64,000 nt of DNA, taken from the NCBI GenBank assembly GCA_965218095.1, contig OZ244587.1, positions 96,001 to 160,000 on the forward strand. The letters are read 5' to 3'. Shown in pieces: positions 1-64,000 of this stretch. Numbering within the stretch: position 1 is the first letter of the stretch; each line of letters opens with the position of its first letter. This stretch comes from Candidatus Poribacteria bacterium. Lineage in GTDB: Bacteria; Poribacteria; WGA-4E; PCPOR2b. A program made the translations under genes and the position numbers. Under the pieces are notes generated by a model. The model saw only the letters and a program-made list of their open reading frames with translations, was not told where the DNA came from and searched no databases.

Positions 1-2
1 AC

Positions 3-722
3 AGACCTGATTTCACCGCACATCCCACGCTGATTGGGCAAAACGAGGCAGGAAGTCCACTTCCAGCGATATTTTTTACCCCAAAACCTGCGACGGAGAA
101 CGGTTCAGCAACGCTGATTGTTCACCCCGATGGTAAGGCGAATTTAATTGATTCGGAGACAGGTCAGCCGACGCGCTTAATCACTGACCTGCTCACCGCC
201 GGAGAGTCGGTCTTAATGGTGGATGTCTTTTTGACTGGCGAGCACCAGCCTGCTGATGGACAGGCGATACGGGACGAGAGCGTTAGATACTTCACCACCT
301 ACAACCGCACGGACGCTGCTCTGTGCGTCCAGGACATTTTGACTGCGCTCGCATATCTGAAGAGGAAAGCGGAAATTTCATCCGTTAACCTAGTTGGGCT
401 TGGGGAGGCGGGCTTGTGGTGCCTCCTCGCCGCCGGATTCGCCAATGTTGACCGGGTCGCGGTTGATGCGAATAGGTTCGACAGTGATAACGACGAGGCG
501 TACCTGCAATCCTTGCCGATACCGGGTATCCGCCGCGCCGGCGATTTTCGCACCGCGGGAACCCTTATCGCACCGCGTTATCTGCTCATCCACAACACGG
601 GTAATGCTTTCCAGACGGATTGGATTACCGATGTGTATCGGACGGTTGGGGCGGTGGATTCCCTGAAGGTGAAAAGAGAAGCAGTATCGGAGGGAGAAAT
701 CGTGGCGTGGTTTCTAGAGTAG
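3..722 (+). CDS. C-terminal part of an alpha/beta-hydrolase-like (acetyl xylan esterase-like) protein; 5' end outside window
   Basis: Frame of ORF 216..722 is open back to position 3. VNLVGLGEAGLWCLLAA resembles a degenerate nucleophile elbow. Confidence 0.65.
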   Translation, partial: RPDFTAHPTLIGQNEAGSPLPAIFFTPKPATENGSATLIVHPDGKANLIDSETGQPTRLITDLLTAGESVLMVDVFLTGEHQPADGQAIRDESVRYFTTYNRTDAALCVQDILTALAYLKRKAEISSVNLVGLGEAGLWCLLAAGFANVDRVAVDANRFDSDNDEAYLQSLPIPGIRRAGDFRTAGTLIAPRYLLIHNTGNAFQTDWITDVYRTVGAVDSLKVKREAVSEGEIVAWFLE

Positions 723-789
723 GTGTTTACCCACTCCTGAGACCTGAGCCCTGATACCTCTGAGAATTGCTAAGGAATTCTCAAAAAAC

Positions 790-818
790 TTGACAAACCC
801 GTTGCATTCTGCTATGAT
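790..818 (+). promoter_or_regulatory. sigma70-type promoter
   Basis: TTGACA (790-795), 17-bp spacer, TATGAT (813-818), with extended -10 TG at 810-811. Confidence 0.8.
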
Positions 819-821
819 AAT

Positions 822-1166
822 GGCGATTTCCGTATTGGTCAACAGGAGGATTTACACATTTGGGTGCACAGGTGAGGGGTGATTGGGTGTCACAACCACT
901 CGCTACTCTACCACTCACACCATGGGCGGCCTTTAACAATGTGTCTACTATCATACTGACCAATACAGATAATGGCGATTTCCATAGGGGTCCACGACCC
1001 TCGCCCAAAACGAGGGTCATCGGCCACGGTTCAGAAATGGGAGTCTCAAAGCTAGTCGTGGCAAGGCTCCCGGAGGCTACCCCTTGTGGCACCGCTTTCC
1101 CGCTGAAAGGGATTGAAACACAGAAATAAAAAACCCGGTAGGAAATCTCCTACCGGGTTTTTTATT
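822..1166 (+). ncRNA. putative structured non-coding RNA / leader
   Basis: Lies between a consensus promoter and a perfect terminator. Stems 832-841/957-966 and 996-1003/1011-1018; pseudoknot 1023-1031/1054-1062 crossing 1039-1046/1064-1071. Confidence 0.5.
1125..1166. terminator. bidirectional intrinsic terminator
   Basis: Perfect 19-bp inverted repeat AATAAAAAACCCGGTAGGA-AATC-TCCTACCGGGTTTTTTATT, with a U-tract on each strand. Confidence 0.9.
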
Positions 1167-1335
1167 GCCGAAGCCGAATACACTTTGCACCGCAAGCAAT
1201 TGAGCTTTTTAAGCCCACAAAGATGGCCTCAGTAGAACATGCCCGAGAATCGAACATATTCTACGATACCCCGTCCAAAAAACGCAATCAAAAGCGGTGT
1301 TGAGTATAGAAGTCAATAGATACAGGGATACAAAG

Positions 1336-3261
1336 ATGCAGGCATACATCGAGAATCAGCAAACTGGACGGAAATACAGACATGCAGCGAGGTATCCTTG
1401 TTTGCTTGCCTCCTTGATAATAGCACTGATCATATTTGCTCGGTCAGCCGCCGTCGCCGGCCCTTCGATATCGATTACGCCTCGGATTCCTAAAATTTCT
1501 CCGTCGATTAATCTGGGGGCCTCGGGTGAGACGCTGCGGATTTGGGTACTTTTCACTGACAAGGGCGCCTTGACAACATCCAATCTCCAGGAGGCGCTGG
1601 ATCGGTATCAGGTGCAGATGTCAGATCGGGTGAAGAAACGTCGCAGATACCGTGCACATCTGAGCCGCCCGGATCTTACGGATCTGCCCCTCGAATCCCG
1701 CTACATTGATGCCGTGCTCCGGGTTGGTGGGAAGCTGCGTAGCCAGAGCCGATGGCTGAACGGCATTGGGCTGGAAGCGACAATGGAGGAGATTCGCGCA
1801 ATCGCACGTCTGCCGCTTGTCCGCGCAATCGATCCAATTCTGCGGCACACAGAGACTTTTGAACTTCCAGTCAGCGGCTCGGGTTCGTTGTCGCCGCGTG
1901 CGCCTTCTCCCGTTGTGGTATTGGACTACGGCAATGCCAGTGAACAGATTACACAGATTCAGGCGGACTTTCTGCATCAGGAGGGGTTTCTCGGAAAGAG
2001 CATCGTGATCGGATTGCTGGATACGGGGTTTAACCTTGCGCATACCGCACTTCCGGACGTGGACGTCCTCGCCCAGCACGATTTTGTCAACGACGATGAT
2101 AATACCGCCGATGAGATCGGTCAAGATGATCCGGATCAGGATGTCCATGGTTCAATTGTTTTGGGCATCCTCGCCGGCAAGGCGCCGGGGCAGCTTATTG
2201 GCGCCGCGCACCGCGCCAGCTATCTTCTCGCCAAAACGGAGAAAGTGACCGAAAATGGACGTAATTTTGAGCGGCAGATTGAGGAAGACTGGTGGATTGA
2301 GGGGCTTGAGTGGCTTGAAGAGATGGGCGCAGATGTAGTGAGCAGTTCGCTCGGTTATTTTGATTGGTATCGTTTCAGAGACCTGGACGGGAAGACCTCA
2401 AAAGTTACAGTTGCCGCGAACCTTGCCGTTCAAAAAGGGATGTCTGTCGTTATCGCTGCTGGAAATCTTGGTGCCCAACCACCGAGCAATGCGCTTGGGC
2501 TGCCGGGGCGAATTACCCCACCCGCAGACGGGTTTGACATTCTCGCAATCGGTGCTGTGGATCGCGATGGACAGGTGGCACCATTCAGTTCACGAGGACC
2601 CACCTTCGACGGACGCATTAAGCCAGACCTGATGGCGATGGGCGAAGACGTTACGAGCATTAACGCATCGACACGCGGTGACTTCTCCAGCAATTACCTG
2701 GGCACATCAGTTTCCACGCCGCTTGCTGCCGGTGTCGTGGCGCTGCTGCTGCAAGCCTTCCCGCTTGCGACGCCACAAGATATTGCCGATGCGCTCCGCA
2801 GGACTGCGTCGCAATCGGACAAGCCAGATAATACCGCTGGATACGGAGTTATTCGCGCGAGAGCCGCTTATGAGGCGCTGCTCGATCAATTTGGACAAAC
2901 GGGGTTTCCCAAACCGATTGCCGTCCAGCCAGCGCATGATCGGCTGCGGATTACCTGGGGAAAGCTGAAGCAGGGGGACCTTTTTCAGAATTACCCGAAC
3001 CCGTTCAATGCAGAGACATGGATGCCCTTTAAGCTGGCATTTCCCGGGCGGGTCACCATTCGGATCTACGACCTTCGTGGACAACTCGTCAATGTGCTTG
3101 AACCTGGGCATCTCCCTACAGGTAATTATTCCTCAAAGCATCGCGCCGCATACTGGAATGGGCGAAATCTCAACGGTGAACCTACCGCGAGCGGCAGTTA
3201 TTTTTACGTTTTGGAATTTTTGGGCCAAACGTATACGCGGAAGATGATTTTGCTGGAATGA
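1336..3261 (+). CDS. S8 family (subtilisin-like) serine peptidase with C-terminal FlgD-Ig/T9SS-like domain
   Basis: Catalytic triad motifs LLDTG, HGSIVLG and GTSVSTP; oxyanion AAGN; C-terminal QNYPNPFN...IRIYD...WNGRN...ASGSYFY. Start is uncertain (1297 or 1336). Confidence 0.9.
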   Translation: MQAYIENQQTGRKYRHAARYPCLLASLIIALIIFARSAAVAGPSISITPRIPKISPSINLGASGETLRIWVLFTDKGALTTSNLQEALDRYQVQMSDRVKKRRRYRAHLSRPDLTDLPLESRYIDAVLRVGGKLRSQSRWLNGIGLEATMEEIRAIARLPLVRAIDPILRHTETFELPVSGSGSLSPRAPSPVVVLDYGNASEQITQIQADFLHQEGFLGKSIVIGLLDTGFNLAHTALPDVDVLAQHDFVNDDDNTADEIGQDDPDQDVHGSIVLGILAGKAPGQLIGAAHRASYLLAKTEKVTENGRNFERQIEEDWWIEGLEWLEEMGADVVSSSLGYFDWYRFRDLDGKTSKVTVAANLAVQKGMSVVIAAGNLGAQPPSNALGLPGRITPPADGFDILAIGAVDRDGQVAPFSSRGPTFDGRIKPDLMAMGEDVTSINASTRGDFSSNYLGTSVSTPLAAGVVALLLQAFPLATPQDIADALRRTASQSDKPDNTAGYGVIRARAAYEALLDQFGQTGFPKPIAVQPAHDRLRITWGKLKQGDLFQNYPNPFNAETWMPFKLAFPGRVTIRIYDLRGQLVNVLEPGHLPTGNYSSKHRAAYWNGRNLNGEPTASGSYFYVLEFLGQTYTRKMILLE

Positions 3262-3437
3262 AGGAAGATTTTGTGATGCAGATTGAGGAAGCGAAATCCC
3301 GACTTGTCGGGACACCGCTTTTGAGACTCGCGCTCCGGTGTCGCCAGACCGCAATTATGTCGTTCCACGCACGGCAGAAGTCGAAAATTAAATGCCCCTT
3401 TGTTTAGTCATATAAATTCCCCACGAGAAAAAACAGG

Positions 3438-3466
3438 TTGAATTTCGGTGTTATTGGTCGTAAACT
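3438..3466 (+). promoter_or_regulatory. putative sigma70 promoter upstream of a structured intergenic RNA
   Basis: TTGAAT-N17-TAAACT. Confidence 0.45.
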
Positions 3467-3669
3467 TTGCGATGAAATGATTCGGCGATACATTCACCCC
3501 AAAACTACCAATCGAAAGGAGGTGACTCTACTCAGTCGTCGGCAAACCTGTGAGCATTTGCCGACAACTCATACTCGAAGTCTGTCTGGACCTGTTTTTT
3601 CTGGGTCAGCCCCTCGGTAAACTCGATTGAGCTCATGCATGGGGAATTTGTAGTTTAGTCACTTTTTGG

Positions 3670-3698
3670 TTGGCAAGGGGAAGATTTTCGGTTATAAT
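3670..3698 (+). promoter_or_regulatory. sigma70 promoter of pspA
   Basis: TTGGCA-N17-TATAAT about 75 bp upstream of the pspA ATG. Confidence 0.7.
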
Positions 3699-3773
3699 TA
3701 GATTTAAGTTTTGGAGACCCAAGTTCATTTAGGGCTCATATCAATCACCCTTAATATTGCAGGAGTCATGACC

Positions 3774-4454
3774 ATGGGATTTTTTAACCGGATGTCCACC
3801 ATCTTCAAAGCCAATGTGAATGCCGCATTGGATCAAGCTGAAGATCCAGAAAAAATGTTGAATCAGGTCACAACCGAAATGCAGGAGCAACTGGTAAAAG
3901 TCAAACAACAGGTTGCGACTGCCATCGCTGACGAGAAGCGGCTCCAAAAGGACCATGAGAACGAGCAAGAGCAAGCAGACGCCTGGGAGCAAAAAGCAAC
4001 CGTAGCCCTGCAGCGGGGGAATGAAGAGCTCGCCAAACAGGCGCTCACCCGTCGCAACGAGCATGCGAATATTGCGAGCAGCTACAAGGAACAGTGGGAA
4101 AAGCAGAAACAGGCTGTTGAAATGCTCAAGGATAATCTCCGAACGCTTGAACGGAAGATTGACGAGGCAAGACGCAAGAAAGACCTGCTAATCGCTCGAC
4201 AAAAGCGTGCAAAAGCTCAAAAGGCGATTCATGAGACGATGGCTGGTATGAAAGATGAGAGTGCTTTCGCCAGCTTTGATCGGATGGAAGCGAAAGTCGG
4301 GGATATGGAAGCGCGTGCGGATGCAGCCACCGAGATGTCCGAATTGAGCCGTGATTCGCTTGAGGATGAATTTGCAGCCCTTGAAACAGGAAGTGTAGAC
4401 GACGACCTGGCGGCGTTGAAAGCCAAATTGAGTGGAAGCAGCAGTACTTGTTGA
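3774..4454 (+). CDS. pspA: PspA/IM30 family protein
   Basis: MGFFNRMSTIFKANVNAALDQAEDPEKML N-terminus, coiled coil, VDDDLAALKAKL end; AGGAG RBS at 3761. Confidence 0.93.
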   Translation: MGFFNRMSTIFKANVNAALDQAEDPEKMLNQVTTEMQEQLVKVKQQVATAIADEKRLQKDHENEQEQADAWEQKATVALQRGNEELAKQALTRRNEHANIASSYKEQWEKQKQAVEMLKDNLRTLERKIDEARRKKDLLIARQKRAKAQKAIHETMAGMKDESAFASFDRMEAKVGDMEARADAATEMSELSRDSLEDEFAALETGSVDDDLAALKAKLSGSSSTC

Positions 4455-4525
4455 AAACGGCTTCCTAACATGCTCAAAGATCGCAGTATAAATGTCTTCG
4501 CGTGTTGGAAAAAAGGAGGAGAACG

Positions 4526-4942
4526 ATGTCAGAATTAAGAACGCAGGCAGGTATTGTCGCATTTCTAACGGAAAATGGGTATAGCGTCACCGAAGGGGAT
4601 GATATTCTCATCATCCAAGATGAGGACGGACTGAATATCTTCGCTGTAGTTGATGAAACACAGATTGAATTTCTGATTGATCTGTGCAGCGTTGACGAGC
4701 TTGACACCACCAAACTTGAGGAGATCTACGAGAAAATCCTTGATCAAAACACCGAAATCCTTCCGACCTGTTTCGGAATTGATTCGAGCGACCCTGACGA
4801 CAAGCAGCTTGTCTTAGTTGATAGCCTCGCAACAGAAAATCTGGATGCGAATGAGCTTTTACTGGCGCTGGACTCCCTCGCAGTCAACGTTGTTACCGCC
4901 CACGACCTGCTGCTCCCCTATCTTAAAACGGCAGCATCGTGA
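4526..4942 (+). CDS. YjfI/DUF2170 family protein (type III chaperone-like fold)
   Basis: Acidic ~138 aa protein directly after pspA, like the yjfI-yjfJ pairing; AGGAGG RBS. Confidence 0.65.
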   Translation: MSELRTQAGIVAFLTENGYSVTEGDDILIIQDEDGLNIFAVVDETQIEFLIDLCSVDELDTTKLEEIYEKILDQNTEILPTCFGIDSSDPDDKQLVLVDSLATENLDANELLLALDSLAVNVVTAHDLLLPYLKTAAS

Positions 4943-5217
4943 GTAGATACAGTGTTCCAGCTTTAAACGAAAGTTCCCAGCCAGGTATGAAGTCGAAGTT
5001 GACTGGGCGTCGGACAAAGCCGCCGAGAACCTCGCAAAACCCCAAACGAAAGCGTAGCGAGTCGCAATCCTGTGTTTTGTTTATATTGAACTCAATCCCC
5101 GCCTAGTGGATTCAGTAGCAAACAGTTTATACAAATGTATACACTCGAACCCTGGGACCGTCTGATATGCAGATGGCGTATAGATTGTCAGGAAAAAGTG
5201 AATATCGACGGAGTTCA

Positions 5218-6327
5218 TCATTTCTCTCTATTTTCTCTTCTAAGCAACAGCGCTTGCGATCGGTGTTGCATGTTGATCTGGCGTCGTGACTTCGTTTTCG
5301 CCCATTCCTCCATTTGACTCCACACCGTGCCAACGGGTAGTTTCTTCGTGCATTCCCAGCTAATTTTGCATTTATGGGCGCTGCAGGGCCAGCACGGCAT
5401 ATCACGCCTGACGATCGTTGCTTCCTCGCTGAGTGGTTTCCAGGCGATATGATCGGTGGGCCCAAAGATCGCGACAGTTGGCACGTCCAATGCAGCAGCG
5501 ATGTGCATTGGGCCCGAGTCGTTGCATGCAAAGAGGTTGCAGCCTCCGATTAGCGCAGCAAGCTCCCGTATCGATTTCGGGGCGTAGGCAATCGGCTCAG
5601 ATTGCATGGCTTTCCGGAGGTTTCGTTCCAACTCGGCTTCTTCAGGACCCCGAAGGATCAAAATCTTTGCATCATGTTCCTGTACGAACGCATCGGCGAC
5701 TCGGGCGTAATTTTCCTCGGGCCACCGCTTATCAAACGAACTGCCGCCGGGGTGGATGCCAACTAAGAAGTCATTCGACTCAATCTTCCAATCCGTCAAC
5801 CGTTTTCTTGCCTGCGCAATCTCATCATCCAGCAAATTTAGCACCAACCGCCGATGCCCTTCCCCTTCACAGATCAGTCGCACCAGATCGAAATTTCGAT
5901 CGACTTCGTGAACATGCCCCTTCTCGTACTTTCCCTTCCAGGCGTGTGTCAGGGTACTTTTGAACCGTTTATGGCAGCGCCCCAACCGATACCTCGCCCC
6001 CGAGAAGAATGCAACAAAATTGGACCACGAAGCCGTCCGCACCGCGACGACGAGGTCATACTTTTCACATCGTAAGCTTCGGTAAAATCGCAAGCGATCA
6101 CGCAGCCATCGATGTTCTCCTTCCCGATCGAAGATCAGGACTCGATCGACATCCGGGTTGCCAATGAGGATCGGGACGTTCAACGGTTGGGCAAGTACCG
6201 CAATCTCTGCATCAGGGTAGTTCTGACGCAGCAAGGCAATGGCGGGCGTTGAATTGAGGAGATCACCAATGCCATCGTTGCGGATGATTAAGATTTTGTG
6301 GATGTTGGGAAGACGCCGATCAGACAC
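5218..6327 (-). CDS. glycosyltransferase family 9 (LPS heptosyltransferase-like)
   Basis: KILIIRNDGIGDLL, HPGGS...KRWP and CNDSGPMHIAAALDVPTVAIFGPT motifs. Confidence 0.92.
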   Translation of the reverse strand: MSDRRLPNIHKILIIRNDGIGDLLNSTPAIALLRQNYPDAEIAVLAQPLNVPILIGNPDVDRVLIFDREGEHRWLRDRLRFYRSLRCEKYDLVVAVRTASWSNFVAFFSGARYRLGRCHKRFKSTLTHAWKGKYEKGHVHEVDRNFDLVRLICEGEGHRRLVLNLLDDEIAQARKRLTDWKIESNDFLVGIHPGGSSFDKRWPEENYARVADAFVQEHDAKILILRGPEEAELERNLRKAMQSEPIAYAPKSIRELAALIGGCNLFACNDSGPMHIAAALDVPTVAIFGPTDHIAWKPLSEEATIVRRDMPCWPCSAHKCKISWECTKKLPVGTVWSQMEEWAKTKSRRQINMQHRSQALLLRRENREK

Positions 6328-6548
6328 AGTTTTTCCTTCGATTGACGATGATTAACTGAGGTCTTTAATCATAGCACAATTACACCCTAAAATCCAGCCA
6401 ATTGAATGCGGTCGATCCAAATGTCCGATCCGCGTTATGGACTCGACAACGCAGCCAGGGCGACCTTCGGGAGGATTTGACTGTAAGGGGATTCCGAATC
6501 GACTTGATAAGCGCAGTTAAGCATGGTACATTGAACACTTTGGACGCC

Positions 6549-7328
6549 TCACGTTTCATACCAGTTATGGATGACGTAGACCGGATCAGATCCATCCGCC
6601 AGGCGAATGGTCGCCCGATCCGCCCCCGCCACAAATTCATTCCGTAAGGTGTTGGTCAGATCCGAGTCGACGTGGAGCCCATCTAATTTCCAGCGGAGGT
6701 TCATGCTGCTCTCCGCAGTGACATTGGGGTGCTCGGCAACGAGGGATACACGCTGTAAACCCGCATTTTTTCGTTCTAAGGTCAAATCCGAAATGACGAG
6801 ATGAATTGTTTGAAAGACATCCCGCATTTCGGCTTTGTAGGGCAAGCTGGCAGCATGCCCCACTTCTGATGCCCCATGTCCCTGAGAGAACGCCCGTAAC
6901 CCGAAGCGCATCAGCTTCAGATTTCCGAGAAAGTGATCCGTTTCGTAACCGTCGGGGCAAGGCAGCCCACCGTAGATGACGATGTGCTGGGAGGCATATT
7001 CCTCGACTGCGTAGGTAACCGCCAACTGCCCGTCCGTGTAATCCTTGTCCACCTTCCCGACCCACTCGCGGACGATGTGCATGCCAGAACGCTGCAACTG
7101 TTCAATGGCGTCCGCAGGCATCCCTTCGAGGGAATCGAGGTCGCCGATCAGGACATCTGGGGCAAACTGCGTTCCGTCAGTGTGATTGAGGCTGCGGAAT
7201 AACCAGATACCACCGTCTGCGCAGATTAGGGGATGGCTGTTTTCCAATCCCCACGCAATCTCCTGTTTGTAAAATTCAGGATGGCGCGGGTCATAATAAC
7301 CGTTGAGGAAGATTTGAGCGGATTTCAT
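6549..7328 (-). CDS. thiamine pyrophosphokinase-like protein
   Basis: ICADGG, PDVLIGDLDS, DKDYTDGQLAV and DHFLGN motifs match ThiN/TPK. Confidence 0.75.
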   Translation of the reverse strand: MKSAQIFLNGYYDPRHPEFYKQEIAWGLENSHPLICADGGIWLFRSLNHTDGTQFAPDVLIGDLDSLEGMPADAIEQLQRSGMHIVREWVGKVDKDYTDGQLAVTYAVEEYASQHIVIYGGLPCPDGYETDHFLGNLKLMRFGLRAFSQGHGASEVGHAASLPYKAEMRDVFQTIHLVISDLTLERKNAGLQRVSLVAEHPNVTAESSMNLRWKLDGLHVDSDLTNTLRNEFVAGADRATIRLADGSDPVYVIHNWYET

Positions 7329-8320
7329 AGCATGATCCGTGAAACGTGAAGCGTAATACCAATTCGATTTAAGAATTGTGCCTTCCTGTCATCAATCGGG
7401 AGAAAGACATTGTAAGACGCAACTAACTCAGTGGGACGATATGACAGCTTGACGCGCTTGATGTTTTCTAAGCCGGAATCGTCCATTGCATTAATCGATG
7501 GATAGGCTGTTTGCTCGCGGCAAAATTCCCTGAAAAGAAATTGCGCCAGCCCCTTAATTCGTAAATCGGTCACCTCGAAAAGGACGCAGAAAATCTCGCT
7601 GTTGAGGGGATACCCAAAAGTATATCCTTTCAGTTCACCATCAATGAGAATGACCCTGCCGACCAAGCTCAATTCTTCGTAGTTCAAGAGACCTGTGTGG
7701 TGGGCGTGTCGGGAATCCGCCAACATCGCCCGATAAACATCGTCGTCGGACTGTGCATGTCGCGCCCCTTGCCATGATTCGTAGAGCGCAAGGCAATCTG
7801 CAAAATGAGCGGGTTGATACGGCTGTATCCAAACGGAAGGATAACTTCGGACGAAGGCGTTATAAGCCGCCCGCTTGCTTTTGTAACGATTCCCCTTGAG
7901 TTGGATTAGCGCCTCCGTTTCGTAGAGGTATTCCGTCTCTTTCTGGACGGTATGGAAGCCCATTTGACGGAAAAAGGAAAGACGATCCGCCGGGACGTTT
8001 TCAATCCGTGTAATCTGCTTTCCGCGATTTGACTCAAGCATAAATCCATAAGCTTCGTGAATTGCCCTTTCACTCAGCGACTCTCCCATTGGCATGATCG
8101 GCATGAAGTAGTCGTTACCTTGCTTGGCGAAAACACAGAACCGGTCGTCGGTTATTGTCCAATAAAAATCAAAGAGATTTCGCCAGACGTAGAGCGGCGC
8201 AAACGCATAGTTCGATAATTTCGTGGGCGTTTGGCGAGCATACCGATCGAAAAGAGGTTTATCCCTTAGCGTAAGCGGCCGTAGCACCTTTCGACGAATT
8301 CTGCAATCTTCAATCTTCAA
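7325..8320 (-). CDS. DUF2156 / phosphatidylglycerol lysyltransferase C-terminal-like protein
   Basis: EYLY...LKGNRYKSKR and INAMDDSGLENIKRVKLSYRP. The start lies inside a heptamer repeat; alternative GTG at 8287. Confidence 0.85.
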   Translation of the reverse strand: MKIEDCRIRRKVLRPLTLRDKPLFDRYARQTPTKLSNYAFAPLYVWRNLFDFYWTITDDRFCVFAKQGNDYFMPIMPMGESLSERAIHEAYGFMLESNRGKQITRIENVPADRLSFFRQMGFHTVQKETEYLYETEALIQLKGNRYKSKRAAYNAFVRSYPSVWIQPYQPAHFADCLALYESWQGARHAQSDDDVYRAMLADSRHAHHTGLLNYEELSLVGRVILIDGELKGYTFGYPLNSEIFCVLFEVTDLRIKGLAQFLFREFCREQTAYPSINAMDDSGLENIKRVKLSYRPTELVASYNVFLPIDDRKAQFLNRIGITLHVSRIML

Positions 8321-8330
8321 TCTTCAATCT
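8304..8330. repeat. heptamer tandem repeat, (AGATTGA)3 AGATTG on the minus strand
   Basis: caatcttcaatcttcaatcttcaatct at the YkgJ/DUF2156 junction. Confidence 0.9.
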
Positions 8331-8876
8331 ACAATTAGCCAACGTACGGTTCAACTTTTCCAGGACACGGACAATTACCACATCCTTCTGATAAGGACCG
8401 ATGAGGCTCCAGTTTGCAGCAATGATTTCAACGACCGCATCCGATTCCAGATACTTCGAAATGTGGTCGATATAGCGTTGGAATGTCTCCGTGTGAATCT
8501 GCGCCTCACCATAAGGGCAGATCATGTCAACGCCGAGCATGACGTGGGTTTGGTCGTTGTTGTACATCAGCGCAAACGGATAGATCTGGCAGTCCAGCGG
8601 ACGGATGGGGTAGATTGTACATTCACTCGTCTCTGGGTTAAAGCACGGACAGATGTACATATCTTTATGCGGCTTGAGCCTAATCTGCACACTTTTTCCA
8701 TCCCCCGTCGGGCGGAACAAATTCGGATCAACCCCGTGCGCAATCGCTTTTTGGGTCTCCGCTTCCGTGAAAATTGGGGCAAGAAAGCTGTCTTGTTCAA
8801 GGAAACGACAACAGACATCACATGAGAAACAGACCTTGCTGGGTACAATTTGTTCGAGTTGAATCAGTTGACTCAT
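8310..8876 (-). CDS. YkgJ family (CxxCxxCC) cysteine-cluster protein
   Basis: CFSCDVCC, CPCF and CTIYPIRPLDCQIYPF motifs. Confidence 0.88.
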   Translation of the reverse strand: MSQLIQLEQIVPSKVCFSCDVCCRFLEQDSFLAPIFTEAETQKAIAHGVDPNLFRPTGDGKSVQIRLKPHKDMYICPCFNPETSECTIYPIRPLDCQIYPFALMYNNDQTHVMLGVDMICPYGEAQIHTETFQRYIDHISKYLESDAVVEIIAANWSLIGPYQKDVVIVRVLEKLNRTLANCRLKIED

Positions 8877-10120
8877 CTTTGTTCCCTACCTGAGGCGGGT
8901 GATGAGAAATCGCGTTCTGTCCATTCCTCCGGATCGATCGCAACCCCGTTGATGACCATACCCCAATGGAGGTGTGAGCCCGTTACCTGACCCGTTGCTC
9001 CCATCAGCCCGATGCGTTGTCCCTTTTCGACGCGATTGCCGACCTTCACGTTCATTTCGCTGAGATGGTTGTAGCTCATCGAAACCCCTTGCCCATGATT
9101 GATAATCACAGCGTTTCCGTAGATATGAAGCGTGTCGGCAAGGGTAACAATCCCATGATTTCCGGCGTATACAGGCGTTCCCACCACATTCGCGATGTCC
9201 GTCCCGTAATGATGCCGACGGACCCCGGTGTTATATTCCCGATACTTCCCGAATGGTGACGTCAGCCTGCCTTCCGTCGGACGAATGAACTTCCCTTTCC
9301 AAAGCTGATCAGTTTCTTCATCCGCCTTCGCATACGCAGCCACGCGCTTGGCGTTGTCTTCCCTGCTTTTGGACTTGTCCATCATGATCTCTTGTTTTTC
9401 GGGGGACAGCGTGATGTAGCCGCCACGCGCAAAGGCCGTTTTGTTGACTTCTATCTGAAAACTCCGTTCAGCTTCATTGCCCACGAAATCTGTGGCGTTA
9501 ACCGTAAGAGGGTAGTTTTGGATGGCGTGCGTCACGCCAATCCCAAGCAAGGTGCGATATGTGTTCTCAGCATCGGTCGGATAGAGGGCAATTTCTCGAC
9601 CAAAGAGTTTCCCCGCAATTTCTGCGACTGGCTCGCCGGTTTGAACGAAGAGCGCGAGCGTCCTGCCTTGTCCAACGCGGAGCGATTCAGGAGCGACGTG
9701 AAGTTGGGGTGGGGTATTATCGATGTAAAATGGAAGCGTGTATTGTGCGCTATTTTTGCGCAAGGACTTATCTGTTGCCGTTACGGAAACAGTGTGTAGC
9801 CCATCGGCGAAGACAGCGGTTTGCAGTGTCCAAAAGGTAGAGTCACCTTCGAGGAGGCTCAATGGCTTCAGGGGACCATCATCGATCTGTACCGTAAGTG
9901 AGTCTAAGCCGGGTTTTTCGTCCCTTGCGGTGATGTTGAGCGTCAGAGAACCGCGATAACGCTTATCAGCCTCCAGTCCGCTCATTTCCAGCGTCGGCGG
10001 CGTGGAATCCAACAGACTGGGGGCAAAGTAGGCGCCGACCCCCAAAAGCAGGACGATAACCAGAATGGGGATTAAAATGCGTGCTTTGCGAAAGGCATTG
10101 TTTGGGGATAGCTCTTTCAT
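8873..10120 (-). CDS. M23 family metallopeptidase with N-terminal TM anchor and Ig-like domains
   Basis: HYGTD, YGNAVIINHG and GATGQVTGSHLHW motifs. Confidence 0.92.
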   Translation of the reverse strand: MKELSPNNAFRKARILIPILVIVLLLGVGAYFAPSLLDSTPPTLEMSGLEADKRYRGSLTLNITARDEKPGLDSLTVQIDDGPLKPLSLLEGDSTFWTLQTAVFADGLHTVSVTATDKSLRKNSAQYTLPFYIDNTPPQLHVAPESLRVGQGRTLALFVQTGEPVAEIAGKLFGREIALYPTDAENTYRTLLGIGVTHAIQNYPLTVNATDFVGNEAERSFQIEVNKTAFARGGYITLSPEKQEIMMDKSKSREDNAKRVAAYAKADEETDQLWKGKFIRPTEGRLTSPFGKYREYNTGVRRHHYGTDIANVVGTPVYAGNHGIVTLADTLHIYGNAVIINHGQGVSMSYNHLSEMNVKVGNRVEKGQRIGLMGATGQVTGSHLHWGMVINGVAIDPEEWTERDFSSPASGREQR

Positions 10121-10209
10121 GGTTTGTATTCTCTTGTTGGGGCATGGAGAGGGTGAGCCCCACTCTTAAATGTTTCGACCGAGCACAGGGACCACTCTTG
10201 TTTTCTTCC

Positions 10210-11385
10210 CTAACATAACGATTCAAGGGATGCACCAGCCGGGCACGTCTCCGTCGGTCGCCAGGGGATGGAACTGTAAGAGCGATATACAACATCAAGA
10301 TGTGGTGTTTCCAGACGAATGTAGCCACGATAGCGTGAATCCAACGCGGCTTCAAGCACGCCCGATGTCAGCAGCGTCCGTTCAACGGGATAAGTTGGCG
10401 CCCCTGTGACGAACATCTCTTCGACATTCAGGCCGAGGTAGCTGAAGTGTGGGTGCGGAGGACGGTTTAGTAAATAGAATTCCGAGCCGTAGATCTCGCC
10501 TTCAACTCGCGCCGCATACGCTAAATCTACAACGTAGCCATTCAGCATCAAGGCTGCTCCCCGGAATCCATCACGGTATTCGACAAGGAACAGCGCAGGA
10601 TTTTTGCAGTGTTCTTCCATAGAACCATCAGGTTTGTTCTCAATCGGCGCACAAGCTGCTTCCGCCAATTCGCGTGACCAGAGCCCTTCCTTAGCAGCCT
10701 CCCACACTGCATCCCCTTCCAGACACGTCACGGCGGCAACACCGGTCTCGCCACCGACACGCCGCTCGACCATGCACTGAAGCGTCTCCAGCGTGTGAAA
10801 ACCGTAAATGTCCAGCCCCGAAAACCCGATCGAAATTGCCTCCTCGATTGGGGTGTCCAACGCATGCTCCAGCCACGGATTTCGATAAGCGAATGGCAGA
10901 GACGAACCTGCCATGAACGGCGCACCGAGTTGAGCCGCGCGATCGGCCATCCATTTGGCGTCGTGCCAGTTATAAGAGAGGTGTTTATCGTTGAAGACAG
11001 GGACAGCCCTACCGCTTGTTGAAAAGACGCCGCAGATCTGCTCCATAAAGTATTTGCGTGGATAGAGTTGCTGGTCTTTCTCATTCCATGCATAGTCACC
11101 GTGCTCCCCAATCAGGAGGACACCATCGACAGCGAGCTCGCTCCCACCAAGCGCCAGCGCCTTGACGATACTCGGATAGATTGGCACGTTATGCGCCGCG
11201 GCGATTTCTCGACTCAGATCATTTTCAGGAAATTGGTCCACATACATCGACACGATTTCGACACGCGGTTGAACCAACCCTCCATCCGTCGGAAACCCTT
11301 TCAAGAACTTGGTGACAATCACATCTGCATGTGAGTTTGGACGGTACTCAGTGATAATTGCTGCAATCTTTTTGCGCTCGGACAT
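10210..11385 (-). CDS. conserved hypothetical protein, Gfo/Idh/MocA-like oxidoreductase fold
   Basis: VDGVLLIGEHGDY, VPVFNDKHL, MAGSSLP and YGFHTLE motifs. Confidence 0.7.
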   Translation of the reverse strand: MSERKKIAAIITEYRPNSHADVIVTKFLKGFPTDGGLVQPRVEIVSMYVDQFPENDLSREIAAAHNVPIYPSIVKALALGGSELAVDGVLLIGEHGDYAWNEKDQQLYPRKYFMEQICGVFSTSGRAVPVFNDKHLSYNWHDAKWMADRAAQLGAPFMAGSSLPFAYRNPWLEHALDTPIEEAISIGFSGLDIYGFHTLETLQCMVERRVGGETGVAAVTCLEGDAVWEAAKEGLWSRELAEAACAPIENKPDGSMEEHCKNPALFLVEYRDGFRGAALMLNGYVVDLAYAARVEGEIYGSEFYLLNRPPHPHFSYLGLNVEEMFVTGAPTYPVERTLLTSGVLEAALDSRYRGYIRLETPHLDVVYRSYSSIPWRPTETCPAGASLESLC

Positions 11386-11599
11386 GTAGTACTCTGTTAA
11401 ATAAGTTATGAGTAGTTGGCATAAAAGCGAGAGAACTTATCTCCTGCCTTATTGATGCTGAATCGCCAATCTACCTTAATTCGCTTTTGGTTGCGTCTAT
11501 TGACGCAGGCTTGTACCTCTCACTGTAGGGTTTATTTACCACCAATTCTTCGATTGAGGCACTGTCGGCTTATCGCTGACAGTTCAATCTTAGCCATAT

Positions 11600-13098
11600 T
11601 TAACCATGACCCATTGCATTGGTTGGCGTATCGTGCATCTCAAATCTCTCAGTTAGCTCCAACGCCAATTCTGCATTGAATTCCTGAAAGGTCAGCATGG
11701 CAAGCGTGCTATCGCCGTTGCTCACCCCGGCAACAGACGCTACTGCGAGCGTCACGCGATTTCCAGCGACACCCGGTGGCACAAAGAACGCGCCTGCTGG
11801 GAGGTAGTCGCCGTTGGCGCTCTCCACATAGCGGAGTGCGGATGTATCAAACTGCGCGGTTGCCTGATAGCCTGCCACGTTTTCTCCGTCATCAATGTTG
11901 AGGGAGAGCGTGAGTGGCTCTCCGATAGCAGGAGACGGCGCTGGGGAGGGCGAAACGCTCACAGTGGCGTTCGCGTTGGCTAAAGGAGCTCCCACAGGAG
12001 CACCATGCCGTCCGAACTCCTACTTGCCAGCGTCGCCCCATCGGGACTGAACACAATGCTCTCAACCCCATACACAATGCTCTCAACCCCATGCCCCGTG
12101 AGGGTTTTTTTGTGCGCGCCCGTGACGGCATCCCACAGGCGGATGGTCTCGTCAAAACTCCCACCACTTGCCAGCGTCGCCCTATCGGGACTGAACGATA
12201 CGCTCCAGACCCCTCTCGTATGCCCCGTGAGGGTTTTTTTGTGCGCGCCCGTGACGGCATCCCACAGGCGGATGGCGCCGTCCCCACTCCCACTTGCCAG
12301 CGTCGCCCCATCAGGACTGAACGATACGCTAGTGACCCCACCCGTATGCCCCGTGAGGGTTTTTTTGTGCGCGCCCGTGACGGCATCCCACAGGCGGATG
12401 GTGTGGTCCCAACCCCCACTTGCCAGCGTCGCCCCATCAGGACTGAACGATGCGCTAGTGACCCCACCCGTATGCCCCGTGAGCATTTTTTTGTGCACGC
12501 CCGTGACGGCATTCCACAGGCGGATGGCACCGTCCCCACTCCCACTTGCCAGCGTCGCCCCATCAGGACTGAACGATACGCTAGTGACCGAACCCGTATG
12601 CCCCGTGAGGGTTTTTTTGTACGCGCCTGTGACGGCATCCCACAGGCGGATGGCGCCGTCCCCACTCCCACTGGCAAGCGTCGCCCCATCAGGACTGAAC
12701 GATACGCTAGTGACCGAACCCGTATGCCCCGTGAGGGTTTTTTTGTGCACGCCCGTGACCGCATCCCACAGGCGGATGGTGTGGTCCCAACCCCCACTTG
12801 CCAGCGTCGCCCCATCAGGACTGAACGATGCGCTATAGACCCTATCCGTATGCCCCGTGAGCAGGGCGACCTCTTGATGGGTCACCGTATCATAGAGCCA
12901 AATGCCGATGGAACTGCTGACCGCGAGACGAGCTCCGTCGGGAGAATACGCGATATTGCCAGATATCGAGCCTTTGCCGATGCGTGCTTTGGCGCCTTCG
13001 GGTAAACCCCATTGCGTGTAATCTTGGGCGAAGCTGGTTGGTAGAAACAGGCTAGAAACAAAAAGGAGGGTTAAAATGGAAAATAACGTGGTTTTCAT
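11600..13098 (-). pseudogene. WD40-repeat protein with a frameshifted, truncated cohesin domain
   Basis: Signal peptide (ATG 13098) then about 7 WD40 repeats, stopping at 11980. The cohesin-like segment (NVAGYQATAQFDTSALRYV) continues in another frame (11600-11995) and breaks off. The WD40 part may still be expressed. Confidence 0.75.
12090..12860 (-). repeat. near-identical 126-bp tandem repeats encoding WD40 units
   Basis: About 6 copies of TLTGHTGxVTSVSFSPDGATLASGxxDxxIRLWDAVTGxHKK, near-identical at DNA level. Confidence 0.95.
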
Positions 13099-13387
13099 TA
13101 GATTCACTCCTTTTTTTGGGGTTCCGGCGTTTATTGAAATCCTGTAAACCCCTATCGATACTGAATTCTTCAATGTTTGACAACCCGATGGAATCGTGGA
13201 TTTTATTCGAGTTGCGCCAAAAAACGGTGTTTTTGGCTCCTTGAATTTCATCGACAGTTCCTCCTTCTAACTGCACTGTGAATTCAGTTTTGGCGAATGG
13301 GCTTCAAACCCTTGTAGAATCGGCGTTTTATGCCCCATGGCTTCTTGTTGTCAGAATTTATTTCACGCTGCAATAACCTTATATGAA

Positions 13388-13653
13388 TAGGACTTACGCA
13401 GTTGAACATTTGAAACCTTGTAGTTCGGCGATTTATCGACAGAAAACACAACTCCCGATTCCGTTGCGTTGGTTGGATTATTCTAATCCTTACAACATCG
13501 TGGATTCACGGTTTCGTAGTGAACGCAGATCTGCGTTCACTACAGAATTGTGGGTGCTCGGTCTTGTCAGTCCCGATGGAGTATCGGGCGAACGAGACCG
13601 GCACCTGGTGTCCCATGAGTCGGGCAACTACTATCTGAAGTGCGTAAGTCCTA
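13388..13653. mobile_element. MITE, 266 bp
   Basis: TIR TAGGACTTACGCA / TGCGTAAGTCCTA with flanking direct repeat ATGAA (13383-87, 13654-58). One end recurs at 46719-46737. Confidence 0.8.
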
Positions 13654-14099
13654 ATGAATTAAAAGACTGACCACTAATGTAAAATCACACCAATCTCTCG
13701 CCCCACATGCCGGATATATTGCTGAGCGGAGGAACGCCTTCCGCTCTTCTGTCGTCTTTCCTAGACGTATGGCGGGACTCATCAGAATCATCTGACTCCT
13801 CCTAATCTGTTAAGGTTTGTGGAGCACGCCAATGCGATTGGTTTTCCACAGTTTGAGCGCAACTGCTTGCATCGGATCTATCGGGGTGAACATACCAAGA
13901 ATCGGGAGCAGAGACACGATGTGTCACATACTGGTTGTCCCCCTTTTGAAAAGGTGGCTTTGCACTCTAAATGAAATGTGAATGCTAGAACTGCCTTTCT
14001 TTACTTATACGCATGTTGGTCCACTTGCTATTGAGTTCCAAATGGGACTGAATACACGTTAGACATCTTCAATACGCGATACATCATACGCAATATTCT

Positions 14100-15134
14100 T
14101 CACGTTTCGTAAACCACGCCCAACTTGATGCTCTTCTCCGGCGCTTGATCGATGTCACGATAGGCTTCAGCCGATTCACTGAACGGGACAATCGGATGAA
14201 CCAAGTCTTCCGCCGAAAGGCGCTCTCCCCGTAGCAGCGCAAACGTCTCCGCATACAACCGCTGGGTGTTCCATAACGGATGGTCGCGCAAAGGTTCGCT
14301 CACATCACGGCTGGAGACAATCATCAGCCGATTGCGATGCCACTCGCCTTCAAGACTTAATGCACGGGCATCGCCCGTATAATACGCTGAAGAAACGATG
14401 GTACCGCCGTAGCCTGTTGCACGCAACGCGTCGTTTAGCCCGGCGTAAGTTCCGCTCGTTTCCAGCGAAATATCGACGCCGATTTTGTTTGTTTGTTCTT
14501 TGATAACAAGTCCAGCATCTTCGGTAATCGGATCGGCAACGAGATCCGCACCGTGCCGCTTAGCGAGCTCACGGCGGGTGGGAATCGGATCTGACGCAGC
14601 AATCCACCGTGCGCCTTGAAGCCGCGCAAGCTGCAATGCCATTTGTCCGATCGCACCGAGTCCAAACACCGCCACACGATCTCCCAGAGAGATTTTGCTA
14701 TATCGCACGGCGCAAAGGGCAACGCTTGCTGGATCTGAATACACGATGGCTTTGGCGGACATGCCTTCGGGGACTTTCTCCAAACGATCTTCGTGGACGG
14801 TGTGCGTTTCACAGATGGACAGGTGTCCGAAAACCCGAGCGCCAATCTGAAAGCGCGTGACGCCCTCGCCGACCTCAATCACCTCGCCGACAGTCATATT
14901 TCCCAATCGGATCGGAAATTTCGGCGCCCCCCCTTCTCCGATATGCATACGCCACTCCCCACTATAAGGGGACGTGTAGTCTTTTGTTTCGGCACGATAA
15001 CCGCGAAGTTCGGTGCCGTGTTTGGGGGCAGAAAAGATGCTTCGCAGCCGCACTTCACCGGGCTTGAGTGCCGGTTCCTCGTATTCACGGAGTATCGGCG
15101 TCCGCGGCGCAATCGCAATGAGTTCTTTGGGCAT
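14100..15134 (-). CDS. zinc-binding alcohol dehydrogenase (MDR superfamily)
   Basis: GroES-like N-terminus (HGTE, VGEVIEVG) and Rossmann motif VAVFGLGAIG. Confidence 0.88.
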   Translation of the reverse strand: MPKELIAIAPRTPILREYEEPALKPGEVRLRSIFSAPKHGTELRGYRAETKDYTSPYSGEWRMHIGEGGAPKFPIRLGNMTVGEVIEVGEGVTRFQIGARVFGHLSICETHTVHEDRLEKVPEGMSAKAIVYSDPASVALCAVRYSKISLGDRVAVFGLGAIGQMALQLARLQGARWIAASDPIPTRRELAKRHGADLVADPITEDAGLVIKEQTNKIGVDISLETSGTYAGLNDALRATGYGGTIVSSAYYTGDARALSLEGEWHRNRLMIVSSRDVSEPLRDHPLWNTQRLYAETFALLRGERLSAEDLVHPIVPFSESAEAYRDIDQAPEKSIKLGVVYET

Positions 15135-15368
15135 TTTTAATTCCTTTCAAATGATGAAGTTTGATACAATAATCGGGTCATAACCGCCCCACGATGAATC
15201 ACTGGGTGACTTACTGCGTCCAATGAATCAGACTTTTCGTGATGACAATAACCCGATTGATGGGTTACCTACTTAATTGCTTAATCTCCATAATTTGACA
15301 GGTATCTGTGGGAACGGCCTCCCAACCGCGAAAATCGCGTGCGGGAGCACTCTCCCACAGTTCACATT

Positions 15369-16454
15369 TCACGTCAGCACTTCAACTAGCTGCCTGGCGA
15401 TAACCTCTTCCTCACCGGGCATCAGAGTCATCGGATTGAACACAATGGTGTCGCCGTCTCCGTTGCTAACAATGGAGGGGTTGCCCGCCCTCAATTCACT
15501 GTTAACCTGATGCGCTGTTCTTCCAAATGAGTCATCAAGAGTGATGTTCGCTGATGGATGCTGCCGTCCATTAACGACCTCCGCATGAACGCCATCAATT
15601 GATTGGACGGCCTGGGCAACGTGTGTCATTTGCGCATGCCACTCGGCATATTCCTCGCTTTCGTCTTTTGCAAGGAATAACTCGACCGCTGTTAGCAGCC
15701 CCATGATCTCCTCTTTGCCGACCTTCATGCCGCGCCCAATCGCACTGTGAGGGTTGGAGTTGAGGCACGCCGCTTCGACGAACTCCTTCTTCCCAAGGAC
15801 CAATCCGGAATTTTGTGGGCCCCGAATTCCTTTGCCACCACTGAAGTTCACCAGCGATACACCCATTCCAGCAATTTCCTTCAGGTTTGACCGAGGCGGC
15901 AGTTGCGCCGCGGCATCAACGACCACCGGCACACCGCGTGCCGCGGCTTCAGGGACAATCTGCGCAAGCTGCTCCGTCGGCTGCACACCCAAGAAGAACA
16001 CAATCGCCGCGGTATTGGGTCCGATTCCATCAATCATATCTTCCGCCGAAACCGATTCGCGCGTACCGACCCTGACCAACGTCCCGCCGACAGTCTCGAT
16101 CCCTTGATGGATGTAAGTATGCGCATCGACCATACTGATAATGAACTCGTTCTTTACACCGCTCGTGTCAGGCAGCTTACGAATCCGCTCCGGATCTGTT
16201 CCCGTCAAACATGCAGCGACGGAGACTTGCACGCCACTGGCGGCGCCACAAGAAACGAAGGCTGCTTCAACCCCGATCATCTGTGCCAATTTTTCGCCGA
16301 CCTTCTCGTGGAGTTCGTTGAGGTGGATGAAAGTACCCGCGGCTGCCCGCATGGCTTCGACGATTTCCGGCGGCATGATGCTGCCGCCGAGCGTGGTAAT
16401 GGTTCCACTCGCGTTGATAAAGGGTTTGATACCCAGATCTTTATACGTTAGCAT
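15369..16454 (-). CDS. SelA-like PLP-dependent enzyme (DgaE / D-glucosaminate-6-phosphate ammonia-lyase family)
   Basis: INASGTITTLGGS, VDAAAQ, FSGGK (PLP lysine) and IGRGMKVGKEEI motifs. Confidence 0.85.
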   Translation of the reverse strand: MLTYKDLGIKPFINASGTITTLGGSIMPPEIVEAMRAAAGTFIHLNELHEKVGEKLAQMIGVEAAFVSCGAASGVQVSVAACLTGTDPERIRKLPDTSGVKNEFIISMVDAHTYIHQGIETVGGTLVRVGTRESVSAEDMIDGIGPNTAAIVFFLGVQPTEQLAQIVPEAAARGVPVVVDAAAQLPPRSNLKEIAGMGVSLVNFSGGKGIRGPQNSGLVLGKKEFVEAACLNSNPHSAIGRGMKVGKEEIMGLLTAVELFLAKDESEEYAEWHAQMTHVAQAVQSIDGVHAEVVNGRQHPSANITLDDSFGRTAHQVNSELRAGNPSIVSNGDGDTIVFNPMTLMPGEEEVIARQLVEVLT

Positions 16455-16485
16455 TGAATCCTCCTATCTAATTGAGGCTTGGTTA

Positions 16486-16620
16486 TAATTTGACTTTGTT
16501 ACATTCGCCCCCCCAGCCCCCAATTCGGGGAGTTTGTGCGATTCTCCCCCCAACATTGGGGCGAGCCACCAGTAGATCCGCCGATGAGCTCTTTTCCTAC
16601 TTTCATACAAAGTCAAGATA
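16486..16620. mobile_element. MITE family A, copy 1
   Basis: TA-NN-TTGACTTTGT...ACAAAGTCAA-NN-TA ends; internal sequence shared, in reverse orientation, with copies at 27216 and 31569. Confidence 0.85.
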
Positions 16621-17743
16621 ATTCCCTAAGAAGGCCATAAACCGCCTCCAACTGACGGATTGATCTATCATTATCAAACATCTGTTGAATCTTCAGCCGT
16701 GCATTCCGGCCCAGATGCGCAGCGAGCTTTCGATCGGTTAAGAGGCGATGGATTGCCTTCCCCAATGCCTGTGGATGGGCAGGCGGAACAAGTAATCCGC
16801 TCTCCCCATCATCAATGAGATCCAGCACACCACCGACAGCCGAGGCAATGCACGGCAGCCCGACCCCCATCGCTTCGATAAGCGCGTTTGAAGAGCTTTC
16901 ATGCAGCGACGGAAGGATGAAGAGGTGTGCATTGGATAGAATTGGGAAGATATCGCGGCGGAAGCCGGGTAATTCCACCCGATCCGAAAGGTGATAACGA
17001 TGAGCGAGGCGATGTAATTCATTCTTTTCTCCATCTCCGAGGATTGTGGCCATGAAATCTGACTGATTGAACTTCGTCTTGAGTAGGTTCAACGCTTGCA
17101 CCAAGTATCCGTGTCCTTTTTCAGGCGCTAATCTGCCGACGCTCACGATGCGCCAGGTTGATGAATCGTGATAAGCGGATTGAGAGGGTAAGTCCGGCAG
17201 ATTGACAATATTCCGAATGGCTGAAATACGTTTATCGGGATAACGGTATCGAAGGTTATCTCGGATGCGATCGGAATTTGTTAAGATCACATCAGCCTGG
17301 TGGTAGATGAACCTCTCCGTCAGCCACAGCCGCAATCGCCCGTACCTAGCGTGGTAGTCACCGCGCTGTGAAACAATAAGTGGTAAGGGCGCGGATAGAG
17401 AAAATTGTCGTACAAGTCCACAAAGAAAATTGGAATACCAAAGCCAACTGTGAATAATCGCCGGCTGCACCGCTTTCACAGTTCTGGCTAACTTGAAGGC
17501 TTTCTGTATCAAAGGCGGTATGGAAGATCGCCTTTCAGCATGCAGGACGGTGATTTCCTGGACAATCGGAAGTGCTGCGAGCTGATCATAATGCTCGCCG
17601 GCCCCGCGGCTTAACACGACAAAGGCTTCAAATTTATCCGGCTGCAATCGCGTTAAGGTCCTGTGCAACTGCGTCTCAGCACCGCCGTTTGCCATGGAAT
17701 CAATGACGTAGAGAATTCGAGTCCGGTTCAACGATAACACCAA
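16613..17743 (-). CDS. glycosyltransferase family 4 (GT-B)
   Basis: GGAE, VGRLAPEKG and PSLHESSSNALIEAM motifs. Confidence 0.92.
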   Translation of the reverse strand: MVLSLNRTRILYVIDSMANGGAETQLHRTLTRLQPDKFEAFVVLSRGAGEHYDQLAALPIVQEITVLHAERRSSIPPLIQKAFKLARTVKAVQPAIIHSWLWYSNFLCGLVRQFSLSAPLPLIVSQRGDYHARYGRLRLWLTERFIYHQADVILTNSDRIRDNLRYRYPDKRISAIRNIVNLPDLPSQSAYHDSSTWRIVSVGRLAPEKGHGYLVQALNLLKTKFNQSDFMATILGDGEKNELHRLAHRYHLSDRVELPGFRRDIFPILSNAHLFILPSLHESSSNALIEAMGVGLPCIASAVGGVLDLIDDGESGLLVPPAHPQALGKAIHRLLTDRKLAAHLGRNARLKIQQMFDNDRSIRQLEAVYGLLRELS

Positions 17744-17759
17744 CCCCTCAAGAAAATTG

Positions 17760-18672
17760 GTGAGATGGGGAATACGCTTGCAGCGCCTGACGAAGTAACG
17801 AAGCGGGTTGATGTGTTCTTCCTACAGGCCCTACCAAAGCTGACACAGCTTTAGCTGCATTCTCTCTCCGCTACCGAAATGATTACCTTCATGTAGTATT
17901 CGTAGTTCTCCCACATATCTTCTTGGGTGAATACCCATTCGTGGGAGGGGCGTCTTTGGCTAGTTCCATATCAAAGCTGGTGACTCTCGCGTCGTCTCTG
18001 CCGGGCGTTGTGGTGGAGGCGCGCCACACGCTGTTGGGCATCCAATGATAGTCAAAAATCTCGATGCCTGCCTTGCCGATATTGCAGATGGTGGTTGCCA
18101 TGTTCTCAACCTGTTCATCCCGTCCGGGTAAGCCGAGCATAATCTTGTCGTACTGAGATTTTCGCAACCTAGTGTGACGTTAGAACCGATAAGCGATTGC
18201 GCCACAGGCACGATGAAAATGCCTGAGACTCAGCTACCAAGCGGGTTGTCGACAACCGGCACGGCACCTGCGCACTCATCGGTAGAACCGCCGAACAGGG
18301 GCGGATACTTTCTCTCAATTGTCTGCCCCTATCTGCCCGCAGAAATCCACGCTATATCGACCGGCTCAAGGAGGATTTTCACGCGCCTCAAACGTCGATG
18401 CCAGTTATCATCTAGGCGCGTTCACCAAATAGAAAATCTCAGTCGTAAAATTTGACCGGGACATTTTCAAGGGCAACCAGCCTCAGTCCGGTGTCCTCGA
18501 CCTGTGTCCGCAGGCGCAGAATGTCCATGAATTCCCAGCGTTCTTCGCCGGGCAGCATCGGGGTGTTGAGAAGTAGATCTCCTACCCCAAGTTGTTTGAT
18601 GAACTTCAATCGTTCCTCACTCAACTGATTGAATGACCTAAACCAAGCCGAAGCCGCATTCGACGTTCCATG
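17760..18672 (-). pseudogene. uxuA: mannonate dehydratase pseudogene, interrupted by a MITE, frameshifted and 3'-truncated
   Basis: FIKQLGV...LENVPVKFYD / KIMLGLPGRDEQVEN...GKAGI...YHWMP. The fragments rejoin in frame when 18153-18447 is removed. Confidence 0.8.
18153..18442. mobile_element. MITE, 290 bp, inserted in uxuA
   Basis: TIR CTGAGATTTTC / GAAAATCTCAG; 5-bp target duplication TCGTA (18148-52, 18443-47). Confidence 0.9.
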
Positions 18673-18734
18673 AAATTTATCTCCTTAAATCGAGTAAATG
18701 AAGACATGAGTTTATTCACGCATCACGTTTCACA

Positions 18735-19187
18735 TCAAAACAGCTTGCTGCTGTCGAGCATCATCGTAACAGGGCCATCATTAACCAACCCGACATCCAT
18801 CATCGCTTGAAAAACCCCTGCCTTGACAGGGACTCCGATCTGTGTAATGGCATCCATAAACTCCTGGTAAAGCGCGTCCGCTTTTTCAGGACGGGCAGCA
18901 GTGATGAAACTCGGTCGCCTCCCTTTGCGGCAATCGCCGTAGAGCGTGAATTGAGAAACGACAAGGGCTTCACCGCCAACATCTAAGAGGGATCGATTCA
19001 TCCGACCCTCGTCGTCCTCGAAGATTCGGAGGTTGGCGATTTTGTTTGCCAAATAATCGACATCGGCGGAGGTATCCTCTTGAGCAACACCGAGGAAGAT
19101 GAGCAATCCCCCGCGAATCTCAGAAACGAGTTTCCTCTCTACTGTTACGCTTGCGGATTTAACACGTTGGACAACAGCTCTCATCAT
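18735..19187 (-). CDS. dtd: D-aminoacyl-tRNA deacylase
   Basis: [22 protein letters not shown] and NDGPVT motifs. Confidence 0.97.
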
Positions 19188-19208
19188 CTTGGCTGGCATA
19201 TCAAACAG

Positions 19209-19409
19209 TTACTGCCATGCCCTCCATTGTGTAAGAATACCTTCTAATTCACTCATATATGACTGAGTTGTATCAAGAGAAAAGTTATTAAGGTTATTAT
19301 CAATTCCTATCCATCTACATTCTAACTGCGAAGCAATGGCTAAGGTTGTGCCAGACCCTGAAAAGCAATCAAGCACAAGGTCACCAAGGTTTGAAAAGCT
19401 AATTATTCG
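19209..19409 (-). pseudogene. fragment of a beta-class (N4/N6) DNA methyltransferase
   Basis: Manual translation RIISFSNLGDLVLDCFSGSGTTLAIASQLECRWIGID contains SAM-binding motif I. No start codon and no catalytic motif IV. Confidence 0.75.
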
Positions 19410-19463
19410 ACGATACTCTCATCTGGTGCAAGTGGGGCAACATACGCAACCTCCCCACCTTTA

Positions 19464-20501
19464 CTAAAACAGCAAATCATCCCCACCTTCCGGCGCCTGT
19501 GGGGTAACTCCCTCCTTTTCACCGCCAACTGTGAGATAGAATTGAAAGCCGGGTTCGCTGACGTAGCCGACATGAAAAGATGCCGTTTCAGACAGTTTGT
19601 ATCGAAATCCGAGACTGAGCAAGTCATTGATTGTGACGCCGCTGATGGGAAGTTTCCGTGAGAAATCACCGACTATCCAGAAATTATCAGAGAACGCAAC
19701 TTCACCACCAAGCTGCCAAGTCAACAGGAATGAATCCGTCGTCTTGAGGAATTTGGAGGAGAGGTAGCTTCCTATCCCCGCATGAGCTTTGATAAACTGA
19801 CCAAACCTTTGTGTCCCTACCAGATAGGTGTTGATACCGACAAACGGAAAACTGTCTGCCGGCGAACGATCAAGGAATTCCCGGTCAGAATTGAGTTTAT
19901 CGTCGGCGGTAAACCCAATCTGTACATCGCCGCCAATCGATACGCTGGGTAAGCCATCCTGTAGATCCGGCTTGATGTTGTACTTCAGTCCAACAACGAC
20001 GTCAAATATGGACTGATCATAAACCCGCCGATCTCGCGTCGGATCAAGCGGGCGTTCTTCGTTCCCCAGTTCGCCAAGCCGGTAAAAATCAGGAATGATT
20101 TTGCGGGCGCCTCCGGTCGAGAAGGTTGCCCCTAAGATTAAATCCAACCGCTCATCAATGCCGTAAGTCAATCGAACAGGCGCCAGGAAGATTTCGACCT
20201 CAAATTCAACATTATGTAATCCTTCAAAATTTCCAATAACAACACTTTGCGGCTGCCTAGGCGAACTATCCAATTTTTTTTTCTTGAATTGAAACATCCC
20301 AAGAGATGTTATGTATCCACCTTTACCTAAAGTTTCAGCGGTTTGCATTACACCGAGTTGAGGCGCCGGTGGGCCTTGCCCAAGGGCAGAAGTTCCAACT
20401 ATCGTTAAACAAGCAATAAAAATGAAAAAAGTTCGTTGTTGCATTGATTGAAAAAAGCGCATGCATTTATCCTCACGAAAACAATTATCCGTCATCCGCA
20501 A
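19464..20501 (-). CDS. hypothetical exported protein, probable outer-membrane beta-barrel
   Basis: Signal peptide and alternating hydrophobic beta-strands (VVVGLKYNI, LSLGFRYKL). Start is uncertain. Confidence 0.65.
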   Translation of the reverse strand: MRMTDNCFREDKCMRFFQSMQQRTFFIFIACLTIVGTSALGQGPPAPQLGVMQTAETLGKGGYITSLGMFQFKKKKLDSSPRQPQSVVIGNFEGLHNVEFEVEIFLAPVRLTYGIDERLDLILGATFSTGGARKIIPDFYRLGELGNEERPLDPTRDRRVYDQSIFDVVVGLKYNIKPDLQDGLPSVSIGGDVQIGFTADDKLNSDREFLDRSPADSFPFVGINTYLVGTQRFGQFIKAHAGIGSYLSSKFLKTTDSFLLTWQLGGEVAFSDNFWIVGDFSRKLPISGVTINDLLSLGFRYKLSETASFHVGYVSEPGFQFYLTVGGEKEGVTPQAPEGGDDLLF

Positions 20502-20540
20502 GATGTAAATCAGATAGATTCTGGCTTGGGATTACACCTG

Positions 20541-20603
20541 AGGAGGAAGAAAGGGAAGAACTTCCTTCCTCTCCTTCCATTCCTTCCATCTATCCTTTCT
20601 TCC
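20541..20603. repeat. purine-tract/pyrimidine-tract intergenic repeat
   Basis: GAGGAAGAAAGGGAAGAAC followed by TTCCTTCC...TTCCATTCCTTCC; similar copy at 37853-37913. Confidence 0.6.
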
Positions 20604-20685
20604 CGCTTGATACACATGGGACAAGAAGTCAAGTCTAAAGCAGAATACAGACTTTGCGGACGACGGAGTATTAGGATCACCATTA

Positions 20686-21819
20686 TCACGGAAGTGCTTC
20701 GACCATCTCGCTATCGTCTCGGCGACGGCCAGGTCTGGCCGTGTTATCAAACGCCGTTATAAAGTATCGGCGTACAGTAAGCCTCTGTCCATCCAGGAGA
20801 AAATCTTCGCCGGTGATTGTTACGCTGGTATCTTTCGCATCGACTTTCCTTCGGGGGACGAGGTTTTTCCCGAAAACAAGATTTCCACCAACCTGTTTTG
20901 TTGCGTAAATCTGATATCCGTCAAGGTCCGGTTCTTTATTCCTTGACCAGGAGATCCTTACGTCATATTTATTGGCTAACCGACGACCGAAACTTACTCG
21001 GGCGTTCTGCGGGGGCGCAGGCGGCAGATTCGGTGAAACTGCATTAATGGTAGTAACTCCTTCAACGCCAAACCGGTCTACAGCAACAACACGGTAGATT
21101 TTGGGAGTTTCATCCCGCTCAAATTTCTGATCGAAGAAAAATGTTCTATCCCTCGGCAGTTCGGCAAGCAGGCGAAATGGCAAAAATTCACCGCTCAAAC
21201 TTGATTCAGCAGCGAACACGCGAAAAACCTGGAAATCTTCGGGGGGTTGATAATCCTGCCAGAGCAGTTTAACTGTCAGATTTTCCAATTCGTCGCCAAG
21301 GATGACGTTCGGGGCAGGCGGCGGGATGCTTGGGGTTACACTGACTGTGGGCCAAATTCGCTGCGGTTGTTCGTTGGCGTCTGGCGGCGCGTCCGGATCG
21401 GGAGCTTCGACGCCCTTTTCATCAACGTATGAGATGCGATAGATGTAAATATGGTGTCTTCCGGTCACTGCATCAAACTGATCATTTTTGATGTTCTGTG
21501 TATCAATAAACTCCGTTGGGGGACGTGCGCCGGCCTTCCCAACGACCTCCCCGATACGTTCAAACGTGGAATTTAGGTCGCCGGTAAACCGCCGATAGAT
21601 TCGGTACTTGACAATGCCTTCATGACCAAGGTCTTGCCACGAGACCTTTACCTGCTTATCACCGGGGAGGGCATCTAAGCCGATTGGAGATCCGGCAGTG
21701 CGCAAGTTTTTGGGGTCGAGCGGATTGGCGAAATCCTCATTATCCGTGCAACCGGTGTAAAGTCCCGCTGCAAGGAGGAGTATAAAAATGACGGATAATT
21801 GAAACTGAAATCGTGTCAT
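20686..21819 (-). CDS. lipoprotein with fibronectin type III-like domains
   Basis: Lipobox-like YTGC then NPLDP; repeated FN3 signatures (VKVSW...YRIYR; ISWSRNKEPDLDGYQIY). Confidence 0.75.
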   Translation of the reverse strand: MTRFQFQLSVIFILLLAAGLYTGCTDNEDFANPLDPKNLRTAGSPIGLDALPGDKQVKVSWQDLGHEGIVKYRIYRRFTGDLNSTFERIGEVVGKAGARPPTEFIDTQNIKNDQFDAVTGRHHIYIYRISYVDEKGVEAPDPDAPPDANEQPQRIWPTVSVTPSIPPPAPNVILGDELENLTVKLLWQDYQPPEDFQVFRVFAAESSLSGEFLPFRLLAELPRDRTFFFDQKFERDETPKIYRVVAVDRFGVEGVTTINAVSPNLPPAPPQNARVSFGRRLANKYDVRISWSRNKEPDLDGYQIYATKQVGGNLVFGKNLVPRRKVDAKDTSVTITGEDFLLDGQRLTVRRYFITAFDNTARPGRRRDDSEMVEALP

Positions 21820-21823
21820 GCCT

Positions 21824-22267
21824 TCAGAATCGCCTTTGGAATAGGAGCGCCGTTCCGTGTGTTTGTGGATTGTAACTTGACTTGAGGTGCAGCATAGCTG
21901 ACCGGGAAGAAGATGATTTGGAAATGAAATCTAGTTCGTCGAAGATCGAGATTAATATCGCTAGCCCAACAAATCCAATCCCCGTTCGGGACATCGCGAC
22001 GCCTAGATTATGCTTGCCCGTGTAGTCATCTCGATGCTTCGCAATGTCAGCCTGGATCGCGGTCGTCAGGTATTGATCGTAGGCGTCCTGTGCTGAATTT
22101 TCGACAAAGACACTTCCAAATTTCAAGCCTATACCGGACGCAAACAGAGCGATTGTTAATATACGGGAGCGATCCGCGGCTCCCACAGGAGAAATCGCTG
22201 CCATTAAGATTAAAACGCAGCAAATCGCGATTAGCATTGCAATTTTCTTATTCCGATATGAATTCAT
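21824..22267 (-). CDS. hypothetical membrane protein
   Basis: Signal peptide plus two hydrophobic segments; ATG 22267 preceded by GAAGA, operonic spacing. Confidence 0.6.
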   Translation of the reverse strand: MNSYRNKKIAMLIAICCVLILMAAISPVGAADRSRILTIALFASGIGLKFGSVFVENSAQDAYDQYLTTAIQADIAKHRDDYTGKHNLGVAMSRTGIGFVGLAILISIFDELDFISKSSSSRSAMLHLKSSYNPQTHGTALLFQRRF

Positions 22268-22277
22268 TAGAGGTCTT

Positions 22278-22667
22278 CTATTCAGGAGCACGAAGCTTTT
22301 CTTTTGAGAGGCGATACCAAACGTACATTGCAAGCACGCTGAGTATACAGCCAAGACAGTCGGCAATCCAATCTGTGACGCTCGAATCCCTCCCCACTAT
22401 GAAGGATTGATGCCACTCATCGCTGGCGGCATAAAGGGAACTGAGTAGAAATGCAGCCATCCAGGGGGAGAAGCGAAAGATTTTACGTGAAGTATTGAGG
22501 AACGCACGTACAACTAAGAAACCGAGTACAGTGTATTCTAGCAGGTGGTACACTTTGTCGATGAGCGTCCAATCTAATTCGGATAAAGGCGGCTTGGATA
22601 GGGAGGAAACGAAAAAAATCACCGCTATATATAACAGTGGTGGCAACCAGTATTTCAGGAAATACAG
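22278..22667 (-). CDS. VanZ family membrane protein
   Basis: DKVYHLLEY and YAASDEWHQSFIVGRDSSVTDWIAD motifs. Probable CTG start at 22667. Confidence 0.88.
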   Translation of the reverse strand: MYFLKYWLPPLLYIAVIFFVSSLSKPPLSELDWTLIDKVYHLLEYTVLGFLVVRAFLNTSRKIFRFSPWMAAFLLSSLYAASDEWHQSFIVGRDSSVTDWIADCLGCILSVLAMYVWYRLSKEKLRAPE

Positions 22668-22872
22668 GATTTAATCTCCCTCAAGCAATTATTAGATCTC
22701 GCGCCCGGCGCATTTCTAAAGGTTGATTATACCTGATCGAATTTTTCGTTGCAAGTTTTTTTGGAGAAATCAGTGTCCCCCATTCGGCGGCGAACTATGC
22801 GCCGAAAGTTACAGAAATGACCTGGGCAAGATGATATTATCAAAATCTAAAAGCGCAGGAGGAGACTTGACG

Positions 22873-23529
22873 ATGCCTTTTCACTGTTTACTGTCGTTGT
22901 ATGTTTTTGCCATTGGATTGTTGGTGATTGGGTGTGGCGATAACCCAATTGTAGACACGCAGAAAGACCCTGTCGAAGACCCTTCATCCGGTGAAGGTGG
23001 AGTGACAATCACAGGGCAGGTGTTGCCTCCGGAAGTAAGCCCACAGGTTATTATGATACGGAATGGGATAGACTTCACAAACGCAATTGTAGACGAAGAA
23101 GGTCGGTATACTATCTCCAATCTCCCCGCCGGAGATTATAGCTTACAGGTGATCGCCACCGGCTTCTTCACCGATATTTCGATTAACAACCTTGAGTTGA
23201 AAGCAGGAGAAATTCATGGGGCAGATTTGGTGATTTTGCGTGAGCGGTCAGAAGCCGCAATCTTACTGGGACAAGTGGTCAATCAATCAAACAATCAACC
23301 CTTGCCAGACGCAGAGGTGCAGATTGAGTGTTCAACGGGTGTCTGTGCACCGTTGAGCGCAGTATCCGACCAGAAAGGCAGATTTTCAATTGATATTTGG
23401 TCCGGTTTAGGCTCAAACATCAACGTGTGGAAACCTGGCTACTGCACGAAACCCATCCACATAGAAGCGTTGAATCCAGGACAGAAATTCAATCTGAACC
23501 AGATTCAGTTGGCGCCTGTCGCACGATGA
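22873..23529 (+). CDS. lipoprotein with carboxypeptidase regulatory-like domains
   Basis: Lipobox VIGC; ITGQV...GRYTISNLPAGDYSLQV; AGGAGG RBS. Confidence 0.8.
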   Translation: MPFHCLLSLYVFAIGLLVIGCGDNPIVDTQKDPVEDPSSGEGGVTITGQVLPPEVSPQVIMIRNGIDFTNAIVDEEGRYTISNLPAGDYSLQVIATGFFTDISINNLELKAGEIHGADLVILRERSEAAILLGQVVNQSNNQPLPDAEVQIECSTGVCAPLSAVSDQKGRFSIDIWSGLGSNINVWKPGYCTKPIHIEALNPGQKFNLNQIQLAPVAR

Positions 23530-23702
23530 AAACAGTAATCCTTACGATTCCGATGATAATCACGCTTGGAATTTTGAGCTTGGGTTGCGCTCAAAGTCCA
23601 GCCGATGAATTTCTGCCTGAAGATGTTGCGCACAGCATCCCGCTCAATCAGATCTGCAATGGTGGACCGGACAAGGACGGATTGCGTGACGGAGCGCATT
23701 AG
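23526..23702 (+). pseudogene. N-terminal fragment of a DUF3179-like lipoprotein
   Basis: Lipobox LSLGC and IPLNQICNGGPDKDG (DUF3179-type GGPxKDGIP), followed by an abrupt stop. Confidence 0.55.
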
Positions 23703-23985
23703 CCGGTTACGGGATCCAATTTGGAAAGAGGTCTATTGATACACTCGACGAAGGTATCGACTATCAAAGAAGAAACCACCGATGGCAGCGTACTGGATAG
23801 CCCTCAACGTCAGATTTGTCTTGGCCCATCTCCTATCCGAAAAAATTTCCAATTACCGCAAAGCGTCTACCTACCCTAACCTTTCCGCTGTCTCCCTCCC
23901 CGAAAATCAAGACTTGCCAATGCCGCTAATCTATGATAGAATCTTTCCATATCAAAATTCTTTTCTCTTTCCAACCGGGGTGTTA

Positions 23986-24593
23986 ATGGATCACGACCAA
24001 CTGATTAAAACAATCTTGGCGGCATTTTTTGTTGAATTTCTGGAACTCTTCTATCCAGAGTTGGCCCAGGAAATCAAAGTCGACAGCACACAATTTTTCG
24101 ATAAAGAGACCTTCACGGATCTTCCGTTAGGAGAGCAGGAGATTCCCGACGTGCTGGCAAAAGTTGAAACCGTCTCAGGCAAATCACCAGAAATCTTTGT
24201 CCACATAGAAGGCAAATCGGGGTATCTGACGAATTTTCCGGAGCGGATGTTCAATTACTACACCGCCTTGCGATTGCGCTATCATCTCCCAATCTTCCCA
24301 AGGGAATTTGATGCTTTGGTGCAAGCCGGTCCATTTCATTTACAGAGGAGGTGAAAAACGTCATACTTACGTATGAAGGAAAGATGATTCAGCAAGGAAT
24401 CCAACAGACGAAGCAGCAGACACTACTTGATCAGTTACAGACGAAATTCGGCCAATTGCCATCTGAAATTTCTCAATGTGTGCTTGCCATCGATCAGATA
24501 GAAGAGTTGGATCAGTTGCTCCGAAAAATCCTCACCGCTAGTTCGCTGGACGAAATGGAGTTGAATGATCACCGTGACACTAGCGAAGCCTAA
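23986..24593 (+). pseudogene. Rpn-like / DUF4351 PD-(D/E)XK protein, internally deleted or frameshifted
   Basis: MDHDQLIKTIL...FFVEFLELFYP...FVHIE...FPERMFNY in one frame; QQGIQQ...LQTKFGQLP...LTASSLDE in another. Promoter TTGCCA-N17-TAGAAT at 23914-23942. Confidence 0.75.
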
Positions 24594-24633
24594 ACCGCGT
24601 TTTATGTATCACGCATCGTGAGGAACAAAATCA

Positions 24634-25596
24634 ATGCAGCGTATTCTATTAGACACCGATACTGGCGTGGACGACGCCCTCGCAATCATCTTCGCGCTGA
24701 ATTCACCAGAACTGAGGGTGGAGGCGATCACGACTGTCAGCGGCAATGTTCATGTTGACCTCTGCACGCGTAATGTGCTGATGACGCTGGAGGCAATGGA
24801 TTTGCGTGAATATCCTGTCATTGCTAAAGGAGAGCCGCAGCCGTTGATTAAGCCGCTTGTGACGGCGGTGCATGTGCACGGTTCCGACGGTTTAGGAGAT
24901 GTAGCGAAGCTGTTGACAGCTAATGGCTCGCGACGTTATCCAGAGCCCGAACCGAGATTGGGGGCAATTTCGGCAGTCGATCTCATCATTGAGCTCGCGG
25001 GGCAGTATCCAGATGAACTGATCCTCGCCCCCGTTGGGCCGCTCACAAATATCGCCAAAGCGATGATCAAGCATCCGGCGCGGATGCGGAGGATTAAAGA
25101 AATCGTGTTGATGGGAGGCGTTTTCGAGACCTACGGGAACGTTACGACGACTGCTGAGTTCAACATCTTCGTAGATCCGCACGCGGCGCAACTGGCCCTC
25201 GATTTTGGCGTGCCAATCACGATGGCGCCGCTGGATGTGACGCATCAGGTCATTCTGACGGGGGAGCGCCTGAATGCTGAAATCGGTAAACGGAACGATA
25301 GGTTATCACAGTTTCTGCGCGATGCCACGCAAGCGAGTATGGCATATCATCAGCAGCACGAAGGGTTTTACGGCACTTATATTCACGACGCACTTCCCAT
25401 CGGTCTGCTGACTCACCCGGATCTGTTTGAAACCGTCGATGCTTTCGTTCAGGTAGAAACAGCGGGCGATCTGACGCAGGGCATGACGATTGCCGATCTG
25501 CGTCCGGAGCGTCCGCGCCCAAAACCGAATACCCGCGTCTGCGTGAAAGTATACTCGGAAGATTTCCTGGAACATTTCTTTGAGCGCATCCTGTGA
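24634..25596 (+). CDS. inosine/uridine-preferring nucleoside hydrolase
   Basis: DTDTGVDD, HGSDGLG, GPLTN, AEFNIFVDPHAA and IHD motifs. Confidence 0.95.
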   Translation: MQRILLDTDTGVDDALAIIFALNSPELRVEAITTVSGNVHVDLCTRNVLMTLEAMDLREYPVIAKGEPQPLIKPLVTAVHVHGSDGLGDVAKLLTANGSRRYPEPEPRLGAISAVDLIIELAGQYPDELILAPVGPLTNIAKAMIKHPARMRRIKEIVLMGGVFETYGNVTTTAEFNIFVDPHAAQLALDFGVPITMAPLDVTHQVILTGERLNAEIGKRNDRLSQFLRDATQASMAYHQQHEGFYGTYIHDALPIGLLTHPDLFETVDAFVQVETAGDLTQGMTIADLRPERPRPKPNTRVCVKVYSEDFLEHFFERIL

Positions 25597-25632
25597 TTCA
25601 ATTGCGGATTTTTCGATCTTGATTTCAAGACG

Positions 25633-26622
25633 ATGATGACTCTACAACAGCACCACGAACAAGGTTTAATACACAAGAAAGCGAAACGTCTTGATGAACC
25701 GATTCATTCTTTTGAACAGTGCCTCACATTGCACCCATCAGATGGATTTGCACTGGCAAATCTTGCGCATATCTACCTGATGCAAAATCGCCTCAAATTG
25801 GCGCATGAGTTTGTCCAGAAAGCATTGAAGGCGAACCCCCAAAATCGCTTTGCCATCGGGCTGCGTGGACGTATCCTGTGGCAAATGGGAGATTTGGCGG
25901 GCGCCGCGGAGGCTTATGAAGAAGAGATCGCTTGTAACCCGCAGCGGAGCTATTCCTACCTTCAACTCGGCATGCTCCATCGCAAACTCAGGCGATTCCA
26001 GGACACCCTAAAAGTCCTCCAGCAGGGAATCGAACTTGACCCGAAACTGGGAAAATTGTACCATGCGATGGGAGATGTCTATGTCGCACTCAAGCAGACA
26101 GAGCAGGCAACGGCGGCTTACCAACGGGTTTTGGAACTCGATTCGGACGACGAATATGCTTTTACACGCTGGATTGATCTACAGGTGCGAAATCAGTACC
26201 CACAACAAGCCATCGATCAACTGAGACAACTTCTCAAGATCCCATCGCGGAATCGAAATCCTCACCTTCACGCACAACTTGGCCTTCAACTGAAAAGACA
26301 GGGCAAGTATAAAGAAGCGACTGAGGAGCTTGAAATCGTGGTCCAGTTAAAACCAAATTCCACCTACTTTCGCACGCAACTTGCGTTCTGCTATTCCAAG
26401 CAGAACGCATACCATCAAGCACTGCCAATCTTAGAAGGCGTTTTTGACCACCGACCGGGTGATACACAAATTATCGGCGCTATGGCGAAGGCATATTTTC
26501 ACCTTGGGAAACGTGATCAGGCGAAACACCTCTTAGCCCGAGGCATGAAAAAAACGCCTCATGATCGCTACCTGCAAAGCGTATGGGCACACATCAAACA
26601 ACAAAAATCCAGGGTTGACTGA
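25633..26622 (+). CDS. tetratricopeptide repeat protein
   Basis: About 8-9 TPR-like 34-aa repeats (ALKANP, GIELDP, VLELDS). Confidence 0.88.
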   Translation: MMTLQQHHEQGLIHKKAKRLDEPIHSFEQCLTLHPSDGFALANLAHIYLMQNRLKLAHEFVQKALKANPQNRFAIGLRGRILWQMGDLAGAAEAYEEEIACNPQRSYSYLQLGMLHRKLRRFQDTLKVLQQGIELDPKLGKLYHAMGDVYVALKQTEQATAAYQRVLELDSDDEYAFTRWIDLQVRNQYPQQAIDQLRQLLKIPSRNRNPHLHAQLGLQLKRQGKYKEATEELEIVVQLKPNSTYFRTQLAFCYSKQNAYHQALPILEGVFDHRPGDTQIIGAMAKAYFHLGKRDQAKHLLARGMKKTPHDRYLQSVWAHIKQQKSRVD

Positions 26623-27123
26623 ATGGCTCCACTAACATTCCAACTGCATGAAAATCAACAGAAAGCCTACCAGGCATTAGCTACTCGCATTGATTATGGG
26701 TGCGAGCACGGGACGATCTGCCTTGTCGGGGATTTTCAGTCGGGCAAAACAAGCATCGTCAAACACCTGCTCGTCGAAAGGTTTGACAAGCCAGCAGATT
26801 GTTATGTGAATCTGAACCTATACCTGCTCGACGAATTGGATAAGCAGAGCGCCTCGATCGCGTATGCCGGTGCGAAAGCAAAAACACACCTCTTGATGCA
26901 AATTTCTGTTGAAGATTTGCTAGAAAGACATTTCCACGCCCGCGATCTCCTTGTCCTTGATGCGATTGAAGTGACATATCCCTACGAGCTCAACCTCGTT
27001 TCGATTACCAATCGTTTCGCTCGCGATGGCAAGCACTGCATTATCTGTGTCCCTGAAAGCAAACAGCGTGATTACCGCTTCGATTTTAGCTGGGGGCTCG
27101 CAGAAGTGATTCGCGTTGCCTGA
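26623..27123 (+). CDS. small P-loop protein, BrxF-like
   Basis: Walker A LVGDFQSGKT, YVNLNLYLL and Walker B LLVLDAIE; 166 aa. Confidence 0.6.
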   Translation: MAPLTFQLHENQQKAYQALATRIDYGCEHGTICLVGDFQSGKTSIVKHLLVERFDKPADCYVNLNLYLLDELDKQSASIAYAGAKAKTHLLMQISVEDLLERHFHARDLLVLDAIEVTYPYELNLVSITNRFARDGKHCIICVPESKQRDYRFDFSWGLAEVIRVA

Positions 27124-27173
27124 GAAGTGGGTAATCTCTGTTTATGAGCTTACTGTTGGGATTGGATTTGTTG

Positions 27174-27202
27174 TTGACTGAAATTTCATAATATGGTATA
27201 GT
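27174..27202 (+). promoter_or_regulatory. sigma70 promoter
   Basis: TTGACT-N17-TATAGT with extended -10 TG. Confidence 0.6.
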
Positions 27203-27215
27203 TCTTTGGCAATTT

Positions 27216-27357
27216 TACCTTGACTTTGTTAGATTAAAAGAGCTCATCGGCAGATCCACTGCTGGCTTGCCCCCCCGGCCCCCCAATGCTGGGGGGAGAA
27301 TCGCACAAACTTTCCCAGAATTGGGGGCCGGGGGGCGAATGTAACAAAGTCAAGTTA
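27216..27357. mobile_element. MITE family A, copy 2
   Basis: TA-CC-TTGACTTTGTTA...TAACAAAGTCAA-GT-TA. Confidence 0.88.
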
Positions 27358-27410
27358 ATCATCTTTCCATGCTCAAGTCAAATAAGGAATTTCTTTCTGG
27401 GCAGATAAAA

Positions 27411-27641
27411 ATGAAAACACCAGAAACCAATCGGGATTATTATGAGATTTTAGGACTCAATTGAGACGCAACAGTTCTTGATATCGAGGCGGCTTGGCAG
27501 AAGAAGCAACGCGAGTATGACCTCGGCAAACTCCGGGGGTTGGGCGATAAATTGCAGGCGCTCGCGAAAGCAGAAACCGAGCGAATTAACGTCGCCTATG
27601 AGACATTGAAAGATCCTGCCAGGCGAAAACAATATGATTGA
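27411..27641 (+). pseudogene. degenerate DnaJ (J) domain with two in-frame TGA codons
   Basis: RDYYEILGLN*DAT...INVAYETLKDPARRKQYD*; HPD replaced by DLG; in frame with the downstream TPR ORF. Confidence 0.8.
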
Positions 27642-27704
27642 ATGCTCGCCGGTGATACCGTCGAGCTAACAAACCCAACCCAAGCCACCAAATTGGAAAA
27701 GTTT

Positions 27705-28217
27705 ATGAGCAAGCAAGCTGAAATCGCTAATGATCGAGCAATTGAATATTGGGAACAGAATCGCTTTGAAGAGGCGATTGCTCAATGGGAGAACGTCGTT
27801 CGTAAAAACCCGAATATTGCGGAGATACACCACAACCTTGGAAATGCTTATGCGCATCAAGGGAAAATTGAAGACGCGATCGAATCATTGAAGCAAGCAA
27901 TCTCTATAGATCCAACTTTAGTTGAAGCGTATAACAAAGTAGGGTGTATCTGCTACAAGCAAGGCAATTTTGACCTAGCATTCGCCAGTTGGAATCAGGC
28001 ATTGAAGATTGATCCCAATTTTGAAGAAGCCCATCACAACCTCAGGTTGATTCAGAATGTCACTCAGTTTGATGTTGACAGCGAAATCCCGGCATATCAA
28101 CATGTAACATCGGAAGACACAGAACAGCATGGGCAGGCGGACGAAGGGGATAGCGACGACACACCCAGATGGAGAAATCGAATCCGTCAAGGTTTGAGGA
28201 AGTTCCGAATAAAATAA
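27705..28217 (+). CDS. TPR protein
   Basis: Three to four TPRs (HHNLGNAY, YNKVGCICY, ALKIDPNFEEAHHNL). Confidence 0.85.
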   Translation: MSKQAEIANDRAIEYWEQNRFEEAIAQWENVVRKNPNIAEIHHNLGNAYAHQGKIEDAIESLKQAISIDPTLVEAYNKVGCICYKQGNFDLAFASWNQALKIDPNFEEAHHNLRLIQNVTQFDVDSEIPAYQHVTSEDTEQHGQADEGDSDDTPRWRNRIRQGLRKFRIK

Positions 28218-28288
28218 AGTGGTTTTTATAACGGGCGAATGGTCGAGACAAGATTCGTTGATTTGCTTCGTTATAAGATGCCTGAGCA

Positions 28289-28379
28289 CAAAAAAGGCCC
28301 CATTGGCGGAACCAATAGGGCCGTTCGAGCATGATATTCCGCCGCTCGGGGTTAGCGAGCGGTGGTAGAAGCGGATCAT
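28289..28379 (-). ncRNA. candidate small RNA (~90 nt) with its own promoter and terminator
   Basis: Minus-strand TTGCAT-N17-TATCTT (28412-28384); hairpin CCGCTCG/CGAGCGG; terminator GGCCCTATTGG/CCAATGGGGCC followed by a T-tract. Confidence 0.55.
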
Positions 28380-28471
28380 TTGTAAGATAACATAAACGCC
28401 CGCAGAATGCAAGACAAAACTACACTTTGTAAGCCAAGGTCTTCTAATCTACCTGTATCGTATACTCCTAT

Positions 28472-28876
28472 TCAAAACAGCATCTCACCTGCGGTTTCAA
28501 CAGGGAAGCCAATCGAAGCGTGGATCTGAACAAACTTCCACGTTCCTTCCTCCTTTTCTAGCACGCCCGTCACACGCATAGCGAGTTCTTCAAATACCCC
28601 ACCCCATTTGAGTCGCCAGATCTGCCGTGTGTAGAACCATGCCACAGCCCCTCGCTCCTGCACATCAAGATGCTCGAACTGGATTGTAAAATCTTCCACA
28701 TTTGCGACGATCTTTCGATAGTAATCGCCTGTGTTTTTGCCTCCCTCGATATGCTCGCTTGGCTCTGTCCCAATCTTCACATAGTAGTCGGCCAGGGACA
28801 TCATGCCGATAAGTTGGTCGGCGTCTCTTGCCACCAGCGCGTCAAAGCAGTTCTTGACCGTGTTATACGCATCCAT
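28472..28876 (-). CDS. NTF2/SnoaL-like family protein
   Basis: MRVTGVLEKEEGTWKFVQIHAS C-terminal signature. Confidence 0.85.
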   Translation of the reverse strand: MDAYNTVKNCFDALVARDADQLIGMMSLADYYVKIGTEPSEHIEGGKNTGDYYRKIVANVEDFTIQFEHLDVQERGAVAWFYTRQIWRLKWGGVFEELAMRVTGVLEKEEGTWKFVQIHASIGFPVETAGEMLF

Positions 28877-28956
28877 AGTGAGCCCCGAAACCCTTGGTAA
28901 CGTCTCGTTCACCTTTAGCGATCTCATCTCTGTTATCCTTTCTGATCCGGGTTGTT

Positions 28957-29365
28957 TCATGTGGATCTTTCAACCTGCCAACCGCCAATCCCCCGTTTTT
29001 CCGTCTCAAACCGAACACCGATAAGATGAATCTCCTTCTCCTTGAGCTTATATCTCTCAAAATACTCCATCTGTTTAATCTGCTTGAAGGCTTCCGCCTC
29101 ACTCTCATCCAGTTTGAACTCGAAACCGGACCCATCGTTAGATCTAAGAGGCTATTCAACCCGGAAAAGACGCCGACCTTGCTGAATTTGCTGATACCCG
29201 TAAGCAACACAAAGCGTAGATATTCATCCATCCTCTTGATGACAGTATAAAATTCCTTTAACACCTCCCGAATCCGTTGTGCCTCTTTCACATTTCCGAC
29301 ATTGTCGATGATTGGTTTATCGTATTCGTCTATTAAGACGACGACTTTGTTCTTGGCAGCAAGCG
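28957..29365 (-). pseudogene. AAA-ATPase-like / PD-(D/E)XK nuclease protein relic
   Basis: VVVLIDEYDKPI...FVLLTGISKFSKVGVFSGLN joined out of frame to C-terminal FEFKLDE...QIKQMEY; large internal deletion. Confidence 0.8.
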
Positions 29366-29381
29366 CGGATTGGTGGCATCC

Positions 29382-29443
29382 GTCATTCTGAACGAAGTGA
29401 AGGATCTCTTACGCCGAGATTCTTCGCAAAGCCTCAGAATGAT
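29382..29443. repeat. REP-like palindromic element
   Basis: GTCATTCTGAACGAAGTGAAGGATCTC...GAGATTCTTCGC...TCAGAATGAT imperfect hairpin. Confidence 0.7.
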
Positions 29444-29523
29444 AGCTGAAAAGCGCAGTTTCTGGCGGTGGGCAGTATATACCATCAAACTCTCAAAGTT
29501 GGCTTGAAAAACTGGCTTATTAA

Positions 29524-30795
29524 TCAGATCGTCAACACAACCTCAATCTCATTTCTTCCCACTTGCAGATCTGCTCGTACAAATAGCAGCCGATCGCCTA
29601 ACCATGTTACCGCTTGAGCGTTTGTCGTTGCAAGCGTGAGTCCAGTGTGATTGCCCCAGATTGCCAACCCATACGGCATTCCCTTTGTGGATTCCAGTGT
29701 AAATTGCATCCGTAATTGGCGGCGCAAGCGAGAGGGGCGAAACTGCTCGATCTGCGGTAGGTTAAACTCTGCGCCGTTACGTGAATTGACAGGTGGGGAA
29801 ACATAGTTTGTCACGCCAATCGGCTCCATTTTGTCTTTTTCAAAGATTAACTGGCATTCCACATCGTAATAGAAAAGGGTCGATTTTGCGGGAGTGTTCG
29901 ATGATACTTCTGGTTCTTCTGGATTGGGGTCGGTGAGCAGGAAGGTTGGCTGCGTCTGATCGCCGCCCCCCTGGTATGCGCGAACAGCATCTGAGAGCGA
30001 CATGACACGCGTCTGGCGCTCCTCGCACACATACGCCAAATGGGCATCCAACTGTTCAAGTTGTTCCGATGTCAGTGACCCCACCCCCGCCGCGTCGATC
30101 TCCTGGACATAAGCCAACCAACGATTCCACGCAGTGTTGGTCACATACAGATCAAATGTCTGTTGCGCTGTGCCGTTCAGCACCTGCGTCCGGAGATCTG
30201 CGAAATCTGTTTCTTCAGCGGCAAGGTGTGTCTGCGTGGGGAGGACGGAGACATGTGAGATTCCAACAATTCGACTTGTGGGGGAGCCGCAGAAATTGTG
30301 TCGATCTGCTGATGGGTAAAAGAAACCAAATGGACATCCTTCATCTGCCTCAATCTTCCCACCGTGGTAGCCCCATAGCCCCGCAAAACCAACTTGCTCT
30401 AAAGCGTAAAGCAAGACATGGTTTTTCTGCACCGCACCCGCGACAACCGGACTTGCCCACGCCATCCCCCTTTGAACTTTATCCCACTCAGATGAGATGT
30501 AATTCGGCAGCTTCTCACGCATCGTCACGATATGCTCTGCCGATTGGCTCAGATCGCTGGAATCTGTAGCCGTTCCCCAAATTGGCGCAATATCTACCAT
30601 CGGCGCCAGTTCGTCGCCGTCAGATTCGTGCCATTTGGTCAGATCTGCTGCGAAGGCTCGCGTAGAGGCCGGGTCGATTGCCCATGTGATCGGGACATTG
30701 TGTTTATGCGCTGTTTCTGCAAGGAGACGCATTCCCTGCCGCAGCGCTCTTCGATCTTCAGCAATTGCGGTGCTAACGAGGGAGTAAGTTAACAT
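29524..30795 (-). CDS. hypothetical protein (possible deacetylase/glycoside hydrolase-like barrel)
   Basis: Long ORF operonic with the aldolase gene; AHKHNVPITWAI and GCPFGFFYPS motifs. Start is uncertain. Confidence 0.6.
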   Translation of the reverse strand: MLTYSLVSTAIAEDRRALRQGMRLLAETAHKHNVPITWAIDPASTRAFAADLTKWHESDGDELAPMVDIAPIWGTATDSSDLSQSAEHIVTMREKLPNYISSEWDKVQRGMAWASPVVAGAVQKNHVLLYALEQVGFAGLWGYHGGKIEADEGCPFGFFYPSADRHNFCGSPTSRIVGISHVSVLPTQTHLAAEETDFADLRTQVLNGTAQQTFDLYVTNTAWNRWLAYVQEIDAAGVGSLTSEQLEQLDAHLAYVCEERQTRVMSLSDAVRAYQGGGDQTQPTFLLTDPNPEEPEVSSNTPAKSTLFYYDVECQLIFEKDKMEPIGVTNYVSPPVNSRNGAEFNLPQIEQFRPSRLRRQLRMQFTLESTKGMPYGLAIWGNHTGLTLATTNAQAVTWLGDRLLFVRADLQVGRNEIEVVLTI

Positions 30796-30808
30796 AATCA
30801 ATGCGGCA

Positions 30809-31531
30809 TCAAGCTCTCGGGTGCTCCAGGAAGACAGTAACTCCCATTTCAGCATATTTCGCTCGCGTGTCCGGCGTGCCATTTCTGTAGCAGACGGCAA
30901 TACTGGTATCCGCGAGTTGTTCGGCAACGTGACGAACACAATCATCAACGGTCTGGAATGGATGCTGTGCGTGGCCTTCTATGCTGAAGGTGAGATCCGC
31001 AGGACCGAAGGAGAGACAATCCACCCCTGCCTTGGCGAACTTTCGGGCATTCGTCACCGCCGAAATCGACTCTATCTGCATCCAGAGCACGCCGTATTCG
31101 CCCCACCATTGGGCATACTCAAGCCGATCGCTTCGCTCCTCCATCCCTTTTCGAGCAGCGCCCCCCCAACTGCGGATGCCGATCTGGGGATAGTAAAAAT
31201 AAGCAATGGCTTCGTCCACCGTCGATTCAAGTTCCACTTGCGGAACTTCGACTCCGGAGGGTCCCAGATCCAGGTAGTTACCGATGAGGTAGGCGTTGTA
31301 GGTGTGCTTAATCCGAAACTGAACCGGAATATCCAATTCGTTCGCCATCTCGCAGAAGGCGACCAACCGCTCCTCATTGTATGCAGAGTGCTGGCTGTCG
31401 GTGGAAACGAAGTCGTAGTCGCCTTGGTCCAGGATGGCTTTCAGCCGAGCCCGATCCGACGAGATTGGTGCGGCTATACCGTAAATGTGCTCTCCATCGT
31501 GTATACGTTGTTTCAGCGTTTTTTCTGCCAT
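30809..31531 (-). CDS. HpcH/HpaI aldolase family protein
   Basis: DFVSTDSQH, LDLGPSGVEVPQVE, MQIES and FGPADL motifs. Confidence 0.9.
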   Translation of the reverse strand: MAEKTLKQRIHDGEHIYGIAAPISSDRARLKAILDQGDYDFVSTDSQHSAYNEERLVAFCEMANELDIPVQFRIKHTYNAYLIGNYLDLGPSGVEVPQVELESTVDEAIAYFYYPQIGIRSWGGAARKGMEERSDRLEYAQWWGEYGVLWMQIESISAVTNARKFAKAGVDCLSFGPADLTFSIEGHAQHPFQTVDDCVRHVAEQLADTSIAVCYRNGTPDTRAKYAEMGVTVFLEHPRA

Positions 31532-31568
31532 CTAAATCTCCTTGTTAATGCCCTGTGGGGTAAGAATA

Positions 31569-31818
31569 TAACTTGACTTTGTTAGATTAAAAGAGCTCAT
31601 CGGCAGATCCACTGCTGGCTCGCCCCCCCACCCTCTCCGGTCTTCGACCGAGAGTCCGAGACCGCAATCCCCCCAACTTTGGGGGGAAGGGGAGAATCGT
31701 ACAAACTCCTGAAGTTCCGGTGCTTCGCACCGAGAATCCCACGCTGCAAGGCATCGGGACCTGCCCCGATCCATCGGGGAATTGGGGGCCGGGGGGCAAA
31801 TGTAACAAAGTCAAAATA
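31569..31818. mobile_element. MITE family A, copy 3 (longer internal region)
   Basis: TA-AC-TTGACTTTGTTAGATTAAAAGAGCTCATCGGCAGATCC...TAACAAAGTCAA-AA-TA. Confidence 0.88.
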
Positions 31819-31972
31819 AGATTTGCCATGATATTATAAACTCTGTCGGAGCTCCCGTCAACGCATTTCTATAACCCTGGCAGATAGCAAAAGGTTGTAA
31901 CCATCGCACTGGTACGCTGAATAAATTCTGAATTCCAATTAACGGAGCTTGCTCCATTCAGAGGCGCTGCAT

Positions 31973-32929
31973 CTAAAAGCCCGCTTGCTTGTCGCACACA
32001 TAGAGGAATGACTCATCCGCGAGAAATCGTCGGAGGTTCTCTTTGAAAAGCTGCCGCCGGTCCTCCCACATCTCGGGTGTCAGCGCCGAAGCGTGAGGCG
32101 ATAAGATGACGTTATCCATATCCCACAAGGGGCTATCGGTGGGAAGGGGCTCCTCTGCCATGACATCCAGACCGGCGCCAGCGATTCGTCCCGCGCGCAG
32201 CCCATCGATCAACGCTTCTTCGTCCACAATACCTCCTCGAGAGATCGCGATAAGGTAGGCTCCCGGCTTGAGTAATCCTATCCGGCGACGATCAATCAGC
32301 CCCCGAGTTTCTGGCGTCAACGGCGCGGTGATGACAAACCAGTCCGAAATCTGGAGCAAATCATCCAACCGTTCAAGCCCCCAGACCGCCTTCACCTCTG
32401 CCGGCGGAGTCGGCATTGGACGAATGTCAACGGCATACACTTCCATGCCGAAGCTGAGCGCCCGTCGCGCAACAGCCATTCCAATGCCTCCTAGCGCCAG
32501 AATGCCGATGGTTCGCCCATTGAGCTCCACAATTCGCTCGTCGTATTTCTTGGTATCCCAACGGTGCGCTTTTTGGTCTTCCCACTGCTCACGCAAGCAA
32601 TGGGTAAAGGTCAATATCATGCCAAACACATGATCGGCCATCGGGTTGGCGTGGGGACCACGCGCATTGGTCAGGATTACGTCGCTGTTTCGAATTTCAG
32701 ATATCGAGACGGTTCGATCGATACCGGTGCCCGGGCATTGAATCCAGCGCAGCTTTTGGGCAGCAAGAAAGACTTCACGGGACGGGTCACCATAAAACAC
32801 ATCCGCGTCCCGGATGTGCTGTATCTGCTCCTCCTGGGCGGTCGCCAACTGAAACGTCACGTCAGGAAAACTGGCACGAAGTTCGTTCAAAAATTGGCCA
32901 CTTGTTCGGCCAGCCATTACAATTTTCAT
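31973..32929 (-). CDS. D-2-hydroxyacid dehydrogenase
   Basis: GILALGGIG, PLTPETRGLI, SRGGIVDE, GAGLDV...EPL and ILSPH motifs. Confidence 0.93.
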   Translation of the reverse strand: MKIVMAGRTSGQFLNELRASFPDVTFQLATAQEEQIQHIRDADVFYGDPSREVFLAAQKLRWIQCPGTGIDRTVSISEIRNSDVILTNARGPHANPMADHVFGMILTFTHCLREQWEDQKAHRWDTKKYDERIVELNGRTIGILALGGIGMAVARRALSFGMEVYAVDIRPMPTPPAEVKAVWGLERLDDLLQISDWFVITAPLTPETRGLIDRRRIGLLKPGAYLIAISRGGIVDEEALIDGLRAGRIAGAGLDVMAEEPLPTDSPLWDMDNVILSPHASALTPEMWEDRRQLFKENLRRFLADESFLYVCDKQAGF

Positions 32930-33184
32930 TTGTCGTTACCTCGATTCTGGAAGATGTCACTTCTTGCACTTTGCCCCATATTCTGACATAAAGTTCCGGT
33001 GATTCGACATCAAAAAATGGGCCTATCAGGAAAAATCACCCCGGCATCCCAATCGGATTGAACCGGAAACGGGGAAGTGTTGTCCAAAACTGTATTCATG
33101 TAAAGTCAAGGAGAAAAAACTAGGAAATTTATTTGACAGCGGACTCGCCGATTTGCAAGTTCACACCGTAACTCGTATTAACCA

Positions 33185-33321
33185 TACGAGTTTTTCACTT
33201 ACAGTCCAATGGCGCCGGCCGAGTGGGAGTTTACGACGTATCGAGACCAAGCAGATCGCTGCTAGCTTGGTTTCGATACGCTTCGCTACTTAACCGGCGT
33301 TCGCTAACTGAAAAAGTTGTA
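33185..33321. mobile_element. MITE-like element, 137 bp
   Basis: Imperfect TIR TACGAGTTTTTCACTTA / TAACTGAAAAAGTTGTA flanked by direct repeat TTAACCA (33178-84, 33322-28); internal REP-like hairpin. Confidence 0.6.
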
Positions 33322-33349
33322 TTAACCAGGCCACCTCTCTACAGGCTGT

Positions 33350-34570
33350 TTACGTCCCCCAACTGGCAATAAAGTCCTCGACACCGAAATCGGCCGGCAT
33401 CTCGTTGAAGTAGTAGCGCATTGGTCCCGATTGAAAGCCAGGGAAAAAGTGCTCCTCGCCTGCCTGAAGCCTGGTATTGAGCATCTTAAACCGCTCCCAT
33501 AGAGTTTCCGCCTCTGTCTGCGAGAAGCGATTGGCGAATTCTGGCCCCCAGTTCAAGGTGGTCGGGTGCCCACTCATCCCACGTCTGCAAAGGTCGTCAG
33601 GGATTTCCTCAAGGCCGGGGCGTCTTCGGAGATTGATAAAGCAAGCCGCTTTGCACAGAAACACGGTCGTGAGCATCACCCCTTTTTCGCCCCGGCCCGG
33701 CTGGAGTTTTTCCAGCGCAGTGTGGTAGGCACGGCTATCTTTTTCAATTGCGGCACGAAGCACAGACTCGGTGACATCCTGCATCTGCTTGCTGCGCTGC
33801 GCCCAGCGCTCAAGTGTCGCTTGGGCTAGGGTGGATAGATGCTTCGTGTAACTTAGGTCTTCATATTTCGTGAAGTTGCAGAAACCGCCATGAATGGTGC
33901 GTCGCATTCTGGTGCTGTAGTTGCTGCCCCAGTGTAAGATAGGCATGATGTAGACCACGCCGTCGCCAGCATTGAGGTGCGTTTGGACGGCACCGGGCAA
34001 CGGCACACGCGGGTCAGCCAGCAACTGACGGTCTTCTTCTTCGGTGTTGATACGAAGGTGGCTGCCAGGCACGACCCAAAGCACGTCGTCGTCGTAGAGA
34101 GGAATGTTCCACTGCACATAGCGAGGTCCCGTCTCGATGATGTCATCGATGTAGCCCTGGAGTGGTGCGGTGTCAATGGGATGAAGATCGCGATGCCATG
34201 CGGCTGGGCCACAATCGTGCACCGGATTACACATCAGCATCATCTCTGTTACCGCCGCGTCTGGTTCCTCCATCAGTTCAGCACTGATGCCTTGCGTGTT
34301 TTCGTGGAGCCAGATTTCCACTGTGTTGGCGGTCTGCTCGTCGATGAGATTTACCAGAGGACGTCGATCCAGAAGCAACCGCGGTTGCACGTCGGTCTCC
34401 CATACGCCGCCGGGCGGGTCGTCCGGTTTGCGGTCGCGTGCCCAGATTTCTCGCTGTCGATCGACCATGATCTCATAACCGGCGCGCAAAGCTCCCAGCT
34501 CATCCGGCGGGATGACGTTACGCAGGACCAGATACCCGTCTTCCATGAATTGGTCTTGATTGACTTGCAT
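33350..34570 (-). CDS. phytanoyl-CoA dioxygenase (PhyH) family Fe(II)/2OG enzyme
   Basis: FMEDGYLVL, WHRD, LWVVPGSH, ILHWG and RRTIH motifs; AAGGAGG RBS. Confidence 0.88.
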   Translation of the reverse strand: MQVNQDQFMEDGYLVLRNVIPPDELGALRAGYEIMVDRQREIWARDRKPDDPPGGVWETDVQPRLLLDRRPLVNLIDEQTANTVEIWLHENTQGISAELMEEPDAAVTEMMLMCNPVHDCGPAAWHRDLHPIDTAPLQGYIDDIIETGPRYVQWNIPLYDDDVLWVVPGSHLRINTEEEDRQLLADPRVPLPGAVQTHLNAGDGVVYIMPILHWGSNYSTRMRRTIHGGFCNFTKYEDLSYTKHLSTLAQATLERWAQRSKQMQDVTESVLRAAIEKDSRAYHTALEKLQPGRGEKGVMLTTVFLCKAACFINLRRRPGLEEIPDDLCRRGMSGHPTTLNWGPEFANRFSQTEAETLWERFKMLNTRLQAGEEHFFPGFQSGPMRYYFNEMPADFGVEDFIASWGT

Positions 34571-34632
34571 TGTTGTGCCTCCTTGTTGGTTACACTCAAC
34601 GAGAGTATACGCTTTGGGATGAGTCAAGCGGG

Positions 34633-35199
34633 TCAGGGAATTAGGGGGTAACAGATTTGCACATCGATTGAAGGCCTTGTCAGTACAGACGTAATCTTCT
34701 CAACAATACCATCCGCACGACTACGAATCTCCTCCTGCGTCAGACTCTGGATGGGATGTTCAACAGTCGTCGGGTGGAAGTCGCGGTAGCCGAGCGACTT
34801 GGCTTGGACTTCTCCGGCGGCGAAAAACACATCCGAGCAGATCGCCACGCTTGGGATGCCGCGTTCTTCTAAAGCCGTTCCATCGTGCACACTGCACGAT
34901 ATACACGACCCTCAGTCCGCCAGCCCTTCAACCACAAAGTCGCACTGATCAGCAAGCTGCATGATAGTTTCCATCGGGGCGGGACGCGCAAATGTCGGTT
35001 TTCTCGCGTGAATTATATCCGCGAGCTCGAATTGCTCGCGCATGAGTTCTTCGACACGTTCGAGGAAAATATCGCTGCCATTTTTGCCGATGTTCAGCAC
35101 CCCCATCACCTTGCCGTTAAGGTCGTCAAGACGCGGCGCGAGAAATTTGTCGGATGTGTTGCTTGGAGCCATTGGATCGAGTAAAATTGTGTTTGTCAT
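34633..35199 (-). CDS. UGSC-family selenoprotein (Sec at TGA 34912-34914)
   Basis: ORFs 34912..35199 and 34633..34890 are one frame reading EGLAD-U-GSCISCSVHD; SECIS-like hairpin at 34882-34900. Confidence 0.9.
34882..34900 (-). promoter_or_regulatory. putative bacterial SECIS element
   Basis: AUCGUGCA-GUG-UGCACGAU, loop at +20..+22 after the UGA. Confidence 0.75.
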
Positions 35200-35419
35200 G
35201 AGAAACCTCCTGCTTAAAAATCCCTGCTTTTTTTCCCACTTTCACCGTTCCCTGTTTTATTTTAGCCAACGGTTAGAATGGAATCCTTAGAAAGCCTTCA
35301 TGGCAAAACTCATAAAATCATGCAACAGAAACCTATCCAGCACCTCACTCAGCAAAATCAACTGTTACTTGAGGATAGGTCAAAGCTGTCATGGTGGAAG
35401 CAAATATTCAGTAAGTAAT

Positions 35420-35589
35420 CTATAACTTGGTTAACAGTTCCTTTTTCTTAGATTCAAACTCCTCCTCAGTCGGGATACCTTGATCCTTCAACTCAGCGAG
35501 CTTCCTAATTTGGTCGGGAACGTCTACTGTTGACTCAGACTGGGTGTTTTCCCGATCAGTTTTCTCTATCTTCGATTTTACATACTCTA
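35420..35589 (-). pseudogene. C-terminal SHOCT-domain fragment truncated by the IS
   Basis: Manual translation DVPDQIRKLAELKDQGIPTEEEFESKKKELLTKL*. Confidence 0.75.
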
Positions 35590-36639
35590 ACGACTTGTGC
35601 TAGTTAAAAGGCAAAGGAAGTGCTATCCTTTGAGAGAAGTTACTTATCTCGAATGAAAGAGAGGAAGCATTTCAATGGAGTTATGTCAAAAGCTGGGTGC
35701 CGCTTTCGCACAAGAAGGAATCACGTCGCTGAATCTCGAAGACTTGCTGAGTGTGAGTTTCATTGTTATTGATGATTTGTATGAACACCATTTCCCCGAT
35801 GGAATGCCCCATCGGGGTGTCCCCAATAGCAACCTAGCCGACAGTGAAGTAATAACCATCGCTTGGGGCGGTGAGATGGTTAGCATTGATAGTCAACGGG
35901 TTGGTATAACCTTGTCAAAAAGGAGTTCTGCCATCTATTTCCGCATTTACCTGAGTGAACTCGATTTAATCGTCGGCGTCGTAATCTGTCGGGAGTAAGT
36001 GGAAAACTTAAACAAGCACTCAACGATGAACTTCCGTTAAATGACATCTTCATTGTCGATAGCTTGGCTGTCCCCCTCTGTGACTTTAAGCGTGCGCATT
36101 CTTCCACATCGCCTCTCAAGTGTCAGGACCTACGGGTATTGTGAAACCAAAGGATTGGGTACATTCTTAGGATTTCGCGTTCATCTAATCATCAAGGCGT
36201 ACCCCTCGCTTTTTCCGTACCCAATGCCAATGTTGATGAGCGGGAGGTGCTTTCGACGATGTGTGAAACAGGCGATTATCCCCTGATAATTGGAGACAAA
36301 GGTTACATTTCAGACCCATTGAGTGAGATGCTCCTTGAGTTGGATGGGATTCGCTTATTCGCTATCAAGCGTGAGAATCAGAAGTCACAACATACGCCAC
36401 AACTCCGGCGGAATCTCAATTGGATTCGGAGACGAATTGAAACTACCATCAATCAACTCAATGACCAGTTTCATCTCTGTCGAATCAGAGCGCGTTATCA
36501 TTGGGGCATGTTGACCCGAATTATTGATAAGCTAGCGGGGTTCAGCTTAGCAGTTTTGCTCAACCGCAGTCTAGGACGACCGCTTATGGAAATCAAAGAC
36601 TTAGTTTTCGCATAGCCTATATCAACTAGCACAAGTCGT
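35590..36639 (+). mobile_element. IS982-family element with frameshifted transposase
   Basis: Perfect 16-bp TIR ACGACTTGTGCTAGTT / AACTAGCACAAGTCGT, 1050 bp long. Motifs LADSEVITI, IIGDKGYIS and RRRIETTINQL fall in different frames. Confidence 0.92.
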
Positions 36640-36765
36640 ATTGTTATTATTATCGTCATTGTCATCGTCTCCACAGGCAACCATAAAGACAACTAGCATG
36701 ACTGACAATCAGAAAACGAATCCTTTCCAACCTTTCTGCGTTTCTAATGCCTTGCAGAATTGCAT
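36640..36765 (-). pseudogene. N-terminal lipoprotein fragment cut by the IS
   Basis: MQFCK...GFVF*LSVMLVVFMVACGDDDNDDNNNN: lipobox MVAC with an internal TGA. Confidence 0.55.
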
Positions 36766-36779
36766 CTTTTCTACCCTTG

Positions 36780-36890
36780 GTTCAGAAGTTCACTCGTTCA
36801 GGAGTTCAGTTGTTCAAGAGTTCAAACTTCATGGGGCCGTGAACATTTGAACAACTGAACCAATGTACCAATCAACCCATGAACTCACAA
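36780..36890. repeat. degenerate short tandem repeats (GTTCA.../...TGAAC) forming an imperfect inverted array
   Basis: Six GTTCA units followed by several TGAAC units downstream of dapA. Confidence 0.6.
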
Positions 36891-37769
36891 TCAACTAATC
36901 AGACCCGCATCTTTCAGCGTCTCGCGCAGTTTTTCCAGATTTGCGCTCGACAGCGGTGCGAGCGGAAGCCGCAGTTTGCCGTTGAGTTTTCCCATCAGCA
37001 TGAGGGCAGTTTTAGCGGGAATAGGATTGGTCTCAATAAAGAGATTCACCGCCAACGGCATGGTTTTGTAGTGGAACTTTCGAGCGAGTTCGATATTCCC
37101 CACTTTGAACGCATTGCACATCTCGGCGACATCAGCGGGGTCAACATTCGCCACGACGGAGATTACACCTTTTCCGCCGACAGAGAGGATTGGCAACGTG
37201 TTGATATCATCACCCGAAAGCACGACGAAATCGTCAGGACACATCAATACCAGTTCGCTGGAACGCTTCAAGTCACCTGTTGCCTCTTTGAGTCCCACGA
37301 TATTCGGGTGTTCGGCAAGTCGAGCGACTGTTTCAGAGAGAATGTCCGTACCACAGCGTCCAGGAACATTGTAGATGATAATCGGAATGTCAACGCTGTC
37401 AGCGATTTTCATGTAGTGTGCGTATAACCCCTGCTGATTCGGCTTGTTGTAGTATGGCGTCACGATGAGTGCAGCATCGGCGCCGGTGGCTTTGGCGTGC
37501 CTCGTTGCTCGCAAAGTTCGTGTTGTCGAATTCGAGCCTGTTCCCGCAATGACTGGCACGCGGCCGTTGACTGTCTCGACAGCAAGTCCTACCACACGGT
37601 CATGCTCTTCATCTGAAAGCGATGGGGATTCGCCGGTGGTACCGCAGGGAACAATCCCGTGTATACCCCCATCGATCTGAAATTCGAGCAACTCTTTGAG
37701 TTTGGCTTCATCAAGGGATTCATCGTCTTTGAATGGTGTCACAAGTGCGACAAAAGATCCTTCAAACAT
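36891..37769 (-). CDS. dapA: 4-hydroxy-tetrahydrodipicolinate synthase
   Basis: ALVTPF, GTTGES, TPYYNKP, YNVPGR, LKEATG and FIETNP motifs. Confidence 0.97.
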   Translation of the reverse strand: MFEGSFVALVTPFKDDESLDEAKLKELLEFQIDGGIHGIVPCGTTGESPSLSDEEHDRVVGLAVETVNGRVPVIAGTGSNSTTRTLRATRHAKATGADAALIVTPYYNKPNQQGLYAHYMKIADSVDIPIIIYNVPGRCGTDILSETVARLAEHPNIVGLKEATGDLKRSSELVLMCPDDFVVLSGDDINTLPILSVGGKGVISVVANVDPADVAEMCNAFKVGNIELARKFHYKTMPLAVNLFIETNPIPAKTALMLMGKLNGKLRLPLAPLSSANLEKLRETLKDAGLIS

Positions 37770-37918
37770 TTTTGACCTCCTTGAAATCATCCATCGGAAA
37801 AACCGAGATGGTCATTGATATACCGGTTTTGAATGACACTGACTTCGGTAAGGCAGAATAGAAAGAATGGAAGAACTCTTTTCCTTCCTTCCATTCCGTT
37901 CTTCCATTCTTCCAGCTT

Positions 37919-38473
37919 TTACTTCATCATACCCTCCTGCTTTTTGAAATCTTCATACTTCTCAACTTCCTCCTCTAGTTCTTGGTAGGTTTGAGAAGCA
38001 CGAAAGCGATTATACATGTTCTGCTGATTCCGGAAGCCCTCAACAAGGGCTGCATTTGCATCCCCAAGGGCCAGTTCCATCAACACATAAGCGCGGTAGC
38101 TTATCCCATCTTCCACCACCATTTGTTTTCTCGTCTGCAATCCGTTGAGAACTTTAGCAGTGACCGATTTGAAGACATCTGTTGTCTGGCTCAACAATTC
38201 GGCGTCCTCGCCTATGCCGACTTGTTCGCGAAATCGTTTGAATAGAGAATTGATTTTGACTCGGTCTGTCGTGTAATATCGTTGCTTGCCGCTTGTTTCG
38301 CACTAGTTACCGCCAACTGCAGATCTCTCTGAGTATCGGTTGCCGCGGCATAAAGGTAGTTTGGATCGTCAGGGAGGTTAGTATACCAACCACCAGTAAT
38401 CGACCGCAAGGCAGGGCGCAGCAAAAATTGCAATCAGCAACACAGATAGACAAATCCCGTTTGTCTTTTTCAT
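37919..38473 (-). pseudogene. LPP20-like exported protein, frameshifted
   Basis: Signal peptide (ATG 38473), WYTNLPDDPNYLYAAAT...AKQAA and FKRFREQVG...YRAYVLME are in different frames. Confidence 0.6.
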
Positions 38474-38716
38474 AATTCGCCTTCAAACAAATTTGTCTCT
38501 TAACGATTCAGGCTTATTTTAACCCATCTCAGGCAGGGTGTCAATAGAGTATTTCTAAACCGGACAATTAAGTAATTTTCGGATTGGCGATTAGCTGGGA
38601 TGAACACCCGGCAAAACTCAAGGGAGGTGAGAAGGTCGTCACCTGTACCCCTCATTTTCTCATTATGGCCTATTCGTTTATTCACGGATTCATGTCAGCT
38701 TCTTGGAAGGTTTTGC

Positions 38717-38745
38717 TTGCATTTCCTATAGCAGTGTGCTACAAT
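38717..38745 (+). promoter_or_regulatory. sigma70 promoter of the EF-G-like gene
   Basis: TTGCAT-N17-TACAAT with extended -10 TG. Confidence 0.7.
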
Positions 38746-38794
38746 CACCCAATGTTTGTGGTTAGATTGACCCCGTAAGGAGATAGGACTATCT

Positions 38795-40864
38795 ATGAAG
38801 GAATACAGGACGGAACAGATTCGGAATATCGGTATTATCGCACATTCTGGTGCGGGGAAAACTTCACTGATTGAAGCGATACTCTATAACGGAGGCACAA
38901 TTGAGCGGATGGGGCAAGTAGATAATGGAAATTCAGTTTCAGACTACGCTCCCGATGAGATTGAACGCAAAACGACAATTAACTGTTCTGTGTGTGTCGC
39001 CGAATGGAAAGGGTATAAATTAAATGTACTTGATACGCCCGGTGCAGACGATTTTTATGGAGACCTTGATAGCGTGCTCCGTGTGGTAGACGCAGTGATC
39101 GTGGTGATTGATGCGACAACCGGCGTCGAGGGTGGTACGGAAAAGGTGTGGGAAGTCACCAATAAATATGAATTACCCCGGATCATTTTTATTAACAAAA
39201 TGGATAAAGAGAACGCCAGTTTTGATAACGCGCTTGCGAGTGTCGGTGAGATTCTTGAAGCCCGCACAACGGTGATGCACTTGCCAATTGGTAAAGAAGC
39301 CGATTTCAAAGGTGTCGTAGATCTCGTACAGATGAGGGCGTTCATCGAACCGGATGGGAATACGCCAACGCCAAAGTCGGAGATTCCTGCCGAACTCCAA
39401 GAACAGGCTGAGGAAATGCGAGAACAACTTGTTGAGGCTGCGGCAGAAAGCGATGATGAACTGATTGAAAAATTCTTTGAAGGTGAGCTAACTGATGAGG
39501 AAATCAGCGACGGACTGTGCACAGGGTTCTGCGTCAATCAGTTTGTTCCGGTGCTTTGTGGCTCCGCGCTCCAGAATATCGGCATCCAATCGCTGATGGA
39601 TACGATCATCAATTGCTGCCGATCTCCAGCGGATGCCAGGCCGATTATAGGGATCGATGGTGAAACAACTCATGAAGCGTCTCCGGACGCACCGTTATCT
39701 GCGTTGGTCTTCAAGACACTGGCGGATCCATTTGCAGGGCGTCTTAGTTTCTTTCGCGTGTATTCCGGCATTCTAAACGGCGATTCCCAGGTTTACAACG
39801 CGACCAAAGCACAAAATGAGCGGATCGGCAAGCTCTCATTCATGAATGGAAAAGACGCCATTAACACACCACAGGTTGTTGCAGGTGATCTTGGCGTTGT
39901 CGCGAAACTGACGCTTGCGCAAACGAGTGACACGTTCTGCGAAGTCGGGAGTTCATTCCAACTTCCCGAAATCGATTTCCCTAAACCTGTGATTTCATTT
40001 GCAATCAAGCCGGCGCGAGAAGGGGATGACGAGAAATTGAGTTCAACCCTCGCTCGGATGACGGAGGAAGATCCGGCCTTTAAGGTCGAACGGAACAGTA
40101 CAACGAAGCAGTTGCTGGTTTCTGGTCTTGGTGAGGTGCATCTCAACGTCATACGTAATCGAATGAAAGACAAATTCGGGCTTGAGACCGAAACTGAAGC
40201 ACCCAAAGTTCCCTATCAGGAAACGATTCGCGGGCGTGTGAATGGCATCCAGGGCAGGTACAAACGTCAGTCGGGTGGACGCGGGCAATTTGGCGAAGTT
40301 TGGATTAATCTCTCTCCCCTTGAACGCGGTCGTGGTTTTGAATTCATCAACAACATTGTGGGCGGTTCTATCCCACGCAACTATATCCCGGCGGTCGAAA
40401 AAGGCATCCGTGAAGCAATGGCTCAAGGGGTGATTGTGGGCTATCCCTTCGTGGACGCCGAGGTTGATCTTTACGACGGTAAGCACCACGCTGTTGATTC
40501 TTCCGATATGGCTTTCCAGATTGCGGGTTCTTTCGCGTTCAGAGATGCAGCGAGTCAATGCAATCCCGTACTGCTTGAGCCGATTATGAATGTCACGATC
40601 TCCGTCCCCGAGCAGTTCATGGGGGACGTTATCGGCGATCTCAATAGCAAACGCGGCCGAATCATGGGCGTTGAACAGGCAGGAAAACGTCAGGTGATTC
40701 AAGCCAACGTGCCGCTTGCAGAGATGTTCCGTTACTCTATCGACCTCAAATCGATTACGAGCGCCCGAGGCAGCTTCACAATGGAGTTCGGGCGCTACGA
40801 GGAAGTCCCCGATGAGATTGCCCAAAAGGTAATCGCTCAAGTGAAAGCAGAAGCAGATGAGTAG
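38795..40864 (+). CDS. fusA: elongation factor G paralogue (EF-G2-like)
   Basis: Full EF-G architecture (NKMD, KRQSGGRGQF, HAVDSSDMAF, LLEPIM) with divergent G motifs AHSGAGKT and DTPGADDF; not next to rpsL/rpsG/tuf. Confidence 0.93.
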   Translation: MKEYRTEQIRNIGIIAHSGAGKTSLIEAILYNGGTIERMGQVDNGNSVSDYAPDEIERKTTINCSVCVAEWKGYKLNVLDTPGADDFYGDLDSVLRVVDAVIVVIDATTGVEGGTEKVWEVTNKYELPRIIFINKMDKENASFDNALASVGEILEARTTVMHLPIGKEADFKGVVDLVQMRAFIEPDGNTPTPKSEIPAELQEQAEEMREQLVEAAAESDDELIEKFFEGELTDEEISDGLCTGFCVNQFVPVLCGSALQNIGIQSLMDTIINCCRSPADARPIIGIDGETTHEASPDAPLSALVFKTLADPFAGRLSFFRVYSGILNGDSQVYNATKAQNERIGKLSFMNGKDAINTPQVVAGDLGVVAKLTLAQTSDTFCEVGSSFQLPEIDFPKPVISFAIKPAREGDDEKLSSTLARMTEEDPAFKVERNSTTKQLLVSGLGEVHLNVIRNRMKDKFGLETETEAPKVPYQETIRGRVNGIQGRYKRQSGGRGQFGEVWINLSPLERGRGFEFINNIVGGSIPRNYIPAVEKGIREAMAQGVIVGYPFVDAEVDLYDGKHHAVDSSDMAFQIAGSFAFRDAASQCNPVLLEPIMNVTISVPEQFMGDVIGDLNSKRGRIMGVEQAGKRQVIQANVPLAEMFRYSIDLKSITSARGSFTMEFGRYEEVPDEIAQKVIAQVKAEADE

Positions 40865-40994
40865 ATAAATACGTTTTGCGTGAAAATTAAAACAAAACGT
40901 GGACGAAATCCCCTCGATACGTGGAGATTTCTGAAGTGTACATTAGCGCGCGAAATAGTGTGGGTGAATGAAACCCCTATGACTACTGAATCGC

Positions 40995-41029
40995 AGCCTC
41001 GCGTAACTTCGGTTATGTGAGGCTTTTTT
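40995..41029 (+). terminator. intrinsic terminator
   Basis: AGCCTCGCGTAAC-TTCG-GTTATGTGAGGCT followed by a T-tract. Confidence 0.85.
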
Positions 41030-41095
41030 ATTGCTTCCAGTTAAGTGTCCGTGCGAAAATAAGGATGTTTCTATCATCTTCTGAACTCATTCAGT

Positions 41096-41839
41096 GTGGT
41101 TGATGGGGTGATTTATGTCATTGGTGGGGTAAATTGGTGGCTGCCCACACCCATGCGCAGTACCGTTGAAGCGTATGACTCCGTAACCGATACGTGGTCA
41201 GAAAAGGCGGACATGTCAGCGCCGAAGGCGTGGCTGACTACCGCAGCGGTCAATGGAAGAATCTACGCCATCGGCGGTATGCAGAGGCTCCCCAATGGGG
41301 ATTGGACAATATTGGACGACGTCGAAGAATACGACCGTGTGAGAGATGTGTGGACGAAAAAGCAGGACATGCCGGCCCCAAGAGCTTTCTTAGGGGCTGC
41401 GGTCGTTGATGATAGAATTTATGTCACTGACGGCTTTGGTGTTGAATTTCTCTTGTCGAGGGTCGAAATCTACACTCCCGCTAAGGACAGGTGGAGCAAC
41501 GGGAGCCTGATGCCGATGCCACTAGAAACTGTCAAAGTCGGGGTAGATGGAAAAATCTATGTGATTGGCGGTGAGAACACATCGCCGCTTGTGGAAATTT
41601 ACGATACCACAACCCGAAAATGGTCGGTGGGAACTCAGATGCCAACGGGCAGAGACCGTTTATCGACCAGTGTGGTCAATGGAAAAATCTATGCCATTGG
41701 TGGCGCGAATGCAGACCTAGACGCGGCATACAAGACGGTAGAAGTCTACGACCCTCAAGGCGACCCCAATGAGCCATTCGCGGTTTCTCCACAAGGCAGG
41801 TTGGCAACGATGTGGGGAGAGATAAAAGAGCGCCATTAG
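41096..41839 (+). CDS. Kelch-repeat protein, probably 5'-truncated
   Basis: Five Kelch repeats (GxIYxIGG...VExYD...W). It begins mid-repeat with no signal peptide and ends in AVSPQGRLATMWGEIK. Confidence 0.8.
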   Translation: MVDGVIYVIGGVNWWLPTPMRSTVEAYDSVTDTWSEKADMSAPKAWLTTAAVNGRIYAIGGMQRLPNGDWTILDDVEEYDRVRDVWTKKQDMPAPRAFLGAAVVDDRIYVTDGFGVEFLLSRVEIYTPAKDRWSNGSLMPMPLETVKVGVDGKIYVIGGENTSPLVEIYDTTTRKWSVGTQMPTGRDRLSTSVVNGKIYAIGGANADLDAAYKTVEVYDPQGDPNEPFAVSPQGRLATMWGEIKERH

Positions 41840-41859
41840 CGTACGGGTGTGGCAATTCA

Positions 41860-42060
41860 AGCGGCTTGGCACTGGCGCCAATAGCTTTCTGGTCATTGAG
41901 CATCATCTCTCTGAAAGCCACGACGTTATCAGCTCCGTCTCGACTCCAATTCTGTCCTCGGAATTTCAAGCGATGGCAGACCAGTAAATCAATAGTCTTT
42001 TCCACAAAGACGCTGCTAATGAAATACCCATTTTTTCGGTAGATATGGTAATCAGGTAAA
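41860..42060 (-). mobile_element. ISKra4/ISLre2-like transposase C-terminal relic
   Basis: YRKNGYFISSVFVEKTIDLLVCHRLKFRGQNWSRDGADNVVAFR matches the IGSGxVE...RxK..G..WS..GA motif. Confidence 0.65.
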
Positions 42061-42307
42061 TGTCACTAACGTGTGAAAGCCTTTTGGGGTCTCCCTCTCC
42101 GCTTAGGCAGTTGCCAAAGCGGTGCTGGCGCCACATAGCAGAACAGTTGTCTGACACGCCATTGATGATCTGTTATCCCGGCGACCGTCGCCGGCGTGTA
42201 TTCACCCATCTTTCTTTCCTCCTAAAAAAAGAATGTCAGAGAGTGTGTCCCGAAAATTCCCAGTGGGACACACTTTCTGAGTGATGAAATTTCTTCTGCC
42301 AAAAGTT

Positions 42308-43360
42308 TCAGAACGAACGTGACATCGTAAGGGAAACAGTTGTTCCGAGTTCAAAAGCGTCACCTTCATCTGATAATGTCCTTCGGTGCAATGGCAGCAT
42401 AACGGAAAAGCGTGTTGGTATGTCGTATCCAGCATTCACCGTTGTACCGAACAACACTGCATTGAGTACTAAACCTGAGTTAATATCCCGCTCACCGTCC
42501 CAGTGGGCGTAGGATTGGTAAAACCCCAGATAGGTCGTATGAAGCGCAAGCCAATCTAGCAGGTGATATTTCACTTCTGCTGTCGAAGTTACTTCCACAG
42601 ACCCACGATAGGTTTTGCTGTTTTCATAGAACGGAAATTGCCCTCTGACAGAAGCACTCAGCGAAAAATCACTAAAGAGTGGCGTTCCGTAATGTAGTTC
42701 AGCCAATGGATTGAACGTCCTTGTTCCAAACTGGATATGGAGATGTTCCAATCCAGCATCACCCAACTCGAATGGGTTTTCCTCTGTCTTGCCTATCGGA
42801 ATGCTCGTTCCCAGTGATGCAACCAGGTCGTCGCTTTCGCGCAAGACACCAAACCTTCTGTGAGAAAACAGAAGCCTGAAATCGGAGAATCCTCGATAGG
42901 TTTCATCGCGGTGGTGGATATTCTGGTTTGCAAGTATCGCCCCGCGCTCGCGGGGGGACGTGGATTCAATTTCCTCAACGCTTGCGTCCTGACTCTTGAT
43001 TCCATAAGGCACACTGAGTAAGACTTCCCAGCTATCAGCTATGCTATACCCAATGCCCAAATCCACACGAAGAAAATCAAGAGAGACAAGGTGTCTGTGC
43101 AGTGGTGACTTAATAACTTGCCGAGTCGGGGAAAGTCCCTTCGTCTCTAAATGTCCACCGTCAGAGTCAAAACCTCTTAGTACATTGAGAGAGACCCGAA
43201 ATTTACGTGTGTCTTCTGAAGCCGAACCGACTTCATCTATCCCGCTACGCGGAATTGCGGGATTGCTTCAAGCGCCGCACGATTCTTGACCGAATGCAAA
43301 CGGCAAGAGATGGAAGAAACCAAGTAGCAGCGTGGTTAAAAAGACTGTCGTTTTCATCAT
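42308..43360 (-). CDS. putative selenocysteine-containing (CxxU) outer-membrane beta-barrel protein
   Basis: GAGGTG RBS, ATG 43360, signal peptide ending AFG, then QES-C-G-A-TGA (43268-70) with the same frame open to 42308. Amphipathic strands, terminal Phe and a SECIS-like hairpin. Confidence 0.75.
43239..43255 (-). promoter_or_regulatory. putative bacterial SECIS element
   Basis: AUUCCGC-GUA-GCGGGAU, loop at +20..+22 after the UGA, the same position as in the UGSC gene. Confidence 0.65.
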
Positions 43361-43456
43361 TCACCTCAAGTAATCAATGAATAGAAATAAATAGAGCGAT
43401 GCACTAAGGCTGTCAATTGAGAATCAAAGACTGACAAAGCCTCAGAAACTGTAAAA

Positions 43457-43903
43457 TTAGATATGAGAAAATTTGGGAGGTGAATGCGGTGGGGCGCGAG
43501 GGGAAGCCTGACAGATAGGAAAATATTCGTAGAAATTTAGGAATGGTCGAGGTCGGAGAGTGGTTTCATAAGAAGAAGAGAAAGCAGAAGGGGAAGGAAG
43601 TATGACGGTTAGCGAAAATGTTGTGTGAAATAGCTTGCTCAAATCCAAATCGTTAGATTCGTTTGGGATGGTGAGTTTCAATCCAACGAAGCAACAGTTT
43701 CCAATTTGAGGCTTTTCCTGTTGAGGCGTATTTTTAGTCCCTGTGTTGCAGTGATTTGAGCAGCTTGGGCATGATGGGATTTTTCCAATTGAGGTGGAGT
43801 CCAGGACAGAGAATCCACAATCCCCCTGCATGAGGGCTGGACAGAGATTGTAGAATGAAAAGCCGAAAAGGAAAAGGATAGATATAATTGGCTTTATCTT
43901 CAT
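43457..43903 (-). CDS. Cys-rich leader protein with C-terminal RAPP motif (DUF2946/CruR-like)
   Basis: N-terminal hydrophobic segment, CPSCSNHC and CC clusters, C-terminal SPRAPP; upstream of an outer-membrane protein gene. Confidence 0.7.
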   Translation of the reverse strand: MKIKPIISILFLFGFSFYNLCPALMQGDCGFSVLDSTSIGKIPSCPSCSNHCNTGTKNTPQQEKPQIGNCCFVGLKLTIPNESNDLDLSKLFHTTFSLTVILPSPSAFSSSYETTLRPRPFLNFYEYFPICQASPRAPPHSPPKFSHI

Positions 43904-43947
43904 CGTTGATTTAGCTCTACGAGGTGTTGTGAAGGGCAATGGACAAG

Positions 43948-43977
43948 ATTATACAGGATAGTTTCCTTCGGATTCAA
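43948..43977 (-). promoter_or_regulatory. sigma70 promoter of the RAPP leader gene
   Basis: TTGAAT-N18-TATAAT on the minus strand. Confidence 0.55.
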
Positions 43978-44125
43978 GGTGCGTTTACTATGATACTTGG
44001 ACGATTAGGGCGTCGGTGGGTTTACTGCTAGTGTTTAAATATTTACCCCTGCTTCCTCTGCACACATAAATGCGGTAGCTTCTTCAGCGCAGTTTTCTGT
44101 GAGCCGGAAAACGGGAAATCGGGAT

Positions 44126-45616
44126 TTATGAAGATGTCACCAACTTCGTAGAAATCTTGAGACGGCGCCGTACGAACTGTGATACGGAGTCAATGCACAT
44201 GTTGAGCACCGCCGTGACAAGAATAAGTAGAATCACCTTATCAAGCTGGTCATCGGAAATTGCACTGTCAATATAAAATCCCAGCGTGTAGATGCCAAGG
44301 AGGCCGAGGATGGCGGACTCCCGCATCATCACCTCCCAACGGTAAAACAGGAAGGCAAGGAACTGTCCGTATACCCGCGGAAGGATCTCAAAAAAATACC
44401 GGTCCATCCGTTTGCGGGGCGCATCCATCCGTAGGGAGATCAGGTCTGCGTTGTTGCTGCTCAGGAAGGCGAGGATGGCCCCATTGTGCAACAAAATTGC
44501 CCAGACAGCCGGGAGCATGGACGGCCCCCAGAGTTGTACAAAGATATACGCCAGAATGTACTCCGGGGTTGTGCGAATGACGATCAGGGCGTAGTGCGAA
44601 ATCCGATTAGCGATCTTCCCCGCGAAATGCCGGCAGGCTGAAGGAAAGCTCAACAGCGTAAACACGCCGGTCCCCATCAGCACGATCTGTGTTAGCACCA
44701 CCGTGTTCCACACCCCTTCCCATGCCTCTTGGACAAAAATCTCCTTCGCCCATCGCAGGACGGGGCCCCAGGCGAACGATACCGCGTGGGTACCATCCAT
44801 CAACCCCTCCCGGCGCATTGGCCACGGCAGAATCTCGTACGTGAAGAAGCGAAGGACGTTTTCCCAGGACAGTGCGATTTCCTGTGACAGCAGCACAAAC
44901 GCCGCCGCAACATAAAATGGCGCCAGACGGGGCTTGAGCCAGTACTTGAGTGAGGCAACCAGGAGGTAGAAAGCGTAGAGCAGCGCCGCAGCCTCTGAGT
45001 ACATGCCTTCGCGAAATGCGGTCTCAAGATGAAATCCGAGCGTCGGCAGCCCAATGAATCCGAGAATCGCGCTGGAGCGTAGGGCGCACTCGAAACGGTA
45101 GCCGGTATAGTGTTTGGCGTCGGCATAGATGATAGGAAGGATGCCATAGACAAAGCGGCTCAAACCTCCAGACGCTCTAGGAACGCCCTCTAGTGGACGC
45201 CGATCCGACTCCTGAATAATCTCTGCATACACCTTGGCAAAGATACCAGCATAGGGAATCGCGATGGCGAGCACACCGCAGATTGGGTTGAGTCCAACAA
45301 TAGGGAGGAAGATGAAAGCCCAGAAAATCTCGTGAATGGCGCGGATAAAAGCGCAGAACAACCTGACAGGGGTAAAACGGAAGACGAACGCCAGCCCGAT
45401 ACCAAGTACTACACCCAGAAAAATACCGCAGAGGGCAAAGACCACCGTGTTGAGCAGCGCAGATTTCAAACCCCAGAGGGCAGGAACATCCGGGGTGATT
45501 GCGCCCCAGGCCATTCGGCTCAGTTCTGTCCAGGGGTGCAATGTGGAGATTTCAAGGTCTGCCAACAGGAGAGCTATCAGGGCAATCGCGACAAAGAAAA
45601 GGCTGGTTCTCAACAT
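44126..45616 (-). CDS. PhnE-like ABC permease with two fused TM modules (putative selenate/phosphonate-type)
   Basis: Duplicated motifs RAIHEIFWA/YRFECALRSSAILG and RTTPEYILA/YRWEVMMRESAILG. Confidence 0.88.
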   Translation of the reverse strand: MLRTSLFFVAIALIALLLADLEISTLHPWTELSRMAWGAITPDVPALWGLKSALLNTVVFALCGIFLGVVLGIGLAFVFRFTPVRLFCAFIRAIHEIFWAFIFLPIVGLNPICGVLAIAIPYAGIFAKVYAEIIQESDRRPLEGVPRASGGLSRFVYGILPIIYADAKHYTGYRFECALRSSAILGFIGLPTLGFHLETAFREGMYSEAAALLYAFYLLVASLKYWLKPRLAPFYVAAAFVLLSQEIALSWENVLRFFTYEILPWPMRREGLMDGTHAVSFAWGPVLRWAKEIFVQEAWEGVWNTVVLTQIVLMGTGVFTLLSFPSACRHFAGKIANRISHYALIVIRTTPEYILAYIFVQLWGPSMLPAVWAILLHNGAILAFLSSNNADLISLRMDAPRKRMDRYFFEILPRVYGQFLAFLFYRWEVMMRESAILGLLGIYTLGFYIDSAISDDQLDKVILLILVTAVLNMCIDSVSQFVRRRLKISTKLVTSS

Positions 45617-45648
45617 AGCAATGGTATAACCTTTGAAAGGTTCTGAAT

Positions 45649-46335
45649 TTAAAGGGTTTTCTCATTCCGATACAGTTCCGTAAGCATTGTTTGCGTCACT
45701 TCCCCGGCTGGCAGATCGAATTGAATCTCCCCATCACGAAGCCCGACCATCCGTTGTGCGAACTTTAGGGCGAATTCCACCGCGTGCAGTGACACCACAA
45801 CGGTTTCCGTATTCTGGATAATGATTTCCATCACCGTGCCTGCCTGGTGGGGGTCTATTGAGGATACCGGTTCATCCGCCAACAGGATATCCTCTCCGCG
45901 GTAAATCGCACGCGCAACGGCTACCCGCTGCTGCTGTCCTCCAGACAGCGCACCAGCCTTTTCAAAGGTTTTCTCCTCCATCCCCAGTGCGCGTAGGATG
46001 GGAGCGATTTCCCGCAACACCTTCTTCTGCGGCTTAATTAGGTTCAGGAGATTGTAGGCTGTGGAATGCCGATCAAGCCGCCCAATATAGATATTGTGGA
46101 AGGCAGAGAGCTGCGGCGCCAGGGCATAGTGCTGATGCACAAATGCAGACTGGTCCGCAACGCTTTCGTAGAGTGTGCGCAGCAAGGTGGTTTTGCCGGC
46201 GCCGCTCGGACCCACCAGCGCGACCTTTTCTCCCCTGTCGATTTGCAGAGTGATATTTTTCAAGGCAACGTTGTGTTGGTAGGCTACACTTTCTGCAACC
46301 AGACTAAACAGCGCGGTATCGGCAGGTGACTTCAT
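45649..46335 (-). CDS. PhnC-like ABC ATP-binding protein
   Basis: GPSGAGKT, LSGGQQQRVA, LLADEP and VSLH motifs. Confidence 0.93.
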   Translation of the reverse strand: MKSPADTALFSLVAESVAYQHNVALKNITLQIDRGEKVALVGPSGAGKTTLLRTLYESVADQSAFVHQHYALAPQLSAFHNIYIGRLDRHSTAYNLLNLIKPQKKVLREIAPILRALGMEEKTFEKAGALSGGQQQRVAVARAIYRGEDILLADEPVSSIDPHQAGTVMEIIIQNTETVVVSLHAVEFALKFAQRMVGLRDGEIQFDLPAGEVTQTMLTELYRNEKTL

Positions 46336-46521
46336 ATCCCAGTAATTGAAGATGAAAGATGAAAACTGAAGAACTAGCCCTCATCAAAACAGTTCTATCG
46401 TACAAACATCAGCGTTTGAAAATGTTGTACTGTTCGACAAATTCATCATAGGTTGTGAGTGCTTCTTTCGTGTCTTTATCAAGAATTTTGATTTGACAAG
46501 GTAACCATCCCAACTTGCCGA

Positions 46522-46689
46522 GGCGGTCTCCTGTAACTTGAGGGCGTCGAGCACCGCTTCATCCGCAATGGCGTCAAATTCAGCGTCCGTGATTCGCCCT
46601 TTCTGTTTGTTTCACAATGCTCTCGAAACCGCCCGTGAGCGAGGTAGGCTCCCGACGACAGTCACGGGAAATTGGGGTATATTTTTCAT
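46522..46689 (-). pseudogene. N-terminal relic of a cobalamin-independent methionine synthase-like protein
   Basis: MKNIPQFPVTVVGSLPRSRAVSRAL*NKQKGRITDAEFDAIADEAVLDALKLQETA, then similarity stops. Confidence 0.7.
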
Positions 46690-46818
46690 CGATTAAACAT
46701 CCGGCACTATTATTTATTGGACTTACGCAGTTGAACAGACGGATTAAATTTCCAACCTTCTTGTGTCCAACGGGGGTTCGGATGGCTTGGTTTGGCTGTC
46801 GCCGCCTTGTTGAGATGA

Positions 46819-47949
46819 TTATTTTTCGATAAGGAATAGGAATTCTCTATTTGGCAGTTCCGCATCGCTTAGCCATTCATTGGTCCAGCACATTCTAGCC
46901 ATCACGTTCTTTTTGTAATCGATTTCTATCACATCCAAGAGCGTACCGTTCGCCCTGATGACCTCGTTGAGCTCATCCGCTGTTGCGCGACCGCCAGAGC
47001 TGTATGACAAGATGACGAACTTGGCTTGCACCCTTCTGATGAGACGCTCAATTGCCTCAACCGCGACAAATTGACCGCTACCATCACGGCGGAATTCTTC
47101 AAAAACGGATGATGCAACCTTGTCGGATGTGTCTGTTCTTCGTTTCGCTTTTCCAAAGAGTTCCGCCCGATCGTAAAGGCAGATGCTTGTCCAAATGTGA
47201 TAGTAAGCGGCGTATCGCACCCGTGAAGGCGGCATCTTCTCGCTATTAGAACCGTAAGGCGGATCGAGATATGCCAAATCTACATCGACATCATTGATTA
47301 TCTCAAAGACATCAGCACGAGACACCTGATGCTCATGCTCGGTCGAAAAGAGCATCGGCACCCTTAACTGAAGATGATTGTAAGATCGAGGAGACCAGTC
47401 TTTGAGGTATGAGGCGAAATGCCCAAGGGTGCTATCAACTTTATCAAGTGCAAGAATCAGACTCGTTATGGCGACCGCTTTATCAACAGTCTCGAGATGG
47501 AGAGATTCTATTTCATCACGGATGCCATCCAGCTTTCTTGTGTTGTGTATTTGCCAAGGCTTCTTCATGCCATCCGACTGAATCGCCGATCCGCCATTCG
47601 GCAGCCCACCGTAGTGTTCGGTGAACCAACCATCAACCGGCTTTGTGTGATTGAGGTGAGCTATCAGCTCCTTATATGCATCCGGTCTCTTTTGGGTTCG
47701 CAAGTAGCAGTCGCCCAAAACCTCAGACCACACGGCGATGTCGTTGCAATAAACGCTGTATCCCGATTTGGCAAAGGCTTGAGAGACACGGGTGGTGCCT
47801 GAAAAGGCGTCAAATACCGTCTCTGCTTTAACTCGTTTAGCGAGTTGGAGAATATATGGGAGCAACTTGAGTTTTGAGCCGGCATATTTGATGCCTTCTG
47901 TGGGTGGCGCGTCAACGACAAGCTCATCAAATAGTGATCGTGCCTGCAT
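46819..47949 (-). CDS. D12-class N6-adenine DNA methyltransferase
   Basis: KYAGSKLKLL, motif I FDAFSGT and motif IV YLDPPY in alpha order. ATG 47949 overlaps an upstream TAA. Confidence 0.9.
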   Translation of the reverse strand: MQARSLFDELVVDAPPTEGIKYAGSKLKLLPYILQLAKRVKAETVFDAFSGTTRVSQAFAKSGYSVYCNDIAVWSEVLGDCYLRTQKRPDAYKELIAHLNHTKPVDGWFTEHYGGLPNGGSAIQSDGMKKPWQIHNTRKLDGIRDEIESLHLETVDKAVAITSLILALDKVDSTLGHFASYLKDWSPRSYNHLQLRVPMLFSTEHEHQVSRADVFEIINDVDVDLAYLDPPYGSNSEKMPPSRVRYAAYYHIWTSICLYDRAELFGKAKRRTDTSDKVASSVFEEFRRDGSGQFVAVEAIERLIRRVQAKFVILSYSSGGRATADELNEVIRANGTLLDVIEIDYKKNVMARMCWTNEWLSDAELPNREFLFLIEK

Positions 47950-48330
47950 TATTGACCCATCCCTGATATCTTCTTGAGTTGAAAAATATCTTCTTTGACT
48001 TTTTCGAGAGCCCCCTGATGGCCAGCTTCGGAAGATACCAGAGCGTGAGAGAATAGCTTTACGAGAACGAGGTTGTGTGAATAGTCGATCCAACCATTGG
48101 TAATGCTATCAAAGTATTTCAACCCCTTTTTGGTATGAGTCCAAAGGCCACGTTGTAAGGATTAGTAGTCGTCATAGTGATAAATTTCTGCCCAACTCTT
48201 GATTAGACGGATTTTTTCGCATCACACAATACCAGAGGTGTTATACGGAATTTTGCTGATAAACGGCTGGTTAAGTGCTGTACGACTTGAATTTTAATGA
48301 TGCTCTCGCGTTTGTTTATTTGACCTCTTG
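47949..48330 (-). pseudogene. degraded gene coupled to the MTase (probable restriction endonuclease relic)
   Basis: Open C-terminal stretch RGLWTHTKKG...KISGMGQ* ending in a TAATG overlap, with an internal TAA and a frameshift upstream. Confidence 0.45.
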
Positions 48331-48397
48331 GAGTTGGTCAGCCAACCATAAATTGGCCAATGTTTCGGGTAAAACTCCCTACACACGCGCTCGTGTT

Positions 48398-49567
48398 TCA
48401 ATCCGTAGCAATGCCAAGCTCGGATACGTCGATCTCGCCGGAGATGAATTTCGGGAGCAGCAGATCGCGGGTTTGGCGTAGGTTGGCGTTTTTAAGATCT
48501 AAAGCAACAATGTTATCAAAAATAGGTTCAATCATTTTGTTGAATCTGTCTAACAAACTTTGCGGAGGCGAAAGGGTTGGAATCCTATTCAGATTGTGTT
48601 GGTTAATCTTTGGCTGTGCGGTGCCTGTAATATAACTCGAAATGGCTACGTTGGACATGAACAAATAAAGAAAGTTTGTCGAAATCGGAGCTTTTCCTTG
48701 AACGACATGTGTATGATTATTTACCCAGAATTTACCAGTTACTAACTGTAGTACAGGCTTCCCATCTTCGGTAATAACACTGCCATCTTCCGCAATTAAT
48801 AAATACCTCCCATCAAATAGATAACCGTTGATATGATCTAAGATTTTAGCAGCACCATAATATGGATATTCACCTTGCATGGTGGATCTAGCCATCCCTG
48901 ACAGTGGTTTCCGCTGACGATCAAAGTTAAGGGAAACTTCGCCAAAGCTCTTTACCTCCCACCCCTGCGGTATCAACCCCAACTCCGACTCCACCATCTC
49001 CACCTGCTCATGTCTCGGAAAGCGGAACTCGACAAACCATTGTCGGTAGATTGTTTGCGCCATCTCCTCAAGGATCTTGATGCGGCGGGTGTTGTTTTCA
49101 ATCAAGTCGTCGTAGGGACTGAGGACTGCGGCGATTTTGCGTTGGATTTGGTAAGGTGGTAGGGATAATCTTATTGCTTTCAGATTTGCTTGCGATAGCT
49201 TAGGCTGTGCAGTTCCTGTAATATAGCCTGAGATATTAGCAGACTGGATATAGCTCATCAAAAAATAATCGTCAGCAACTCCGGGTATACCTTGAACAAT
49301 ATGAGCATGATTATTGACCCAGAATTTGCCGGATGCAAAGAAGGCGATAGGTGTCTTTCTTTCCACGAGGTTTGCGCCATCTTCAGAAATCAGCAAGTAT
49401 CCTCTATCGAAAATATAATCATCAATGTAATCAATAATTCCCGATGCCCCGTAATACGGATACTTTCCCTGCCTTTGACTTCTCTGCTTGGTACTCAAAG
49501 GTATGCGTTTGTGATCGTAGAGTTCAATCACTTCACCGAAAGTTGTCTCTGTCCACGAATCTGTCAT
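48398..49567 (-). CDS. hsdS: type I restriction-modification specificity subunit
   Basis: Two TRDs separated by PPYQIQRKIAAVLS...DDLIENN; C-terminal RDLLLPKFISGEIDV. Confidence 0.92.
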   Translation of the reverse strand: MTDSWTETTFGEVIELYDHKRIPLSTKQRSQRQGKYPYYGASGIIDYIDDYIFDRGYLLISEDGANLVERKTPIAFFASGKFWVNNHAHIVQGIPGVADDYFLMSYIQSANISGYITGTAQPKLSQANLKAIRLSLPPYQIQRKIAAVLSPYDDLIENNTRRIKILEEMAQTIYRQWFVEFRFPRHEQVEMVESELGLIPQGWEVKSFGEVSLNFDRQRKPLSGMARSTMQGEYPYYGAAKILDHINGYLFDGRYLLIAEDGSVITEDGKPVLQLVTGKFWVNNHTHVVQGKAPISTNFLYLFMSNVAISSYITGTAQPKINQHNLNRIPTLSPPQSLLDRFNKMIEPIFDNIVALDLKNANLRQTRDLLLPKFISGEIDVSELGIATD

Positions 49568-49619
49568 ACCGTCTCCCATACCGTCTCCTCCAAAATCATC
49601 ACGACATTCCTGATTTATT

Positions 49620-49880
49620 TGGGCTCGCAGTCTATAGATTTATCAATCAAGATCCCGTGAGGAAAAGTATTCCATTATGTCGGCATGAATCCGATAAAAA
49701 CCTGTGTGTTCAATCTTTTCATAGGATTCGGAGTGAGCATTATACGTTGTCTGCGCTTCACCCGCAACTCAAACTCAACTTCATAGGGCTTATCCCAATA
49801 GTCGGCCAAGCTATGCGTATCCCAAAAGTCGGCGATCTCCTCTAAGGTTGTGCGTTTGAGATGCTGGTGGCATGTACATC
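49620..49880 (-). pseudogene. CopG/BrnA-like antitoxin relic
   Basis: Manual translation TLEEIADFWDTHSLADYWD...EVEFEL, frameshifted. Confidence 0.5.
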
Positions 49881-49950
49881 GCCATCACCTTCAGTCGCCG
49901 CAAGGACAGGTGTGGAGGCCTGTCCTACAGCGATACTATTATCGGCTATG

Positions 49951-50997
49951 TTAGCGTGGGAGCGAGATTTGATTCGGAACGACAATTTCACCGGCAATGA
50001 TTCTTGCTTTCAGCGATTCAACGGTTTCTAAAATTTCGTCCGAAAGCAAAGATTGGTTGTGTTCATCAACGGCATAGCCGACTCCGCCATCTGCGAGTCC
50101 GAGGTATCGGACCCCTGCCATAAAATTGCTGTCAACGGTTTCACTGATGATTCCATACACAGAATCCTCAATCTGTTTGACCATGCTCGTCAAGACTATC
50201 CCGGGTGCGAGATGATTGCCATTGGAGTCAACCCAAATGACATATTTTTCCTGCTCTTGGGCGGCTTCAAGGATGCCCAGACCGGACCCGCCAGCAACGG
50301 CGAAAATGACATCAATTCCGCTCTCATATTGCGTTAACGCCATCTCTTTCGCCGTATCCGGCTGACTGAAACCACCTACATCCTCGCTGATGTATTCTAT
50401 GGAAACTGCCGCGTCTGGACTGACAGCCTGAACTCCGGCGATGTATCCGGCTTCAAATTCTTGTAATAAGGGGGCGTCCGCCCCGCCAATATAGCCAATT
50501 TTATCGCTCTCTGTTTTTAACGCGGCAATCGCCCCGACCAGAAATGAGCCTTCGTTTGCCTTATAGTTGATGGCGGCGACATTGGGAAGTTCAAGGACAA
50601 CATCAACAATTGCAAATTTGACATCGGGAAAGTCGGGCGCCACGCGAGAGAGCGGCCCGCCCATTTGGAAACCCGCAGTTAAAACGAGGTCTGAATTTTG
50701 AGCGGCCTCTCTTAACAGCATTTCTGTCACTACCGGATCGCTCTCCATTCCAATAACCTCGTTGAGGGTAATCCCGAGTTCTGCCTCCGCACGTTTTACT
50801 CCAATATAGAGACTGTCGCAGTAAGATGAATCCCCAACGCAATCGTCTGGATACATCATGGTTACGCGAATCGGCGCGGTATCCGGTCCGCTTGGCTGTT
50901 CAGAAAGGATGGCTTCCCGAACTAAGTCACAACTACAGATTAAAAATAGCCCTAGCGCCCAAAAGGGGTATTTTCTCAAGATGCTAAGATTTTTCAT
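49951..50997 (-). CDS. BMP family ABC transporter substrate-binding lipoprotein
   Basis: Lipobox ICSC; NEGSFLVG, KIGYIGG, IDVIFAVAGGSG and IWVDSN motifs. Confidence 0.9.
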   Translation of the reverse strand: MKNLSILRKYPFWALGLFLICSCDLVREAILSEQPSGPDTAPIRVTMMYPDDCVGDSSYCDSLYIGVKRAEAELGITLNEVIGMESDPVVTEMLLREAAQNSDLVLTAGFQMGGPLSRVAPDFPDVKFAIVDVVLELPNVAAINYKANEGSFLVGAIAALKTESDKIGYIGGADAPLLQEFEAGYIAGVQAVSPDAAVSIEYISEDVGGFSQPDTAKEMALTQYESGIDVIFAVAGGSGLGILEAAQEQEKYVIWVDSNGNHLAPGIVLTSMVKQIEDSVYGIISETVDSNFMAGVRYLGLADGGVGYAVDEHNQSLLSDEILETVESLKARIIAGEIVVPNQISLPR

Positions 50998-51229
50998 ATT
51001 TGCTCCTTATGGTTACGCGAATCGGCGCGGTATCCGGTTCGCTTGGTGGTTTAGAAAGGATGACTTTCTGTGAGGTGAAACCTAACGAAAACAATGTTTC
51101 GCCACTTCCTTGAAATGTTAGCACAAGCGCCAGATTATTGCAAGGGCTGCGGCAAACGCCATCTGCTGCGTGGATATCGCGGTTAGAGCACATCAGTAGA
51201 GGCAGAAGGTGGTTAGCTGGAACGTATTG

Positions 51230-52189
51230 TTATGTGATTGTTTCCAATGCCTGCTCTATTTCCGGCGTAAACACCTGTTTCAGTTTTAGCAGATTCTCAA
51301 TGTGCCATTCTCGAATTTCTTCTAACTCACTACCGGACGACTCAATGACACCATCACGATATACAGCAATCCTAGAAATTACATCTTTATCTTGGCGCTC
51401 CCATTCAAGTTCGCTACCAAAACTGGAGGTGATTTCTGCCTGCCGCTTTCTTAGAGCATCAAAGAGATTCTTGTTTTCTTTTTGGGATCCTTGACCGATG
51501 TATATGCCCGTCCGCACCTTCCCTCTCTGTGTAAACCTCACCTCATAATAAATAGACATCCCTTGAATGCCGGACGAAAAATAGTGGCGATTTCGTGGCT
51601 GGGCAGTACACGCTCCTGTGAAATTATGATTCTCGCTTAGTTCATCAATAAGTGCTTGGAAATATGCTTTATACTTCTCCCCTTTAGGCGATCTGTTCGT
51701 TGATTTACTCTGTCGCTGGGACTTTTGCCATTCATTGGGAAAGACGACCGGTTTGAAGTCAAAGGCTGGCTTTGAATCGTCGATTTTCAGGACTTCTACT
51801 ACGACAGCAAAAAAGTGTGTCTCTGTATCAGTTCTTTGATTTAACCATTCCAATGCTTGGCGGTGTTCATCCCTAATTACCTCGGAAATCCAAACGACAG
51901 TTGAAGCATCAAAGCCGGCAGCATAGGTAAGGAGCTTACCGAGATGGTCATGATCGGTTTGGGTCAACTGGTTTTCAATAATGACCGTTCTCGAGCTACC
52001 CAAGTCCTTGGCTAAAAGATCGAGAGAGAAATCACCGACTGACGCTTCTCTGTCTGTAATCTCCAGTTCAAGTCCAAGGACATTGCCCAACGCTTCGATA
52101 TTTGATGCCAGCCACGGTGTGAAGTCGTTCGGTTCATGTGACCATATTTCACGCAATGGGATTTTCTTCAATTCACCAAAGTTATTCAT
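51230..52189 (-). CDS. DUF4268 domain protein (endonuclease-like N-terminus)
   Basis: LREIWSHE...FTPWL, DLLA and IIENQL..TDHDHLGKLLTY motifs. Confidence 0.88.
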   Translation of the reverse strand: MNNFGELKKIPLREIWSHEPNDFTPWLASNIEALGNVLGLELEITDREASVGDFSLDLLAKDLGSSRTVIIENQLTQTDHDHLGKLLTYAAGFDASTVVWISEVIRDEHRQALEWLNQRTDTETHFFAVVVEVLKIDDSKPAFDFKPVVFPNEWQKSQRQSKSTNRSPKGEKYKAYFQALIDELSENHNFTGACTAQPRNRHYFSSGIQGMSIYYEVRFTQRGKVRTGIYIGQGSQKENKNLFDALRKRQAEITSSFGSELEWERQDKDVISRIAVYRDGVIESSGSELEEIREWHIENLLKLKQVFTPEIEQALETIT

Positions 52190-52253
52190 TTCGTCAGCTT
52201 CCTTTCATTCATGTAACTCTTGATTATGCGGAGTTTTGCATATAAACGGATGG

Positions 52254-52577
52254 TTAGGATTTTACACGCACCACTTGCCCATTTTTGAGCGTTTTCAACA
52301 CCACATTAACTTGAGAAATCAGCGGTGCGAGCTCTTCAAAACGGTTACTCTCAGCTTCCAGCAATACAATCCCCATATTAATCTCGCCCAAGTTTTGCTG
52401 ATTGGGAATGCCCCCATCCATTGTGATGAAGGCATCAAACTCAGCCGCAGCGATTCTCAACAGTTCACCATTCCCCTTTCCCCGCCAACCCCGATAGCCA
52501 ACTGTGACCGCTTCGATGTTGTCTTCAAAAAGTCGCCTCAGTTTGTAGGGCAGATTCTCATCACGCAGCACGCGCAT
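52254..52577 (-). CDS. DUF5615 family PIN-like toxin
   Basis: MRVLRDENL, GKGNGELL and FITMD...QQNL motifs; overlaps the upstream DUF433 gene. Confidence 0.85.
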   Translation of the reverse strand: MRVLRDENLPYKLRRLFEDNIEAVTVGYRGWRGKGNGELLRIAAAEFDAFITMDGGIPNQQNLGEINMGIVLLEAESNRFEELAPLISQVNVVLKTLKNGQVVRVKS

Positions 52578-52776
52578 CAGCGACCTCCAGCGTCAGTTTC
52601 AAGTACGCGACCACTTGCTCACGAGATACTGTTGGAAAGTCATCAAGGAACTGATTGAGTGAATCCCCTGCTGTTAGATGCTGAATCAAACTCTCAACCG
52701 GAACGCGGGTGCCAGCGAAAACCAGGGCACCATTTATCACCTTTGGGTTGCGCGAAACAATTTGTTCTTTCTTCAT
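52561..52776 (-). CDS. DUF433 family antitoxin
   Basis: RNPKVINGALVFAGTRVPV...GDSLNQFLDDFPTVSREQV; GGAG RBS before ATG 52776. Confidence 0.9.
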   Translation of the reverse strand: MKKEQIVSRNPKVINGALVFAGTRVPVESLIQHLTAGDSLNQFLDDFPTVSREQVVAYLKLTLEVADARAA

Positions 52777-52814
52777 TGGTGAAATCTCCTCGAATCCGAT
52801 ATAAGTCCTCCCCT

Positions 52815-55800
52815 TTAACTGGTCTGAAACTGACACAAATTGACATCCACCCACGTCACAGGGTATTGCTTCAAACTTTGCATCAACCCCTTGCGTTCGT
52901 ACATTTGCACGCGTTCCTGTTTTGCCGCACGATGCGCTTCTTTGGTAAACTCTCGATTCGTAATGACCACAGGTTGAAAGGTTGTATCGTATTTTTCTTC
53001 ATAAAATGGTTTTGCCGCGATAATCTCGTTCACAGCATCGTTTCCCGGTTTCGCACCCTCTTGACGCTGTTTGACCTGTATCAGAAGTCCAGAGTTTTCT
53101 CCCTGATGCGGGTGAGCGATGACATCCGCGCCTTTGTCGCCTGAATAGGGTGTTAAGCCAACGCGATATCCCTGCTTTTCAAAAAGAGCGGCAACAAAGA
53201 CCTCGAATGATTTAGGTTCCAGTCCGTCAATATCTTCTATCGTCAACGATGGACCACTTTCCTGTTCAGGTTGAGTTGGCTGCAAACGGGTTAGAATCTC
53301 TGCGGGTTTCACTTCGGCTCGTTCCGTTGGGAAGAGTGTGCCTTGTGAAAGTTCGCGTTTTCGTTCCAGAAGTTCGTGCAGGATGACATCAAATGTTTGA
53401 AACTCCGGATGGGTGGCCATTGGCAGGTAGATGTGCACGGGCCTCGTTTGTCCGATGCGGTAGACTCGGTCACTCGCCTGATCTTCTTTGGCGGGATTCC
53501 ACCAGCGGCTATAGTGAATGACATGGTTCGCTTCGGTGATGTTGAGACCAACGCCAGCGGCGAGTGGAGACATGATGATGGCGTTGAAACCCGGAATCGC
53601 TTGGAAACGATCAACAGCTTGTTGACGACTCATCTTCATCGAACTCTCCCTTTGTGTACTTCCTGGGGTATCGCCATTGACAATAGAAACGTTCTCCAAG
53701 CCGAACTGTTCTCGAATCACATGGGCTAAAAGATGTTGGGTCTTTCGACGTTCCGCGAACAGAATCACCTTTTCGTCTGCACGAGTGATCTTTTCAAGAA
53801 GTTTTACCGTCACTATAAGTTTTGCTGATTGTTCAATTAACGTAGGAATAGGAACTTGTTCCCACTGGGAATCGGCTAATAATGGATGGTCGGAGATGTC
53901 GCGTAGCTGGTGCAGCACTTGCAGGATACGGTTACGTGATGGCACCTCTGCTGATTCGCTCTCTTGTGTGGATTGAAGCGCAGCCTGATAGCGTCTCACC
54001 TGTTCAGATGGCATCTTTTCTTGGCACTCTTCGACATGGATATGTTTTTCGGGAAGTTCCTTGAGGATATCAGATTTTAACCGTCTTTTGAGATGAACGC
54101 CGATGCGCTCCCGAACCTGCTCACCGAGTGCGCGAATGTCAGTTTCAGGATTCTCAAGGGGAAGGCAAAAGTTACGGTTAAAACTTTTCGCACTGTCAAG
54201 ATAGCCCGGTGCAACAAAATCAGTAATACACCATAAATCCATCAATGAGTTTTCGACAGGTGTTCCCGTCAGTGCGAGCCGAAAATCGGTTTTGAGTGCT
54301 TTCAAGGCGTTTGTGACGAGCGTCCCCGGTGTTTTGATGCGTTGTGCTTCGTCAATGACAACGGTCGCCCACGGAATCAAGCCCAAATCCAACTGGAAGT
54401 CGCGGACGGTTTCATAGGTTGTTAGCACCAGATCGGCGGCTCGGAGGCGTTTGACATCAAGCGCACCGCGTCGTTTGCGTAATTCTTGGGGTGGTTCCGC
54501 ACCTTCAATTTCTGGAACATGGAGGTCAGGCGCGTCGGATAGCTCGCACTTGAAGGTTTGCAGTTCCTTTCCGTACAGTGTGATGAAATCCAGTACGCCT
54601 TTGTCAAAAAACTTCGGATATTCCGCCGCCCAATTTTCCAAAAGCGCGATTGGTGCAACGATCAGGTAGGGTTTTCGTTGTGATTCTTGCAAGCGAGATT
54701 TCGCATGATGCCATTCCAGAAAACAGAGCACTTGTAATGTTTTGCCAAGCCCCATGTCATCGGCGAGCAATCCACCGGGATATTTTTTCTCCCAAAGTTG
54801 CTGTGCCCACGCCAGCCCTTCCTCTTGATGCGGCAGAAGTTTACATTCCTGTTTCAGGTTTGGCGGGAGTTCGAGCAGATGCCGAAACGGTTCTTCGATC
54901 GGAGAACCAGATTTTTCAACGTAATCGGGATCCTCTATGTTTTCCTCAATAATTAAGACCGCAGTCTCCGATTTTTCATCCGGTGAGCGCGATGGCTTCT
55001 CCCGATGTTTGAGTTGCTTTTTGATAAAGGGGAGATGTTTCTCAACCTCGGAAACGGGAAGTTTTTTCCCTTCCCATGTTAGATGGGTTTGATCTGCCTG
55101 CTTTGCCGCCTCAATCGCCTGCTGAAGCTCCTCGAGCTCCGCATCGGTTTTAATCTGAATCTTCGTTTGTGTTTCAGACCCATCATCAACCAAGATACCG
55201 GGGATCCACTGACTTTTGTATGGTGAAACGAATGGATAAACCCTCGGTTGGTAGATGCCAATTTCACGGACGCGTTCACTGAAAGAGGGTGTTTCATCCG
55301 TCGGATCCAGTTCAACAACGTCAGGATCGAAATATGCTTGTGGCTCTTTCGCAATTTCTGCAAGTTGTTCGTGGGACACATAACGATAACGCTTAACGGT
55401 CTGCAAGGCTTCTCGCTGTTGCTCTTGGAAGAGAATGCGGGTTCGACCCCCATCAGGTTGAGGCAGATTATACGTGGTTTCAGGATTCGGAAATTTGTCA
55501 AAAACCTCTTCAAATTTTTCGCTGTCAACCCCAGCTACGTCAGGGATAATCCCAACGGTATCGCCTGACTCGCGTAGGCGCAAGCGAACGGTTTTCGGTG
55601 CGACAACCTCCTCTTGGTTCAGGTAAAGTTCTAGTTCAACCCCGGTTTGGTTCGCAAGCCCTTTGATTTTTGCAAATTCGAGCAGATTGGATTGAAAACT
55701 TTTGTCCACTGCTTCTCGTCTATTGAACGCGTCCAATTCCTCCAAAAGGACGAACTGTTCGTATGTGAGGAGATACGCCCACTTCTCTGTCAAGCGCAAT

Positions 55801-56204
55801 ATACAGCCGATCCGCTCTGGATGCAAGGACTTTCGATCCGGTTTCAGGAACTGATAATTGTACCGAAACTCCGGCTCGTTGAGCGTACCGAATGAGCGAA
55901 TCTCAAGATCGAACGGATACGGCTCTGGTAAACCGAGCAGCTCCTGTTCAACGGAATCGAGGCGACACACCTCATCAGATGGAAGGTGAATCCCCATGCC
56001 TGACGATTCTGCTTGGCCGTTATCGAACAACTCCTTGAGCAACAACCATTGTGCCTGCGCCTGATATGCCTCTGTTGGCAGATTGTCCGCGTATTCGGAC
56101 AGAGAAAGGTGGTCCGACGGAGCTATAAACTGAATGCCCGTCGGCCCCTCCTGCCAGTCAAATTGTAGCGATTCAGATTGACTTTTTCGGAATAGATTTA
56201 ACAT
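52815..56204 (-). CDS. zorD: Zorya protein ZorD (SNF2 helicase with C-terminal Mrr-like nuclease)
   Basis: LLADDMGLGKT, DEAQ, LTGTPVEN, GVGLN and QASDRVYRIGQ; C-terminal FE...GDKGADV...IQVK. Fourth gene of the operon. Confidence 0.88.
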   Translation of the reverse strand: MLNLFRKSQSESLQFDWQEGPTGIQFIAPSDHLSLSEYADNLPTEAYQAQAQWLLLKELFDNGQAESSGMGIHLPSDEVCRLDSVEQELLGLPEPYPFDLEIRSFGTLNEPEFRYNYQFLKPDRKSLHPERIGCILRLTEKWAYLLTYEQFVLLEELDAFNRREAVDKSFQSNLLEFAKIKGLANQTGVELELYLNQEEVVAPKTVRLRLRESGDTVGIIPDVAGVDSEKFEEVFDKFPNPETTYNLPQPDGGRTRILFQEQQREALQTVKRYRYVSHEQLAEIAKEPQAYFDPDVVELDPTDETPSFSERVREIGIYQPRVYPFVSPYKSQWIPGILVDDGSETQTKIQIKTDAELEELQQAIEAAKQADQTHLTWEGKKLPVSEVEKHLPFIKKQLKHREKPSRSPDEKSETAVLIIEENIEDPDYVEKSGSPIEEPFRHLLELPPNLKQECKLLPHQEEGLAWAQQLWEKKYPGGLLADDMGLGKTLQVLCFLEWHHAKSRLQESQRKPYLIVAPIALLENWAAEYPKFFDKGVLDFITLYGKELQTFKCELSDAPDLHVPEIEGAEPPQELRKRRGALDVKRLRAADLVLTTYETVRDFQLDLGLIPWATVVIDEAQRIKTPGTLVTNALKALKTDFRLALTGTPVENSLMDLWCITDFVAPGYLDSAKSFNRNFCLPLENPETDIRALGEQVRERIGVHLKRRLKSDILKELPEKHIHVEECQEKMPSEQVRRYQAALQSTQESESAEVPSRNRILQVLHQLRDISDHPLLADSQWEQVPIPTLIEQSAKLIVTVKLLEKITRADEKVILFAERRKTQHLLAHVIREQFGLENVSIVNGDTPGSTQRESSMKMSRQQAVDRFQAIPGFNAIIMSPLAAGVGLNITEANHVIHYSRWWNPAKEDQASDRVYRIGQTRPVHIYLPMATHPEFQTFDVILHELLERKRELSQGTLFPTERAEVKPAEILTRLQPTQPEQESGPSLTIEDIDGLEPKSFEVFVAALFEKQGYRVGLTPYSGDKGADVIAHPHQGENSGLLIQVKQRQEGAKPGNDAVNEIIAAKPFYEEKYDTTFQPVVITNREFTKEAHRAAKQERVQMYERKGLMQSLKQYPVTWVDVNLCQFQTS

Positions 56205-56209
56205 CGGAA

Positions 56210-57637
56210 CTACCTTGTGTTGTAATCAAACGACGATAACTCTAATTCCTCTAACTGATAACTTCGCAACGGCTCAATCTCCAGCTCACTATTTATCCAC
56301 GATGCCAATCTTTCTTGCCAAGAATAGTTCTCTGAATAGGAGTGACTCACACGATGTTTCGCCAACCGCTGATTACGTAACGTATTACGGGGATAAGTAT
56401 CCATCGTATACTCCGAGGCGTCCAAACGAAATGGTAGTTTGGAATTTTCATAGACATAGCACGCTGCATTTGTACTAAATTCGACAAAGGTATGGTCGCC
56501 CATCTGAATGATGAAAGCATGCTGATCACTGCTACCACCGTTTAGAGGCGCAATACTCTGTTTTTGCTCTTGGTAATAGGGATCGTTTCTAAACAGATAT
56601 TCGGCGTTTTGACGCAACACCGGACGACAGAAGGTAATGTGTTCAAGATACGCTAGCCAAAACGCTTTTCGGTAGGCAAATTTGTTATCGTCGCAGGCTT
56701 TGGCGACGACATCGAAAAAAAAGCGGAGATCCTCTTTTGTAATCCATCTCGTAAAAATCTGTTTCGCTTTATCAGGGACATCGCGCCAACGCACGGCCCC
56801 GCCAGTAATTCGTGGGTCACCCCATTCTCGAAGAACGTAGGATTGAAGGGGTTGCCGCAAGTGTTCAGACGCATCATATCCAAGGCTCTTAATAAGTTTG
56901 GACAAAACAGCACGGCTCGTTTTATCGTTATTGTGTTTTTCAACAAATTTGACAACATCTACAACAGTCTCCCGATCGGCGCGGCGGTTGGGCGGAATAT
57001 ACGCCTCCGCAACAACACCAAAGTAGGAATAGCTGTGCGTATGGTCGGGTAATTCGAGGATTGACCAGACATCTGACAGCTTTACCCGTGAACGCAGCAG
57101 CTTCATTTCAGCAAGTTGAGTCGCGCTGTTCTCCTCGCAATACCACATCATATTTGCTTTCAGTTTCTGAACAAATTTCCGACGCCCCTTGTAACCGATC
57201 AGATGTCTTCTGACAAACGCGCGCAGCCTCCCTGCATTTGGGGTATCCCATGCTTGCAACAGGGCATCGAAAACGCCGAGCAGTGCGCTGATGCGAAAAT
57301 GGTTTTCTATGAGCTGAAGTGCATCGCTAAGTTGCGGTGTGTCCACAATGCGAGGTAATCTACCTTCGGAGTAGGTAAGCGCCCATGCAAGTTGTCGGGT
57401 CCGTCTCAGTGAGTCAAATTCAGTGTGGAGCCTTCTGATTCGGTTCGCTTGGATGAAGCGGTGGTAAATCTGGCGAATAGTTTCCGGATCGGGCGGTTTG
57501 GACTTACCATCATGGTCTTTGACAATTTTTTCCAAAATAGCAAGTGTCTCTGGGGGGATTGCCATTGGCTTCGGCGCACGACGCGCGAATGCGCCGGCAT
57601 CAAAATCGAATTGAAGCAGCTTTTTAGCGGAATTCAC
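56210..57637 (-). CDS. zorC: Zorya protein ZorC (EH signature domain)
   Basis: WGDPR...W...DLRFFF...RKAFWLAY...FVEFS..AACY; located between zorB and the SNF2 gene. Confidence 0.85.
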   Translation of the reverse strand: MNSAKKLLQFDFDAGAFARRAPKPMAIPPETLAILEKIVKDHDGKSKPPDPETIRQIYHRFIQANRIRRLHTEFDSLRRTRQLAWALTYSEGRLPRIVDTPQLSDALQLIENHFRISALLGVFDALLQAWDTPNAGRLRAFVRRHLIGYKGRRKFVQKLKANMMWYCEENSATQLAEMKLLRSRVKLSDVWSILELPDHTHSYSYFGVVAEAYIPPNRRADRETVVDVVKFVEKHNNDKTSRAVLSKLIKSLGYDASEHLRQPLQSYVLREWGDPRITGGAVRWRDVPDKAKQIFTRWITKEDLRFFFDVVAKACDDNKFAYRKAFWLAYLEHITFCRPVLRQNAEYLFRNDPYYQEQKQSIAPLNGGSSDQHAFIIQMGDHTFVEFSTNAACYVYENSKLPFRLDASEYTMDTYPRNTLRNQRLAKHRVSHSYSENYSWQERLASWINSELEIEPLRSYQLEELELSSFDYNTR

Positions 57638-58335
57638 AGTTTCCCTCCGATAATGTTGTAGAGCAGTTTTTCTGCGTTTATCCGTACTCGAAATTCTACT
57701 CGTCTTGATTCTTCTGGAATTTCTCTGTCATCCGGATCGCGAATCAACTTGCTTGAAGATAAGCCGTTGGCAGTCAAGTGTCGCTTTAGCCAGTCCTTAA
57801 TCTTTTGACTTTGTCCGATTGATGAAATTTGCAACACATATTCGAGAACACTTCTGGTACGCCCCTGCGAAAGTTCCATATTACGGATATAAGCCGCTTC
57901 CGAGCTCACGCCCTGCCATTCGCTTGAAGTGTGTCCTTCAATCCGAATTTCCGCAATGTCATTGATGTATTTGTCCTTTCTTAAAATTTGGATATAGCGA
58001 GGGAAAAAATCATCCAATATGTTCTCAAAGGCAGGTCGAATCTCTGTTTTCCCTGGTTCAAAAAGCACTTCAGGTTCTTTGAACCTAATAGAAAGGGTTT
58101 GCTTATTCAAGAAGGCATTCCATTTATCAAGGTCTTTTTCAAACTCTTCCTTCAGGTCGTCGTGCAGCTCGGACTGTAACTTCGTGTAAGTATCAACGAT
58201 TTCCGACAAGTTCAACATGACGAAAGAGAGCAAAAGCACGAAGATCAGCAGCAACCCTGCCATCAAGTCGCCCAACGAAAGACTGAACGGATTTTCGTCT
58301 GAAAGCGTTTTAGATTTGGGAGACATTCTTCGCAT
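57634..58335 (-). CDS. zorB: Zorya protein ZorB (MotB/OmpA-like)
   Basis: Single TM with conserved Asp (SLGDLMAGLL); IEGHTSSEW, NMELSQGR and SRRVEFR motifs. Confidence 0.92.
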   Translation of the reverse strand: MRRMSPKSKTLSDENPFSLSLGDLMAGLLLIFVLLLSFVMLNLSEIVDTYTKLQSELHDDLKEEFEKDLDKWNAFLNKQTLSIRFKEPEVLFEPGKTEIRPAFENILDDFFPRYIQILRKDKYINDIAEIRIEGHTSSEWQGVSSEAAYIRNMELSQGRTRSVLEYVLQISSIGQSQKIKDWLKRHLTANGLSSSKLIRDPDDREIPEESRRVEFRVRINAEKLLYNIIGGKL

Positions 58336-58346
58336 TATCTACTGCC

Positions 58347-60755
58347 TCACCGACGTGGTAGTCTTTCAATCATATCGACCAAAGTCCCAATATTTTCATT
58401 GAGTGCTTCAACGCTGCCCGCCAGTGCTGTTGATGCTTGAGTTAACTGAACGGAGAAGTCCCTAAGATACGTATTGATAGATTCGCGAGTAGTTGTGGCA
58501 TACTCATCCAATCCCTCCTCAATCTGCTCAAAAATACTCCGCAACCCGTTGTCAATCGTTTGAAAGCGTCGCGTGAAATTGTCAAGCAACTGTTGTGATT
58601 CCTCAAGTGTGGCTTGAATTTGTCTCGTTGTTTCACGATTCGCTGTGAGGTATCTTTCGTTTTCTTGATTAAACGCATTGCTCGCCTGTGTTAGTTGTTG
58701 CCCAGCACTTTCAAGTTGCGTTGCACTTGTCGTCAATTGTCCTGATAACGCCCTAGTTGTCTCGATTAGTTGACGGACGCCTTCTACGCTTGTATTCATC
58801 TGTTCCAATATTTCTCTACTTCTTGTCAGCGTTGCCTGTGAGTTTGTTATCTGTGCGTTGAAGGCTTCGATCTGATCGCCCTGTTGCTGTAAGAGTATGT
58901 TGATACTCTCTTCGGCACCTTGAACGCTTTCATCGAGTCGGATGGCAGCCCGATTAACAAGTTGTTGCATGCGATCTGTTGCTTCAGCAGAGGCTTGCGC
59001 TGTTTGCGAAGTGATTGCGCTGATTGTTTGTTGCTGTTGATTGAGTGTCGAAGTGATTGATTGTCCTAATTCGGCAATCGCTGTTTGAAGTGTTTGAATA
59101 CTCTGATTAGAAACTGTTTCTATATCCGCCATCCGTTGTTCCAACTGCTCGTCTGTCCGATTTGCCACTGACTCTAGCAATTCACGCATCCGATTTGTCA
59201 TTGCCTCAGACTCTGTGGCAGTCTGTGAAGCAGTAGAAGTGATTGATTGTTGCAATTCGGCAATTGCTGTTTGAAGTGTTTGAATACTCTGATTAGAAAC
59301 TGTCTCGATATCCGCCATTCGCTGGGCCAACTGGTCGTCTGTCCGATTTGCCGCTGATTCTAATAGTTCACGCATCCGATTCGTCATTGCCTCGGATTCT
59401 GTGGCGTTCTGTGAAGCGGTAGAAGTGATTGACTGTTGCAATTCGGCAATTGTACTTTGGAGCATTTGAATACTCTGATTTGTTGTCTCAGACAGACCCA
59501 ACTGCTGTGTCTCAATAGTACGCTGAAATGCGTTGAGCACTCCGTCCATCATGCTTCTCATTTGCTCTGTCTGTGTTTCGGCGTTTTCTGCCAACAATTG
59601 ACGAGTCTGATCAATCTGCTCCTGTACACCTCCTATCATTTGTTCCATCTGACCGGGTAAGCTCATCAGACTTTGACTCGCATTGCCAACCGTTCTTGCA
59701 AGTTCTTCCATTTGTGCTGTTGCTGTCCCTGAAAGCGACCTTTGGAATTCCTCAACTAACTGTTCGATAGCCTCTATGGAAGATTGACCTTTGTGCTCAA
59801 GCAGTTTTTCAACGGCAGTGTTCAAACGAGTAAGACTCGGTTCCAATGCATTGCTGAAGTCTTTGGGGGCGTTGCGGAGTCCCTGAATAATCTCTTGTCT
59901 TTCCCCCATATTCTGTTTGTGCCACCCCGTTAGACTGTCATGCAAATTGTCCAATCGCTTGGACATAATGTCACCCATGTCTTTTTTTATCCGGTCCGCT
60001 AGGTCTGTCGAAAATGATTTAAGTGCCGCTGTCTGTTGCTCAAGTTCGTCTTTTTGTTTCTCTGCGATCTCTGCTTGCGTTTTCAGTGTAAACGGTAGAT
60101 CGAGCGCGCGTTGTAAGTCCGCAATTACCCGACTTACCCTGCCGATGCCCCACTTCTCCAATCCATTGAACAAGAGCGAAGCGAGCATTCCCCAAACGGA
60201 GGTCACAAATGCCGTTGATACCCCCGATAGGAGTTCTCTGATTGCACTCTGAATTTGCTCTGTCTGTGTAAAGTCAATGCCAGAAAAGGGAATCAACCCC
60301 CAAACCAACCCGACAAAGGTACCAAGGATCCCCAACCCGACTAACAAAGCAGACACACTATTCCAAAAGCGAAGGTTTAAATGTTGTTCCAACAAACGTT
60401 CTTCGCTGAAGAAAAGCGATGCTTCGTCCGTTTTGTACACCACTTTACGACGCTCGGGTGTAATGAGTGACTCCTTAAACTCCTGCCACGCCTTCTTAAA
60501 AAATTCATCGTTGCGCTCAAACGTCTCCTCTAAGTCGTTCAGAATATTCGGATCCGCAGGTCTGCCGTATTTGTCACCCAAATTATCCACTTCCTTGGTT
60601 AAATCACCAATTAAGCGAGTTCGGCGAATGGTTTTCCAGAGGAAAATCCCCAAAAGAATGATGAAGAATAGAAGGATGCCGTAAACAAAAAAGTCCGAAA
60701 TCTGGTCATTGGTAGCCTCCCGCCATGGGAGTAGTAGCTTAAGAAATTCGTTCAT
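58347..60755 (-). CDS. zorA: Zorya protein ZorA (MotA-like membrane domain with long helical tail)
   Basis: Three TMs (LVGLGILGTFVGL, GVSTAFVTSVWG) followed by a ~600-aa coiled tail. Confidence 0.92.
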   Translation of the reverse strand: MNEFLKLLLPWREATNDQISDFFVYGILLFFIILLGIFLWKTIRRTRLIGDLTKEVDNLGDKYGRPADPNILNDLEETFERNDEFFKKAWQEFKESLITPERRKVVYKTDEASLFFSEERLLEQHLNLRFWNSVSALLVGLGILGTFVGLVWGLIPFSGIDFTQTEQIQSAIRELLSGVSTAFVTSVWGMLASLLFNGLEKWGIGRVSRVIADLQRALDLPFTLKTQAEIAEKQKDELEQQTAALKSFSTDLADRIKKDMGDIMSKRLDNLHDSLTGWHKQNMGERQEIIQGLRNAPKDFSNALEPSLTRLNTAVEKLLEHKGQSSIEAIEQLVEEFQRSLSGTATAQMEELARTVGNASQSLMSLPGQMEQMIGGVQEQIDQTRQLLAENAETQTEQMRSMMDGVLNAFQRTIETQQLGLSETTNQSIQMLQSTIAELQQSITSTASQNATESEAMTNRMRELLESAANRTDDQLAQRMADIETVSNQSIQTLQTAIAELQQSITSTASQTATESEAMTNRMRELLESVANRTDEQLEQRMADIETVSNQSIQTLQTAIAELGQSITSTLNQQQQTISAITSQTAQASAEATDRMQQLVNRAAIRLDESVQGAEESINILLQQQGDQIEAFNAQITNSQATLTRSREILEQMNTSVEGVRQLIETTRALSGQLTTSATQLESAGQQLTQASNAFNQENERYLTANRETTRQIQATLEESQQLLDNFTRRFQTIDNGLRSIFEQIEEGLDEYATTTRESINTYLRDFSVQLTQASTALAGSVEALNENIGTLVDMIERLPRR
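59045..59480 (-). repeat. 186-bp (62-aa) tandem repeat inside zorA, about 2.3 copies
   Basis: TGAATACTCTGATT recurs at 59095, 59281 and 59467. Confidence 0.92.
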
Positions 60756-60928
60756 ATAAGTTGCCTGATTGGAGGTTTTTGGGTATTTCCCGGTTATCTA
60801 AAATTTCAAGCCTGCACAGTGATTGTGTTTGCGTCAAAGTAGAGAGAAGGGCTCACGCCTCTTCCTTGAGTTACTTGGCAAACCCCAGCAGACAGGTTTA
60901 GGCCCCTCGCTTACGCTTGGAGAGTCCA

Positions 60929-61807
60929 TCAATTTCTTATGATTCCAACTTCGATAGCGGTGTCAAGGATAGGCTTGTACATAGAATTATCAGCAGGGAT
61001 GAAGCGAGTCCTAGGAAAAGCGGTAAGTACGGCTGAGTCCGTGATGCCGATAAGGGCTTGCTGAACCTTCTTGATGAACCCTTCACCGTAAGTTTCTTCC
61101 ACACTTCCACGAATTGTCCAGTTGTAGTCTGGGTATGGGGGCGTGCGCCAGATTACCTGCACCTTTTTTGGATCCACTCTGCCAGCCTCAACTTCCTTTT
61201 GCCAAACTTTGAAATTCATCGCCCCGACCTCATAGCTGCCGGTTTGAACCAGAGCTAGGGTCTTGGAATGGTCGCCACTGAAGCCGACACGTTTGAAAAC
61301 CTCACGAGGCGCCATCCCAAATGCCTGTCGGATAAAATACTCGGGCATTAGGCGTCCTGAAGTCGAGCCCTTGGAGCCGAAAGTGAATGTCCTGTCAACG
61401 ATGGCTTTCGGAAATTCTTCAGAAAACGACAATCCTGTACTCGTATTAGCGATGAAATAGGTGATGAAGTCGGGATCTTCCGCACCTTGCGCGATAGCGA
61501 CTGACTCCGGAACGGCGATCCGGGCTTGAACGCCTGACAACCCACCAAACCAGGCCAGTTGAACTTCGTTGTTCTTGAACGCCTGAACCGAGGCGCTGTA
61601 GGATTTCACAGGTATGTACTTCACCGTGATGCCCAATTTCTCCGAAAGGTAATCGGCTATCCTGCCGAAACGCTCCTGCAGTCGAGTGGTATCCTGGTCC
61701 GGAATGGCGGTGAAAGTCAAATCAGCGCTCCACGCCGTGAAAGCGCAGAGGGCAGTGATTAGCACCAGCGTCCCCAATTTTTGACATGTTTTGAAAACAG
61801 GTTTCAT
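60929..61807 (-). CDS. PhnD-like substrate-binding protein, putative selenate ABC transporter family
   Basis: FTAIPDQD, QLAWFGGLSGVQAR, FTFGSKGSTSGRLMP, FSGDH and TPPYPDYNW motifs as recalled for the TIGR04553 family. Confidence 0.82.
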   Translation of the reverse strand: MKPVFKTCQKLGTLVLITALCAFTAWSADLTFTAIPDQDTTRLQERFGRIADYLSEKLGITVKYIPVKSYSASVQAFKNNEVQLAWFGGLSGVQARIAVPESVAIAQGAEDPDFITYFIANTSTGLSFSEEFPKAIVDRTFTFGSKGSTSGRLMPEYFIRQAFGMAPREVFKRVGFSGDHSKTLALVQTGSYEVGAMNFKVWQKEVEAGRVDPKKVQVIWRTPPYPDYNWTIRGSVEETYGEGFIKKVQQALIGITDSAVLTAFPRTRFIPADNSMYKPILDTAIEVGIIRN

Positions 61808-61847
61808 CTAGCGATCCTTCCTGATATTAAGAATTTGGTGAAAGATC

Positions 61848-61883
61848 AGTCGTCCGCAAAACCGCTCATTTGCGGACGGCTGA
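61848..61883. other. intercistronic stem-loop
   Basis: CAGTCGTCCGCAAA-N8-TTTGCGGACGGCTG between the porin and SBP genes; no U-tract. Confidence 0.6.
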
Positions 61884-61886
61884 AGA

Positions 61887-63131
61887 TTAGAACTTGTAAG
61901 CAGCATAAAACCTGACTCGGTCACTCTTACCGTCGTCGAAACCCTTGTATTCTGTTGTCCAATTGAGGTACTCCAGGTTGATTACCACAGGACCGAAGCT
62001 CGACTGTTGTACGATGAAAAAGACACGGTTCAGACTTCGACCGCCGTTGTTAAGATCGTCTTCGTCAGGGTCATCGATCGACGCACCCACGTATATGACA
62101 TTCTTGTAATTCTTCTTCTTAACGACGGTAAAGCTCAGTTGAGCGAAGCCGCCCTTTGCGTTAATTTCTGCGTTGGTTTTAGGATTGATGCCCTGAAAGA
62201 TACCTCCCCGAACATCACTCAGATTTTTGCCTCTCCAACCTTCGCCACTTAACACGAGGCGGTCTTGGTAAATCGGTAGTTTGATATCAACGCCAACGAC
62301 ATTGCTCTGGAATTCCTCTTTGCCGGTGCCGGTAAGTGGTGGGTCTACTTCCTCCCATGCTTGGTGGCCCCATGCGCCAACTTCAAGGGGATAGGACTTT
62401 CCCTCATCCGTATTCCAGACTGGTATTCGATAGCCGACACGTCCCTGTAACGTTGGACGCCCGGAAACTTCCCCGTCAGGCACACCGTTTCCATCAAGGT
62501 CTTTCCGATCGATGGCGCTAGTCAACCCAGCTGCTCCCTGTAGAAACAGCCGTGTTTTACCAATGGGCAGGGCATACTGTAAGCGGGCTTGAGGTCTTCG
62601 GTCTGCCAAATTACCGGCGCCCCATAATATCATGTCGTCATTAGCAATTGGGAAGAGCGGCGATATCAGGTCAATTGTCTGCCCGCCAAGCACAGAAAAA
62701 TTTCCCCACTGAAGCTTCAACCAGGCGTGGCGCATACGAAACATGTTACGCGAATCAGATGCTGGCCCATAGAAATCAACCTCCATGCGCCCGGTGAGTT
62801 TTGGCGAGCCCATCGCCTCGACCTTTCCACCTTGCAGGTTAAAACCGAAGCGAGTCATCCGGGTATAGAGGGTGAATTCGCTCTGGTTTTCCGGAGCCGC
62901 TTTCACGCCTTCGGCTGCAAGCGCCTTGGGGTCCTCAGAGAGGACGTAAGCGGGGATCTGCGTGTCACTCATCCGTGAGGTATCGTAGGCGGCATCCATA
63001 CGTAGAAATCCGTAAAATTGAATATCTGATCCTTTCTGCGTCTGATCAGCAAATACAACTGTGGAACCTATCAACCATGCGACAACTGTAATAAGACTCA
63101 GATTTCGCTGGAAGTTTGTTCTCATTATCAT
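61887..63131 (-). CDS. DcaP-like outer-membrane porin
   Basis: Signal peptide; FYGFLRMDAAYD, TRFG, MEVDF and RMRHAW...GQT motifs; terminal YKF. Confidence 0.82.
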   Translation of the reverse strand: MIMRTNFQRNLSLITVVAWLIGSTVVFADQTQKGSDIQFYGFLRMDAAYDTSRMSDTQIPAYVLSEDPKALAAEGVKAAPENQSEFTLYTRMTRFGFNLQGGKVEAMGSPKLTGRMEVDFYGPASDSRNMFRMRHAWLKLQWGNFSVLGGQTIDLISPLFPIANDDMILWGAGNLADRRPQARLQYALPIGKTRLFLQGAAGLTSAIDRKDLDGNGVPDGEVSGRPTLQGRVGYRIPVWNTDEGKSYPLEVGAWGHQAWEEVDPPLTGTGKEEFQSNVVGVDIKLPIYQDRLVLSGEGWRGKNLSDVRGGIFQGINPKTNAEINAKGGFAQLSFTVVKKKNYKNVIYVGASIDDPDEDDLNNGGRSLNRVFFIVQQSSFGPVVINLEYLNWTTEYKGFDDGKSDRVRFYAAYKF

Positions 63132-63179
63132 CCCCTTTCAGATGTTCAAAAGTGACGACTGATCTGCGGGATAAATTTC

Positions 63180-63323
63180 TGGACAGTTCAAGTAGAGCCC
63201 CGATAAATCGGGGCTCCGATCCATCAGAGCTCTGTCCAATTCTCGGACGAGCACTGTATATGCCTGCATCCTGCGAAGCGGGGCTCTACATCTCTGTTCT
63301 TCGTTTGATCCTAAAACTGTCCA
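63180..63323. mobile_element. MITE/REP-like element upstream of the porin
   Basis: Outer IR TGGACAGTT/AACTGTCCA and inner IR GTAGAGCCCCG (63192-202) / CGGGGCTCTAC (63279-89). Confidence 0.55.
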
Positions 63324-63789
63324 AGAACTTCTGCCTTGAAGCACTACCCGCCACAAAAGTAGAAAATTGTGACGCCATAGAATAATTTTATCGTAACGAT
63401 AAGTTTATTTTATCAAAATTGCTTTACGAAGTCAACAACTAATGATGATATTCGGATTGATTGGGAGGGAGAAGGTGGGAAAGTCGTGTGGCGCTTTGGT
63501 CCAGGCTCGGGCGCTGCTGGAGAAAGGAGACAGGGGAGAGAGCAAGATTTCCCCTGTCTCGTCGGCATGACTTCTGCCAATAAAACCTTTGTCACTGGCA
63601 AGAACGTAACCGCTGTGGTAAACATAATAATTCAGAACGAGTTACAATTTCCAGCAGTTTGGCGCACAGAATCTTGATAAATGTCAGAGGTAAGGATTTT
63701 TCATTATTTTGCCTTTCTATAGTATATCGGAAAACCATGACCCAGCATTCTTCAGGATTGTGCCCCTGCCAGCCACCTTTCTGGATCGA

Positions 63790-63960
63790 TGACTTAATCT
63801 CAATGCCCTCCAAATCCGGGAATCTTTTCCACAGTCCATGAATGAACAGTTTCTTGCTAAACTTGGATAGCTCGAATGCTTTCATCAGCCGTTGTTCTGG
63901 CGACATTTGCCGAAGCACTTGAATATATTTCTTATGATTTGGGTGTTCTTTGATGTCTAT
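63790..63960 (-). pseudogene. small antitoxin-like protein relic
   Basis: YIQVLRQMSPEQRLMKAFELS...GLWKRFPD with an ATA in the apparent start position; the C-terminus runs into unrelated sequence. Confidence 0.4.
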
Positions 63961-64000
63961 ATCCCTTCACCACCTTGATTATCTCTGTGGAGTGCCTTCA

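Follow-up and report, generated by a model that had tools for sequence, protein, structure and literature searches.

Does the TGA that interrupts an otherwise open frame on the minus strand of this Candidatus Poribacteria contig end a gene, or does it specify an amino acid within one? The window, by which we mean the whole 64,000-nucleotide stretch analysed, holds a standard open-reading frame listed at 42308..43066 that starts with GTG at 43066 and encodes 252 aa, whereas the same frame extends 5′ of 43066 through one TGA (43270-43268) up to an ATG at 43360-43358, as the first-pass annotation had pointed out and as is seen in the sequence. Sequence and read-through translation give a single 350-codon gene, 43360..42311 on the minus strand, that is continuous through this TGA and closes with the residues SRSF and a TGA stop (42310-42308). 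The full putative selenoprotein gene (42308..43360, minus strand) would encode a signal peptide, an N-terminal tail with the motif C-G-A-U and an outer-membrane barrel of 12 strands, with Phe as its last residue. The ribosome-binding site GAGGTG (43362..43367, minus strand) stands ahead of tandem ATGs, and the same GAGGTGA-ATG arrangement is found in the closest relatives (L025-L028). Since its GAGG core is separated from the first ATG by 3 nt and from the second (43357-43355) by 6 nt, the second may be the true start, in which case the earlier description of a 350-aa protein ending in Phe, which agrees with the read-through translation, would become one of 349 aa.

The read-through protein begins with a putative signal peptide (residues 1-24, MMKTTVFLTTLLLGFFHLLPFAFG; 43289..43360, minus strand), with Ala at -3 and Gly at -1, and continues QESCGAU and SNPAIP. 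Cys28, encoded by TGC at 43277..43279 (minus strand), takes the first position of a C/U-x-x-U motif, and the in-frame TGA at 43268..43270 (minus strand), in the context Q-E-S-C-G-A-U-S-N-P, corresponds to residue 31, the predicted Sec. This TGA links the signal peptide to the barrel, and the signal peptide is part of the product only when the TGA is read through. That observation, also made in the first-pass annotation, extends beyond the window: an in-frame start followed by K/R and a hydrophobic presequence lies 5′ of the TGA in 80/80 Poribacteria loci (median 25 aa), and an in-frame presequence is likewise present in 61/65 metagenome loci. The C-terminal residue is Phe in 71/80 Poribacteria loci and Leu in 9/80. 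Four sponge metatranscriptome runs from one study (X1-X4) contain short contigs covering parts of the gene body at 42296-43063, together with tiny pieces at 43113-43148 and 43229-43282, all of which may reflect DNA carry-over; no contig in X1-X4 bridges the TGA with 31 nt on each side, and none reaches the gene start.

Conservation of the in-frame TGA

The second motif position is TGA in 80/80 GTDB Poribacteria loci and in 20/20 loci from the search of relatives, so the codon is not peculiar to this assembly. At the first position, the same 80 loci carry TGA in 48 (UxxU), TGT in 27 and TGC in 5. All 33 full-length homologue rows, drawn from 25 of 41 related genomes, contain an in-frame TGA, two in 27 rows and one in 6. 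As the loci come from related genomes and the 33-row and 80-locus Poribacteria sets overlap, these counts are not independent events. The motif can be read in 70 of 80 metagenome loci, with UxxU in 48, CxxC in 20 and CxxU in 2, which places TGA at the second position in 50/70, and CxxC-x-NP stands at the motif site in 14/16 full-length distant homologues fetched. A search for homologues with either Cys or a conserved TGA at this site had been proposed as a check, and both were found. Two database entries, P0165 and P0173, show W there; P0165 is close to locus L043, the DNA of which has TGA, and we take the W in both entries to be the gene caller's reading of TGA. The homologues thus have Cys or TGA at the site rather than Trp, Arg, Gly or Ser.

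The presence of two Sec codons (UxxU) in most relatives is an observation beyond those of the earlier note.

A true stop at the TGA would leave a barrel translated from the GTG at 43066 (252 aa), or else a pseudogene or an assembly error. Standard ORF calling does yield 42308..43066, and all 120 public entries among the matches listed cover at most 90% of the read-through protein. The 252-aa product, however, would be missing both the signal peptide and barrel strands one to three. Against a stop, too, are the open upstream frame with its start and signal-like presequence in 80/80 loci, the residues around the TGA (Q-E-S-x-x-A-U-S-N-P), which are among the best conserved of the protein, and the exchange of TGA only for Cys codons. 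We rejected this reading and regard it as highly improbable. Judged from the conservation of the TGA, the Cys residues of distant homologues and the Sec machinery described below, the UGA at 43270-43268 is very probably decoded as Sec.

Decoding machinery and hairpins downstream of the UGA

The genome that hosts the window contains selA (605.7 bits), selB (353.7 bits), selC (76.6 bits) and selD (371.1 bits), all above curated cut-offs, which settles a check proposed at the outset. ARAGORN calls the tRNA-Sec as SeC(tca); its gene adjoins selB. The selD gene carries an in-frame TGA of its own. Genome-wide reassignment of TGA was considered and rejected: of 1373 frames that are 400 codons or longer, 536 end in this codon, which is the commonest stop of long frames, the seven annotated neighbour genes are without an in-frame TGA, and TGA is the stop codon of this barrel family in 17/80 loci. 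TGA is therefore an ordinary stop in this genome.

In this strain, an ordinary suppressor tRNA might also read the UGA in place of tRNA-Sec. ARAGORN and Rfam (tRNA, 58.3 bits) both find a canonical-size tRNA of 75 nt with anticodon UCA within a tRNA cluster (C1:4577829-4577903). The gene is held by 40/41 genomes, and its orthologue is tRNA-Arg(UCG) in 8/8 relatives examined, so the UCA anticodon is either one substitution or a mistake confined to this assembly. The A36 change removes an ArgRS identity element, which makes charging of the tRNA(UCA) doubtful. Such a suppressor would leave the family-wide retention of TGA unexplained, and TGA is still the commonest stop of long frames. With an anticodon specific to one assembly set against a TGA kept across the family, tRNA(UCA) was rejected as the decoder, and we consider this reading barely credible.

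For decoding as Sec, a hairpin starting 13 nt downstream would direct tRNA-Sec and SelB to the UGA. The candidate SECIS is hairpin 1, AUUCCGC-GUA-GCGGGAU (43239..43255, minus strand), of 7 bp with one U.G pair and a dG of -7.1 kcal/mol on its own; the 7-bp stem, GUA loop and 13-nt spacing reported in the first-pass annotation are all seen in the sequence. Its stem runs from the 13th nt after the UGA and its loop from the 20th, leaving 19 nt between UGA and loop. The spacing is like that in two other genes of the genome, selD (hairpin at nt 10, loop AGUU) and an fdhA-like gene (hairpin at nt 12, loop GGUCU). As given in a 2026 review (PMC13188914, Fig. 2 legend), the SECIS consensus has a stem of 4-16 bp, a loop of 3-9 nt with G in its opening two positions, a UGA-to-loop distance of 16-37 nt and an MFE of at most -7.5. 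Stem, loop and spacing of hairpin 1 fall inside this consensus as quoted, and its dG of -7.1 is slightly weaker than -7.5. Across relatives, a helix begins 12-14 nt after the second UGA in 75/76 distinct sequences, and the core pairs 28-31/35-38 are paired in 91.4% of cells; the loop is not conserved, and the stem consists of Pro and Gly codons, which are complementary anyway. The single-sequence fold is unexceptional (z -1.32), 20 of 200 shuffles folding equally well. The comparative data, with TGA at this codon and an in-frame presequence before it in 80/80 loci, go well past what chance would give.

The free fold favours another register, in which an alternative 5′ arm, AUCCCGC (43257..43263, minus strand), pairs with the 3′ arm of hairpin 1 around an 11-nt loop (dG -10.3), together with a second hairpin at 43234-43218. 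The alternative arm begins 14 nt after codon 28, the position of the other UGA in most relatives, and in this register a helix lies 12-14 nt after the first motif codon in 36/46 UxxU genes and 0/26 CPAU genes. These features may reflect a SECIS that changes register: with two UGAs 9 nt apart, two 5′ arms that are 8 nt apart and share one 3′ arm would place a hairpin 12-14 nt downstream of whichever UGA sits in the ribosome. The second hairpin, with its selD-like (A/G)GUU loop, would then be held at a constant effective distance. The family offers a natural test case for bacterial decoding of two UGA codons 9 nt apart.

Hairpin 2, GAAGUCG-GUU-CGGCUUC (43218..43234, minus strand), had gone unmentioned in the earlier note and is better conserved than the first. 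It is the best-conserved RNA element here, with 99.4% of cells paired over 76 distinct sequences versus 28-52% in slid controls. At pair 58/62, 59 of these sequences have A-U and 14 have G-C, and a compensatory change from C-G to U-A occurs in 4/20. Its loop, (A/G)GUU in the family, resembles the AGUU loop of selD. The loop begins 41 nt after the UGA; at about 40 nt, the hairpin lies outside the 16-37 nt of the consensus as quoted above.

Barrel fold, gene neighbourhoods and proposed function

The earlier assignment to the outer-membrane beta-barrels is borne out by two AlphaFold models, both with 12 long strands; the model built from a 35-sequence alignment has a pLDDT of 85.3 and a pTM of 0.80. 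The best fold match is the COG4313 channel Pput2725 (PDB 4rl8; Z 24.2, rmsd 2.6 Å over 252 residues); FapF also matches (PDB 5o65; Z 22.9, model 42-350 against FapF 97-406). These models support a 12-stranded outer-membrane barrel of COG4313/FapF type. The 4rl8 alignment spans model 38-350 against chain 1-268, and with model residue 38 meeting chain residue 1, the tail aligns with the inserted segment. The structural papers place the N-terminal segment in the lumen in both relatives, occluding it in the COG4313 channel (PMC4493636) and forming a movable plug in FapF (PMC5557850). The first-pass annotation had anticipated a barrel with an N-terminal plug; the barrel is there, but residues 18-48 of the tail fall below pLDDT 50-56 in both models, and residues 18-30 and 40-48 stay below 50 in the 35-sequence model despite its deeper alignment.

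Residues invariant across the family are the two Sec/Cys, six His (70, 90, 149, 150, 206 and 208), Asp160, Gln210 and Trp287. The His clusters that had been assigned to loops (HRH, IHHRDE and EHLHIQ) are present, but HRH lies in beta-strand 2 of the model rather than in a loop. COG4313 is the closest fold, belonging to PF13557 (Phenol_MetA_deg), with a sequence identity of 10%. The window protein has no Pfam match at E up to 1; weak PF13557 scores occur in 6 of the 120 database matches listed and in P0260, relatives reaching at most 19.3 bits (P0260), below the gathering cut-off of 22, and the nearest ESM Atlas clusters carry PF13557. Compared with COG4313, the tail of the window protein is about twice as long and bears the invariant C/U-x-x-C/U-x-N-P, and the family adds two helices in loops as well as the six invariant His. 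Hydrophobic substrates are associated with COG4313 channels (PMC4493636), whereas this family is linked to metal genes. FapF shares the 12-stranded plugged barrel, and a helix at 42-47 of the model can be read as the plug region by reference to PMC5557850; FapF differs in its coiled-coil periplasmic domain and its fap operon, both absent here, and in having no Cys/Sec motif.

Links to metals come from relatives rather than from the window's own locus. The Cys homologue P0137 has a C-terminal HMA domain (PF00403, 43.3 bits versus a cut-off of 24.8). Directly upstream of the barrel, a secreted HMA plus thioredoxin protein is encoded in 30 of the 47 metagenome loci whose upstream sequence extends for 900 nt or more; by motif, this partner accompanies CxxC in 13/13, CxxU in 1/1 and UxxU in 16/33. 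Three of the 17 remaining loci have an HMA-like upstream protein that is recovered by reading a TGA through, and in 14/47 the 1.1 kb upstream contains no same-strand gene for HMA or thioredoxin. The thioredoxin domain has WCGPC in 30/30 partners, and G[MILV]xCxxC is present in 27/30. The CPAU paralogue stands second in an operon whose products are a Cys-rich protein, the barrel, a YHS protein (31.8 bits versus 30.3), two OEP, an adaptor resembling CusB and bearing three HMBD, and a pump of the CusA/CzcA type (941 bits versus 701). Two exported HMA proteins with UxxC, that is, with Sec in metal sites, are encoded in the same genome.

This operon resembles CusCBA/CzcCBA in its OEP, its CusB-like adaptor with HMBD repeats and its CusA/CzcA pump, and differs in that the window's own copy lies outside such an operon. 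The barrel would be an extra component, one that is not known from Cus or Czc systems. A Sec/Cys pair spaced x-x as a soft-metal site is also a feature of the soluble metal-binding (seleno)protein NF041115, listed with UxxU and two Sec in PMC13188914, Table 1, and of other HMA/CopZ/MerP proteins. The NF041115/HMA domain is carried by the barrel's partners and by one barrel fusion, whereas the barrel's own motif sits on a disordered tail, with neither a ferredoxin-like HMA fold nor sequence similarity. Periplasmic thioredoxins (TlpA with ScoI/CoxB; ScsC) reduce metal-binding Cys pairs in an oxidising compartment. The pairing of a thioredoxin-fold protein with a Cys-pair metal site recalls those systems, and the differences are that the thioredoxin here is fused to HMA and that its target would be a Sec-bearing outer-membrane barrel.

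At the window's own locus the neighbours are a small Cys-rich protein and a PhnC/PhnE-like ABC transporter, and the locus is not a metal locus. An HMA-thioredoxin fusion orthologue was not found in this genome with the query used. The Cys-rich gene (43457..43903, minus strand), upstream of the barrel and co-directional with it, encodes 148 aa from an ATG at 43903 (the listed ORF starts at TTG 43939) with an N-terminal hydrophobic segment. Genes 49-51% identical to it occupy the same position in L045, L047 and L048. The protein has no Pfam or NCBIfam match and weakly matches (E 7e-4) the product of the gene that precedes the CPAU paralogue, found in 29/29 CPAU loci; 16 aligned columns are invariant, among them Y-x-x-C-P, C, CC and R-x-P-P. 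From this conservation of sequence and position, the Cys-rich protein is a probable partner of the barrel. Such a conserved upstream partner gene had not figured in the earlier note.

Taking fold, motif and neighbourhoods together, we lean slightly towards an exported Sec barrel that handles soft metals as the best explanation of the whole; soft-metal handling as the function, judged by itself from sequence comparisons, we hold to be evenly balanced. The mature protein would present a tail of roughly 30 residues, starting Q-E-S-C-G-A-U-S-N-P, ahead of the 12-stranded barrel, and in the structural relatives such a tail reaches into the lumen from the periplasm. Together with the six invariant barrel His, the Cys/Sec pair, which is Sec/Sec in most relatives, would form a putative binding and relay site for thiophilic metals, e.g. 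Cu(I), Ag(I) or Hg(II), which the protein may move or buffer across the outer membrane. A partner in the periplasm would maintain the pair in its reduced state and/or deliver the metal to it; this could be the secreted HMA-thioredoxin fusion in many other lineages, whereas here, as for the CPAU paralogue, it could be the small Cys-rich protein. The initial suggestion of a metal- or redox-gated channel fits the gene neighbourhoods and the domain fusion and stays at the level of a suggestion. More tentatively still, a widespread two-part envelope system, so far undescribed, can be imagined in which a diselenide-forming UxxU pair on the plug-like tail, with a ring of six invariant His, passes thiophilic metals across the outer membrane by selenolate ligand exchange and is recharged by the HMA-thioredoxin partner; in conjunction with the re-registering SECIS, this full scheme is possible but on the unlikely side.

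The tail and its partner can also be read as a redox switch, in which a selenylsulfide (diselenide in UxxU) locks or releases the N-terminal plug and so gates a channel for some other substrate, e.g. hydrophobic molecules as proposed for COG4313, with the thioredoxin partner resetting it. CxxC/CxxU is a classic redox motif, the nearest fold has a lumen-occluding N-terminus and FapF a movable plug, WCGPC is found in 30/30 partners and 14/47 loci are without a metal-domain neighbour. The review also expects that most uncharacterised selenoproteins probably serve redox functions (PMC13188914). A switch of this kind, however, would leave unexplained the six invariant His, the HMA fusion on one barrel, the HMA half of the partner (27/30) and the CPAU paralogue heading a CusA/CzcA operon with a YHS protein, and we regard it as improbable.

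Somewhat less improbable is an outer-membrane oxidoreductase, in which electrons would pass from a periplasmic thioredoxin-type partner through the Cys/Sec pair to a His-held substrate, e.g. Cu(II) to Cu(I), Hg(II), selenite or tellurite, or peroxide. Sec is typical of catalytic redox sites (PMC13188914), the partner has a thioredoxin fold and the His cluster could hold Cu(II). UGAU, the commonest Poribacteria form, is flanked by an aldo-keto reductase on one side and a family-5 SBP/ABC importer (permease) on the other, the reductase being upstream of 34/48 UGAU genes. This reductase, however, is probably cytoplasmic and its representative matched the Aldo_ket_red family only; the UGAU neighbourhood tells little about metals and gives no clear functional lead. 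Further against an oxidoreductase, the fold is that of a channel, the top matches being without known enzymatic relatives save autotransporter barrels, and the analysis found neither a cofactor-binding domain nor a path by which electrons would reach the outer membrane. The oxidoreductase overlaps with the metal reading, from which sequence cannot separate it, and we consider it unlikely.

Catalogue status and spread of the family

The window protein has 0 matches in NCBIfam release 20 at E up to 1, and 9/10 Cys homologues are likewise without a match there, the exception being P0137 through its HMA matches. The family is absent from the 119 selenoprotein families in the accessible version of Table 1 of the 2026 review (PMC13188914). 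Pfam, NCBIfam release 20 and that version of the table thus agree with the initial impression that this was not a described selenoprotein family. No paper on the family was met in the literature, and supplementary tables of selenoprotein surveys could list it. The sole outer-membrane entries in the table as accessible are NF041027 and NF049945 (PMC13188914). Of these Sec outer-membrane beta-barrels, the TonB-dependent receptor has a CxxU motif (PMC13188914, Table 1), but the two are of other folds and sizes (a 22-stranded receptor and an MtrB/PioB porin), and neither is given there with two Sec.

The present locus would add a selenoprotein family whose members mostly have two Sec and which is missing from that 119-family catalogue in its accessible form and from the NCBI annotation models. 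If the fold models are right, Sec would sit in an oxidising compartment, on the tail that an outer-membrane channel exposes to the periplasm, in a family tied to metal-binding and efflux genes, which suggests a hitherto unrecognised outer-membrane step in copper-like metal homeostasis. The 120 public entries among the matches listed are all N-terminally cut and without a signal peptide. The family is found in marine and soil metagenome contigs, beyond sponge symbionts, and Cys forms occur in lineages labelled Myxococcota and Bacteroidota (source names, ESM Atlas); given this spread, the mis-annotation appears systematic. With a cultivable carrier, these Cys forms may make the function testable.

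An in-frame TGA in the barrel gene and its conservation

The standard open reading frame of the barrel gene begins on the minus strand at a GTG at 43066 and encodes 252 aa, and upstream of this GTG the same frame passes one TGA (43270-43268) and reaches two adjoining ATGs (43360 and 43357) that follow a GAGGTG ribosome-binding site (43367-43362, minus strand). With the TGA read as selenocysteine (U), the product has 350 aa, MMKTTVFLTTLLLGFFHLLPFAFG / QESCGAU SNPAIPRSG ... SRSF, followed by a TGA stop. The sequence agrees here with the first-pass annotation, which had described an ORF-track start at 43066, a frame open upstream through a single TGA to an ATG led by a ribosome-binding site, and a read-through product of 350 aa ending in Phe. 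Spacing from the GAGG core is 3 nt to the first ATG and 6 nt to the second, and the relative at locus L026 has the second ATG only, so the true start may be one codon later.

The genome carrying the window is one contig (C1) of 6.35 Mb, with the window at C1:96001-160000, and it holds the complete set of selenocysteine genes proposed as a check. Its tRNA-Sec (selC) scored 76.6 bits (gathering score 47) and was called SeC(tca), 94 nt, by ARAGORN; selB (353.7 bits) adjoins it directly, and selA (605.7 bits) and selD (371.1 bits) were also found. In-frame TGA codons are present in selD itself (C1:5447425-5448348, minus strand, L021; motif C-G-U-A-A-K) and in an fdhA-like gene (C1:3662305-3663093, minus strand, L125; motif U-H-A-P). 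TGA is a normal stop in this genome: among 1373 open frames with 400 codons or more, 536 end in it, and seven annotated neighbours contain no in-frame TGA.

A six-frame search of 41 genomes, this one and 40 relatives, located the barrel protein in 25. Each of the 33 rows with a full-length match contained in-frame TGA codons (two in 27, one in 6), and three short or weak rows contained none. In 20 translated loci, the motif reads Q-E-S-[U/C]-x-A-U-S-N-P, as UGAU in 16, CGAU in 2, and CAAU and CPAU in 1 each. A scan of all GTDB species genomes gave 230 relatives, the best 80 of which, labelled as Candidatus or uncultured Poribacteria or as "uncultured bacterium", were used for counting. The second motif position is TGA in 80/80 of these loci and the first is TGA in 48, TGT in 27, and TGC in 5, counts that describe conservation and not independent events, since the genomes are related and the set overlaps the 41-genome set. 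Upstream of the motif, the frame is stop-free in all 80, with an in-frame start, Lys/Arg, and a hydrophobic core (median 25 residues). The C-terminal residue is Phe in 71 and Leu in 9, and the true stop is TAA in 43, TAG in 20, and TGA in 17.

A word-index search of public protein entries gave 510 matches (E up to 1e-3). Those listed, 120 in number, are 237-321 aa long, unnamed or named "hypothetical protein", and cover at most 90% of the query; gene callers have therefore truncated the family at the TGA throughout. Against 1.84 billion representatives, a profile search returned 479 matches at E up to 1e-3, and the 16 that aligned from the N-terminus were fetched. Fourteen carry C-x-x-C-[SRQG]-N-P at the motif, and two, P0165 (S-W-G-A-W-S-N-P) and P0173 (C-S-L-W-S-N-P), carry Trp at TGA-equivalent positions. 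One of these two is close to locus L043, whose DNA has TGA, and the Trp is therefore read as the gene caller's choice of genetic code; it seems that these contigs were translated with a TGA=Trp code in some annotation pipelines. With the Cys forms as query, a metagenome scan gave 222 relatives, and the motif was readable in 70 of the best 80 loci as UxxU (48, mostly U-P-A-U), CxxC (20), or CxxU (2), the other ten being cut or too diverged. Homologues have TGA or Cys at this position. Trp, Arg, Gly, or Ser there, a TGA unique to the assembly, or a missing Sec machinery had been named as observations that would count against selenocysteine, and apart from the Trp entries read as a code choice, none of these was encountered. 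The barrel gene is genuine and almost certainly encodes a selenoprotein.

Hairpins downstream of the TGA

The 7-bp hairpin with a GUA loop that had been reported 13 nt after the UGA was found at 43255-43239 (hairpin 1), starting at the 13th nucleotide, with a dG of -7.1 when folded alone. Local SECIS references start at nucleotide 10 in selD (loop AGUU) and nucleotide 12 in the fdhA-like gene (loop GGUCU). The SECIS model as given in PMC13188914 places the loop 16-37 nt from the UGA with an energy limit of -7.5; the loop of hairpin 1 begins at nucleotide 20 with G as its first base, inside this spacing, and its energy falls just short of the limit. In an unconstrained fold, a different 5′ arm (43263-43257) pairs with the 3′ arm of hairpin 1 and a second hairpin forms at 43234-43218 (hairpin 2). 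As a single sequence, the fold is ordinary, with a z of -1.32 and 20 of 200 shuffles folding equally well.

Across 81 sequences (76 distinct), 91.4% of cells are paired in the hairpin 1 core and 99.4% in hairpin 2, compared with 28-52% in slid controls with the partner shifted by 1-3 columns. In hairpin 2, pair 58/62 occurs as A-U in 59 sequences and as G-C in 14; at pair 56/64, 45 sequences have U-A, 30 have U-G, and 1 has C-G. The hairpin 2 loop region is AGUUU in 60, GGUUC in 14, and another variant in 7. In the first set of 20 sequences, both partners of two hairpin 2 pairs had changed, in 4 sequences for one pair and 6 for the other, and because these changes alter amino acids (G-S to S-L), they argue for selection at the RNA level.

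Folding was then constrained by masking the mRNA covered by the ribosome. With the ribosome on the second motif codon (UGA2), a helix starts 12-14 nt downstream in 46/46 UxxU, 25/26 CPAU, and 4/4 CG/AAU genes; with the ribosome on codon 1, it does so in 36/46, 0/26, and 2/4, respectively. These predicted positions suggest that two alternative 5′ arms, 8 nt apart, may let one 3′ arm serve UGAs 9 nt apart, a comparison in which the CPAU genes represent one clade and the arms are made of conserved Asn-Pro, Ile-Pro, and Gly codons. SelB could bind either hairpin 1 or hairpin 2.

Predicted fold, gene neighbourhoods, and a possible metal link

An AlphaFold model built with 20 aligned homologues had a pLDDT of 75.5, rising to 85.3 (pTM 0.80) with 35 diverse homologues. 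It has 12 long strands, a helix in loop 131-152 that ends at His149-His150, and a short helix in loop 188-217 that precedes His206 and His208. Foldseek ranked FapF and the COG4313 channel at the top (E about 1e-11), and VIA-align gave Z 24.2 against 4rl8 (rmsd 2.6 Å over 252 residues, model 38-350 on chain 1-268), 22.9 against FapF, and 17-20 against autotransporter barrels. The model is consistent with the outer-membrane beta-barrel proposed in the first-pass annotation. In Pput2725, as described in PMC4493636, the N-terminal ~14 residues are folded inside the lumen, which they enter from the periplasm, and FapF is described as having a helical plug (PMC5557850); the equivalent tail of the barrel family is longer than in these accounts and starts with the Sec motif. 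Tail residues 18-30 and 40-48 fall below pLDDT 50, and the model does not fix the position of the tail. Invariant in 35 sequences, down to 26% identity, are U/C28, U/C31, N33, and P34 in the tail, six histidines (H70, H90, H149, H150, H206, and H208), and P118, D160, G184, P188, P196, Q210, G212, and W287.

Metal-binding domains recur around the family. One Cys homologue, P0137 (442 aa), has an HMA domain at its C-terminus (43.3 bits, cut-off 24.8). In 4 of 6 representative metagenome loci, the co-directional gene immediately upstream codes for a secreted protein with HMA (38.8-51.8 bits) and thioredoxin (42-52 bits) domains; in the CAGC subgroup, the upstream protein joins a Cys-rich N-terminus to a thioredoxin. 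Among the 47 metagenome loci with at least 900 nt upstream, 30 have the HMA-thioredoxin partner (13/13 CxxC, 1/1 CxxU, and 16/33 UxxU), with G[MILV]xCxxC in 27 and W[CS]xPC in all 30. Of the remaining 17, three have an HMA-like end on the upstream protein, one with a TGA in the metal motif, and in 14 no HMA or thioredoxin domain was found within 1.1 kb upstream. On metagenome contig L186, the protein directly upstream of the barrel (~200 aa) has a Cys-rich N-terminal half and an HMA-like end with TGA in G-V-T-U-Q-A-C, where its counterparts in L200 and L206 have Cys; judged from sequence, this would be another Sec/Cys pair in a putative metal site beside the barrel family.

The CPAU paralogue accounts for 29 of the best 80 (of 230) Poribacteria loci and has a small Cys-rich protein upstream in 29/29, a His/Met-rich YHS-domain protein downstream in 20, and OEP genes downstream in 18. 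The whole operon in one genome comprises the Cys-rich protein, barrel, YHS protein (31.8 bits against 30.3), two OEP proteins, an adaptor resembling CusB that carries three HMBD (103.6 bits), and a pump of the CusA/CzcA type (941.1 bits against 701.45). The UGAU form (48/80) is mostly flanked on one side by an aldo-keto reductase (34 loci) and on the other by a family-5 SBP (31 loci) accompanied by an ABC permease (28 loci), a neighbourhood uninformative on function. The window copy is a CGAU form close to the UGAU genes, and has only a small Cys-rich protein gene upstream (43903-43457, minus strand). The protein shows 49-51% identity to its counterparts upstream in L045, L047, and L048 and has 16 invariant columns in common with the CPAU-type upstream protein; beyond its gene lie PhnE-like and PhnC-like ABC genes.

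The family probably handles thiophilic metals. Selenols have a low pKa and fast ligand and disulfide exchange, resist irreversible over-oxidation, and bind soft metals strongly, properties that suit a site located in an oxidising compartment. The best reading, at about even confidence, is that the tail of an outer-membrane channel carries a site that binds and relays soft metals; most of the remainder is shared by a redox gate formed by the Cys/Sec pair and a reductase function of the barrel protein.

Elsewhere in the genome, two small exported proteins with lipoprotein-like signals and a CopZ/MerP-like HMA domain (L226:160-516, plus strand; L227:229-591, minus strand) have an in-frame TGA at the first Cys of the metal motif (G-I-A-U-G-G-C and G-M-T-U-G-A-C). 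E values are 1e-13 to 1e-19, and the scores against NF041115 (48.8 and 65 bits) fall short of its cut-off (95). Both proteins are probably related, as UxxC forms, to the known UxxU metal-binding selenoprotein.

Catalogued families and other nearby features

The window protein matched no Pfam or NCBIfam release 20 model, and the Cys forms matched none in Pfam or NCBIfam except HMA on P0137. The May 2026 review PMC13188914 includes a table of 119 prokaryotic selenoprotein families, and the barrel family is absent from the whole of that table, whose outer-membrane entries are limited to two, the GSU2204/MtrB-PioB barrel and the FCYXU TonB-dependent receptor, and in which UxxU occurs in Prx-like proteins, the NF041115 metal-binding protein, and FmdB. 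Full-text literature searches, with survey supplementary tables outside their scope, found no description of it. Within these sources, the earlier statement that this is not a described selenoprotein family holds. The family is an uncatalogued, widespread group of COG4313-like outer-membrane barrels with a UxxU/CxxU/CxxC tail, new as a family within known kinds of system. Two features stand out from the ordinary: an outer-membrane channel carries Sec on its tail and has a dedicated HMA-thioredoxin partner, and a hairpin that changes register may serve both UGAs, which are separated by 9 nt.

A Kelch-repeat protein gene (41096-41839, plus strand; 147.5 bits, 5 repeats) converges on the barrel gene, and related loci also hold ankyrin, LRR, and sulfatase genes. 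A 47-codon ORF (42069-42209, minus strand) with a strong AGGAGG site resembles a gene fragment: it starts 100 nt past the barrel stop and ends at TAG, after which the frame runs on across TGA codons. A PnrA/Bmp-type binding protein gene (49951-50997) and the PhnC/PhnE-like ABC genes flank a segment (46819-49579, minus strand) that encodes a D12-class N6-adenine DNA methyltransferase (82.1 bits) and the specificity subunit of a type I restriction-modification system (131.3 bits). A canonical-size tRNA with anticodon UCA (75 nt, Rfam tRNA 58.3 bits) lies in a tRNA cluster at C1:4577829-4577903, minus strand (L213:2030-2104). The gene is present in 40/41 genomes, its orthologue is tRNA-Arg(UCG) in 8/8 relatives checked, and no other tRNA-Arg(UCG) was found in this genome; either the assembly is wrong here or a one-base change has produced a potential opal suppressor. 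At a distance of 1.3 kb from this cluster is a group II intron catalytic domain (RF00029, 55.5 bits; L213:3446-3522, minus strand).

What the first reader, a model, noticed from the sequence alone, without database searches (positions are those of the whole stretch)
42308..43977. Candidate new regulatory system: RAPP arrest-peptide leader controlling a Sec-containing outer-membrane protein
Seen: a promoter (TTGAAT-N18-TATAAT) precedes a 148-aa protein with an N-terminal export/TM segment, CPSCSNHC and CC clusters and C-terminal SPRAPP. After a 96-bp spacer with a hairpin (AGGC-TGTCA...TGACA-GCCT) comes the CxxU barrel gene. Established: RAPP/RAGP motifs stall ribosomes (ApdP/ApdA/SecM-type), and Bordetella CruR (DUF2946, CxxC + RAPP) controls a downstream TonB-dependent transporter in response to copper. 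Inference: a metal-sensing stall-and-release switch gating expression of a selenocysteine-bearing channel, so two translational control events (arrest and Sec insertion) on one mRNA.
Basis: partly seen in the sequence, partly recalled or inferred. Interest (0 to 1): 0.88.

Follow-up and report, generated by a model that had tools for sequence, protein, structure and literature searches.

The report
Arrest-peptide leader before selenoprotein membrane barrel
In a sponge-symbiont (Poribacteria) genome, a small exported cysteine-rich protein ending in the ribosome-stalling motif RAPP sits just upstream of an outer-membrane barrel whose first mature residues carry selenocysteine, probably a metal-controlled switch of a known general kind attached to an undescribed selenoprotein.

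Summary
The leader is a 148-aa protein with a hydrophobic N-terminus, Cys clusters and RAPP nine residues before the stop. A 96-nt spacer with a hairpin follows. The barrel gene has an in-frame TGA in a CGAU motif directly after its signal peptide.

Comparative data support the interpretation:
- The leader belongs to a small family seen only in Poribacteria. R-x-P-P near the C-terminus is invariant (RAPP 27, RGPP 13 of 44).
- The second CC motif lies exactly 64 residues before the Arg in 30 of 44 members.
- Paralogous leaders head operons with multicopper oxidase, TolC-like or YHS genes.
- Leader and barrel are adjacent in three Poribacteria families.

The barrel's Sec reading rests on selA, selB, selD and tRNA-Sec in the genome. 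It also rests on the TGA being kept in every ortholog examined and on two downstream hairpins with compensatory changes. Most orthologs carry UGAU (two Sec). The model is a 12-stranded FapF/COG4313-like barrel.

The leader is not a Pfam DUF2946 member, so I file it as a new variant of the CruR/CutF kind. Stalling, the metal and Sec insertion remain untested.

The parts
43948..43977 (-). Promoter-like site TTGAAT-N18-TATAAT ahead of the leader
   Evidence: 10 of 12 consensus matches, but the number of such sites in the region is not above chance; the -10 hexamer keeps its position in 3 relatives. Against: one contig from an RNA library reaches 43959, upstream of the -10 hexamer.
43457..43903 (-). 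Leader gene, 148 aa plus TAA: N-terminal hydrophobic export segment, Cys motifs, C-terminal RAPP
   Evidence: No Pfam or NCBIfam family.
43487..43498 (-). RAPP codons CGC GCC CCA CCG (residues 136-139), the presumed stall site
   Evidence: R136 and P139 are invariant and P138 is kept in at least 90% of 44 family members. Motif counts: RAPP 27, RGPP 13, RPPP 2, RSPP 1, RGTP 1.
43477..43486 (-). CAUUCACCUC, directly 3' of RAPP and fully complementary to the barrel's Shine-Dalgarno and first AUG (candidate anti-SD)
   Evidence: duplex of -16.4 kcal/mol, reached by 20 of 2000 shuffles. Kept in 2 of the 3 relatives compared and lost in the third.
43406..43442 (-).
   Evidence: in the minimum-energy fold; a hairpin forms at the same place in 3 relatives from a different 3' arm.
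43358..43367 (-). GAGGUGAAUG: Shine-Dalgarno sequence plus the first AUG of the barrel gene
   Evidence: The start conserved among relatives is the ATG at 43357.
42308..43357 (-). Barrel gene, 349 codons plus TGA stop: signal peptide, CGAU motif, 12-stranded outer-membrane beta-barrel
43268..43270 (-). In-frame TGA (codon 30), read as selenocysteine. Cys27 (43279..43277) is TGA in most orthologs.
   Evidence: Sec machinery in the genome.
43239..43263 (-). Stem-loop 1 after the TGA (AUCCCGC...GCGGGAU), the SECIS candidate
   Evidence: own fold; 84-88% of cells paired and two pairs with compensatory changes across 29 orthologs.
43218..43234 (-). Stem-loop 2 (GAAGUCG-GUU-CGGCUUC) with a nearly invariant GUU loop
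   Evidence: 92.9% of cells paired and 3 of 6 pairs with compensatory changes.

Best explanation
This is a two-gene module in a Candidatus Poribacteria genome.

Gene 1, the leader, encodes a small protein that is exported as it is made. Its nascent chain probably acts as a metal sensor, most likely for copper. When the ribosome reaches the C-terminal RAPP, the invariant CC motif lies 64-65 residues behind it. That is about the length needed to span the ribosome tunnel plus the Sec channel, so the motif would be just reaching the periplasm. Whether translation stalls at RAPP would depend on metal binding to the Cys motifs. [quoted passage not shown]

In this locus the ten bases directly after RAPP (CAUUCACCUC) are complementary to the barrel gene's Shine-Dalgarno sequence and first AUG (GAGGUGAAUG). 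A stalled ribosome would cover those bases and free the barrel's start site, as in SecM/secA and CutF/cutO. A ribosome that runs on to the stop would let the helix re-form.

Gene 2 encodes a 12-stranded outer-membrane barrel. Its mature N-terminus, which should face the periplasm, carries Cys-Gly-Ala-Sec, and Sec-Gly-Ala-Sec in most orthologs. This is probably a metal-binding or redox-active tether that feeds or gates the channel.

Shown by computation: the anatomy, the conservation of RxPP, the Cys motifs and their spacing, the synteny, the Sec machinery, the conserved stem-loops and the barrel fold.

Inferred only: stalling, its direction of response, the identity of the metal, the SD-unmasking step and the function of the channel.
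For: Leader family
- In 44 aligned members, R136 and P139 are invariant. P138, C21 and both CC motifs are kept in at least 90%, while mean column identity is only 21%.
- The motif is RAPP in 27 of 44, RGPP in 13, RPPP in 2, RSPP in 1 and RGTP in 1. It lies 4 residues from the end in 30 of 44 and 9 residues from the end in 7 of 44, including this one.
- The spacing from the second CC to the Arg is exactly 64 residues in 30 of 44 and 63-65 in 36 of 44, although total lengths run from 124 to 208 aa.
- A fixed spacing between the Cys motif and RAPP is also the hallmark reported for CruR (PMC9426467, passages read).
- In this genome only 2 of 10,996 six-frame ORFs (at least 80 aa, counted when 300 aa or shorter) carry RAPP within 12 residues of the end. 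Both are members of this family.

Metal link
- The second copy in this genome precedes a weak, sub-cut-off DUF3347-like match (22.8 bits against 25.5), a TolC-like OEP protein and a multicopper oxidase.
- Other members precede a YHS-domain protein or a YtkA-like protein.

Synteny
- A leader lies upstream of the barrel in 8 of 29 barrel loci, plus one decayed remnant. These loci come from families f1, f2 and f4.
- The barrel follows the leader in 20 of the 30 best leader loci.
- A leader is present in 32 of 79 parsed barrel loci from GTDB species.
- The paired genes have diverged to 36-50% identity for the barrel and 20-26% for the leader.

Anti-SD pairing
- The minimum-energy folds of 3 of 4 related sequences pair the bases after RAPP with the SD and AUG.
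- The duplex is -16.4 kcal/mol here, reached by 20 of 2000 shuffles.

Selenocysteine
- selB scores 353.7 bits and lies next to a 94-nt tRNA-Sec. selA scores 605.7 bits. selD scores 371.1 bits and has its own in-frame TGA.
- selA is found in 40 of 41 relatives.
- All 33 full-length barrel matches in 25 genomes have an in-frame TGA.
- The second motif position is TGA in 29 of 29 and 79 of 79 loci, and the first is TGA or Cys.
- None of the 120 listed database homologues covers more than 90% of the query, so all of them were called to start after the TGA.
- The downstream stem-loops are 91% paired, against 26-50% when the partners are slid. Five of 10 pairs show compensatory changes.

Fold
- The AlphaFold2 model has pLDDT 78.5 and pTM 0.74.
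- The best Foldseek matches are FapF (E 1.4e-11) and the COG4313 channel (E 5.9e-11), with TM 0.67-0.75 normalised to the target.
- Three of 4 homologues pass the Phenol_MetA_deg cut-off.
Against: - There is no experimental evidence for stalling, metal response or Sec insertion.
- The leader does not reach the DUF2946 model.
- Most barrels have no leader: 46 of 47 UxxU loci lack one, so the leader is not needed for the barrel family as such.
- The anti-SD pairing is only modestly better than chance, because a C/U-rich stretch is being paired with a purine-rich one. It is weaker in L019 (134 of 2000 shuffles reach it) and absent in L076 (503 of 2000). The four sequences are also close kin.
- The spacer fold as a whole is not unusually stable (z -0.48).
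- The second leader copy in this genome shows no comparable structure (z 0.11).
- The RGPP-type loci have a longer spacer with different hairpins and no clear SD, so the downstream mechanism is probably not uniform across the family.
- The geometry of the two stem-loops relative to two TGA codons 9 nt apart was not checked against a bacterial SECIS model. Rfam gave nothing.
- One contig from an RNA library runs over the predicted -10 box. If it is RNA, some transcripts start further upstream.
Confidence: 0.6

Rival explanations
1. The leader stalls and senses metal as above, but it acts on transcription rather than on the start site. This is the CruR mode: a stalled ribosome blocks Rho loading or an attenuator hairpin in the spacer, and release of the stall terminates transcription before the barrel.
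For: CruR works this way (PMC9426467, abstract and passages read). A hairpin sits in the middle of the spacer at the same place in four relatives. The RGPP-type loci carry a conserved GC-rich hairpin and a stem that overlaps the leader's stop codon, both with compensatory changes. The anti-SD evidence is only moderate.
Against: No terminator-like site was found in the spacer by the scan. In 3 of 4 sequences, the 10-nt complement to the SD and AUG lies exactly where a stalled ribosome would sit.
Confidence: 0.2
2. The leader is an ordinary stable protein, for example a membrane-anchored periplasmic metallochaperone or a partner of the barrel. On this view its C-terminal RxPP is a structural or sorting feature, and there is no regulatory arrest.
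For: The protein is 124-208 aa long, which is long for a pure leader. Its conserved CxxxC-like and CC motifs would suit a metal-binding protein. Contigs from sponge RNA libraries cover part of it.
Against: Apart from the Cys residues and RxPP, the sequence is barely conserved (21% mean column identity). The exact 64-residue spacing between CC and Arg, across variable sequence and total length, is hard to explain by a fold. RAPP and RGPP are reported to be avoided in bacterial proteomes except in arrest peptides (PMC12992588, abstract and section 13 read). Family members precede unrelated metal genes rather than one fixed partner.
Confidence: 0.13
3. The TGA is not selenocysteine. Either it is a true stop, leaving a broken gene or one that starts downstream, or it is read through by a suppressor tRNA. 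This genome's ortholog of tRNA-Arg(UCG) has the anticodon UCA.
For: Gene callers truncate all listed homologues at the TGA. A 75-nt tRNA with anticodon UCA exists at C1:4577829-4577903.
Against: The signal peptide lies upstream of the TGA, in frame, in every ortholog printed, and a barrel without it could not be exported. The TGA and the downstream stem-loops are conserved with covariation. Cys alternates with TGA at the first motif position. The UCA anticodon is peculiar to this genome: the 4 relatives checked have UCG, so it cannot explain a TGA conserved across the order.
Confidence: 0.05

Closest known systems
CruR (Bordetella pertussis Bp2923, DUF2946), the upstream ORF of the TonB-dependent transporter gene bfrG
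   Same: A small exported protein that is first in its operon. It has a Cys metal-binding motif at a fixed distance from a C-terminal RAPP, a long spacer, and an outer-membrane protein as its target (PMC9426467, abstract and passages read).
   Different: The leader here does not reach the DUF2946 model. It has CC motifs rather than CxxC. The spacing is 64 residues against 45, and RAPP is 9 residues from the end against 3. CruR acts through Rho-dependent termination, with copper relieving the stall. Here the sequence suggests SD unmasking, and the direction of the response is unknown.
CutF (Rhodobacter capsulatus, DUF2946), upstream of the multicopper oxidase gene cutO
   Same: A co-translationally secreted sensor. 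By my count from the residue numbers quoted in the preprint, its Cys motif lies about 69 residues before a C-terminal proline motif. Stalling melts a stem-loop that hides the downstream ribosome-binding site (bioRxiv 10.1101/2025.02.05.636593, abstract and passages read). The second leader copy in this genome also precedes a multicopper oxidase.
   Different: CutF has a PPP motif that depends on EF-P, not RAPP. It is a different sequence family, and its target is not a barrel.
RAPP/RGPP arrest peptides (ApdA, ApdP, ApcA, SecM-like, and the Streptomyces set)
   Same: RAPP or RGPP near the C-terminus of a small secreted or membrane protein, encoded upstream of the regulated gene. Such ORFs are reported upstream of TonB-receptor and copper-related genes in many phyla (PMC12992588, sections 8 and 13; PMC10951233, passages).
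   Different: Arrest was not tested here. A few family members have RSPP, RPPP or RGTP, and the arrest strength of these variants was not covered in what I read. The regulated gene is a selenoprotein barrel, which is not among the annotation classes named in the sections read. That paper's supplementary tables could not be seen.
COG4313 / Phenol_MetA_deg outer-membrane channels and FapF
   Same: A 12-stranded barrel fold. Foldseek gives E 1e-11 to 1e-10 and TM 0.67-0.75 normalised to the target. Three of 4 homologues pass the Pfam cut-off.
   Different: The window's own protein has no Pfam hit. It has an N-terminal Sec motif and many invariant His residues, at positions 69, 87, 89, 148, 149, 205 and 207. 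Its substrate is unknown.
Known Sec-containing outer-membrane proteins and UxxU selenoproteins
   Same: Published selenoprotein lists include an MtrB/PioB-family barrel (GSU2204 family) and a Sec-containing TonB-dependent receptor. They also list UxxU motifs in a metal-binding protein (NF041115), Prx-like proteins and FmdB-family proteins (PMC13188914, PMC9312934 and PMC12013277, passages read).
   Different: This barrel matches no NCBIfam model. It is not in the tables I could search for 'barrel', 'outer membrane' or 'Poribacteria'. No form with Cys at the second motif position was seen in any locus examined.

Membership tests
DUF2946 (Pfam PF11162; CruR/CutF) | Match to the Pfam model at its gathering score | tested here: not met
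   Window leader: no family at E <= 1. Of 44 family members, 1 matches at E = 0.11 and none reaches the cut-off. Own genome: 0 matches at E <= 1. A profile search returned no protein that carries PF11162.
DUF2946 (Pfam PF11162; CruR/CutF) | N-terminal export signal (signal peptide or N-in/C-out membrane segment) | tested here: inconclusive
   A hydrophobic stretch follows basic residues in all members, by inspection. No signal-peptide predictor was available.
DUF2946 (Pfam PF11162; CruR/CutF) | Cys metal-binding motif at a conserved distance from the C-terminal arrest motif | tested here: met
   The CC-to-Arg spacing is 64 residues in 30 of 44 and 63-65 in 36 of 44. The motif (CC) and the distance differ from CruR (CxxC, 45 residues).
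DUF2946 (Pfam PF11162; CruR/CutF) | First gene of an operon for copper or metal homeostasis, with a long spacer | tested here: met
   Paralogues precede a multicopper oxidase with a TolC-like protein, a YHS-domain protein, or a YtkA-like protein. The spacer is 96 nt here and about 170-200 nt in the RGPP type.
RAPP-type ribosome arrest peptides | RAPP or RGPP close to the C-terminus of a small secreted or membrane protein upstream of the regulated gene | tested here: met
   RAPP or RGPP in 40 of 44 members, lying 1-10 residues from the end.
RAPP-type ribosome arrest peptides | Demonstrated elongation arrest (peptidyl-tRNA accumulation or a toeprint) that depends on the motif | not testable with these tools
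   Needs in-vitro translation or ribosome profiling.
Bacterial selenoprotein | Conserved in-frame UGA with the coding frame continuing on both sides | tested here: met
Bacterial selenoprotein | Sec machinery (selA, selB, selD, tRNA-Sec) in the genome | tested here: met
   selA is found in 40 of 41 relatives.
Bacterial selenoprotein | SECIS stem-loop just downstream of the UGA | tested here: inconclusive
   Two conserved stem-loops with compensatory changes are present. No bacterial SECIS model was available to check loop and distance rules, and Rfam gave no match.
Bacterial selenoprotein | Sec/Cys pair in homologues | tested here: met
   At the first motif position, TGA occurs in 47 and Cys in 32 of 79 loci. 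At the second position only TGA was seen (29 of 29 and 79 of 79; the two sets overlap).
COG4313 / Phenol_MetA_deg outer-membrane channel | Pfam PF13557 match at the cut-off | tested here: inconclusive
   The window protein has no hit. Three of 4 homologues score 25.2-26.2 bits against a cut-off of 22.
COG4313 / Phenol_MetA_deg outer-membrane channel | 12-stranded barrel fold | tested here: met
   Model with pLDDT 78.5. Foldseek match to 4rl8_A at E 5.9e-11 and TM 0.70 normalised to the target.

The most novel reading that the evidence does not exclude
Poribacteria carry an outer-membrane channel family that depends obligately on selenium, since no Cys form was seen. Its periplasmic N-terminal Sec-x-x-Sec (or Cys-x-x-Sec) tether captures a soft metal such as Cu(I) and passes it to a His-lined 12-stranded barrel. 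In one set of copies the channel is made only when a nascent-chain metal sensor of a previously unrecognised RAPP/RGPP family stalls its ribosome. On this reading, one short operon combines programmed arrest with one or two Sec-recoding events, linking selenium and copper handling at the envelope of a sponge symbiont.
Probability: 0.3. Interest if true: 0.8.

Novelty: new variant of a known kind. Interest (0 to 1): 0.66.

Why it matters
Metal-sensing arrest leaders are so far characterised in two proteobacterial DUF2946 proteins. This locus points to a second, sequence-unrelated family built to the same plan, with an even sharper spacing rule of 64 residues. It extends the principle to an uncultured sponge-symbiont phylum.

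The target gene is a selenoprotein that standard pipelines miss. Every database copy listed is truncated at the TGA, and no homologue with Cys at the invariant position was seen in the loci examined. Such a homologue is what Sec/Cys-pair search methods rely on.

Two Sec residues three positions apart at the mature N-terminus of an outer-membrane barrel would be an unusual metal or redox site. They would also test how one SECIS region serves two neighbouring UGA codons.

The predictions can be tested directly with reporter fusions and in-vitro translation in E. coli.

Tried and rejected
Searches and tests that led nowhere
- Pfam and NCBIfam gave nothing for either protein.
- Rfam at E <= 10 gave only chance matches in 42200-44100.
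- An RNAalifold run on the codon-based alignment of the post-TGA region mixed two alternative registers of stem-loop 1. I counted both registers by hand instead.
- The second leader copy in this genome shows no anti-SD-like structure in its spacer.
- The ESM Atlas look-alike search pointed to DUF6769 of Bacteroidota: score 0.94 and 131-141 shared features, below the 170 typical of true family members. Only 2 of 44 members match that Pfam family, with best E 0.068. I treat this as a lead only.

Ideas considered and set aside
- That the PhnC/PhnE-like ABC transporter genes upstream (44126-46335) belong to the module. The genes upstream of the leader differ in relatives.
- That the second tRNA with anticodon UCA decodes these TGAs. 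Relatives have UCG.

RNA libraries
- Contigs from four sponge metatranscriptome runs of one study lie on parts of both genes at 90-99% identity. The longest pieces are 334 nt on the barrel and 291 nt on the leader.
- These are contigs from libraries that may contain DNA, and no contig bridges the two genes. They do not show expression, an operon or a transcript start, and the uncovered parts mean nothing.

Not done
- No tree of the barrels was built, so 'three clades with a leader' rests on the genome-family labels and identity levels.
- Only the best 80 of 328 GTDB loci and the best 120 of 564 database homologues were seen.
- The supplementary tables of PMC12992588 and PMC9426467 were not available. 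They might already list these ORFs.
Full report
**1. What is in the window**

Both genes are on the minus strand.
- The leader ORF (43903..43457) encodes 148 residues. It starts MKIKPIISILFLFGFSFYNLCPALMQGDC, contains CPSCSNHC and CC70-71, and ends SPRAPPHSPPKFSHI before a TAA stop.
- A TTGAAT-N18-TATAAT site lies at 43977..43948. Such sites are not more frequent here than in shuffled sequence (3 found, 2.6 expected). The -10 hexamer keeps its place in three relatives.
- Ninety-six bases separate the leader's stop from GAGGUGA-AUG-AUG. In relatives the conserved start is the second AUG, at 43357.
- From 43357 the frame reads MKTTVFLTTLLLGFFHLLPFAFGQES-C-G-A-TGA-SNPAIP and stays open for 349 codons to a terminal TGA.
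- Neither protein matches any Pfam or NCBIfam model.
- On the same strand upstream lie PhnE-like and PhnC-like ABC transporter genes. The upstream neighbours differ in relatives, so I do not count these genes as part of the module.

**2. The organism and its selenocysteine machinery**

The window belongs to a 6.35-Mb single-contig genome.
- It has selB next to a canonical 94-nt tRNA-Sec, selA, and a selD gene that itself has one in-frame TGA. All are above the curated cut-offs.
- selA is present in 40 of 41 related genomes.
- Named records that hold the barrel gene are Candidatus Poribacteria metagenome-assembled genomes in 77 of the 80 best loci. The other 3 are titled 'uncultured bacterium'.

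**3. The barrel is a selenoprotein family**

*Truncated gene calls.* A database search found 564 homologues. None of the 120 listed covers more than 90% of the query, so every one was called to start after the TGA.

*In-frame TGA in relatives.* Reading genomes directly, 25 of 41 related genomes hold the gene. All 33 full-length matches carry in-frame TGA, two codons in 27 matches and one in 6.

*The motif.* Translating 29 of these loci shows a start codon and signal peptide followed by Q-[ED]-S-U-G-A-U-S-N-P in 24. A Cys replaces the first U in 5, including this window. Among the 80 best loci from GTDB species, 79 could be parsed: 47 are UxxU and 32 are CxxU (this set overlaps the first). The second position is TGA in every locus seen.

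*Downstream RNA structure.* Two stem-loops follow the TGA.
- The first (43263..43239 here) can be drawn in two registers. It is 84-88% paired across 29 sequences, with two pairs showing changes on both sides.
- The second (43234..43218, GAAGUCG-GUU-CGGCUUC) is 92.9% paired. Three of its six pairs show compensatory changes, and its GUU loop is nearly invariant.
- When the 3' partners are slid by 1-3 columns, pairing falls to 26-50%.
- These changes alter the encoded residues in step, which a protein constraint alone would not require.
- I could not test the loops against a bacterial SECIS model, and Rfam gave nothing.

**4. The fold**

An AlphaFold2 model built from 42 sequences has pLDDT 78.5 and pTM 0.74. 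It shows a closed barrel from about residue 53. Residues 1-49, which hold the signal peptide and the Sec motif, are of low confidence.

The best Foldseek matches are the 12-stranded FapF and the COG4313 channel of Pseudomonas putida, with E 1e-11 to 1e-10 and TM 0.67-0.75 normalised to the target. Three of four homologues pass the Pfam cut-off for Phenol_MetA_deg, the COG4313 family.

With an even number of strands both ends should face the periplasm (general knowledge of such barrels). The Sec motif would then be a periplasmic N-terminal tail.

The alignment has many invariant histidines: H69, H87, H89, H148, H149, H205 and H207.

**5. The leader is one member of a conserved family defined by RxPP**

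*Size of the family.* A word-based search gave only four relatives, all keeping PRAPPH. More distant copies upstream of other barrels allowed a profile to be built. That profile found 41 cluster representatives among 1.84 billion proteins. A further profile search found 24 proteins, none with a Pfam domain. Two are named as hypothetical proteins of Poribacteria.

*Conservation in 44 aligned members.*
- The Arg and the last Pro are invariant.
- The other Pro, a Cys at the end of the hydrophobic segment and two CC motifs are kept in at least 90%.
- Mean column identity is only 21%.
- The motif is RAPP in 27, RGPP in 13, RPPP in 2, RSPP in 1 and RGTP in 1. It lies 1 to 10 residues from the end.

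*The spacing rule.* The second CC lies exactly 64 residues before the Arg in 30 of 44 members and 63-65 residues before it in 36 of 44, although total lengths run from 124 to 208. A fixed distance across otherwise free sequence is what Roy et al. reported for CxxC and RAPP in CruR (PMC9426467, passages read). It fits a nascent-chain sensor better than a folded protein.

*Rarity in this genome.* Only two ORFs of 300 aa or fewer end with RAPP within 12 residues of the stop, and both belong to this family.

**6. Distribution and what the leaders precede**

The profile finds the family in 147 of 176 genomes of the phylum. All of them lie in four families of one order: f1 22 of 28, f2 110 of 112, f3 10 of 11 and f4 4 of 7. 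None was found in the 17 genomes of families f5-f11.
- Of the 30 best leader loci, 20 are followed by a CPAU-type barrel and 10 by something else.
- The other downstream genes are a secreted YtkA-like protein, or a YHS-domain protein with a TolC-like gene after it.
- This genome's second copy precedes a weak DUF3347-like match (22.8 bits, below the 25.5 cut-off), a TolC-like OEP protein and a multicopper oxidase.
- These neighbours point to copper, as with CutF and cutO (bioRxiv 10.1101/2025.02.05.636593, passages read).

**7. Synteny with the barrel**

A leader lies upstream of the barrel in 8 of 29 loci from families f1, f2 and f4, with a decayed remnant in a ninth. It is present in 32 of 79 GTDB loci.

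The pairing tracks the motif type. Thirty-one of 32 CxxU loci have a leader, against 1 of 47 UxxU loci. Leaders also precede UGAU barrels in family f4 and in one close relative. These loci are kin, so the counts are not independent events.

The paired genes have still diverged to 36-50% identity for the barrel and 20-26% for the leader while staying adjacent.

**8. How the switch may work here**

- Applied here, the P site would be at 43492..43490.
- From general knowledge, the leading edge of a ribosome lies about 15-16 nt further on. It would then cover the next ten bases, CAUUCACCUC (43486..43477).
- These ten bases are the exact complement of GAGGUGAAUG (43367..43358), the barrel's Shine-Dalgarno sequence and first AUG.
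- The minimum-energy folds of this sequence and of two of three relatives form that helix around the central spacer hairpin.
- The duplex is -16.4 kcal/mol here. It is reached by 20 of 2000 shuffles here, 26 of 2000 in L018, 134 of 2000 in L019 and 503 of 2000 in L076.

I therefore rate SD unmasking by the stalled ribosome as plausible but not established.

The RGPP-type loci have a longer spacer with other conserved hairpins. One of these pairs the leader's last codons with downstream bases and shows compensatory changes. This again suggests that the state of leader translation sets the spacer structure, by a route that may differ between clades. Whether the metal promotes the stall (as in CutF) or relieves it (as in CruR) cannot be told from sequence.

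**9. Comparison with what is known**

*Layout.* The leader is built like CruR and CutF, and like the small exported RAPP/RGPP proteins reported upstream of TonB-receptor and copper genes (PMC12992588, sections 8 and 13 read).

*Membership.* DUF2946 membership fails at the HMM level: 1 of 44 members at E = 0.11, and no PF11162 match in this genome.

*Selenoprotein lists.* Published lists include one barrel family (GSU2204, MtrB/PioB type), a Sec-containing TonB receptor, and UxxU motifs in three soluble families (PMC13188914, PMC9312934 and PMC12013277, passages read).
- I found no mention of this family in those texts under 'barrel', 'outer membrane', 'porin', 'PF13557' or 'Poribacteria'.
- Full-text searches for Poribacteria with selenocysteine returned 3 papers, none on this gene by title or abstract.
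- Searches for selenocysteine, selenoprotein, outer membrane and beta-barrel together returned 11 papers.
- Supplementary tables could not be read.

**10. Verdict**

The leader is a new, Poribacteria-restricted variant of a known kind of regulator. The barrel is an undescribed selenoprotein family, and its usual form carries two Sec residues.

My confidence in each part:
- Sec reading: about 0.85.
- Regulatory arrest leader: about 0.65.
- Copper as the signal: about 0.5.
- SD unmasking in this locus: about 0.4.

Noticed in passing
G000:C1:4577829-4577903 (outside the window; locus L157/L158): A 75-nt tRNA of normal cloverleaf shape, lying in a tRNA cluster, has the anticodon UCA. Its orthologues in 4 relatives checked are tRNA-Arg(UCG), and 40 of 41 related genomes hold a copy at 82-95% identity. 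It is either an assembly error or a one-base change that makes a possible opal suppressor.
   Followed up: partly
G000:C1:1697001-1705000 (L156); leader copy at L156:6833-7318(-): A second member of the leader family, ending SPRAPPFPFT. It heads a cluster holding a weak DUF3347-like match (22.8 bits, below the 25.5 cut-off), a TolC-like OEP protein and a multicopper oxidase. No anti-SD-like fold was found in its spacer.
   Followed up: partly
L076-L155 (GTDB Poribacteria loci): Barrels with Cys at the first motif position nearly always have a leader (31 of 32). Barrels with Sec-x-x-Sec nearly never do (1 of 47). Several genomes hold one copy of each type. The loci are kin and not independent.
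   Followed up: partly
L017 (G019:C1:3400591-3404637): The leader upstream of a UGAU barrel is cut short after about 42 residues. Leader-like sequence continues in another frame, with a TGA where relatives have Trp. It looks like a decaying leader.
   Followed up: no
L096-L155, spacers of the RGPP-type loci: The spacers are about 170-200 nt long with conserved stem-loops. One (GAAUUCC-loop-GGAAUUC) lies right after the stop codon and has compensatory changes. Another is GC-rich and lies about 40 nt before the barrel start. No clear Shine-Dalgarno sequence is present.
   Followed up: partly
G000:C1:5447425-5448348 (L013): selD of this genome has one in-frame TGA, so it is probably itself a selenoprotein.
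   Followed up: no
window 44126-46335 (-): A fused PhnE-like permease (496 aa, 201 bits, just under the TIGR01097 cut-off) and a PhnC-like ATPase, with no substrate-binding gene seen beside them.
   Followed up: no
window 46819-49579 (-): Two ORFs that look, by eye only, like a DNA methyltransferase (it contains DPPY) and a type I restriction specificity subunit. Neither was run against any library.
   Followed up: no
window 41096-41839 (+): A Kelch-repeat protein (Pfam Kelch_1, E 6.6e-44), convergent with the barrel gene.
   Followed up: no
window 43670-43959: A 291-nt contig from a sponge metatranscriptome library covers the 5' part of the leader and runs 6 nt past the predicted -10 hexamer. 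If it is RNA, some transcripts start upstream of that promoter.
   Followed up: no
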